From Opitutales bacterium (lineage in GTDB: Bacteria; Verrucomicrobiota; Verrucomicrobiia; Opitutales; PNEW01), in NCBI GenBank assembly GCA_965219535.1, contig CBDCNV010000001.1, positions 1,380,001-1,412,000 of the forward strand: a stretch of 32,000 nucleotides of DNA, in the 5' to 3' direction. Below, one piece after another: positions 1-32,000 of the stretch. Below the pieces are notes generated by a model, which ran no database searches, was not told where the DNA came from, and saw nothing but the letters and a program-made list of their open reading frames with translations. Positions within the stretch are counted from its first letter, which is position 1, and every line of letters starts with the position of its first letter. Position numbers and translations under genes: made by a program.

Positions 1-779
1 GGACCGTGTCCGGGGCAGATTACCGTATCATCGGGAAGGGTGAGGATTTTCTTACGATTATTTTCCAAAGCTTCATTGTAGTGAGAGGCTGCACCGCCAA
101 TGGATCCGGCAAAAAGGGAATCGCCGGTAATAGCGACCGGGGAATCAAGACCGGTTATAAGAAAGGTAGTTCCTCCTGGAGAGTGACCGTGAGTTAAAAA
201 CGCGCTGATATTTAGACTTCCTACGGTTGTTTCCCACCCCTCGTCAATGGAATCTGATCCACTAGCTGGCTCGAGCCGATTAATATAGGTGGGAGGATTT
301 CCCGTTTCCGATTTCAAGCGTTTGAGATCCGCAATGTGATCCCCGTGGGCATGAGTAAGCAATATTACTTTAATTGAAAGATTGAGTTGAGAAATTTTAT
401 CTAAGATTGCTGATGCATCGGCACCGGAATCAAATATGGCAGCTTCATTAGTATTGGCGTCCCAAACGCTATAGGCATTGACGGTCATCTCACTGTAACC
501 AGGAACAGGGTAGGGTGAATTAAAGCATGCCAGGCCTTCGATTGCGACAGGTTGGGGGTACCACGCCTTATTCCCCGAGACAACCAGCGCTTCGGCATCA
601 AGGTTGAGACAGGGGGCTATTTTTCGAAGGGCGGGCTCATTAAATTCACCCGACTTCAATGCGTCGAGCAAGTGACGGTCAATTTCACTTTTCTCACATA
701 ATTCTCTATTGCTCAGACCGAGACCAGCCTGAGATTTACCGAGAATATCCTCGCACAAATCTTCAATCGGAATACTCAT
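1..779 (-). CDS. MBL-fold metallo-hydrolase (glyoxalase-II-like) with N-terminal HTH-like segment; C-terminus runs off the left window edge
   Basis: Open at the window edge, so absent from the ORF track. My minus-strand translation from ATG at 779-777 reads MSIPIEDLCEDILGKSQAGLGLSNRELCEKSEIDRHLLDALKSGEF...VILLTHAHGDHIADLKRL...FLTHGHSPGG...DTVICPGHGP. It carries the HxHxDH zinc motif of the MBL fold. I saw no in-frame stop in the segments I translated (the two ends and the motif region). Confidence 0.8.
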   Translation of the reverse strand, partial: MSIPIEDLCEDILGKSQAGLGLSNRELCEKSEIDRHLLDALKSGEFNEPALRKIAPCLNLDAEALVVSGNKAWYPQPVAIEGLACFNSPYPVPGYSEMTVNAYSVWDANTNEAAIFDSGADASAILDKISQLNLSIKVILLTHAHGDHIADLKRLKSETGNPPTYINRLEPASGSDSIDEGWETTVGSLNISAFLTHGHSPGGTTFLITGLDSPVAITGDSLFAGSIGGAASHYNEALENNRKKILTLPDDTVICPGHG

Positions 780-1023
780 AGTCCCATAAAATGAGTTCGA
801 ACATGGTTCAAGAGGGGTAACTTTTTACACTATTGCATCTTTGACAAGGATATTTCATTCCGGATGGATAAAAGATTTTTATACGGCTGATTAGCATTGG
901 GCTTGAAAGTTAAAGTTTTGAATTTGTTGAAATTAATCTTGAAATCACTGATCTATTCTGGGAATTAGAAACGGTCTTCCCCACTATACCCTCGATATAA
1001 ATCTATTTAATAAGAAAATATAA

Positions 1024-3225
1024 ATGATTGAGAATATATATTTCTTTATCGCTCCACTTGCGGCGGTAATAAGTCTTGTCTTTGCAGGGTTCTTTTACCG
1101 GCAGATGAAGGGTGAAAATGAAGGCACTGAAAAGATGATCAAAATTGCCTCACACGTGACGGCTGGTGCTCATGCTTATCTCAAGCAGCAATATAAAATT
1201 GTATTTTGGGCATTTCTCGTCCTGGTCATTGTATTTCTTTTTCTAGCCTTTGGTTTAAAGGTGCAAAGTCCCTGGGCGCCGCTAGCCTTCCTTACGGGTG
1301 GTTTGTTTTCCGGTTTAGCAGGATATTTTGGCATGAAGACGGCGACTGCGGCTGCGAGCAGAACGTCCGCAGCGGCACGCAACTCACTTGACCACGGCCT
1401 GAGAGTCGCCTTTCGGAGTGGAGCGGTCATGGGTTTATCGGTTGTCGGCCTTGGCCTGTTGGGTGTGACTCTCTGGTTTCTGGTCCTTACGGTTATTCAT
1501 CCCTTGAGTGAAGAAAACGGCGGCCTGCATCTTCTTATAATAACGACGACCATGCTCGCTTATGGAATGGGAGCCTCATTACAGGCATTATTTGCACGCG
1601 TAGGCGGAGGTATCTATACAAAAGCCGCCGATGTGGGAGCGGACCTCGTGGGAAAAGTCGAAGCCGGAATTCCTGAAGATGATGCACGCAATCCCGCGGT
1701 GATTGCCGACAATGTCGGCGATTTCGTCGGCGATGTCGCCGGCATGGGTGCAGACCTTTTTGAATCCTACTGTGGTTCTATTCTCGCGACGATGGCGCTG
1801 GGTGCTGCGGCTTTTATGGGTGATCTGGATATGCAGATCAAGGCGGTAATCGCTCCGATGGTCGTAGCTGGTACTGGAGCTATACTTTCCGTGCTTGGTG
1901 TGTTTTTCGTACGTGTAAAATCGGGTGCCGGACAGAAAGATTTATTACATGCACTTGATCGCGGTATTAATATAAGCGCGGTATTGGTTCTGATACTCTC
2001 ACTGGTCATTATTAGAGCGATCGGACTGGAAAACCCGTGGGGTGTATGGGGTGCGGTGGTTGTTGGTCTCGTTACGGGTATTGTAATTGGTAAAGCGACA
2101 GAGTACTATACCTCACACGCCTACAAGCCGACACAGGAAATTGCGAATAGCGGGACGACGGGGCCCGCCACGGTTATAATTTCCGGCATCGGAACCGGAA
2201 TGATTTCAACGGCAGTGCCGGTAGTTGCGATTGCGGTAGGAATAATTCTGGCTTTCAGTTTTGCCTCGGGCCTCGATTTCACGAATATATCGATGGGCCT
2301 TTACGGTATCGGATTTGCCGCTGTTGGCATGTTATCGACACTAGGTATTACTCTAGCCACAGATGCCTACGGACCAATAGCTGACAATGCTGGCGGCAAC
2401 GCGGAGATGAGTGGGCTCGAGCCAGAGGTTCGCGAGCGCACTGACGCTCTGGATGCACTGGGTAATACTACGGCGGCTATTGGGAAAGGATTCGCGATTG
2501 GCTCAGCCGCTTTAACCGCGCTCGCCTTAGTGGCATCTTACTTGGAACAACTGAAAGCGGGATTGTTTAAGAATCCGGAGAAATTTTTAGATTTTAGTGA
2601 AAAGACTCATGTCTCAATTCAAGATGCGGCATTTGGAGATTTTGTTTCCTATTTCGGCATTAATTTGATGAACCCCATCGTGCTCGTGGGCATCTTCATG
2701 GGCTCGCTTATGGCATTTGTCTTTTGTGGATTGACGATGAAAGCGGTAGGGCGTGCTGCCTCGAACATGGTCGATGAGGTTCGCCGTCAGTTTAAGGAAT
2801 CACCCGGTATACTCGAAGGAACAGTGGAGCCTGATTATGCGCGTTGTGTTGCGATATCCACACGCGGGGCACAACGTGAGATGTTAATGCCTTCAATCCT
2901 TGCCGTGGGTGTTCCAATTGCGATGGGTTTAATCTTTGGACCGGCGGGAGTTATTGGTCTGCTCACGGGCGGATTGGGATCGGGATTTATACTTGCCATC
3001 TTTATGGCCAATGCCGGCGGAGCCTGGGATAACGCTAAGAAATATGTAGAAGAAGGTCACTTGGGAGGTAAGGGCTCAGATGTACACAAAGCTACGGTCA
3101 TTGGCGATACGGTGGGCGACCCCTTTAAGGACACTTCGGGTCCCAGCCTTAACATTCTAATCAAATTGATGAGTATGGTTTCGATCGTTATGGCCGGAGT
3201 GACTGTGATGTATCATATACTATGA
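1024..3225 (+). CDS. hppA: Membrane-bound ion-translocating inorganic pyrophosphatase, K+-dependent subfamily
   Basis: 733-aa polytopic ORF with family signatures [52 protein letters not shown] and [16 protein letters not shown]. The [10 protein letters not shown] motif has Ala rather than Lys, which is the K+-dependent determinant. Confidence 0.95.
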
Positions 3226-3252
3226 TATGCTAACGCATATCATAGTATATGA
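3213..3252. other. Perfect 17-bp (18 with the flanking T:A) AT-rich hairpin that contains the hppA stop codon
   Basis: Left arm CATATACTATGATATGC (3214-3230), loop TAAC, right arm GCATATCATAGTATATG (3235-3251). I checked exact complementarity by hand. The TGA stop is at 3223-3225. No T-run follows on either strand. Confidence 0.6.
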
Positions 3253-3255
3253 GGA

Positions 3256-3380
3256 GTCAAAAGTCGAAGGTCAAAAGTCTAATGCGAGTTATGTTATAGC
3301 TTAGGATGATAGAAGGTTGAAGCTTGGCATAAGATGACTCTCAACCCTTCACCTAAAACTTAAAACCTAACACCTAACAC
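3256..3380. repeat. Low-complexity intergenic element between convergent hppA and lipA
   Basis: GTCAAAAGTCGAAGGTCAAAAGTC tract at 3256-3279, imperfect inverted repeat GAAGGTTGA / TCAACCCTTC (3312-3350), and CACCTAAAACTTAAAACCTAACACCTAACAC tract at 3350-3380. Confidence 0.6.
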
Positions 3381-3400
3381 TGAAAATCGTTAGATTTTCA
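3381..3400 (-). terminator. Candidate intrinsic terminator for lipA
   Basis: TGAAAATC-GTTA-GATTTTCA, an 8-bp stem starting 1 nt after the lipA stop. On the minus strand it is followed by the T/G-rich run GTGTTAGGTGTTAGGTTTTAAGTTTTAGG. Confidence 0.3.
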
Positions 3401-3401
3401 A

Positions 3402-4295
3402 TTACGCCGACTCGGCGGGGTAGCCACCTCTTTTTTCTACGAGGTCATAACCGTCTGATTGTTCTTCGGCATGATAAGAGGAGCGGACAAGAGGCCCTGA
3501 TTCGACAACGCCAAATCCAATGGAGAGCCCAAACTGCTTCCATTCTTCAAATTCTTCCGGTGTCACCCAGCGGGAGATCTCCGCGTGTTGGGGTGAGGGT
3601 TGCAGGTATTGGCCGATCGTAATAATATTTACATCCACCTCGCGCAGGGCACGAAGGGTTTCTTCAATCTCAGCTTTGCGTTCACCGATACCGAGCATAA
3701 TGCCAGATTTAGTAACAAAACCCCGGTTTTTCGCGCGTTTGAGTACCTCGAGTGTTTGGACCCAATTGGCTGTTTTGCGGATGGGTTGCTGCAGCCGTTT
3801 TACGGTCTCAATATTGTGGTTTAAAATATCCGGATTCGCGTCAAGCACGGTGTTCAAATCATTTTCTCTCCCACGAAAGTCAGGGATAAGAACTTCAATC
3901 GCGGTCTGAGGGTTGCGGTTTCGGATCGCGCGAATAGTAGTTGCCCATATGGCAGCTCCGCCATCTTTCATATCATCACGGGCCACGGATGTAACGACAC
4001 AATGCTTCAGTCCCATTTTTGCGACTGCCTCTGCGACGCGTGCCGGTTCGCCTAAATCGATTTCAGTTGGTCGACCCGAGTGAACAGCGCAAAAAGTGCA
4101 AGACCGCGTGCAGATATTTCCGAGTATCATCAGCGTCGCGGTGCCGCGTGACCAACACTCACCCATATTAGGACAATGTGCACTCTGACAAACCGTATTT
4201 AGAGTGTTTGATTCAACAATATGGTGCAATCGCTTGTAAGTCGGGCTATTTGGCAGCTTCGCCCGCAACCAACTCGGTTTACTTTTATTCATCAC
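3402..4295 (-). CDS. lipA: Lipoyl synthase
   Basis: Radical-SAM motif CTRSCTFC plus auxiliary-cluster motif CPNMGECW. The ORF is full length. The likely ATG at 4292-4290 shares one nt with the lipB TGA stop. Confidence 0.95.
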   Translation of the reverse strand: MMNKSKPSWLRAKLPNSPTYKRLHHIVESNTLNTVCQSAHCPNMGECWSRGTATLMILGNICTRSCTFCAVHSGRPTEIDLGEPARVAEAVAKMGLKHCVVTSVARDDMKDGGAAIWATTIRAIRNRNPQTAIEVLIPDFRGRENDLNTVLDANPDILNHNIETVKRLQQPIRKTANWVQTLEVLKRAKNRGFVTKSGIMLGIGERKAEIEETLRALREVDVNIITIGQYLQPSPQHAEISRWVTPEEFEEWKQFGLSIGFGVVESGPLVRSSYHAEEQSDGYDLVEKRGGYPAESA

Positions 4296-5029
4296 TTAAT
4301 CATTTCCGAACTGTTTCCAGAATTTTGATTACAAAATTGTTTCCAGAATTCGACCCCTACACTATTCTTTACTTCATTGAGATCAATCTCATTTCCCAAT
4401 TCATTTTTCACAGAAGTGACCGTGGCATCTTCAATACCACAGGGTATGATACCTTCAAAGGGATCCAGGCAATTATTTATATTGATCGCAAAGCCGTGAT
4501 AAGTGATCCAATGTTTCACCGCTACACCTATCGCTGCTATTTTACGGTGCTTAAGCCAAATACCTGTTTTCCCCTCTCTGCGCGTGGCATCCAATCCAAG
4601 CTTAGCAAGAGTGTTAATGACGACATGCTCAAGATCCCGTAAATAGCGATGAAGATCTTTCACTCGCTCATTTAAACTGATGATCGGGTAACCGACAAGT
4701 TGTCCCGGACCATGATAAGTAATGTCTCCACCACGGTTCGATTTTTCAAGTTCGATACCCCGGGAGCTGAGTGTTTGCGGGTCCCAAAGTAAGTGTTTTG
4801 ATGCTCCAATACGCGCCCCGATTGTTATCACGGGGTGATGTTCGGTGTAGACCAGCGTGTCCGGTATTTCGCCATCACAGCGTTTTTTAACGAGCTGCAG
4901 TTGCCGGGAATAGGCATCGGCATAGCGCGTTAAGCCCCAGTCTGCAATAGAGTGGGGCAGGTCTACCGAGGGTTGGCTTATCAATCTATCCACGATTAAT
5001 GATCCTAACACTATGTATGCCTTGAGCAA
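4292..5029 (-). CDS. lipB: Octanoyl/lipoyl-[ACP]:protein transferase
   Basis: Motifs NRGGDITYHGPGQLVGYP and KIAAIGV; translationally coupled to lipA. The start is uncertain: the track uses TTG at 5029, and GTG alternatives lie a few codons downstream. Confidence 0.9.
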   Translation of the reverse strand: MLKAYIVLGSLIVDRLISQPSVDLPHSIADWGLTRYADAYSRQLQLVKKRCDGEIPDTLVYTEHHPVITIGARIGASKHLLWDPQTLSSRGIELEKSNRGGDITYHGPGQLVGYPIISLNERVKDLHRYLRDLEHVVINTLAKLGLDATRREGKTGIWLKHRKIAAIGVAVKHWITYHGFAININNCLDPFEGIIPCGIEDATVTSVKNELGNEIDLNEVKNSVGVEFWKQFCNQNSGNSSEMIK

Positions 5030-5040
5030 TCTTCTTTCGA

Positions 5041-5538
5041 TTATATCGACGGAGAGAGGGAAATATAAAATCCGACAATCATTATACAGGCGATGGAAAA
5101 TTTAGCTATAAACGCGGCGATTCCGCCAACTATGGTGCCAAGGCCAGCTTTGCCTGCTTGGTGTATGTTACGATTGCGGATAAATTCTACAGTTATAACC
5201 CCAGCTATGGGTCCGATGATCAAACCAAGTATATTGAAGAAAATGACACCCAGGATTCCTCCCGCTACAGCTCCGAGTCCCCCCTGCCAACTGGCACCGA
5301 ATCGTTTTGCCCCCCAGTAACTGCACAGGTAATCCAAGGCCTGGGCAATAAGTGTAAGTGCCGTTGCGATGCCAAAAAAAGTCCATGAGACTGATGTGTC
5401 ACCCAAAACCAATTTGTGTATAAATATTCCCAACCATACAAGAAACGGACCGGGGATAACCGGCAGGAAAGTACCTATCAACCCGGCGGCAAATAAACAA
5501 CTGGTAATAATAAGCATAGTCAGGGAAAGGCTTGTCAT
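5041..5538 (-). CDS. DUF456-like small integral membrane protein
   Basis: 165 aa with four hydrophobic segments. N-terminal GLIGTFLPVIPGP and the Gly-rich helices resemble the DUF456 family. It ends 11 nt upstream of lipB on the same strand. Confidence 0.55.
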   Translation of the reverse strand: MTSLSLTMLIITSCLFAAGLIGTFLPVIPGPFLVWLGIFIHKLVLGDTSVSWTFFGIATALTLIAQALDYLCSYWGAKRFGASWQGGLGAVAGGILGVIFFNILGLIIGPIAGVITVEFIRNRNIHQAGKAGLGTIVGGIAAFIAKFSIACIMIVGFYISLSPSI

Positions 5539-5639
5539 GGTTGTGTTAGGTAGTTAAAACTAGTGTTAGTAATGGCAGGTTAGCATTTATATATATGAGC
5601 TTGCAATGGTTTTAAAATACTCAAGCTGATCGCAAAAAG

Positions 5640-5987
5640 ATGATTGGTCTCAACGAATCCTTTCGAACCCCATCGAATAAACCTCTTTTTGCGGAGGGAG
5701 AAATTATTCACCATAAGCGCTACGATTACCGGGGTGTAATTGTGGGAATCGATTTTATCTGCGAAGCTGAAGATGACTGGTATCATTCTAACCAGACACA
5801 ACCCGATCGCAACCAGCCCTGGTATCACGTCCTGGTGGACGGGTCCGACAGTACGACTTACGTCGCCGAATCTAACTTGGAATCCGATAATCTTGGCCAC
5901 GCCATTGACCATCCCTTAATTGAGAATTTCTTCAGTAGTTTTGAAAATGGGTGCTATATTCGCAACGACGAACCGTGGCCGAGTTAA
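5640..5987 (+). CDS. hspQ: Hemimethylated-DNA-binding / heat-shock protein HspQ (YccV) family
   Basis: 115 aa; the pattern HHKRYDYRGVIVGIDF...W...QPDRNQPWYHVLVDG is typical of the YccV domain. Confidence 0.7.
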   Translation: MIGLNESFRTPSNKPLFAEGEIIHHKRYDYRGVIVGIDFICEAEDDWYHSNQTQPDRNQPWYHVLVDGSDSTTYVAESNLESDNLGHAIDHPLIENFFSSFENGCYIRNDEPWPS

Positions 5988-6158
5988 GTCAAAAGGTCAA
6001 AAAGTCAAAAGGTCAAAAGGTTGGTTGATGCAGGAAATTCTTAGTAATTTATGACATTACCTCTTTATCGCATACCCTCATTTTCACGTATTAGGATGTC
6101 GAGCTCTACCCTCGGTGCACATATACCTTTTGACTTTTTGACATTTTGACCTCTTGAC
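5988..6158. repeat. 171-bp palindromic intergenic element with 33-bp terminal inverted repeats built from GTCAAAAG units
   Basis: Left arm GTCAAAAGGTCAAAAAGTCAAAAGGTCAAAAGG (5988-6020) starts on the first nt after the hspQ TAA. The reverse complement of the right arm (6126-6158) is GTCAAGAGGTCAAAATGTCAAAAAGTCAAAAGG, 30/33 identical. The core is 105 bp. Confidence 0.85.
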
Positions 6159-6195
6159 TAATAATAAAGTTATTAAAATAATAACTTTATTATTA
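6159..6195. promoter_or_regulatory. Perfect 16-bp A/T palindrome 2 nt upstream of the ATG at 6198
   Basis: TAATAATAAAGTTATT (6159-6174), loop AAAAT, AATAACTTTATTATTA (6180-6195). Complementarity checked by hand. Confidence 0.4.
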
Positions 6196-6197
6196 TT

Positions 6198-6737
6198 ATG
6201 GGCACCTTAGAGGACTTTACTGATTTTATTGTGAAGGAGGGGGCGGATCAAATTCCGCATACGAAGAGAACCTATCTCGAGCATGCGCTTTGTGTGTACA
6301 AAGATTTAAAGAGTTGGGGTTGTGAGGAAGACGTATGTAACGCCGGCTTTTTTCATTCGATCTATGGCACTCAGGGCTTTGACACTTATACCTTACCGAT
6401 TGAACGACGTAACGAGTTATGTGAGCTCATTGGCGAGCGCGCGGAGCGCCTGGCTTTCCTGAATTGTTTTGTTGAGCGATCTACTTTTGATCCGAACGTG
6501 GCAAGAGGTGAAGGCCCATACATCGTTACCAATCGGGCAACGAATGAGGAGATCGAAGTATCACCTGAAGACTTTAGAGACGTGATAACGATCCACCTCT
6601 GTGATTATTGTGAACAAATGCCGAGAATGAAAAGGTGGAACTATCGCCGCGAAGGTTACCGGATGATGGCAGAGCGTCTCGGCGGGGTGGCAAAAACGAA
6701 TTACGACCGCGTCATTGCAATGGATACGCGGGGGTGA
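6198..6737 (+). CDS. Hypothetical protein, HD-superfamily-like (resembles DUF6817-type proteins)
   Basis: 179 aa. The pattern IPHTKRTYLEHALCVYKDLKSWGCEEDVCNAGFFHSIYGTQGF matches the H..L..H...L..WG....AG..H..YGT.GF pattern I associate with DUF6817/HD-like proteins. This is recognition from memory only. Confidence 0.45.
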   Translation: MGTLEDFTDFIVKEGADQIPHTKRTYLEHALCVYKDLKSWGCEEDVCNAGFFHSIYGTQGFDTYTLPIERRNELCELIGERAERLAFLNCFVERSTFDPNVARGEGPYIVTNRATNEEIEVSPEDFRDVITIHLCDYCEQMPRMKRWNYRREGYRMMAERLGGVAKTNYDRVIAMDTRG

Positions 6738-6797
6738 ATCTAAGGGATCTTCGTCTGCCTCTGCGTCATCGTCTTCGTCCAGCGGCCTTATTGACTT

Positions 6798-6909
6798 TAG
6801 GTGGAGCGGGCTGTCCCTAGCACGCTTCTTCAAATAAGGAAATAATTAAACGCGCTATTGATCAGCCGTCGCCAAGGCTATGTCGAACAGGTAGCGCGTT
6901 CCACCTTAA
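6798..6909. repeat. ~112-bp TIR element, copy 1 (AGGTGGA...TCCACCTTAA)
   Basis: Termini AGGTGGAGCGGGCTG / TAGCGCGTTCCACCT, internal stem arm TCCCTAGCACGCTTCTTCAA, and 30-nt block TCAGCCGTCGCCAAGGCTATGTCGAACAGG. A second copy lies at 29655-29767. Confidence 0.8.
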
Positions 6910-6926
6910 TAATGCTATAAATAAAT

Positions 6927-6952
6927 GGAGGGCCACGCTCCGTCGTGGCCGT
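6927..6952 (+). repeat. GGAG hairpin repeat, copy 1
   Basis: GGAG-GGCCACG-CTCCGT-CGTGGCC-GT. The 26-mer is identical to 15780-15805. Confidence 0.8.
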
Positions 6953-6994
6953 AACTCATTTTAAAAATGAGAAACAATTGTGTCTTATTTTTAC

Positions 6995-7020
6995 ACGGAC
7001 GCAACGGAGTGCGTCCCTCC
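6995..7020 (-). repeat. GGAG hairpin repeat, variant copy in inverted orientation
   Basis: The minus strand reads GGAG-GGACGCA-CTCCGT-TGCGTCC-GT. The GGAG prefix and CTCCGT loop are the same; the stem differs by three compensated base pairs. Confidence 0.75.
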
Positions 7021-7131
7021 AACTATTAATAGATTTACAAGAGCTCTATTACGTACACAGACGAAGAGGAAGAGGCAGACGAAGACGAAGAGGGAGACGA
7101 AAACGAAGAGGGAGACGAAGACGAAGATTAT

Positions 7132-7881
7132 CTAATAAGTAGCTCTTCCCCCGGATAGGTCGAAAATTGAGGCGGTGTTAAAGCTGGCTTCTTTTGAAAC
7201 GATAAATGCCGCCATCGAGGCGACTTCATCCAAAGTGCCACAGCGTTTCATCGGTATACGATCAGTCATATATTTTGCCTGTTCCGGTTCCATGTTTTCG
7301 ATCAACGTCGTCCAGATCACCGCCGGAGCTAATCCGTTAACCGTAATGCCGGTTTCTGCGTATTCTTTTCCCACCGCCTTGACGAGACCTATGACTTCAG
7401 CTTTGGAAGTCGAGTAGGCGCTCATGCCGGCGTTACCTTCTTTTCCAGAGATCGAAGCGACGAGTAAAATTCGACCGTAATTGCGTTTCTCCATTTCTAT
7501 AAGCGCATATTTTGTCATCAGAAACGAACCACGCAGATTCACCGCGAGGGTGTCATCGAATGCCGAAGTTTCAACCTCCGTTAATTTTATTCCATTAGGG
7601 CCGATAATCCCGGCACAATTAACCATGATGTCCAATTGTCCATATTCTTCTGCCACTTTATTAAATCCCTCAACGACTGATTTTTCGTCCGTCACATCGA
7701 CAAGATGAGAGTCAACCTTGAGGTTTTCCCCTCTGAGTTCACTCTCTACAGACTTTACTGCAGTTTCATTAAGATCAAAAATTATTATCGTGGCGCCTTC
7801 TTCCGCAAGGCGTTGAGCAATACTTTTCCCGAGGCCTCCCGCTCCTCCTGTGATTATGGCTATCTGTTCCTTGAATCTCAT
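7132..7881 (-). CDS. Short-chain dehydrogenase/reductase (FabG / 3-hydroxyacyl dehydrogenase-like)
   Basis: 249 aa with TGGAGGLG cofactor motif, NCAG, and the catalytic S...YSTSK. Confidence 0.9.
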   Translation of the reverse strand: MRFKEQIAIITGGAGGLGKSIAQRLAEEGATIIIFDLNETAVKSVESELRGENLKVDSHLVDVTDEKSVVEGFNKVAEEYGQLDIMVNCAGIIGPNGIKLTEVETSAFDDTLAVNLRGSFLMTKYALIEMEKRNYGRILLVASISGKEGNAGMSAYSTSKAEVIGLVKAVGKEYAETGITVNGLAPAVIWTTLIENMEPEQAKYMTDRIPMKRCGTLDEVASMAAFIVSKEASFNTASIFDLSGGRATY

Positions 7882-8029
7882 TTTAAAAAATTATAAAATA
7901 TAAAGAAGATAACTTTTATTTGGATTGTATCGCTTTAATTATAAAGCAGCTAAAACACTCAGTGTATAGCCTATACTATTTTTCAGAATAATGCAGTAGA
8001 TGCGCTTCTTCACCTTTGCCAGAAAATTT

Positions 8030-8049
8030 GTTTCATTCTGAAATGAAAC
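8030..8049. promoter_or_regulatory. 8-4-8 perfect palindrome GTTTCATT-CTGA-AATGAAAC
   Basis: Seen directly. It sits in the SDR / Spy-like divergent intergenic region, 10 nt upstream of the candidate ECF -35 element. Confidence 0.3.
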
Positions 8050-8059
8050 CAAAATAATT

Positions 8060-8086
8060 GTAACTTTAGTCACAAAATCTCGTTTA
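8060..8086 (+). promoter_or_regulatory. Candidate ECF-type promoter (GTAAC-N16-CGTTTA)
   Basis: GTAAC at 8060-8064, 16-nt spacer, CGTTTA at 8081-8086, about 80 nt upstream of the Spy-like ATG. This fits the general ECF pattern of AAC in the -35 and CGT in the -10. Confidence 0.3.
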
Positions 8087-8167
8087 TACGATTAAAGACG
8101 CTCATAACTGAGACCTTGAGCCTCTTGCAACTTTAAGAAAATATAAATTATAACAATAAAAAAAAGC

Positions 8168-8710
8168 ATGATGTTTAATAAAATAATCAAAAAAGTCGTA
8201 TTAAGTAGCTTGATTGCAGCAATGGGTACGCTCTCAATGGCTGCAATTGTTCCGTGGTCACTGCTCGCGGACTCTGAAGAAGAATATTCAGTTCAAAGTG
8301 CTGGAAGCCGTAGAGGGTCAGGAGATGATTTTCATCACGGGAGGCGTCATAGAGCATTTCAATTTTTAGATTTAACGGAGGAACAAGAAGGGTTGATTCA
8401 ATCCATTCATGAGGCACGTCAGGCCGACCGCGATGCGCTGCATACAGATATGAAGCTTTCGAGACAACGCTTGCATGATGCTGTTTATGCCGATGTTCCG
8501 GATGAAACCGCAATTAATGAAGCCGCGGAAAATTTAGGATTAACGATTGGTGATCAAGCCGTATTGCGCCGCATTATAATGGACGAAGTAAAAGCGGTAC
8601 TAACACCCGAGCAAATCGAAAGGTGGGAGGAAATGAAATCTCGCCGGCGTGGGTTGAGAGAGGATGGAGAAGAAGCTGGGGTCGAAGACGGTGATTCTTC
8701 ATCGGTATAA
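8168..8710 (+). CDS. Secreted Spy/CpxP/ZraP-family (LTXXQ) periplasmic protein
   Basis: N-terminal signal peptide (MMFNKIIKKVVLSSLIAAMGTLSMAA), two LTXXQ motifs (LDLTEEQEGL, LTPEQIERW), a His-rich patch (FHHGRRHRAF) and an acidic tail. Confidence 0.75.
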   Translation: MMFNKIIKKVVLSSLIAAMGTLSMAAIVPWSLLADSEEEYSVQSAGSRRGSGDDFHHGRRHRAFQFLDLTEEQEGLIQSIHEARQADRDALHTDMKLSRQRLHDAVYADVPDETAINEAAENLGLTIGDQAVLRRIIMDEVKAVLTPEQIERWEEMKSRRRGLREDGEEAGVEDGDSSSV

Positions 8711-8838
8711 TCCAAGGAAGGATTAACTTAATTGTTCTATTCAGAATGAGTATAGCCTGTGAAATTTCACCTAAAGATAGCTGCTTCAGTAATCTGATAT
8801 TCCGAAGTCGACTTCCCACCCTATTGCCAGCTATAAAG

Positions 8839-9435
8839 ATGGTTGAATTGCCAGTGTTAAAGACAGTCGACAATCAAAGCGCTGCGGATCTCGTAATTGT
8901 AAACGAAACATTAAAAGGTGATCTTTCAGCATTCGATAAGTTGGTTCGACGTTATCAGGGAATGGTCACCAAGTCACTCTTTCGCTTCTGTCCGCAGCGT
9001 TCCGACCTTGAAGATCTCGTGCAGGAGACGATGATTAAAGCCTACCGGAAACTAAATACCTGGAATCCATCAGCCCCTTTTGAATACTGGATTCGCCGGA
9101 TTGCCATCAATACGGGGCATGATTACTTTCGCCGGGCGGCACGTAACCCGATAGCGATTGCCCATAAAGCAGGGGATGCCAATGAAAGAGTCCTTAATGA
9201 TTTTACTGATAATAAGGATCCCTATTCTGACTATCAGTACACAGAACGAATCCAGTATCTGCTCGCTGGGCTTTCGCCTGATGATAGAACACTGCTCACA
9301 TTGCAATACTTGGAAGAGATGGCGCTTGCAGATATTGCCGAAAATTTGGGATGGAGCCTATCGAAAACTAAAGTTAAAAGTCACCGCGCCCGGAAAAAAT
9401 TAAAAAAGCTGCTTACTAAACATGAAATATCCTAA
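8839..9435 (+). CDS. ECF (sigma-70 family group 4) RNA polymerase sigma factor
   Basis: Region 2 (DLVQETMIKAYRKL...WIRRIAINTGHDYFRR) and region 4 (LSPDDRTLLTLQYLEEMALADIAENLGWSLSKTKVKSHRARKKL). I prefer the ATG at 8839 over the track start at 8746 because it gives the usual N-terminal length. Confidence 0.85.
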   Translation: MVELPVLKTVDNQSAADLVIVNETLKGDLSAFDKLVRRYQGMVTKSLFRFCPQRSDLEDLVQETMIKAYRKLNTWNPSAPFEYWIRRIAINTGHDYFRRAARNPIAIAHKAGDANERVLNDFTDNKDPYSDYQYTERIQYLLAGLSPDDRTLLTLQYLEEMALADIAENLGWSLSKTKVKSHRARKKLKKLLTKHEIS

Positions 9436-9742
9436 TTCTAATAATCCCCAATCCTGGTCTGATTTGGTTGCTGCGAGTCAACGTGAAATACCACCGGAAA
9501 TTGATGTTTCGCATGAAGTGCGCACAGCTTTAATTCAGGAAGAGAGAGAAAGCAATACTGTCGACTGGACGGAAGCGATTCTCGCTCTTTTTAAAATGCG
9601 TTCAATACAGATAGCGAGCGCAACTGGTATTGCTTGCATCATTCTATTAACCGTCATTTCCTTTATGATTCCATCTGTTGATACTGATGAAGATCCGATA
9701 ATCTCTTTTCTCACTAATGGTGATTGGAGCGTATTCCTATGA
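9422..9742 (+). CDS. Small single-pass membrane protein, candidate CnrY-type (non-ZAS) anti-sigma factor
   Basis: 106 aa with one TM helix (IQIASATGIACIILLTVISFMI) and no HxxxCxxC motif. It overlaps the sigma gene by 14 nt and shares an ATGA junction with the next gene. Confidence 0.5.
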   Translation: MKYPNSNNPQSWSDLVAASQREIPPEIDVSHEVRTALIQEERESNTVDWTEAILALFKMRSIQIASATGIACIILLTVISFMIPSVDTDEDPIISFLTNGDWSVFL

Positions 9743-10248
9743 ATAAAAAATATATTCAAGCGCTCATTTTAATCTGCGCTATTTTGATTATGGGTGTAAT
9801 TGGTGGCATTGCCGGTTCGACGATCTACCATAAACAGGTACGTAAAGAGAGGTTCGCACATAGAGATTCCAGCCATCGTGGTATGGGGAGAATGGATCAT
9901 CTCTCCCGTGCATTGGATCTTAATCCCCAGCAATTTGAAGCGATACGTGCAGATTTGGATATCGCCTCACGTGAAATTGAAAAATTACAAAAAGAGATCA
10001 GGCCTCTCTTCGAAAAGGTCCATTTAGAAATGAGAGAAGCTATAGAAAAACATCTTCAATCTGCACAACTTGAGGTGTTCCGAGAAATGACAAAGCTCCG
10101 TGAAGAACAGAGATTTAGGGGTGGCCCAGATTACAGAAGGGGACCGGGATTTAGAGGAGACCACCATTTTAGGGGCGATCCGCGGCTCAATGAAGATCGT
10201 AAACATCCCGATCCGCTTCAAGAGGCTGAAGAACCAAAAGTAGAATAA
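9739..10248 (+). CDS. Membrane-anchored LTXXQ / CnrX-like periplasmic sensor protein
   Basis: N-terminal TM anchor (IQALILICAILIMGVIGGIAG), His/Met patch HRDSSHRGMGRMDH, LTXXQ-variant LDLNPQQFEAI, coiled helical region, and an RG-rich tail. ATG at 9739 is preferred over TTG at 9724. Confidence 0.65.
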   Translation: MNKKYIQALILICAILIMGVIGGIAGSTIYHKQVRKERFAHRDSSHRGMGRMDHLSRALDLNPQQFEAIRADLDIASREIEKLQKEIRPLFEKVHLEMREAIEKHLQSAQLEVFREMTKLREEQRFRGGPDYRRGPGFRGDHHFRGDPRLNEDRKHPDPLQEAEEPKVE

Positions 10249-10496
10249 TTATTTTTTAAAATCTATTTTAAGATTATGCCAAGAAGCAGCATGATACTTA
10301 CGCTAGCACATGTGATATGCATTGATTTAATGCATTTCTTTTAGGAATCAATGTTCATGATGTGGATAAACAGCCAAGCTCTTGATCTAATCTGAATTCA
10401 TTGATATCAGCACCCGAAAGCACGGAATCTTGGTGATACATTGATAGATGCTAATGTTATGCATTTTAAAGCTAATAATAAATCCTAGGGAATTTA

Positions 10497-11277
10497 ATGA
10501 CTAATATTGTCTTTAAAAAGATAATTTCATTATTTTTGTTTCTATGTGTTAACAGTCTCCTCGCTATCGAGGAAGATCTCTACTATGGTGTTCCGACGAT
10601 TGAATCCTACCCCTACTCAATCACCATTCTGGACAATGAAGGCTTTGCAATAGGCTATTGCGAAACAAGGAAAGCTCCGGTCTGGGTCTCATATCGTCTC
10701 TTCCCTAATCCAGGTAAATACAGTTTTGAACTCCCGACAAGATTTAGAACTGATCACAGGACACAATCGCGAATAAGCCACGACCACTACATGCGAAGTA
10801 GTTTCGATAAGGGAGACTTAGCCCCCTAACGACACTATTATGACCAGGTATGGACGCGCTGGACAGACGGCTACTACTTTTATGAGTAATATCGCACCGA
10901 TGACCCCTTTATTCCATCGAGGTATCTGGAACAAATTAGAAGAACTCGTAGCTGAAGAATACAGTAACAGCTTTGAAGAAGTGTGGGTGGTTACTGGCAC
11001 AATTTATGACATAGATATTCAAAGATTGGCTACAGGTATAGAAATAGCTGATGCTTTTTTCAAAATCGTCATAGACGAGGTAGACGGAAAATCTCGTACA
11101 CAGGCATTCGTTATTCCTCACACCAATGTATCCGGTCTTAGTCTAGCCGATTTCTTAACATCTATTGATGAAGTGGAGAAAGTCACAGGATTTGATTTCT
11201 TCAGTGAACTTCCCGATGAGATAGAGGATGAATTAGAGATGAAAATATCTCCGAGTATATGGACAAGCGATAGCTAA
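10497..11277 (+). pseudogene. Secreted DNA/RNA non-specific endonuclease (Endonuclease_NS/NucA family) homolog, split by a +1 frameshift in a C5 run
   Basis: Signal peptide, then ...FDKGDLAP*, then in the +1 frame (open from 10822; ATG of the second ORF at 10840) PNDTIMTRYGRAGQTATTFMSNIAPM...GIWNKLEE. Removing one C from CCCCC (10822-10826) restores a continuous family-like sequence. The DRGH catalytic motif reads DKGD. Confidence 0.75.
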
Positions 11278-11291
11278 ATAAATCACCTGCA

Positions 11292-11308
11292 GGTCCTGTC
11301 GAAGGACC
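11292..11308. terminator. Weak bidirectional hairpin between the convergent nuclease and FG-GAP genes
   Basis: GGTCCT-GTCGA-AGGACC, a 6-bp stem with no flanking T-run. Confidence 0.2.
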
Positions 11309-11320
11309 AGCACCCTGAAC

Positions 11321-14032
11321 TTATGCCTCAAATTCTATACGCACTTCACTTAATAGGGGTGATCCACAGCCATAAAGAGAGATAAGCTCTGCCCGGTATT
11401 GCAACCATTGAGCTTGCGAGGGAACACCAAGTATTTCTGAGCCAGACTCTTCGTAGTAGGAACCATCGCCTTCTGGTCCCTGCCATTCGGCCTTTTCGAG
11501 TTCCTGTTCATCTTTTCCCCAACGCAGTTGGAACTGTATGGCAGTAGTGGTGACGATCTCGGCTTCCCAATAAATCCGTAACGGTGTTTGTTTATTTAAT
11601 TCAAAAGATGGTGAGATATAACTTTCGTAGGGTTCACGATTGTAGGCATTGCCATGATCACGGGTAGAAGTTTCATGGGGACCCATCCCGGGGAAGCGGG
11701 TTACACGATCCGTTGAAAAACCGTCAGGGCCGTTCCAATAGATTACGGAATCGACTTGATGACCGAGGTTGTTGCGATGACAGGTAATAACGAGATCATT
11801 GTATCCGTTTCGGTTGATATCGATCATGAGCGCGGCGGTTGGTGCTTCGGCGGGGAGATTTAAGGGATTCTCGAGATCGATTGTTTTTCCATTTCCCCAG
11901 AATATTTGTGCCGGCAGCTCACGGGTAGTCGTTGATGAATAGGCAGGCACATATAAATCCAGGTTTCCGTCATTGTTCAGATCTGCTAAGGCTACACAGT
12001 GCGCACTGTAGCCCGCAGCCATCTGCTGAGAATTATCCAGACTGTAACCATCCGGGCTCCCGTATAAAATACACAGGGTTTCCGGTCGGCGAATATAATG
12101 ACCCATCATGGCGACAACAATATCCAGGTAACCGTTTTTATTAATATCTCCCACGTTCAACATTACCCCGCGAGGAGCAGGCAGCTCAATGTCCCAGGTT
12201 CTTTCAGGGGAATACCCATCGGGACCTCCGAGGTAGATCTTAAGCCATTCGTGTTTATCGACAACGATAATATCGAGATAGCCGTCATGATTGACATCTG
12301 CAAGTCGGGCCGTGCCGTAGCAATAGGTGGGGAAGTTTTCCGATCGATCCGTTGAAAACCCATCCTTGGAACCATAAAAGATAGTGGACGAAGCAGCCAT
12401 CGTCTCCGGCCGGTCGTCATAAGTTAAAGCCATGACGAGTAAGTCGAGATAACCGTCACGGTTGAGGTCGGCGACGTGGACTTCCAGATTACCTTTGAAG
12501 ATGGTTTCCAAGTCATAGTAATTATCAGCTCGCGGTCCATCCGGGCCGCCAGGAAACACGCGTAAGCCAAACCTGCTTGTGAAAACCAATTCCGGATAAC
12601 CGTCCAGATCCAGATCAGCCATGATGTAGGCATAACCACCACCCACCGGTAAATCTAATCGCTGCTCGACTGAATACTCTGCTTTCTCATTTCCGAAATA
12701 AACATAAGCGGGAAATTCGTCATAAAATTGTGAAGGTCCTCCCATCGTGCTATTGAAAATAACTTCAGGCCGTCCGTCGCCATCCAGATCGCCCGCGGTG
12801 CAGCCCATGGCTCCCGCTGTTGGCAACTCGGTGATACGCTCGGGAGAAAATCCATCCGGTCCATTCCAGAAAATCACTGATTCAGTCTCATAGGTGACAC
12901 GATTATCATATTTACTGACAATGAGGTCAGGGTGGCCGTTGCCGTCCAAGTCTTCCGCAAAAACCCAGGTGGCATAGGGCACGGGGAGTTTCGACTGCAC
13001 GGTCTGCAAATCATCGGTTTTTCGAATCTGCACCCCCTCTTCGGTTACGAGAAGCAATTCTGTTTTGCCATCCCGGTCGACATCCGCAAATGCTACATTT
13101 AAAGCCCCTTGACAGAACATCGTAGAGAATCCCTGTTCCTCAATCGTGGTATAATTTTCCGGATCGAATTTACCCTGTTCATTCCAGAAAATTTTCACTT
13201 CATCGCCTCCGCAGAATATAACTTCGTCATGGCCGTCTTCGTTTAGATCAGCCAGTAGAACGCGCAGGGCGAAATGAGTGGGAAGATGAAAAGGATTTTC
13301 GGTATCAAATCCGTCATCCGTTCCCCAATAGATGTAAGAATCGGTATCATGGATATATTCATCGCGATAATTAGCAACGACGAGATCGGGTTTTCCATTA
13401 CCATTTAGATCGGCACAGGCAACTGACACTGCCGCCATGCCCTTTAATCCGAAATGTGCAGTAGCATTCTCAAACTCGCGTGGTTTGGATTGACGATAAA
13501 CATGAATGTCTCTCAATTCACCTGCATTATGGTGATCAGCCCAGGCTGAGGGGAAGATCAGGTCGAGACGACCCTCACCCTTTAAATCAACGGCCGCTAC
13601 ATCGTACGCTCCAACCGTTGGGAATTCCACACGTTCTCCAGTCAACCCTTTGGGTCCACCCCAGTAGACATAGGATGACAACTCAGAGGTAACCCCGTTT
13701 TCCCCATTGACGACAATTAAGTCGGGGTAGCCATCACCGTCGACATCTGCCACACGGCTCATCCATCCGCTATCGTTAGGCAGAACCTGTTGCGGCCAGT
13801 CTTTACCTTCTCCTTTATCGACTTTGTATATCGTGGTTGGACCGCGCTCAACGTAGCCATGGGAATTAGGCAGGACGATATCGACGTAACCGTTATTGTT
13901 AACATCAGTGCGGTGAATCCGCTCGATGATGCCCTTGGCATTTACATAAAGATTGCTGCCACCGTCATCAAAACGTCCCTCGGAAAAAGCATCGAACCCT
14001 TTATGAACCCAAACATTATTTGCCTCACTCAT
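11321..14032 (-). CDS. FG-GAP/VCBS repeat protein (14 repeats, predicted double 7-bladed beta-propeller) with a C-terminal beta-sandwich-like domain
   Basis: Fourteen Dx[DN]x[DNE]G..[DE].. motifs (DVNNNGYVDIV, DVDGDGYPDLIV, ... DINRNGYNDLVI). There is no hydrophobic N-terminal segment (MSEANNVWVHKGFDAFSEG). Confidence 0.8.
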   Translation of the reverse strand: MSEANNVWVHKGFDAFSEGRFDDGGSNLYVNAKGIIERIHRTDVNNNGYVDIVLPNSHGYVERGPTTIYKVDKGEGKDWPQQVLPNDSGWMSRVADVDGDGYPDLIVVNGENGVTSELSSYVYWGGPKGLTGERVEFPTVGAYDVAAVDLKGEGRLDLIFPSAWADHHNAGELRDIHVYRQSKPREFENATAHFGLKGMAAVSVACADLNGNGKPDLVVANYRDEYIHDTDSYIYWGTDDGFDTENPFHLPTHFALRVLLADLNEDGHDEVIFCGGDEVKIFWNEQGKFDPENYTTIEEQGFSTMFCQGALNVAFADVDRDGKTELLLVTEEGVQIRKTDDLQTVQSKLPVPYATWVFAEDLDGNGHPDLIVSKYDNRVTYETESVIFWNGPDGFSPERITELPTAGAMGCTAGDLDGDGRPEVIFNSTMGGPSQFYDEFPAYVYFGNEKAEYSVEQRLDLPVGGGYAYIMADLDLDGYPELVFTSRFGLRVFPGGPDGPRADNYYDLETIFKGNLEVHVADLNRDGYLDLLVMALTYDDRPETMAASSTIFYGSKDGFSTDRSENFPTYCYGTARLADVNHDGYLDIIVVDKHEWLKIYLGGPDGYSPERTWDIELPAPRGVMLNVGDINKNGYLDIVVAMMGHYIRRPETLCILYGSPDGYSLDNSQQMAAGYSAHCVALADLNNDGNLDLYVPAYSSTTTRELPAQIFWGNGKTIDLENPLNLPAEAPTAALMIDINRNGYNDLVITCHRNNLGHQVDSVIYWNGPDGFSTDRVTRFPGMGPHETSTRDHGNAYNREPYESYISPSFELNKQTPLRIYWEAEIVTTTAIQFQLRWGKDEQELEKAEWQGPEGDGSYYEESGSEILGVPSQAQWLQYRAELISLYGCGSPLLSEVRIEFEA

Positions 14033-14151
14033 CGGTTGTTCCTGAAGTTGTAATAAAGTAAGAGGGGAAGCAATAATAGATGTCTTTAATAATTAGAATT
14101 GTGGATTACTTGGACTGGACATAGGGGAGAATAAAATTGTTTAAATAGAAG

Positions 14152-15696
14152 ATGGCTGATAAGCGCGATTATGATGCAATTATTATTGGGAGTGGTCATA
14201 ACGGATTAGTCTGTGCAGGTTATCTGGCAAAAGCGGGGAAGCAGGTCCTCGTGGTCGAGCGTCGTTCAATAATTGGTGGAGCCGCAATTAGTGAAGAATT
14301 ATTTCCCGGCTATCGACTATCCTCCTGTTCCTATATCTGCCACCTGCTTCAGTCCAAAGTTATTAATGATTTTGAGCTCCCTCGTCATGGATTTAAGGTC
14401 TTCAAAATCAATCCAACTCGATTCTGTCCCTACCTTGATCATCGTCATTTACTCCTATGGGATTCAGACGAGAAAACACAAAATCATATTGCGCAATTTT
14501 CTCGAGCTGATGCCAATGCTTACCCTCGGTGGCTAGCTTTCTGGAAGCGAGCAGCCGGATTGATATACCCCTATTTTCTCAAGCTTCCCCCCAGTGTGGA
14601 TGAATTGAGAACTAATGTTCTAGGGACAGCTGATGCGCCATTACTCGAACGATTACTCACAGTCAGTATGAAGGAACTTGTCAGTGATTTTTTTGAAGAT
14701 GAATCAATCAGGGGAGCATTTATTTCGACCCAGGATGTCGGTGATCCCTCCGCTCCTGGAAGCGCGTGGTGTTATAATTATTTTATGTGCAGTCTATTCA
14801 GTCGTCCTGAACATGTCGGTTTGGTAAAAGGGGGGATGGGCAGCATAACGCAAGCCCTGGCTTCCTCAGTCAAGTCGGAGGGAGTAGTGATAGAAACGGA
14901 TGCACCGGTAGAGCGTATATTGATTGAAGATAATAATGCCATCGGTATTCGCCTGGAAGGGGGAGCGGAGATAACAAGCAAAGTTGTCGTCTCTAATGCA
15001 GACCCGAAGCGGACGTTTTTCACCTTAATCGATCAGGATCAATTACCGGATAAGTACTTTCAAAAAATAAAACGATTAAAGACCGAGGTCAGCTATTTGA
15101 AGTTTCATTCCGCGCTCAACCAGTTACCCGATTTCTCACAATTTTTTAAGAGTGATTTTGATCCGAAGTATTTAGCGATGACTAAGATTTCACCATCGAT
15201 TGAGTATTTAGAGAAAAGTTGGAATGATGCGAGTAACGGCAGACCGGCAAGTGCTCCAGTGATGGAAGTGCAAATTCCCTCGGTTTATGATAAGTCAATG
15301 GCACCTGCCGGGCATCATGTTCTGTCTATATGGATGCTATACGCACCGGTGCGTCTCACTGATGGTAACTGGGTAGGTCGACGTGAGGAAGTGGGAGAAA
15401 GTGTCATTGATGTCTTAGCTCAATATGCCCCCAATATAAAAGACTGTATTATCGACTGGTCGCTTTTTACGCCATGGGACATTGAACAACGTGTTGGATT
15501 AACCGACGGTAATATTCGGCATTTAGATATAGTGCCTGATCAATTTCTCGACAACCGCCCCCTCCAGGGATGGGCCGGGTATAATACACCGGTCAAACAT
15601 CTTTACCTTTGTGGTGGAGGGACTCATCCAGGTGGTGAAGTTACAGGAGCGCCCGGTCATAATGCCGCGCATGTTATTTTAAAAGCTGAAGATTAA
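14152..15696 (+). CDS. Phytoene-desaturase (CrtI)-family NAD(P)/FAD-dependent oxidoreductase
   Basis: N-terminal dinucleotide fold YDAIIIGSGHNGLVCAGYLAKAGKQVLVVERRSIIGGAA and C-terminal LYLCGGGTHPGGEVTGAPGHNAA. Confidence 0.8.
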   Translation: MADKRDYDAIIIGSGHNGLVCAGYLAKAGKQVLVVERRSIIGGAAISEELFPGYRLSSCSYICHLLQSKVINDFELPRHGFKVFKINPTRFCPYLDHRHLLLWDSDEKTQNHIAQFSRADANAYPRWLAFWKRAAGLIYPYFLKLPPSVDELRTNVLGTADAPLLERLLTVSMKELVSDFFEDESIRGAFISTQDVGDPSAPGSAWCYNYFMCSLFSRPEHVGLVKGGMGSITQALASSVKSEGVVIETDAPVERILIEDNNAIGIRLEGGAEITSKVVVSNADPKRTFFTLIDQDQLPDKYFQKIKRLKTEVSYLKFHSALNQLPDFSQFFKSDFDPKYLAMTKISPSIEYLEKSWNDASNGRPASAPVMEVQIPSVYDKSMAPAGHHVLSIWMLYAPVRLTDGNWVGRREEVGESVIDVLAQYAPNIKDCIIDWSLFTPWDIEQRVGLTDGNIRHLDIVPDQFLDNRPLQGWAGYNTPVKHLYLCGGGTHPGGEVTGAPGHNAAHVILKAED

Positions 15697-15779
15697 TTGG
15701 TCAAAAAGTCGCCATTTCTTTTTCCCACAGCTTGCGCTGCGGGCTACATTTGTCACACCGCACCGATGTGATTTAAGAG

Positions 15780-15805
15780 GGAGGGCCACGCTCCGTCGTG
15801 GCCGT
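15780..15805 (+). repeat. GGAG hairpin repeat, copy 2
   Basis: GGAGGGCCACGCTCCGTCGTGGCCGT, identical to 6927-6952. It lies between the oxidoreductase stop and lysS. A single GGTCAAAAAGTC unit sits at 15699-15710, just after the stop. Confidence 0.8.
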
Positions 15806-15962
15806 TTGGAAGAACATTTTATAATCAATTAAAGGATAAAGATGAAGACTTAGATAACATGGACAATTCTTATTATAGACCGAGGGGAAAAGATACTTCA
15901 TTTAATTTTAAAAATTGCGTTTGATAAATGGTTGGTGTTCACCCATGCTTCTCGCGATTATT

Positions 15963-17426
15963 ATGAGTGAACAAAATCAAGAGGACACCCATGACCTATA
16001 CGCGGTCAGGTTGAATAAACTGCAAGCGATGCGGGAAGAGGGCTGTGACCCCTTTCACGAAAATTGCGAACAGACGCACACATCAGCCGAAGCGCAGGCT
16101 GTTTATACTGAAGACGAGGATAACAGCCCGGTCGTAAAAGTAGCGGGCCGGATGACGGTATTTCGCCTTATGGGTAAAGCTGCTTTTGTCAAGATACTCG
16201 ATCGTGATGGCCTCATCCAACTGTATTTTAAACGCGACGAAGTAGGGGAGGACGCCTACAAGGCATTCAAGAAGCTTGATCTTGGAGACATAATCGGGGC
16301 GGAAGGTCCATTATTTAAAACGAAGACGGGAGAAATAACGGTACGCGTGCAAAGTTATAAACTAGTGAGTAAAGCCTTACGTCCCTTACCTGAAAAATGG
16401 CACGGTTTGACTGATAATGAACAGGTCTATCGTCAGCGTTATCTCGATCTCATTGTTAATCCGGAATCTCGTGAACGCTTTTTTATGCGCAGTAAGATCA
16501 TCTCCTGTATCCGCCGATTTCTCGATGACCGGGGATTTCTCGAGGTGGAAACACCGATCTTGCAGGCCGAGACCGGAGGGGCAACTGCTCGCCCGTTTGT
16601 TACCCACTTCAATGCATTGGATTGTGACTTTTATCTTCGCATTGCGTTGGAGTTGCATCTCAAGCGTTTATTAGTGGGAGGGTTTGACCGTGTTTATGAA
16701 TTGGGACGCGTCTTTCGCAATGAAGGATTGTCCCGGCGTCACAACCCTGAATTTACGATCCTGGAAGTTTACCAAGCATACTCCGATTACAGGGGCATGA
16801 TGAGTCTTATCCACGATATGGTCCTTAAAATCTGTGGTGATGTTTTAAGGACGACACAATTTGAACGACCGGACGGACAAATTATAGAGTTGAAGGGTGA
16901 ATGGCGTGAAGTGCCCTATAAAGATTTGATTCGAGAACATACGAATGATTCGGATTGGTTTAATCGAAGTAAAGAGGAGATGCTCGCAAAATGTAACGAA
17001 CTTGAGATTGAAGTGAATCCCCAGCTCGAATTATTTGAAATCACGAATAATGTTTTCGAGAAAATAATTGAACCCACGCTTATTCAACCGACATTCGTCA
17101 CTCATTTACCGAAGGAGATTGTTCCGTTGGCTAAGCTGACTCGAGGTGATGAGAGCACGATCGATGTTTTTGAGCTTTGTATTAATGGTCAGGAAATTGT
17201 TCCCGCCTATTCGGAACAGAATGATCCTTTAATGCAGCGTGAAATGTTTGCCTCCCAGGCGGGCGAGGAAATTCAAAACATCGACGAGGACTTTATCACT
17301 GCTTTAGAACACGGAATGCCACCCGCGGGAGGGATGGGCGTGGGTATCGATCGTTTGCTTATCCTGCTATCCGGCGCGCCAAGCATCCGTGACACCATAC
17401 TTTTCCCATCGATGAGACCCGTTTAA
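15963..17426 (+). CDS. lysS: Lysine--tRNA ligase (class II)
   Basis: OB-fold N-domain (VKVAGRMTVFRLMGKAAFVKILD), class II motifs FRNEG and GGMGVGIDRL. ATG at 15963 (MSEQNQ...) is preferred to the TTG at 15915. Confidence 0.95.
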   Translation: MSEQNQEDTHDLYAVRLNKLQAMREEGCDPFHENCEQTHTSAEAQAVYTEDEDNSPVVKVAGRMTVFRLMGKAAFVKILDRDGLIQLYFKRDEVGEDAYKAFKKLDLGDIIGAEGPLFKTKTGEITVRVQSYKLVSKALRPLPEKWHGLTDNEQVYRQRYLDLIVNPESRERFFMRSKIISCIRRFLDDRGFLEVETPILQAETGGATARPFVTHFNALDCDFYLRIALELHLKRLLVGGFDRVYELGRVFRNEGLSRRHNPEFTILEVYQAYSDYRGMMSLIHDMVLKICGDVLRTTQFERPDGQIIELKGEWREVPYKDLIREHTNDSDWFNRSKEEMLAKCNELEIEVNPQLELFEITNNVFEKIIEPTLIQPTFVTHLPKEIVPLAKLTRGDESTIDVFELCINGQEIVPAYSEQNDPLMQREMFASQAGEEIQNIDEDFITALEHGMPPAGGMGVGIDRLLILLSGAPSIRDTILFPSMRPV

Positions 17427-17516
17427 TTATTGGGTAATTTGGAGCTGAGGGGATCAATTTACATTAAGTCTTTTCTACAAGTCATACACGGCTAATCGAA
17501 TAAGCCGGTAACACCA

Positions 17517-18746
17517 ATGCCCTGGTATCTTTATTTAGCGCTCAAGCAGCTTTTCCCTACTGGAAAGCGCGTGTCATTATTTTTTGTCATTGCTGTATGT
17601 GGCGTGATGCTCGGCGTAATGCTTCTCGTTATTGTGCAAAGCGTGATGGGAGGTTTCGGACGAATTTACCGAGACAAAATAATCGAAACTAACGGGCATA
17701 TACGCATCGAATCGGGTGAAGTGATGTATGATTATGAAAATATGCTGAGCTATCTTTCCGAGAGAAACGAAGTAGCTGCGGCTTCGCCCTACGCGCATGG
17801 AGTCGTAATGCTCCAACATAAGGACCGCCCAGCGTTTCCCGCCATACGCAGCATTGATGTCAATCGAGAAAATCCCGTAGTTCCGATTGCCAAATACATT
17901 ATCCTTGGAGGAGTTGACGATCTGGATGATGATTCTGTTCTTTTAAGCTCAAGCCTGGCGACATCCATTGGCGCGGCCCTCCATTCAACGGTGGAGGTTT
18001 ATACCCCGCTTATTATCGACAAGCTGACCGAAGAGGAAGTCCTTCTTCCTCGAGAATTAAAGGTCGTGGGAATTTACGAAACCGGCTGGGAGGAGTTCGA
18101 TAGTAATACAATGATAGCTACCATGCGGTTGATGCAGGAACTTTATAATTTAAGTAGCGGTGTTCATGGAATTGCCGTTCGCCTTAATCCCGGTTTTGAT
18201 GAAGAAAAAGTCGCTTCCACAATCAGGGAAGAAATATTGCCGCCTAATGAGACAATGACATGGCTAGACATGTACGCAGGTTTGCTATGGATATTAAAGC
18301 TCGAGAAAAATATGCAGTTCTTTCTTCTCCTCTTTATCGTCATTGTAGCGGCCTTCGCGATTGCCAATGCACAGCTTCTAACGGTGATCAGAAAAACCCG
18401 TGAGATCGGCTTGCTCGGAGCTCTCGGTGGACAACCGCGTCAACTTATTGCCTGCTATTGCTTCCAGGGATTATTCATCGGAGTTTTAGGGACTCTATTG
18501 GGTATTATCGTCGGTTTGATCGCACTGCATTTTCGCAATGACATCATCCATGGATTCGCGAAATTAACAAATAGTGAAGACTGGCTGATTAAGTTTTATC
18601 AGTTTGCTGAGTTGCCCGTTTATTATACGAGCAGTGATTTTATCGCTATTTCTATCAGCGCCCTCATATTAACCACCCTAGCCGGATTGCTTCCCGCATG
18701 GCACGCGGCGAGGATGAAACCTGCCGAAGCATTGCGCAATGAGTGA
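17517..18746 (+). CDS. LolC/LolE-family lipoprotein-releasing ABC transporter permease (FtsX-like)
   Basis: 409 aa with an N-terminal TM helix, a large periplasmic loop and a C-terminal FtsX-type three-TM bundle. It overlaps the ATPase gene by 8 nt. Confidence 0.85.
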   Translation: MPWYLYLALKQLFPTGKRVSLFFVIAVCGVMLGVMLLVIVQSVMGGFGRIYRDKIIETNGHIRIESGEVMYDYENMLSYLSERNEVAAASPYAHGVVMLQHKDRPAFPAIRSIDVNRENPVVPIAKYIILGGVDDLDDDSVLLSSSLATSIGAALHSTVEVYTPLIIDKLTEEEVLLPRELKVVGIYETGWEEFDSNTMIATMRLMQELYNLSSGVHGIAVRLNPGFDEEKVASTIREEILPPNETMTWLDMYAGLLWILKLEKNMQFFLLLFIVIVAAFAIANAQLLTVIRKTREIGLLGALGGQPRQLIACYCFQGLFIGVLGTLLGIIVGLIALHFRNDIIHGFAKLTNSEDWLIKFYQFAELPVYYTSSDFIAISISALILTTLAGLLPAWHAARMKPAEALRNE

Positions 18747-19425
18747 ACCTTCCACCATATTGAAAGTATCGGAGCTGACGAAATCATTTCGAAGTGGCAA
18801 CCGCTCAATTGAAGTGCTGCGCGGTATTGAAATGAGTATGCGTCAGGGAGAAAGTATCAGTATACGTGGCGATTCGGGCAGCGGGAAGACGACCTTGCTT
18901 AATATAATTGCCGGGTTGGAATATCCCGACAAAGGGAAAATCTTTTGGGGTGAAACCTTATTGAGTCAATTATCGGCTTCATCTCAGGCGAAGCAGCGAG
19001 CGGTCACGATTGGAATGGTCTATCAGGCATTTTACCTTATCCCTGAACTCGACGCATTCGAAAATGTTATGATGGCGTCGCGCATTCTCGGCCTGGCCGG
19101 TCCGAAAGAAAAATCACGTGCGTGTGAATTACTTGAGCGGGTAGGTCTGAAAGAGCGGTTGGACAGTTCTACCCTTAAACTTTCGGGTGGGGAGCGTCAG
19201 CGGGTAGCAGTAGCGCGTGCGTTAATGAATAAACCTTCACTCATTCTTGCGGATGAACCGACTGGTAACTTGGATGAAAATACAGGAAAAGAAATAATTA
19301 ATTTACTGATGGAAATATCTCGCGAGGAAGATGTCAGTCTTATACTTGTGACTCATAATCCCGATTACGCGATGCAGACACAACGTCAATTCCTTCTACA
19401 TTTTGGCGAGTTGCAAGTTCAGTGA
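18739..19425 (+). CDS. lolD: Lipoprotein-releasing system ATP-binding protein
   Basis: Walker A GDSGSGKTT, signature LSGGERQRVAVARAL, Walker B LILADEPTGNLD. Confidence 0.85.
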   Translation: MSEPSTILKVSELTKSFRSGNRSIEVLRGIEMSMRQGESISIRGDSGSGKTTLLNIIAGLEYPDKGKIFWGETLLSQLSASSQAKQRAVTIGMVYQAFYLIPELDAFENVMMASRILGLAGPKEKSRACELLERVGLKERLDSSTLKLSGGERQRVAVARALMNKPSLILADEPTGNLDENTGKEIINLLMEISREEDVSLILVTHNPDYAMQTQRQFLLHFGELQVQ

Positions 19426-19453
19426 ACGAGCACCAGTGGTTTGTTAACAGTGT

Positions 19454-19550
19454 CTCTTCGTCTTCGTCTGCCTCTTCGTCCAAGAATTAGTAATAATATC
19501 TTAAGCAATTATAGGACGAAGACGAAGAGGCAGACGAAGACGAAGATTTT
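19454..19550 (+). terminator. Long imperfect hairpin of the TCTTCGTCTGCCTC arm family followed by TTTT; candidate terminator of lolCD
   Basis: Left arm 19454-19481 and right arm 19514-19546, the latter with a 6-nt CGAAGA bulge; 32-nt AT-rich loop; T4 at 19547-19550. Confidence 0.5.
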
Positions 19551-19644
19551 ATCATTGTCTAAAGAACTTGTGGGTTAATGAAATACTGTAGTTTATTAAT
19601 TGACTGCTTGTCATGAGGCTGAATGTCCGTCTTAAATACCGACG

Positions 19645-20592
19645 ATGGGTAGTGAAAAAAAAATAAAGTGCGGAGTTGTGGGTGTGGGTTATCTGGGCCA
19701 GCATCATGCACGCATTTACCAGGCATTGCCTACTGCAGAATTAGTAGGTGTTTATGATCTGGATGAAGCGCGCGCGGAAAAAATAGCAAAAAAAAATAAA
19801 TGCCCACGCTTTCGTTCACTGGAAGAACTGGGTGAAAGTTGTGATGCTATAAGTGTGGCAGTTCCCACAGATGAACATTGTTCTGTGGCTATACCCTTAT
19901 TACAACTGGGCTGCCATCTGCTTATTGAAAAGCCGCTTTGTTCGGGAATTGAAGAGGCGGAAAGAATATTATCTGCGGCAAAAGAAGCGAACACGATTGT
20001 GCAGGTAGGTCACATTGAACACTTTAATCCAGTTATGGATTTTCTCGAAGAAGCGGTCAATGACCCTAAGTACATCACCGCGGATCGATTGGCGCCCTTT
20101 AATAAACGTGGGACCGAAGTAGGAGTTGTTCTCGATCTCATGATTCATGACATAGGGGTCATACTTGAATTGGTGAAATCACCCGTGGAGAAGGTTGAGA
20201 GCATTGGCGTTAGTGTGTTGTCTTCAACAGAAGATATAGCGAATGCAAGAATTCAGTTTAAAAATGGCTGTGTCGCAAATATCAACACGAGCCGCGTGAG
20301 TAGAAAAAAGGTGCGAGAGATACGTGTCTTTCAACCTAATGTTTATCTCTCACTCGACTTTATGAATCAGAAAGGTCACCTCTTGAGAAAAGAGGAAATG
20401 AAACTGAAAAAAGAGGCGATACCTATAGCCAAGGGTGAACCGCTAATGCTAGAACTGACCTCCTTTGTAAATTGTGTGGCGAGCTATGCGGAACCAAAAG
20501 TCGGCGCCAGTCTGGGTAAATCAGCACTTGAAATAGCTATTTTGATTACTGAGCAGATACAAGCCATGGACACCCTGGGCGAGAAACGTTAA
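19645..20592 (+). CDS. Gfo/Idh/MocA-family NAD-dependent oxidoreductase (possible GnnA-like UDP-GlcNAc 3-dehydrogenase)
   Basis: N-terminal Rossmann motif KCGVVGVGYLGQHH and EKP motif (LIEKPL). Its stop abuts the lpxB ATG (TAAATG). Confidence 0.8.
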   Translation: MGSEKKIKCGVVGVGYLGQHHARIYQALPTAELVGVYDLDEARAEKIAKKNKCPRFRSLEELGESCDAISVAVPTDEHCSVAIPLLQLGCHLLIEKPLCSGIEEAERILSAAKEANTIVQVGHIEHFNPVMDFLEEAVNDPKYITADRLAPFNKRGTEVGVVLDLMIHDIGVILELVKSPVEKVESIGVSVLSSTEDIANARIQFKNGCVANINTSRVSRKKVREIRVFQPNVYLSLDFMNQKGHLLRKEEMKLKKEAIPIAKGEPLMLELTSFVNCVASYAEPKVGASLGKSALEIAILITEQIQAMDTLGEKR

Positions 20593-21774
20593 ATGCCTGA
20601 GCAGGCCGCATTAACTTTGGGATTGCCACCGCCGGAGGGTGGTCAACCGGATCTGCTGATCATTGCCGGGGAGCACTCCGGTGATCAACACGCAGCCTTG
20701 ATCGTTGCGGATCTTAAAGCACAATTTCCTGATCTCAACATTGCCGCTCTGGGTGGCGAAAAACTGCAACAGGCAGGCGCGCAATTACTATTTGATTTTA
20801 CAGCTCACTCGGTGGTTGGATTTGTTGAAGTGGTGAAAAGCTATGCTTTTTTCAAGGAGTTTTTCGAATTAATCATTAAATGGATAAATACCTATAATCC
20901 ACGTCACCTCTGTCTCGTAGACTATCCCGGATTTAATCTGCGTTTAGCTGAACGGCTTTTCCAGAAGAGGATCAGTCGTAAGGGAGGTGGAGCAATGGGC
21001 GTTCACTACTACATAAGTCCCCAGATATGGGCTTGGAAAGCGGTGCGCCGATTTAAAATGGAACGTTGGCTCGACAGTCTTGGAGTGATTTTTCCTTTTG
21101 AAGTTGATACTTACAAGGACACTACATTACCTGTTACATTTGTCGGCCATCCTTTTGTCTCAACTGATTATCAACTCCCGGTAACCTTTCGTCCAGATGC
21201 TCCAATTTTATTGTTACCGGGGAGTAGACGCATCGCGGTATCCCGAATACTTCCATCGATGATTGGGGCTTTTAAATTAATGTTGAAGCAGCGGCCTGAC
21301 GAACGCGCGACGATTATCTACCCGGATGATAAAATACGTGGCGTTATCGATGCTATACTCGCGAAGGATAAGGAGGTATCGGGTAGAATAGATCTACAAT
21401 TGATTGGGCAATCGGTGAATGGGAAAGCAGCACTGACAAGCTCTGGTACCATTTCACTCGCTTGTGGGCTAGCGGGAATACCCGGAGCTATTGTTTACCG
21501 GGCGCATCCACTTACCTATTGGTTTGCCAGGTACCTGATACAGGTTCCGTATCTTGGTATTGCCAATCTTTTGCTTAAGAAAACTTTTTATAATGAATAT
21601 ATTCAATGGCGTGCAAAGCCATCTCTTCTGGTCAAGGAATTAGAAGGGGCGATTGATTCAAAAGAGAGAATTAGCAACGCAGAATCGGTCGCTCTCCAGT
21701 TGAGAGATATTTTAAGGAGTAAGAGCAGTATTTCTGCCGCTACCTGGTTGGCTGAACAGATTAGATCGTCTTAG
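20593..21774 (+). CDS. lpxB: Lipid-A-disaccharide synthase
   Basis: N-terminal IIAGEHSGDQHAA, DYPGFNLRLA, LLPGSR and SGTISLACGLAGIP, which are typical LpxB motifs. Confidence 0.9.
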   Translation: MPEQAALTLGLPPPEGGQPDLLIIAGEHSGDQHAALIVADLKAQFPDLNIAALGGEKLQQAGAQLLFDFTAHSVVGFVEVVKSYAFFKEFFELIIKWINTYNPRHLCLVDYPGFNLRLAERLFQKRISRKGGGAMGVHYYISPQIWAWKAVRRFKMERWLDSLGVIFPFEVDTYKDTTLPVTFVGHPFVSTDYQLPVTFRPDAPILLLPGSRRIAVSRILPSMIGAFKLMLKQRPDERATIIYPDDKIRGVIDAILAKDKEVSGRIDLQLIGQSVNGKAALTSSGTISLACGLAGIPGAIVYRAHPLTYWFARYLIQVPYLGIANLLLKKTFYNEYIQWRAKPSLLVKELEGAIDSKERISNAESVALQLRDILRSKSSISAATWLAEQIRSS

Positions 21775-22814
21775 TGAGTGATTTCGTTGTGATCGAGACC
21801 ACTCCACAATCGCGCAGCTCTCTCCTGGAGTATCTGACGACAGCGGTCAATTTCAGCGATACGCGAATTTAAATTTTCATTCGCGATTTTGGCTAGATCA
21901 TCGAGATTATAGAGGAAGACATTTGGAATATCTGATACCTGCGATGCGATATCACGCGGTACCGCCAGATCGATAAAAAACATGGGCTGATTGGGGCGCT
22001 CATGTATGGTCGCTTTAATCATCGATGAAGAAATAATAATCTCCGGTGAAGCGGTTGAGCAGATAATGATATCGAATTTAGAAAGTGCGTCAGGGAAGTC
22101 TTTAAATGCTATCGCCTGCCCCGCTATTTTTTTTGCCAGTGTTTTAGCATTATCATAAGTTCGGCTGGAAACAGAAATAGAGTGGGCACCACGACTTTTT
22201 AAAGCTTTTACAGTTTTCTCACCCACCTCGCCGGTGCCAATTACTAATATGCGGCTAGACGTGAGTTTACCGAAAATGCGCAAGGCTAAATCAACAGCCA
22301 CACTTCCTATACTTATTTGCCCTTTGCCAATCGTGGTGTTGCTTCGCACCCATTTAGTAGATTGAAAGCATTTCTGAAATACTCTGTGCAAGACTGGGCC
22401 AACTGAAGCCATTTCTGCCGCGGTTTGGTATGAACTTTTTACCTGTCCGGTAATTTCAGTTTCCCCCACCATCTGCGAGTCAATTCCTGAGCTTACTTCG
22501 AACAAATGGTTTACTACATCGAGCCCCGACTTCCAGAAACTGAACTTATGTAAGTGATCAATTTCAAAATTATGAAAATTGAAAAAATGGTCTTCAACCA
22601 CCGCTTTAATTTCAGGTTTCAATGATATCAGATAAAGTTCAATACGGTTACAGGTATTAAGAACAAGGCATTCTTCAAGTGATTCTATTTCGCGTAACCC
22701 GCTATAAAGAGAAGCGACCCTATCAGCACTGATTGCAAACTGCTCTCTGATCTCGAGCGGAGCGGTGCGGTGGGTGCTGGCGAAAAGCAAAAGTTCTTTC
22801 TGAGTTTTGCTCAT
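21771..22814 (-). CDS. hemA: Glutamyl-tRNA reductase (short, 347 aa)
   Basis: Catalytic LNTCNRIELY motif and NADPH-binding ILVIGTGEVGEK. The C-terminus is short relative to ~420-aa enterobacterial HemA. Confidence 0.9.
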   Translation of the reverse strand: MSKTQKELLLFASTHRTAPLEIREQFAISADRVASLYSGLREIESLEECLVLNTCNRIELYLISLKPEIKAVVEDHFFNFHNFEIDHLHKFSFWKSGLDVVNHLFEVSSGIDSQMVGETEITGQVKSSYQTAAEMASVGPVLHRVFQKCFQSTKWVRSNTTIGKGQISIGSVAVDLALRIFGKLTSSRILVIGTGEVGEKTVKALKSRGAHSISVSSRTYDNAKTLAKKIAGQAIAFKDFPDALSKFDIIICSTASPEIIISSSMIKATIHERPNQPMFFIDLAVPRDIASQVSDIPNVFLYNLDDLAKIANENLNSRIAEIDRCRQILQERAARLWSGLDHNEITH

Positions 22815-22819
22815 TTTAG

Positions 22820-23668
22820 TTATGGGCCCTGCTCAGAGGGTTGCTCATCAACGACTGATCGGCTCGCATCTATTGGCCAAAGGGTAAGGAGGGAGGCGGT
22901 AAAAAGGACGACACATGTCCACGAAAATTTTATGCCGATCAGATAATTTAACAGGCGCAGGATCAATACGAGGAGGTATGCCAACCAAAGTGCTAAGGCG
23001 AAGATGAGTTTGGCATTTTGTATCTGGCTGAAATCGTCGACCCATTTTACCATGCCGACGGAAATGGCGAAAGTGAACACTACCACTCCCATAAAAAGGA
23101 GACGCTTATTCATCTTATCCAATTGCAGGATAGAGGGGAGGAAGCTAACCATTCCCTTAGATCGTTTTTGCTTGAGGCCATAATTCTGGACGAGATACAT
23201 GGCCGAAGTCAGGGCAAGAGTGGCGAAAACACCGTAGCTGAAAAGAGCCATTGAAGCGTGGGTTTCTATCCAGGGATTGATCCCATAGGGTCCAGTTTCG
23301 TAAGCGCGGTCCCATTCCGGTATGAGGAGTGAAAGAATGCCCAGCCCCGCTGCCAGTCCAGCGCTGAAAAATCCAAGTAAGCTCATGCGGAAAGCCGGTC
23401 CGATAACGAGATAGAGAAGGATGGCAGTCCAGGTGATAAATTGTATGATTTCAAAGGGGTTCCCCAGTGGGCAACTGCTTGTTTTTAACCCGCGTTCGTA
23501 AAGACCCAGGGTTTGAAATAAAAAACCGACGATAACGAGAGTGAGAAGAATTAAGCGCGGGTATCGTTTTGATTGTGAGAGCGAATAAAACCCAAAAACA
23601 AAAGCAACGAGGTAGAGCAGCGCTGCGGTCCAAATAAATATCCGTTCATCTGAAATGAAACTATACAT
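22820..23668 (-). CDS. Cytochrome c assembly (CcsA/HemX-like) family integral membrane protein
   Basis: 282 aa, about 8 TM segments, immediately upstream of hemA as in hemAX arrangements. The family assignment comes from context and topology. Confidence 0.55.
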   Translation of the reverse strand: MYSFISDERIFIWTAALLYLVAFVFGFYSLSQSKRYPRLILLTLVIVGFLFQTLGLYERGLKTSSCPLGNPFEIIQFITWTAILLYLVIGPAFRMSLLGFFSAGLAAGLGILSLLIPEWDRAYETGPYGINPWIETHASMALFSYGVFATLALTSAMYLVQNYGLKQKRSKGMVSFLPSILQLDKMNKRLLFMGVVVFTFAISVGMVKWVDDFSQIQNAKLIFALALWLAYLLVLILRLLNYLIGIKFSWTCVVLFTASLLTLWPIDASRSVVDEQPSEQGP

Positions 23669-23728
23669 AATCCTGGCAATGTTCTTGTCGGTGATTAAAT
23701 CGATTGTGAATGACTGTATTAAGCAATA

Positions 23729-24748
23729 TCATTCTTTGCTCTGATTATACCAACCGTTAATTTTATTCGCTAAAAAATCAATAAATGCCGGGTAATCATT
23801 CAGACAGGGAATAATTTCTAAATCTTCACCCCCTGATTCCAGGAAAAGCTTTTTACCTTCAATCGCAATTTCTTCAAGCGTTTCCAGGCAATCGGCAACG
23901 AAAGCGGGGCATAGAATGAGGATCCTTTTTGCACCCGAATGCGCCAAATGGACAATCGTTTCATCAGTAAAAGGTTGCAACCAGGGGTCTCGACCAAGCC
24001 GCGATTGAAAAGTGAGGCAGTATTTATCTTCAGGTATGTGCGTTTTATTAACGAATGATTCTACAGTTTTAAAGCATTGATGACGATAACAGGTCGCATG
24101 TGCCGGATTACTGCGCACGCAACAATCTGGAGTACTCAAGCAGTGGGTGTTAGAGGGGTCCGCCTTACGAATATGGCGTTCAGGCAAACCGTGAAAACTG
24201 AATATAATTTTGTCGTAATCTTTTTTTAAATAAGGTTCGGCATTTTGTATGAGGGCATTGATATACTCCGGGTCACTGTAAAAGGGGGGGAGCAGGGTAG
24301 TGCGTATAGTGCCATGCTTTTCAATTTCCTCCTTCACTTTAACGGCGACAGTTTCATAGCTCGACATCGCGTATTGGGGATAGAGTGGCATCACATAGAT
24401 ATCATCCACCTTTTGCTCCACAAGCTCCGCAATGACATTGGCAATTGCAGGTCGGCCATAACGCATGGCTAAAGCAACTGGAATCTCAACTTTTTTCTTC
24501 AGAGAATCCCTTTGCTGATTACTGATAACTATAAGCGGGGACCCATCGGAGCGCCATACCTTTCGGTACGCTTTTGCTGTTCGTTGGGGTCGGAACGGGA
24601 GAATAAAGAAGTTTACGATCAATGATCGGAAAGGAGAATCAATGACGCGTGGATCAGTGAGAAACTCTTTTAGATAGCGTCTCACGTCAGCAACTTTCGT
24701 TGAATCAGGTGATCCAAGGTTAAGCAACAATGCGGCTTTTTTAGACAT
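23729..24748 (-). CDS. hemH: Ferrochelatase with an internal Cys-rich insert
   Basis: LLNLGSP, FSFHGLPERH and the C-terminal region are conserved. The insert reads CLSTPDCCVRSNPAHATCYRHQC. Confidence 0.9.
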   Translation of the reverse strand: MSKKAALLLNLGSPDSTKVADVRRYLKEFLTDPRVIDSPFRSLIVNFFILPFRPQRTAKAYRKVWRSDGSPLIVISNQQRDSLKKKVEIPVALAMRYGRPAIANVIAELVEQKVDDIYVMPLYPQYAMSSYETVAVKVKEEIEKHGTIRTTLLPPFYSDPEYINALIQNAEPYLKKDYDKIIFSFHGLPERHIRKADPSNTHCLSTPDCCVRSNPAHATCYRHQCFKTVESFVNKTHIPEDKYCLTFQSRLGRDPWLQPFTDETIVHLAHSGAKRILILCPAFVADCLETLEEIAIEGKKLFLESGGEDLEIIPCLNDYPAFIDFLANKINGWYNQSKE

Positions 24749-25099
24749 AAAAAATTAGCTATAGCTATTTTGACATAAAATCATTTCCCAACAATCTTAT
24801 AAAAAAGGGATAAAAACTATAACAGGTAAAAACTGACATTGCTCAGCATGAGAAGTCAAGATCAGCATATCCCCATCAATCAATAGTGTTAAATCTATAC
24901 GGGCACAGAAAACATTAATTCCTGTCTAATAATATTAACCCAAAGACTTGATTCAATCAGCTTTAAAAAATATGAACAATAAAAGAGGAAAAAGAATAAC
25001 TCGTTTATTGGAGGCCATTAGGCTACACTTTTCTGCTTTTATAAATACGAGAACACAAAGTTGCGAGAGGGAGACAGGTAGAATAATATTCTGTTCTTC

Positions 25100-25228
25100 A
25101 TGCGATTAAATATGCGAGGAAATTTTCATCATTGGATTGTCCCCACGGCGTTAGCTTTTTTGGGCCTATTAATAATATCCGGAATTGGGCTGCTATTATT
25201 AAATGAGAATGAAGTTGCTACCGATTAA
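25100..25228 (+). CDS. 42-codon signal-anchor ORF, in frame with the downstream S8 peptidase and cut off from it by a TAA
   Basis: MRLNMRGNFHHWIVPTALAFLGLLIISGIGLLLLNENEVATD*. TAA is at 25226-25228 and 25253-25100 = 153 nt, so the frame is the same. No stop lies between the TAA and the GTG at 25253. Confidence 0.45.
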   Translation: MRLNMRGNFHHWIVPTALAFLGLLIISGIGLLLLNENEVATD

Positions 25229-25252
25229 GCCAGCGCAGCGAACGGTGCTTTT

Positions 25253-28200
25253 GTGACCAAAGATCAGGAACCTTCAGCTATTTTAAAAAAGGACAATTTA
25301 AATAAAGATCAGATTGCCATCCGATCTGCGGTCGAAGAAAGAGAAATAATACTTGGGGTTGAGCGTCCAGATACAAAAGCGGTAAGTGAGATCTGGCCGG
25401 ACGCAGAAGTCCTTGTCGAGGAGACGTCGATCCCGGATGAGTGGGGAAATTATCGACGTGTAACACTTATCCAGCCAAGAGATTTACCTTACCCGGTACG
25501 GATAGAGAAAAAAATTACAACCGACCCCAATACGGGTGATGAAAAATTACTGAGCGAGAATGAAGTCGTGGCCGATCGTGTCATCATTAAGATTAAGCCG
25601 GGCCAAAATGAGGAAGCGATTGAGAGTATAATAGACAAAATTGGTGGAGTGCTTCACGATCCATTTCAAGGGAGTGGGTTCACAATCGTACAACTGCCGG
25701 AACTTACAGTCGAAGCAGTCCCCGAAGCGCTTCAAGCTTTATCAGGGAAAAGGGAATTTCTCGAATATGTGGAACCCGATTATATAATTCATGCGGCACT
25801 AGCACCCAATGATCCCCGTTATGTTGATGGGACACAATGGGGTTTAAATAATCTTGGACAAAATGGCGGTAGTGATGATGCGGAAATCGACGCTCCAGAA
25901 GGATGGGAAATCATTCAGGATGCGAGCAATGTGACAATTGCGGTGATTGACACAGGCACTCGCTATACGCACCAGGACCTGGCAGCTAACATGTGGGTAA
26001 ATACAGGGGAAATACCTAACGATAAAATTGATAATGATCAAAATGGGGTAATTGATGATAAGTGCGGTTTTAATAGTATCTTAAATACGGGTGACCCCAA
26101 AGATGATAACGGTCACGGAACCCTCGTCGCAGGAATAATTGGAGCGGTTGGCAATAATGGTATCGGTGTAGCTGGCATTGCCTGGAGGACTCAATTAATG
26201 GCGGTTAAATTTCTTAGCGAAGATGGAAATGGGGTGATTACGGACGCGGTTGAGTGTATCAACTATAGCCGCCTCAACGGCGCCCAGGTGATAAACGCGA
26301 GTTGGTCAGGGGGTGGTTTTTCTCAAACGTTGCTTAACGCGATCGAAGAAACACGTGAAGCAGGAATTTTATTTGTCACCGCCGCTGGCAATTTTTCCAG
26401 TGATAATGATATAGTCCCCCTTTTTCCGGCAAATTTCCTACTTGATAATATCGTAAGTGTGGCAAGTTCCACGCGGAATGACGAGATTTCACAATTTTCA
26501 AATTTTGGGGAGAGTACCGTCGATATCGTGGCTCCCGGTTCTGCTATTTTTACTACATTTAACCGAACAGACTCCGATTATGTAACGCGGAGCGGCACCT
26601 CGATGGCCACCCCTTATGTAAGCGGTGTAATTGCACTTTTAAAGGCTAGATTTCCAAATGAGAATCACGAGACCCTGATCAATCGTCTCCTGGTGGGAGG
26701 TGACAAAGTAAGTGGAACAGAGGATAAAGTAAGATCGAGTGCGAGGGTCAATTTATCTGGATCACTCAATTTGAATACGGTACCTGCGCTTCCCGATTTC
26801 ATTACACCCCTGAGAACTCAGGCCGCCAGTGAAGGTGGAAGTGTGATATTTCATGTCGAAGTGAGCGGAGATCCACCGCTGACTTATAGCTGGTCAAAAG
26901 ATGGACAACCCATCCCCGGCGCCTCGCAAAATTTCCTCCTTGTTGAGGATATAGATATCAGTAAAGAAGGGGTCTATAAGGTTAAAGTCTCGAATGATTT
27001 TGGTTTGAATAGCAGTAGCGCCAGCCTCTTCGTCGCGACGGTGAGGCCCGAGTTGGGCGCCGCACTCGAGGCCCCGGATTTCAACTGGAGAAGTGTTGGT
27101 TTCGCTCTCTGGTTTGGCCAGACGGATGTTACACGGGATGGCGTTGACGCCGCGGCGAGCGGTCTTATTTCAGATGGGCTAATCTCCCAGTTTGAGACTA
27201 CGGTTCAAGGTCCGGGCTCCGGTTCATTCAGGTGGCAGTCTTCGTCTGAAGTTTTATTCGATTTTCTTCGCTTCGCGATTGATGGTGAACAACAGATATC
27301 CATTTCAGGCAAAAATGATTGGAGCAAAGAGACATTTTCTATTCCCGAAGGCGAGCATGTCGTATCTTGGGCGTATACGAAGGATGAAAGTTTATCCGTC
27401 GGTGATGACCGTGGTTACGTGGACAACTTTATCTTTAGTTCTGAAAATATCATAACTCCGCAAATCGTTTCAGAAACGACAAACAAAGTGGCAAACCCCG
27501 GAGCAAATGTCGAATTTGTGATCATTGCAACAGGCACAGATCCTTTAAAATACCAATGGAAAAAAGATGGTGTAGTCTTAGCGGGAGAGACTAAGCCATT
27601 GTTAAATCTAACTGCTGTTAAAACAGATGATAACGGTACCTATCGTGTTGAAGTCTCAAACTCGAGTGGAACAGCGATCAGTAATACCTTCAATCTCAGC
27701 GTTAAGGGTTCGAATAATGCATTGTCTTTAGCATTGGATAATAATGAATGGCCCTGGAGGCATAGTAACGACACAAAATGGTTTAACCAGGACACAATTG
27801 CTCTTGATGGTTTTGATGCACTGCAGAGTGGCAGTATATCAAATAATGAATCATCATCATTCGAGACTACGGTTATCGGGCCCGGTATTATTTCTTTTTA
27901 CTGGAAAGTATCTTCTGAGGACGGACATGATGTGCTTACTTTTGCTCTTAATGATCAAGCTCAGGAATCTATTTCTGGTGAAGTTGAATGGCAGGAAGGT
28001 GCTTTCGCGGTACCGGCGGGGGAAAATATCCTGCGCTGGGTATACTCAAAAAATGAAAGTCTCTCTTTGAGAGCCGATTCCGGCTGGATCGACAAGTTTA
28101 CATTTAAATCTTTAGATGCTGACTTCCCATTTATTATACGACAGCCAAAAAATTCTCTCGTCTTTCTGGGGGACAGTTTAAGCTTAAACGCAGATGTCAC

Positions 28201-28426
28201 GGGGACGCAGCCGTTAACTTATCAATGGCGAAAAAATGAGACTGCCCTCAATGGCGAAATTAGTAATTCCCTTGAGTTAACTGCAAATAGCAAATCTGTC
28301 GGGGGGAACTATTCCGTTGAAGTGACTAACAGTAAAGGAAGTGTGATTAGTGACCCGGCTTCTCTCGTAGTCTTTAATGAAGGTGATCCTTTGGGGCAGG
28401 CGCTCGAGCTGTCTGAATCAACATGA
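25253..28426 (+). CDS. Subtilisin-like S8 serine peptidase with three I-set Ig-like domains and repeated Trp-rich modules
   Basis: Catalytic triad contexts AVIDTGT (Asp codon 25949), DDNGHGTLVAG (His codon 26114) and SGTSMATPYVSG (Ser codon 26600). I9-like propeptide. Ig-like PLTYSWSKDG / PLKYQWKKDG / PLTYQWRKNE. No signal peptide after the GTG start. Confidence 0.85.
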   Translation: MTKDQEPSAILKKDNLNKDQIAIRSAVEEREIILGVERPDTKAVSEIWPDAEVLVEETSIPDEWGNYRRVTLIQPRDLPYPVRIEKKITTDPNTGDEKLLSENEVVADRVIIKIKPGQNEEAIESIIDKIGGVLHDPFQGSGFTIVQLPELTVEAVPEALQALSGKREFLEYVEPDYIIHAALAPNDPRYVDGTQWGLNNLGQNGGSDDAEIDAPEGWEIIQDASNVTIAVIDTGTRYTHQDLAANMWVNTGEIPNDKIDNDQNGVIDDKCGFNSILNTGDPKDDNGHGTLVAGIIGAVGNNGIGVAGIAWRTQLMAVKFLSEDGNGVITDAVECINYSRLNGAQVINASWSGGGFSQTLLNAIEETREAGILFVTAAGNFSSDNDIVPLFPANFLLDNIVSVASSTRNDEISQFSNFGESTVDIVAPGSAIFTTFNRTDSDYVTRSGTSMATPYVSGVIALLKARFPNENHETLINRLLVGGDKVSGTEDKVRSSARVNLSGSLNLNTVPALPDFITPLRTQAASEGGSVIFHVEVSGDPPLTYSWSKDGQPIPGASQNFLLVEDIDISKEGVYKVKVSNDFGLNSSSASLFVATVRPELGAALEAPDFNWRSVGFALWFGQTDVTRDGVDAAASGLISDGLISQFETTVQGPGSGSFRWQSSSEVLFDFLRFAIDGEQQISISGKNDWSKETFSIPEGEHVVSWAYTKDESLSVGDDRGYVDNFIFSSENIITPQIVSETTNKVANPGANVEFVIIATGTDPLKYQWKKDGVVLAGETKPLLNLTAVKTDDNGTYRVEVSNSSGTAISNTFNLSVKGSNNALSLALDNNEWPWRHSNDTKWFNQDTIALDGFDALQSGSISNNESSSFETTVIGPGIISFYWKVSSEDGHDVLTFALNDQAQESISGEVEWQEGAFAVPAGENILRWVYSKNESLSLRADSGWIDKFTFKSLDADFPFIIRQPKNSLVFLGDSLSLNADVTGTQPLTYQWRKNETALNGEISNSLELTANSKSVGGNYSVEVTNSKGSVISDPASLVVFNEGDPLGQALELSEST

Positions 28427-28630
28427 CAGACAGATGGCAGTAGCGACTGGTTTCCCCAAGCGGTTGTTAATCGCGACGGTGAAGACGCCCTGCAAAGCGG
28501 AGCAATTGAGAATGGTCAGTTCTCCGAGTTTAGTATCAACTTAGAGGGTTCACGCACCTTATCCTTCTGGTGGAAAGTCTCATCTGAGCTAAATCGCGAT
28601 TATCTACGCTTTTATATCGATAACACGAAA

Positions 28631-29608
28631 ATGGCGGAAATATCGGGATTACTAGATTGGCAGCAGCGACATATCATCCTTCCCGAAGGACGGCATAACC
28701 TTCGATGGATCTATGAAAAAGATTTCGACCGTTCGTTAGGTCAGGATACGGCATGGGTAGATAATCTTTCCTTTAAACCTGCATCGGACGCAATTAGCCC
28801 CGCGCTCGATACGGAGGGACTTATATGGAATACAGGTGGAGATGCCTCCTGGTATCCACAGGAGATAACTACATTTGACCGGGAAGAAGCATTACAAAGT
28901 GGTAATATCACTCATGGTGGGGAAACCTGGGTGGAGACAACAGTCATTGGACCGGGCATCTTATCGTTTTGGTGGCGCGTTCATTTAGAAGAAGAGCATG
29001 ATACGCTGGGGTTTTATTTTGATGATGAGCTGGTCGAGGAAATTTCGGATAACTCGGGCTGGCAGCGAAAGAGTTACAGTTTAGGAGGCGAGGCACATAC
29101 CTTGCGCTGGCGGTATGCTAAGAACGCTACACGCAATATCGGGCAGGATGCTGCATGGCTGGATCAGGTATTTTATCTCGGTTCGGTTGCTCCAATCGAC
29201 AATTGGCAGGTGCGGCACTTCTCCACAGCTGAGATCAATGATCCGCTTATAAGCGGTAATCTTGCTGATGCCGATGATGATGGCGTGGCCAATATTCTTG
29301 AGTACGCTTTGGGACAAGATCCACGATTTGCCGATCGTTTGGGACTTCCAACGGTCGCGACAATAGAAATTAATAACACAGAGTACCTGACCCTGACATA
29401 CCGACGTAATAAATTAGCAACTGATATAGATTATCGCGTTGAAGTATCCAATGATTTAAAAGAATGGGACTCATCAACGGGATCTACGGTCGAAATCGGT
29501 GTGACAAATCTCGATGCGGAGATCGAACTTGTTGTCGTTCGCGACATCCTTCCTATTTCCAGTAGCCCGAAACGATTTATGCGACTGCGTGTAGAGGAGA
29601 AAGACTGA
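28631..29608 (+). CDS. C-terminal continuation of the S8/Ig protein (modules 3-4 plus DxDxDG / C-terminal domain)
   Basis: Same frame as 25253..28426, and that frame is open from 28427, directly after the TGA. It contains the rest of module 3, module 4, and ADADDDGVANILEYALGQDP...RFMRLRV. Confidence 0.6.
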   Translation: MAEISGLLDWQQRHIILPEGRHNLRWIYEKDFDRSLGQDTAWVDNLSFKPASDAISPALDTEGLIWNTGGDASWYPQEITTFDREEALQSGNITHGGETWVETTVIGPGILSFWWRVHLEEEHDTLGFYFDDELVEEISDNSGWQRKSYSLGGEAHTLRWRYAKNATRNIGQDAAWLDQVFYLGSVAPIDNWQVRHFSTAEINDPLISGNLADADDDGVANILEYALGQDPRFADRLGLPTVATIEINNTEYLTLTYRRNKLATDIDYRVEVSNDLKEWDSSTGSTVEIGVTNLDAEIELVVVRDILPISSSPKRFMRLRVEEKD

Positions 29609-29618
29609 CGTTTGTAAA

Positions 29619-29797
29619 TCTTCGTCTGCGTCGATTCTGATATTTACAACAATATTAAGGTGGAACGCGCTGTCCCTAGCGCGTTTGAATATGTCGTTAT
29701 TGAAGAAGCGTGCTAGGGATCAGCCGTCGCCAAGGCTATGTCGGACAGGCAGCCCGCTCCACCTTAAGTCGGGAGGGACGAAGATGCAGACGAGGAT
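29619..29797. repeat. Composite nested palindromic element (TCTTCGTCTGC arms plus the 113-bp TIR element)
   Basis: Left core TCTTCGTCTGCGTC at 29619-29632, beginning 10 nt after the stop, the same spacing as at 6748. Right core GATGCAGACGAGGA at 29783-29796. Confidence 0.75.
29655..29767. repeat. ~113-bp TIR element, copy 2 (flip form relative to 6798-6909)
   Basis: TTAAGGTGGAACGCGCTG...TTGAAGAAGCGTGCTAGGGA-TCAGCCGTCGCCAAGGCTATGTCGGACAGG-CAGCCCGCTCCACCTTAA. Confidence 0.8.
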
Positions 29798-29823
29798 AAT
29801 TTTCTAATAACACACTTTAATTC

Positions 29824-30261
29824 TCATTGTTCTTGCTTACCTTTTGGGGCTACGTGCTCTTTGTATAAGTGAGGACCAGAGGAGACCCTCCACCTCGTGT
29901 TATAAAATACGCCAACGTCGACATCGGTTAATACTGGGTAGGGGGTTTCTTTTATCTCATTTAAATTTATAGATATTATATTTCTCCCTTGATGTAAGAG
30001 GCTAGGGGCATCAATTTTCATCTGCCAGAATTCCTGTGCTGGCGGAGTAATAGCGGATTCCGCGATAATCGAAACTGAGCTTTCGATCCGGCGATCACTA
30101 ATCACCGTCAGATGATCCCTTGCGGGACCATAAAATATTTGTTTTCCGTTTATCGCGACCCTTAGCTTTTGATCAGGATTGAGCTTTCGAAATCCCAGTC
30201 TTAATCCAGTGTACCGCAAATCCATCGCGGTTGATGGGTTATTAAAATCTTCTCCGATCAA
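29824..30261 (-). CDS. Probable C-terminal beta-sandwich portion of the upstream glycosidase-like gene (TTG start in track)
   Basis: In frame with 30307..31584. The 15 codons between them (LSVELNGNKTYDFKL) are open, so only the TAA at 30309-30307 separates the two ORFs. Confidence 0.45.
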   Translation of the reverse strand: MIGEDFNNPSTAMDLRYTGLRLGFRKLNPDQKLRVAINGKQIFYGPARDHLTVISDRRIESSVSIIAESAITPPAQEFWQMKIDAPSLLHQGRNIISINLNEIKETPYPVLTDVDVGVFYNTRWRVSSGPHLYKEHVAPKGKQEQ

Positions 30262-30306
30262 TAATTTAAAATCATAGGTTTTATTGCCATTAAGCTCAAC
30301 CGAGAG

Positions 30307-31584
30307 TTACCTGTCATATATTTCAGGTTCTTCTCTATCCTGATAGTAGCCGTGAGTTATTCTATAAACTTTAGACTGCCGGTTGAGACTGGCGGGACTG
30401 GAGAAGTAAGGCAGCAACTGGGGATCACCCGTGCCCATATTGAAGGTATACATACCATCAACACCCAGAGCCCAATAGTTGGCTGCCGCCGCACGTATCA
30501 ATTCCGGTGTTATTCTATTCGCGGGTTTATCCACGTAGGTGTCGATAGATGGACTTTCGCTAAATGGATATGCCCACCCCATTGTTTGGTTCAGGCTAGG
30601 GTAAACAGCGCATTTAGCTGCATGGGCCAGGCTTATCATTTCTTCTATCTGCATATCAAACGAAGTTCCCATTCTCGGTGCGGGAACGAGAACATCAACG
30701 AGGCGTTTTTCCATCCAGCTCTTAATGTCGAGACCGATCCAATTACATCGCTCTAACGAGCTGGCGATTCGAGTCATGAGATAGTATTTTCTTCCATTTT
30801 TATCACCTACGCTGTCTAGACGCTTACGTACTTTTTCGACGAGGTCGGTGATAAGATGCCCTTTATGAAAGCCTTCATTAAAGGGGAAGTAATAAAATGA
30901 GCGTGTGAAATCCAGTTCTATGCCGTCCATGATGTCCTGGTAATGATCAATAATTTCATAAATCACCTCCAACCGATGTTGGCGTACTTCCTCATGACTA
31001 TAATCGAGAAGATTGGCATAGTTAGGATTGCTCTTTAAAGGAGACTCACCACTCGCTCCAATCCGAAGATGAGGATTATGCACCCAGAACTTACCGGTTG
31101 TTGGATTATTAAGTGGATCAATATTAACAAAATGACCGTCATTCATGCGATAACTGGGAAAGAAATAAAGTCCAAGCTCTTTGGCATGCTCACCAGCCAC
31201 GCGCGGACCGTCGAATCCAGCTTTAGTCAGTGCCTTTCCCGAACGTACGCGAAAGTTGAAGAAGGGATGGCTGTCCATGGATGTCTCTCTCCACCCCCAG
31301 TGCACGCCTGTCTTTGAAGGGTACTGGAGAAGATCGGATGTCGAACACACGCAATAGGCAAGTGTTCTCAAAGGCTTTCCCGCAGCGGTATCAATATGGT
31401 ATTCAATTCTATGCGCCGCCGTTTTAGGATCTAAACTGTTAAATGTGATCCCCCCATCAATATTAAAAATTACCCCGAAGTCTGGTAACGATTTCTCCGA
31501 AGATTGACCAGGTGTCACAGCCGTGGAATGGCTGTGTGCCATACTTAATAAAAATATGATGATGCATTTATTTATAACATTCAT
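30307..31584 (-). CDS. Secreted TIM-barrel glycoside-hydrolase-like protein (GHL10/DUF-type), function unknown
   Basis: Signal peptide MNVINKCIIIFLLSMAHSHS. The pattern LLDYSHEEVRQHRLEVIYEIIDHYQDIMDGIELDFTRSF resembles glycosyl-hydrolase-like TIM barrels. This is recognition only. Confidence 0.5.
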   Translation of the reverse strand: MNVINKCIIIFLLSMAHSHSTAVTPGQSSEKSLPDFGVIFNIDGGITFNSLDPKTAAHRIEYHIDTAAGKPLRTLAYCVCSTSDLLQYPSKTGVHWGWRETSMDSHPFFNFRVRSGKALTKAGFDGPRVAGEHAKELGLYFFPSYRMNDGHFVNIDPLNNPTTGKFWVHNPHLRIGASGESPLKSNPNYANLLDYSHEEVRQHRLEVIYEIIDHYQDIMDGIELDFTRSFYYFPFNEGFHKGHLITDLVEKVRKRLDSVGDKNGRKYYLMTRIASSLERCNWIGLDIKSWMEKRLVDVLVPAPRMGTSFDMQIEEMISLAHAAKCAVYPSLNQTMGWAYPFSESPSIDTYVDKPANRITPELIRAAAANYWALGVDGMYTFNMGTGDPQLLPYFSSPASLNRQSKVYRITHGYYQDREEPEIYDR

Positions 31585-31776
31585 GGAGAGGGTTGGTGTT
31601 TATAGGTAATTAAATATTATTGAATTCATCCTTTAAATTTTTCCACAAAATATGATAGCTAAAACATCTCTGTGGCCTTAAAGAAGCAGGGTGAATTTGT
31701 ATGCTCATTTAAATGAATTAATAGTGACGTTTAACGTGTAATTTGATTACCGATGATAATTAAGAAACCTTATGTT

Positions 31777-32000
31777 CTATAGATCCTGATTAATCTTTTC
31801 CGCGGTACTGAGACCGGAAAGCATGCATTTCCCAACCGCTACACCTGTGCGGTAACTTCCCGAAATATAAAGATTGGGGTTATCGTATTCGATCTTCTCA
31901 ATTGTTTCCAAATACCGGCTATGGCCGATGTTAAATTGAGGTATAGCATTAAGCCAATGAAACTGTTTAAGGTAGACGGGATCCCCTTTTATCTCAAGCA
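31777..32000 (-). CDS. hemY: HemY-type protoporphyrinogen/coproporphyrinogen oxidase, C-terminal 73 codons (N-terminus off window)
   Basis: My minus-strand translation is LEIKGDPVYLKQFHWLNAIPQFNIGHSRYLETIEKIEYDNPNLYISGSYRTGVAVGKCMLSGLSTAEKINQDL*. The W..AIPQ[YF]..GH and G..Y.GV.....I..G motifs are typical of the PPOX C-terminus. Confidence 0.75.
   Translation of the reverse strand, partial: LEIKGDPVYLKQFHWLNAIPQFNIGHSRYLETIEKIEYDNPNLYISGSYRTGVAVGKCMLSGLSTAEKINQDL

Follow-up and report, generated by a model that had tools for sequence, protein, structure and literature searches.

Opitutus terrae has been described as "highly enriched" in the GTAG-tagged REP superfamily, one family of which, GTAG-20, has a tag that is mostly mutated to GTGG (Di Nocera et al. 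2013, PMC3733652). Within this superfamily, REPs form HH dimers (i.e. with the tags outside) and heterodimers of units that differ in stem or loop; short loops occur alongside long self-complementary ones of up to 27 bp; and the repeats lie mostly downstream of ORFs (PMC3733652). The BIMEs of E. coli similarly pair y REPs with z1/z2 REPs in inverse orientation; motifs can be added to these pairs, and chimeric forms exist (Ton-Hoang et al. 2012, PMC3333891). The E. coli transposase TnpA_REP requires both the tag and a stem mismatch (PMC3333891).

Here we analysed a 32,000-nt stretch of DNA from an Opitutales bacterium (the window), which carries two related elements of ~112 bp, copies 1 and 2. 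An earlier note had described them as one terminal-inverted-repeat element in two states, with an inverted backbone and a 30-nt block that keeps its strand, and had likened this to the flip and flop hairpin termini of hairpin-primed replication. We find it probable that the elements are instead HH REP heterodimers with the architecture of a BIME or REPIN, in which the block is an optional long loop of either unit and does not act as a switch. The evidence lies in how units and dimers are built, in four occupancy states, in a block that is portable between hairpins, in the intergenic location of the elements and in the RAYT transposases that the lineage possesses.

The two copies in the window

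The window is a stretch of ordinary bacterial chromosome, with genes for a lysyl-tRNA-synthetase-like class II enzyme, LpxB, haem biosynthesis, ABC transporter parts and an Ig-domain subtilase. Its sequence is found unchanged in a 137-kb contig of sample ERZ25067264, and both copies are internal to that contig. Each copy occupies a gap between convergent genes: copy 1 lies between a DUF6817 gene and a short-chain dehydrogenase gene, and copy 2 between two ORFs that have no Pfam match.

Scored global alignment pairs copy 1 with the reverse complement of copy 2 from end to end save for two separate 30-nt gaps, each of which is the block of one copy. Without the block, copy 1 (6796-6909) and the reverse complement of copy 2 (29655-29768) share 75 of 84 positions, against 62 of 88 in direct orientation, so the inverted backbone relation of the earlier note holds in a proper alignment. 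The terminal identities that it gave (18/18 and 15/15) were reproduced by the inverted repeats I4 and I25. Its third observation, that the blocks are 29/30 identical and on the + strand in both copies, was confirmed as well (chance expectation, 0 matches). The conserved core spans 6799-6906 in copy 1 and 29658-29764 in copy 2. It is usually preceded by A or AA and trailed by T or TT, and the outer limits of the element are somewhat arbitrary. The parts of both copies and of the repeats around them are collected in Table 1.

Table 1. Parts of copies 1 and 2 and of the adjoining repeats (window positions)
Feature	Position	Strand	Remarks
Left arm of outer inverted repeat	6747..6780	.	TCTTCGTC/GACGAAGA repeat around copy 1 and the REP-A pair
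Copy 1, G-type REP unit, short loop	6799..6829	+	GTGG tag, stem AGCGGGCT, loop GTCCCT, stem AGCACGCT; hairpin backed by unit covariation
Copy 1, spacer	6830..6847	.	AT-rich; separates the two REP units
Copy 1, A-type REP unit, block in loop	6848..6906	-	AGGTGGAACGCGCTA...TCAATAGCGCGTTT, minus-strand reading
Copy 1, block	6862..6891	-	30-nt loop hairpin; in unit orientation, CCTGTTCGACATAGCCTTGGCGACGGCTGA
REP-A	6927..6952	+	GGAG-tagged second REP family; adjoins copy 1
REP-A variant	6997..7020	-	GGAGGGACGCACTCCGTTGCGTCC on the minus strand; pairs with 6927-6952
Right arm(s) of outer inverted repeat	7059..7136	.	GACGAAGA repeat around copy 1 and the REP-A pair
Short left arm of inverted repeat	29619..29632	.	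TCTTCGTCTGCGTC; GACGAAGA-type repeat around copy 2
Copy 2, A-type REP unit, short loop	29658..29688	+	
Copy 2, spacer	29689..29703	.	
Copy 2, G-type REP unit, block in loop	29704..29764	-	minus-strand reading
Copy 2, block	29720..29749	-	30-nt loop hairpin; in unit orientation, CCTGTCCGACATAGCCTTGGCGACGGCTGA
Right arm of inverted repeat	29775..29795	.	GACGAAGATGCAGACGAGGA; repeat around copy 2

Among the Logan short-read contigs of the same strain, one (L002) ends inside copy 2, at window position 29677, and another (L073) ends at about position 6998, within the REP-A pair beside copy 1.

Unit hairpins, dimer states and genomic context

The backbone is a dimer of two diverged REP hairpins of ~31 nt, inverted with respect to each other and with their GTGG tags outermost; there is no single palindrome. 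The G-unit reads AGGTGGAGCGGGCTG^TCCCTAGCACGCTTC and the A-unit AGGTGGAACGCGCTG^TCCCTAGCGCGTTTG, where ^ marks the loop site. Each has an unpaired GTGG tag, a stem of 8-9 bp and the 6-nt loop GTCCCT, and the consensus CTTCTTCAATTACGAC..ATCAAAC of the spacer between them is kept across dimers. As in known REPs, these 31-nt imperfect palindromes fold as stem-loops, and a conserved terminal tetranucleotide, here a GTGG variant, lies outside the palindrome. The tag corresponds to unit positions 3-6, of which T4 never varies while G3, G5 and G6 are each at least 90% conserved. The G-units also have a constant mismatch at pair 11-24.

Across 68 distinct units, the hairpin has nine pairs with 90.8% of cells paired. 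Two of these pairs covary: at pair 8-27, 46 sequences have AU and 18 have GC, and at pair 13-22, 53 have CG and 13 have GC. None of 500 shuffles matched the observed covariation score, and every slid register collapses. Because A-U alternates with G-C, the differences that had given the backbone its orientation (G/A in the outer arm, C/T in the inner stem) are compensated within the unit. Moreover, those A-units that carry a compensated GCGGT/ACCGC variant have unchanged G-units as partners, from which it follows that the local hairpins, rather than one long hairpin, are conserved. This argument rests on the unit covariation, as a 77-nt dimer alignment for long-range versus local pairing held just 13 distinct, near-invariant sequences. 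Single-strand folding of both window copies beats that of shuffled controls (z from -2.4 to -4.9), and the layout of a REPIN is present, with two inverted REPs, a short conserved spacer and, for copy 2, one predicted long hairpin (z = -4.9 and -4.6).

To collect further copies, representative genomes were scanned with the pattern AGGTGGARCGSGCTG-N(0-30)-TCCCTAGC. The scan returned 61 stretches of 8 kb, nearly all of them from OY829953.1, a 4.49-Mb Opitutales MAG chromosome over which the family members are dispersed, and from a second Opitutales MAG (CBDANS01). The junctions measured 23 nt when block-less and 53 nt when block-bearing. Arm pairing gave 54-62 complete elements, with modal lengths of 77 nt (block-less) and 107 nt (block-bearing). 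The 62 dimers have their tags outside, which is the HH arrangement, and stand against ~100 unpaired arm matches, some of which are spurious. Copy number and distribution suggest that the family is mobile. Single GTGG units with the exact 23-nt junction were also found in other Verrucomicrobiota MAGs (L030 7817; L060 1513-1535; L027 3323-3345); one of these MAGs is a Chthoniobacterales bin, and the unit is thus not limited to the two Opitutales genomes.

A classical MITE, i.e. a deletion derivative of a DDE-transposase IS that is mobilised through its 18-nt TIRs and has the block as internal variable sequence, would likewise be small, intergenic and abundant, with inverted repeats at its ends. 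Yet the "TIRs" are parts of hairpins that fold locally and covary internally, many half-units stand alone, and no longer element that combines these ends with a transposase was seen in the ~490 kb of family loci. Nor were direct repeats in excess when five boundary offsets were tried on the 62 dimers. We dropped the MITE reading for this absence of a target-site duplication and regard it as very unlikely.

Four occupancy states were seen. The commonest, with 26 dimers, has no insert in either loop, which supplies the block-less copies that the earlier note had proposed to look for. In ~14 dimers there is an insert in the G-unit loop only, in 4-5 in the A-unit loop only (L009, L036, L041 and window copy 1), and in two in both loops (L043 6862-7010 and L028 2056-2194). 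Here, an insert is the block alone, a second module (block 2, below) alone, or the block plus further modules, giving loops of 25-83 nt. Of the two-state relation expected by the earlier note, the discreteness was upheld and the number of states was not. Occupancy of the G-loop and of the A-loop are mirror images in the dimer because the two units lie on opposite strands and the orientation of the block is fixed relative to the tag. In the window, copy 1 runs from G-unit to A-unit with the block in the A-unit, and copy 2 from A-unit to G-unit with the block in the G-unit; that both blocks are on the + strand and at the 3' side would then be a chance combination of insertion orientation and slot occupancy.

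The four states bear directly on flip/flop. Flip/flop hairpins of parvoviruses and poxviruses are the termini of replicons; inversion there concerns the hairpin in its entirety, and a given end occurs in both forms. True interconversion at a locus, whether by hairpin-primed replication (hairpin transfer) or by site-specific inversion, would account for the pairwise relation of the two window copies only. Our elements lie in the interior of a 137-kb contig and of a 4.49-Mb chromosome, amid ordinary genes and not at the end of a linear replicon, and most copies are block-less. The copy 1 locus is the same in the assemblies of three samples, with one SNP in 5750 nt that falls outside the element, so only one form was seen there; exact-protein look-ups for this locus returned the same strain only, with an identical element. 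As the block stays put while both its sides are "inverted", there is no contiguous segment whose inversion links the states, and none of the flanking genes named above encodes a recombinase. We also found no rule that ties the strand of the block to the flanking genes: in the other convergent contexts, the strand was opposite to that in the window copies by 13 to 5. Both mechanisms offered by the earlier note, replication from a hairpin terminus and site-specific inversion, are therefore at odds with the larger copy set, and we consider flip/flop extremely improbable. Its further alternative, independent insertion of the block into either arm of a palindrome, fared better: the family census does place the block in either arm, whilst the single palindrome gives way to two separately folding REP hairpins, with the block as a long-loop variant of either.

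The dimers are mainly intergenic (57 of 62). Among the 51 intergenic dimers that lie away from locus edges, 45% are between convergent genes, compared with 19% of all gene pairs, and 8% are between divergent genes, compared with 18%. Where the flanking genes are co-directional (L003-L063), 14 of 17 dimers have their G-unit upstream with respect to transcription. Enrichment downstream of genes and in convergent gaps, together with this unit order, the stable folding and the occurrence of G-U pairs, could point to a structured 3' UTR RNA (a terminator or mRNA stabiliser) with a selected function and the block as an optional RNA branch. However, the wobble-containing "good" strands of the two units are on opposite DNA strands, so that no single transcript can have both units in that form; repeat-bearing intergenic regions are replaced wholesale between genomes of 97.5% identity; and Rfam had no matching family for the whole window at gathering thresholds, while at E ≤ 1 the two intergenic regions gave only generic hairpins (miRNA precursors, RsmW) far below threshold. 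A selected RNA element is thus distinctly unlikely as the primary explanation. Since REPs can act secondarily as RNA elements, such a role would be compatible with REP dimers.

The 97.5% identity refers to OY829953.1, over an 8-kb stretch (L021). The 8-kb stretches of OY829953.1 that were expected to correspond to the two window loci had no pattern match, and a more distant genome (L024) was rearranged beyond comparison with the window at the level of loci. At one further site (window 19415-19598, L021 4927-5121), the whole intergenic region has been swapped despite flanking genes that are 97.5% identical: the window has a GACGAAGA hairpin where OY829953.1 has a truncated GTGG dimer, which points to fast turnover of repeat-bearing spacers.

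The loop block, neighbouring repeats and RAYT genes

In unit orientation, the consensus of the block is CCTG-x-C-x-G-x-C-ATAGC-CTTG-GCGAC-GG-x-TG-x. It folds on itself as a hairpin, with an invariant apical core, CATAGC...GCGAC, on a covarying stem; the closing pair, 7-32, takes the form CG (10 sequences), UA (10) or AU (five). Some copies have a longer hairpin in place of the CTTG tip. Within the units, the block always sits at GCTG^TCCC in the loop, in a fixed orientation relative to the GTGG tag of that unit, although in the A-unit of copy 1 the loop flanks are mutated relative to this family consensus. Block subtypes do not segregate by slot (permutation p = 0.86), and both unit types share them. 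The block also occurs outside the dimers, in the loop of REP-A, in a TTGAC-repeat hairpin and beside a second module, CGATTCGGCTGAGCTCATCGAAGT.

This second module, block 2 (24 nt), occupies the same loop site, either alone or 5' of the block, and a 28-nt hairpin can nest inside it, giving loop inserts of 25, 55 and 83 nt. Loci with extra modules include L023 4624-4782, L025 7225-7355, L026 512-642, L053 (~446-564), L057 3136-3236 and L028 2056-2194.

In the preferred reading, the partners of the dimer are diverged paralogous hairpins, G-unit and A-unit, with tags outward, and the block hairpin optionally expands the loop of a unit at GCTG^TCCC. Two routes can be envisaged by which the block reached both unit types and other hairpin families. 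One possibility is exchange among copies: recombination, gene conversion or template switching across the hairpin may carry the long-loop form from one unit to another. The other is that the block is itself a tiny non-autonomous mobile hairpin, a mini-REP, that inserts into single-stranded REP loops, presumably by means of a RAYT, so that the window copies would be independent insertions at two symmetric loop sites. Consistent with insertion, the block has the same 30-nt limits (GCTG^...^TCCC) in G-units and A-units; at least four unrelated hosts carry it (G-unit, A-unit, REP-A and the TTGAC-repeat hairpin); both slots hold the same subtypes; the loop inserts are of discrete lengths (1, 25, 30-32, 39-41, 55 and 83 nt), with decay intermediates absent; further modules (block 2, extended tips) nest in or beside it; and its apical core is invariant. 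Nevertheless, no empty/filled pair at an orthologous site was present among the loci compared, and filled and empty REP-A loops differ by more than a clean 30-nt insertion (CTCCGT in the short form, CTCCTG+block+T in the long form). Long- and short-loop variants of one REP family have, moreover, been described without insertion (PMC3733652). Blocks of the GGTTGT type accompany A-units of the GCGGT type (L029 and L036; L041 is similar, with a mutated arm), a linkage of subtypes which suggests that unit and block propagate together. Taken as a whole, we think insertion of a 30-nt mini-element unlikely. If true, it would provide direct sequence evidence of loop-targeted single-strand transposition of the RAYT type by a unit far below REPIN size, and a nesting of hairpin within hairpin, from the GACGAAGA hairpin through the REP dimer and the block to the further modules.

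REP-A, one of these other hosts, has the structure GGAGGGCCACGCTCC^GTCGTGGCC and bears the block at its loop in some copies. In the window, REP-A GGAGGGCCACGCTCCGTCGTGGCC is an exact 26-nt repeat at 6927-6952 and 15780-15805. The TCTTCGTC/GACGAAGA repeat constitutes a third intergenic hairpin family, and both REP dimers of the window lie inside its loop; a further copy, at 19455-19547, has a loop of just 34 nt, and the family is present in L051 and L024 too. An inverted repeat whose AAGTCAAAAGGTCAAA units recur every 8 nt occupies window positions 5986-6021 and 6125-6159, and its arms are 103 nt apart. A TTGAC-repeat hairpin like this one (5986-6159) carries the block in L064 and L066.

When the loci were scanned for motifs, a single HUH/Y1 ORF emerged (L051 3473-3958). 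It matches NCBIfam NF047646, "REP-associated tyrosine transposase", with 87.2 bits (cut-off 80), and Pfam Y1_Tnp weakly. This RAYT has 524 database homologues, some of which are named RayT at source, and three of them were fetched with their context (L064-L070). All four RAYT loci examined have REP-A on both sides, which in L064 and L066 includes long-loop, block-bearing copies. No RAYT flanked by GTGG units was found in the ~490 kb of family loci, where regex and tblastn searches gave L051 as the sole RAYT, or in the fetched RAYT contexts; the pairing of a RAYT with flanking REPs of its own family was thus seen for REP-A and not for the GTGG family. None of the RAYTs located is from the window's own genome or from OY829953.1. 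We infer that a RAYT (HUH/Y1) transposase spreads the GTGG family in the form of single-stranded DNA. In the usual description, RAYTs are single-copy genes. Two paralogues that are 66-67% identical are present in the CBDANS01 MAG (L051 3473-3958 and L069 4001-4486).

Comparison with known systems

The mechanistic weight of these results is small: a tempting but wrong analogy to viral flip/flop telomeres is removed. What they document is a REP/BIME-like repeat system in uncultured Opitutales (Verrucomicrobiota), in which two REP families live side by side and share a long-loop hairpin module, and one genome has at least two RAYT paralogues. Its modular, nested organisation could aid the study of how REP populations diversify. 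The repeats also break short-read assemblies at exactly their sites.

The likeness to parvovirus and poxvirus termini is solely formal, in that copies differ by an inverted imperfect palindrome; the other features of those termini are absent here. A precedent for REP loops as targets of insertion comes from IS1397, ISKpn1 and other ISs (PMC1525189). The block differs from these in being 30 nt long and non-coding. Inserts of the IS1397/ISKpn1 type are full-length ISs with their own transposase.

By contrast, the elements fit the published description of REPs and BIMEs feature by feature, a cognate RAYT apart. As in the hundreds of intergenic REPINs of Pseudomonas fluorescens (Bertels and Rainey 2011, PMC3116915), inverted REPs are separated by a conserved short spacer and could form a single long hairpin, singlets are decayed or partial forms, and a RAYT is present in the lineage. 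They differ from those REPINs in being heterodimers, in a covariation that favours two local hairpins over the long one, and in that a cognate RAYT flanked by this REP was not found in the loci examined. With the BIMEs of E. coli (y, z1 and z2 REPs; L, S, s, l and r motifs), they share two REP types in inverse orientation, a mismatch in the stem of one type, a mosaic of optional modules, chimeric "atypical" forms and RAYT (TnpA_REP) genes that are flanked by REPs. The differences are that the tag is GTGG here and GTAG there, that the optional module sits in the REP loop rather than in the linker, and that this loop module is common to a second REP family.

The closest counterparts by description are the O. 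terrae families GTAG-17, -19 and -20. The sequences differ (the scan of representative genomes returned no O. terrae match to the 23-nt junction pattern) and the long loop totals 36 nt here, against a tabulated 2-20 nt (PMC3733652). In both, REPs of the same bacterial order consist of a short imperfect palindrome with an unpaired terminal tetranucleotide (GTGG mostly in GTAG-20), form HH dimers, lie downstream of ORFs and include loop-length variants within one family. The elements of the window thus belong to the known REP/BIME/REPIN kind, and this particular repeat is a new member of it.

Follow-up and report, generated by a model that had tools for sequence, protein, structure and literature searches.

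An in-frame TGA at a conserved tryptophan codon as a probable young nonsense mutation in a recurrently inactivated protease gene of an Opitutales population

The in-frame TGA at positions 28424-28426 of the 32,000-nucleotide stretch of Opitutales DNA analysed here (the window) is very probably a recent, strain-specific nonsense mutation in a dispensable and recurrently inactivated accessory gene, that is, an ordinary young pseudogene. When intact, the gene would encode a cell-surface protease of the subtilisin family, anchored in the membrane, which also carries three Ig domains, four jelly-roll modules of a CBM/MAM-like kind and a C-terminal domain. In the window's strain, the protease would be cut off from its signal anchor by a TAA at codon 43, and modules 3 and 4 together with the C-terminal domain would be lost through the TGA at codon 1109. 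Both this gene and its neighbour appear to be dispensable accessory genes set among clustered genes for heme biosynthesis in a marine species of Opitutales, a marine origin being suggested solely by the TARA_098_MES names of members of the protein cluster described below. The population would hold many independent loss-of-function alleles beside a few intact ones.

The TGA closes a GTG-initiated ORF (25253..28426; 1057 aa), beyond which the same frame is open for 393 codons and ends at TGA 29606-29608. Four modules in this frame start at 27062, 27731, 28400 and 28802 and share the motif AL(E/D)-x5-W-x7-W(F/Y)xQ. The Trp codons of modules 1, 2 and 4 are TGG (27086, 27755 and 28826), and the equivalent codon of module 3, aligned without a gap, is the TGA. 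The local context is ...GAATCAACA-TGA-CAGACAGAT... (ACA-TGA-CAG), and a translated long form would be expected to contain the peptide ...LELSESTWQTDGSS... across codon 1109. An earlier note on this DNA had pointed out the gap-free alignment with the Trp of a four-fold repeat and the 393 further open codons to 29608, and both agree with the module coordinates, the TGG of the orthologs and the translation through the TGA. Its description of the Trp as invariant holds within this protein and fails beyond it, where the sister species (locus L022) has Leu (CTA) and distant homologs have V or L. The 1057-aa ORF likewise stands as called, but the in-frame TAA at 25226-25228 and the real start at ATG 25100 had been missed.

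The ancestral gene comprises 1502 codons from ATG 25100, and the window allele stops early at two of them, codon 43 and codon 1109. In relatives the gene starts at the ATG matching window position 25100, 51 codons 5' of GTG 25253, and in L001, L021, L105, L023, L024 and P0133 the segment 25100..25225 runs on into the remainder of the gene without interruption. An N-terminal hydrophobic anchor (MRLNMRGNFHHWIVPTALAFL..GLLLL) is encoded in this segment at 25133-25201 and, to judge from its hydrophobicity, would serve as a TM/signal anchor; the TAA at codon 43 splits it from the protease part of the gene. The gene model is as follows.

25100 to 25225, plus strand: codons 1 to 42 of the ancestral gene (MRLNMRGNFHHWIVPTALAFLGLLIISGIGLLLL...), in frame with the large ORF
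25226 to 25228, plus strand: premature stop TAA at codon 43; GAA (Glu) in relatives, ACA in L023
25253 to 28423, plus strand: 1057-aa ORF as called, with pro-region, Peptidase_S8, three Ig domains, modules 1 and 2 and eight codons of module 3
28424 to 28426, plus strand: premature stop TGA at codon 1109; TGG (Trp) in relatives' alleles
28427 to 29608, plus strand: 393 further open codons and the natural TGA stop, with modules 3 and 4 and the C-terminal domain

Upstream, a divergent intergenic region of 350 bp (24749-25099) lies between the ferrochelatase and protease genes and is AT-rich, with a GC of about 0.40. A promoter and terminator scan gave no signal exceeding that of shuffled sequences, and the same applies to the consensus promoter matches in 24749-25099.

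The protein matches Peptidase_S8 (PF00082) with E=1.4e-50 and 172.7 bits against a Pfam cut-off of 21.8, and its Asp, His and Ser catalytic motifs are intact in the window allele. The best NCBIfam matches (mycosin and PrtP) fall far under their cut-offs. Pfam matches and scans for catalytic and repeat motifs place the domains as listed here.

25943 to 25960, plus strand: catalytic Asp motif (VIDTGT), motif scan
26114 to 26134, plus strand: catalytic His motif (HGTLVAG), motif scan
26594 to 26614, plus strand: catalytic Ser motif (GTSMATP), motif scan
26792 to 27043, plus strand: Ig1 (I-set/Ig_3, Pfam)
27062 to 27439, plus strand: module 1 (repeat motif)
27452 to 27706, plus strand: Ig2 (I-set/Ig_3, Pfam)
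27731 to 28108, plus strand: module 2 (repeat motif)
28124 to 28378, plus strand: Ig3 (I-set/Ig_3, Pfam)
28400 to 28777, plus strand: module 3 (repeat motif)
28802 to 29179, plus strand: module 4 (repeat motif)
29180 to 29605, plus strand: C-terminal domain with DADDDG

When the 393-aa continuation was searched, neither the module of about 126 aa nor the C-terminal DADDDG domain had a match in Pfam or NCBIfam. An AlphaFold2 model of the 393 residues, built with 70 homologs, has a mean pLDDT of 92.4 and consists of two jelly-roll beta-sandwiches and a smaller C-terminal beta domain. Foldseek searches against the PDB (E about 1e-9 to 1e-7) returned the reelin subrepeat, CBM22, CBM51, Cry1A protoxin domains, VesC and the meprin MAM region. 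The repeats are probably binding modules of the CBM/MAM type. The jelly-roll module is an undescribed CBM/MAM-like domain family with a high-confidence fold and with neither a Pfam nor an NCBIfam model; as a by-product of this work, it was found to be common to more than 400 database proteins, mostly on Verrucomicrobiota-type contigs. Its pattern in homologs P0003-P0120 reads W..W(F/Y)xQ ... SFWWKVSSE ... W.Y.KD ... G.D.AW(V/L)D.

To place the stop among relatives, syntenic loci were recovered. L001, the Opitutales MAG chromosome OY829953.1, has 97.3% nucleotide identity and is collinear with window positions 21731-32000. Further loci came from ENA, Logan and JGI assemblies: over the gene, L021, L105 and L106 show nucleotide differences of 3.0-3.2% from the window, L024 and L023 are 93% and 88% identical to it, and the sister species L022 has 66% amino-acid identity. 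At 90% identity, the 1057-aa product falls in a cluster of 23 proteins whose lengths are very unequal and which were mapped on a 1502-residue reference. Codon 1109 is TGG in L001, L021, L023, L024, L105, L106, P0122, P0132 and P0133 (9 of 9; 88-98% nucleotide identity), and among the alleles compared only the window's strain has TGA. Since the other alleles at 88-98% identity read TGG, the TGA is private to the window's strain and derived by a G>A transition; the alignment of the TGA with a Trp position is not a matter of chance, because TGG stands at this codon in each ortholog examined. The earlier note had proposed a TGG-to-TGA change and a comparison of orthologs at this codon as a way to check it; that comparison has now been run, and the TGG of same-species and near-species alleles bears out the change as a single transition. 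Intact orthologs of 1502 codons (L023, L024 and L105/P0133) are among those that read TGG where the window has TGA. The window has a GC content of 45% and the relatives' genomes measure 4.5-5 Mb; GC is uniform across the locus (0.44-0.46) and gives no pointer to recent horizontal transfer.

It is very improbable that the two stops are errors of sequencing or assembly standing in for a true TGG and a true GAA at codon 43. Such an error could be suspected as the window contig has a coverage of about 5x according to its name (ctg830227_5x_l), and as frameshifts in relatives lie in homopolymers (A6>A7 and G5>G4), which are typical sites of long-read error. However, the window's lesions are substitutions and not homopolymer indels, and the sequence assembled independently by Logan from run ERR13605531 matches the window at 100% over 23843-29677, both stops included. 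Moreover, the window's stops are confined to two accessory genes and leave 14 flanking genes without a lesion, a TAG at codon 897 recurs in several assemblies of relatives, and contigs at 21x and 35x carry lesions too.

Lesions of this kind are widespread in the population, and alleles of the protease gene other than that of the window have the following states.

P0133/L105 (17x, 3.3-Mb contig), P0132, L023 and L024: intact, 1502 or 1498 codons
L001: one A gained in an A6 run (A6>A7) at codon 1017
L106 (circular 5.05-Mb contig, 21x): one G lost from a G5 run (G5>G4) at codon 973
L021, P0130 and P0131: TAG at codon 897, from CAG
L021: second lesion, TGA at codon 1369, from TGG
P0134: frameshift after codon 702
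P0137: repeat-to-repeat deletion (module 1 to module 3) with a frameshift
P0122: in-frame deletion of 222 aa, residues 600-821 (window about 26897-27562), by which module 1 is lost and Ig1 is fused to Ig2
L022 (sister species, 35x): TGA three codons 3' of the Trp position, which is Leu (CTA) there, and a frameshift near codon 1463
P0138 (same species as L022): C-terminus in frame, free of the frameshift near codon 1463

At least six independent events have thus occurred in a clade whose members are 97-98% identical over the gene, against one intact allele. L021 and L106 are only 0.22% divergent in the protease gene, yet their disabling lesions are wholly different. Inactivation would accordingly be both very recent and recurrent, because these two near-identical alleles were broken in different ways. 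The deletions in P0122 and P0137 have evidently been driven by recombination between the internal repeats. The TGA of L022 was considered as a sign of a conserved stop site and set aside, as it arose from a different codon (GAT or another) and the Trp position itself is Leu in that species.

The distribution of lesions along the gene bears on whether loss of the C-terminus alone is tolerated or even selected, such that a protease lacking its distal modules would be neutral or advantageous and its product functional. The lesions may preferentially truncate the distal modules: 7 of about 10 lie in the last 40% of the gene (codons 897, 973, 1017, 1109, about 1112, 1369 and about 1463), with a binomial p of about 0.06 for a cut-off that was chosen post hoc. 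The catalytic motifs are intact in the window, and the TGA of L022 is only three codons away. Against this, the codon-43 TAA removes the signal anchor in the window, other lesions lie at codons 648 and 702, the positional bias is weak, and among about 10 lesions some pair would fall within three codons of each other by chance in about 20% of cases by our estimate. A functional truncated product is therefore decidedly unlikely, and the young pseudogene remains the preferred reading, with both stops contributing to a presumed loss of function.

The gene next to the protease has suffered in a similar way. It has no Pfam or NCBIfam match, and its position is as follows.

29824 to 31584, minus strand: secreted protein of 586 codons with a signal peptide, start at ATG 31584; TAA at codon 426 (30307-30309), which is CAA in L001

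This gene has been broken independently by the TAA at codon 426 in the window, by a TGA at codon 176 in L106 (from GGA), by a 1-nt deletion in L105 and by three indels in L021; L024 lacks it, and L001, L023 and L022 have it intact. A further TAA at 31600-31602 was rejected as a second lesion, as most strains have it and as it lies 5' of ATG 31584, the likely start, with which the signal peptide begins. L001 has CAA at 31600-31602 and hence an ORF that is 15 codons longer (601 aa), whose start is for these reasons probably not the real one of the gene.

By contrast with these two genes, the 14 flanking housekeeping genes (4,024 codons), including lpxB, a hemA-like GlutR gene, ccsA, ferrochelatase, a protoporphyrinogen oxidase-like gene, URO-D, coproporphyrinogen oxidase and recR, have no stops or frameshifts in 6 of 6 loci, and the protease gene is broken in four of the same six. 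In the window, the two accessory genes carry three stops in about 2,090 codons (Fisher test, p about 0.04 on our recalculation). A scan of the window for long open segments parted by a single stop found, normal junctions aside, only this site and the adjacent minus-strand gene. Both genes would seem dispensable. The interval between the heme-biosynthesis genes has the look of a variable hotspot. In L022, the regions 11473-14076 and 17617-20475, just 3' of the protease gene, contain IS1595-family transposase genes, an HTH_Tnp_1 gene and a Fic gene.

Substitution patterns help to date the stops. In the comparison of the window with L001, the part of the gene 5' of the TGA has a dN/dS of 0.14 and the part 3' of it one of 0.13, the latter from 21 synonymous and 10 nonsynonymous changes. 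Three flanking genes gave 0.11, 0.14 and 0.46 in the same comparison, and the protease values resemble the first two. The private branch of the window has 38 synonymous, 20 missense and 2 nonsense changes (omega about 0.2) and thus no overall relaxation, where a neutral model expects about 2.5-3.2 missense and about 0.14-0.18 nonsense changes per synonymous change. Because the counts are far below the neutral missense expectation, most of this branch would have evolved under constraint and the stops would be recent. Two nonsense changes with so few missense changes are mildly above a simple neutral model (roughly p~0.1 per genome by our estimate). The branches that lead to L023 and L024, both of them intact, have 346 synonymous changes and no nonsense change. 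The private changes of L021 and L106 taken together (5 missense, 2 nonsense and 1 frameshift vs 3 synonymous) are near neutral, although the counts are small, and they appear to be a signature of recent relaxation. The frame downstream of the TGA would then still be open and look selected because there has been too little time for further decay. Its conserved appearance is no evidence of translation, as recency explains the low dN/dS equally well.

The identity of the mutated codon is not a special signal either. A single transition can turn TGG into either of two stop codons, and there are 40 Trp codons in the gene. If transitions are given a three-fold weight, Trp accounts for 28-32% of nonsense opportunities, Gln for 18-20% and Glu for 13-14%. 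A stop at a conserved Trp is therefore to be expected, since Trp codons make up about 30% of the opportunities. The nonsense events seen in the two genes affect W twice, Q twice (the neighbour included), E once and G once, so that five of six fall in the three likeliest classes.

These observations also bear on the more elaborate proposal of the earlier note, in which the UGA, followed by C, is read as Trp by near-cognate tRNA-Trp in a functional or programmed manner and the gene yields a short and a long form. Some features are in line with it: the TGA replaces exactly a Trp codon, 393 codons are open beyond it, and the downstream dN/dS is 0.13. A change of UGG to UGA with presumed read-through has also been documented in Providencia siddallii symbionts (PMC10540940). 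However, the TGA is unconserved, with TGG in nine other alleles, and the Providencia genes are essential whereas the protease gene is not. The window's remaining in-frame stops are TAA codons at Glu and Gln positions, so the pattern is neither UGA-specific nor Trp-specific, and the frameshifts and deletions of sister strains are beyond the rescue of read-through. Even perfect read-through of the TGA would restore no secreted or anchored protease, because the protease has by then been parted from its signal anchor by the TAA at codon 43. When folded, the 80 nt that begin with the TGA (28424-28503) did no better than shuffled sequences (z=+0.59), so that no downstream RNA structure was found there. 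The +4 base after the TGA is C, and UGA followed by C is reportedly the weakest termination signal in E. coli. Some basal misreading of UGA by tRNA-Trp does occur in nature, and a leaky UGA-C may allow traces of read-through, but there is no sign that it is used. Functional read-through is thus extremely improbable. The suggested system of short and long forms is not supported, given the TAA at codon 43 and the unrelated lesions of sister strains, and neither is the decoding of this UGA as Trp, given its lack of conservation, the role of TGA as a normal terminator and the TAA identity of the window's other stops.

An early reassignment of UGA to Trp, as in code 4, or an insertion of selenocysteine would also produce a single UGG-to-UGA change at a conserved Trp, but the probability of either is negligible. 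TGA ends 7 of the 18 ORFs of at least 200 codons (TAA 9, TAG 2), no other gene in the window has an in-frame TGA, and the GC content and the size of the relatives' genomes given above are unlike those of reduced code-4 genomes. As for selenocysteine, no SECIS-like hairpin was found and the orthologs have Trp rather than Cys or Sec. Across the whole window, no Rfam family and no tRNA gene were detected, and the 32,000 nt contain no prfB.

The young pseudogene thus being the preferred reading, it could still be asked why so many alleles are broken. The unusual density of independent knock-outs, by nonsense mutation, frameshift or repeat-mediated deletion, suggests recurrent selection for loss of the surface protease and its neighbour in this marine and apparently free-living population rather than mere drift, with intact alleles persisting, although on balance this is unlikely. 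If it were true, a 'cheater' or Black-Queen loss of a costly public-good exoprotease would be possible, as would evasion of a phage or grazer by which the exposed array of Ig and jelly-roll domains is recognised. The present sample is insufficient to establish that loss or truncation is favoured, and the probability is small. The value of the site as a recoding candidate is likewise small; it serves rather as an example that an in-frame TGA at a conserved Trp does not in itself show read-through. More useful outcomes are a corrected gene model of 1502 codons from ATG 25100 with two premature stops, and a documented set of loss-of-function alleles of a surface protease that could be used for population genomics of accessory-gene loss.

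Several known systems invite comparison. The protein resembles multidomain secreted subtilases in having an S8 catalytic domain with D/H/S motifs followed by C-terminal beta-sandwich extensions, and the C-terminal region of VesC, a serine protease of Vibrio cholerae (6bqm), structurally matches its modules. It differs from the named subtilase families in that the mycosin and PrtP models stay under their cut-offs and that its module and DADDDG domain are in no model. 'Ca. Providencia siddallii' shares with the window a UGG-to-UGA change at a conserved Trp with the frame continuing beyond it. In these leech symbionts, 9-125 genes have such changes, many of them essential, and some sites are kept between species; their genomes are reduced, with about 22-24% GC, and represent an intermediate stage of the reassignment from code 11 to code 4 (PMC10540940). 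The window, by contrast, has a single non-essential gene, an unconserved site, TAA stops alongside and a GC content of 45%. The closest likeness is to young pseudogenes and to loss-of-function alleles, by nonsense or frameshift, that segregate in accessory genes of bacteria, with a derived stop, multiple hits, strain-specific lesions, intact neighbours and an open downstream frame. There is no essential difference from these alleles, the density of independent alleles found here being noteworthy but not unprecedented.
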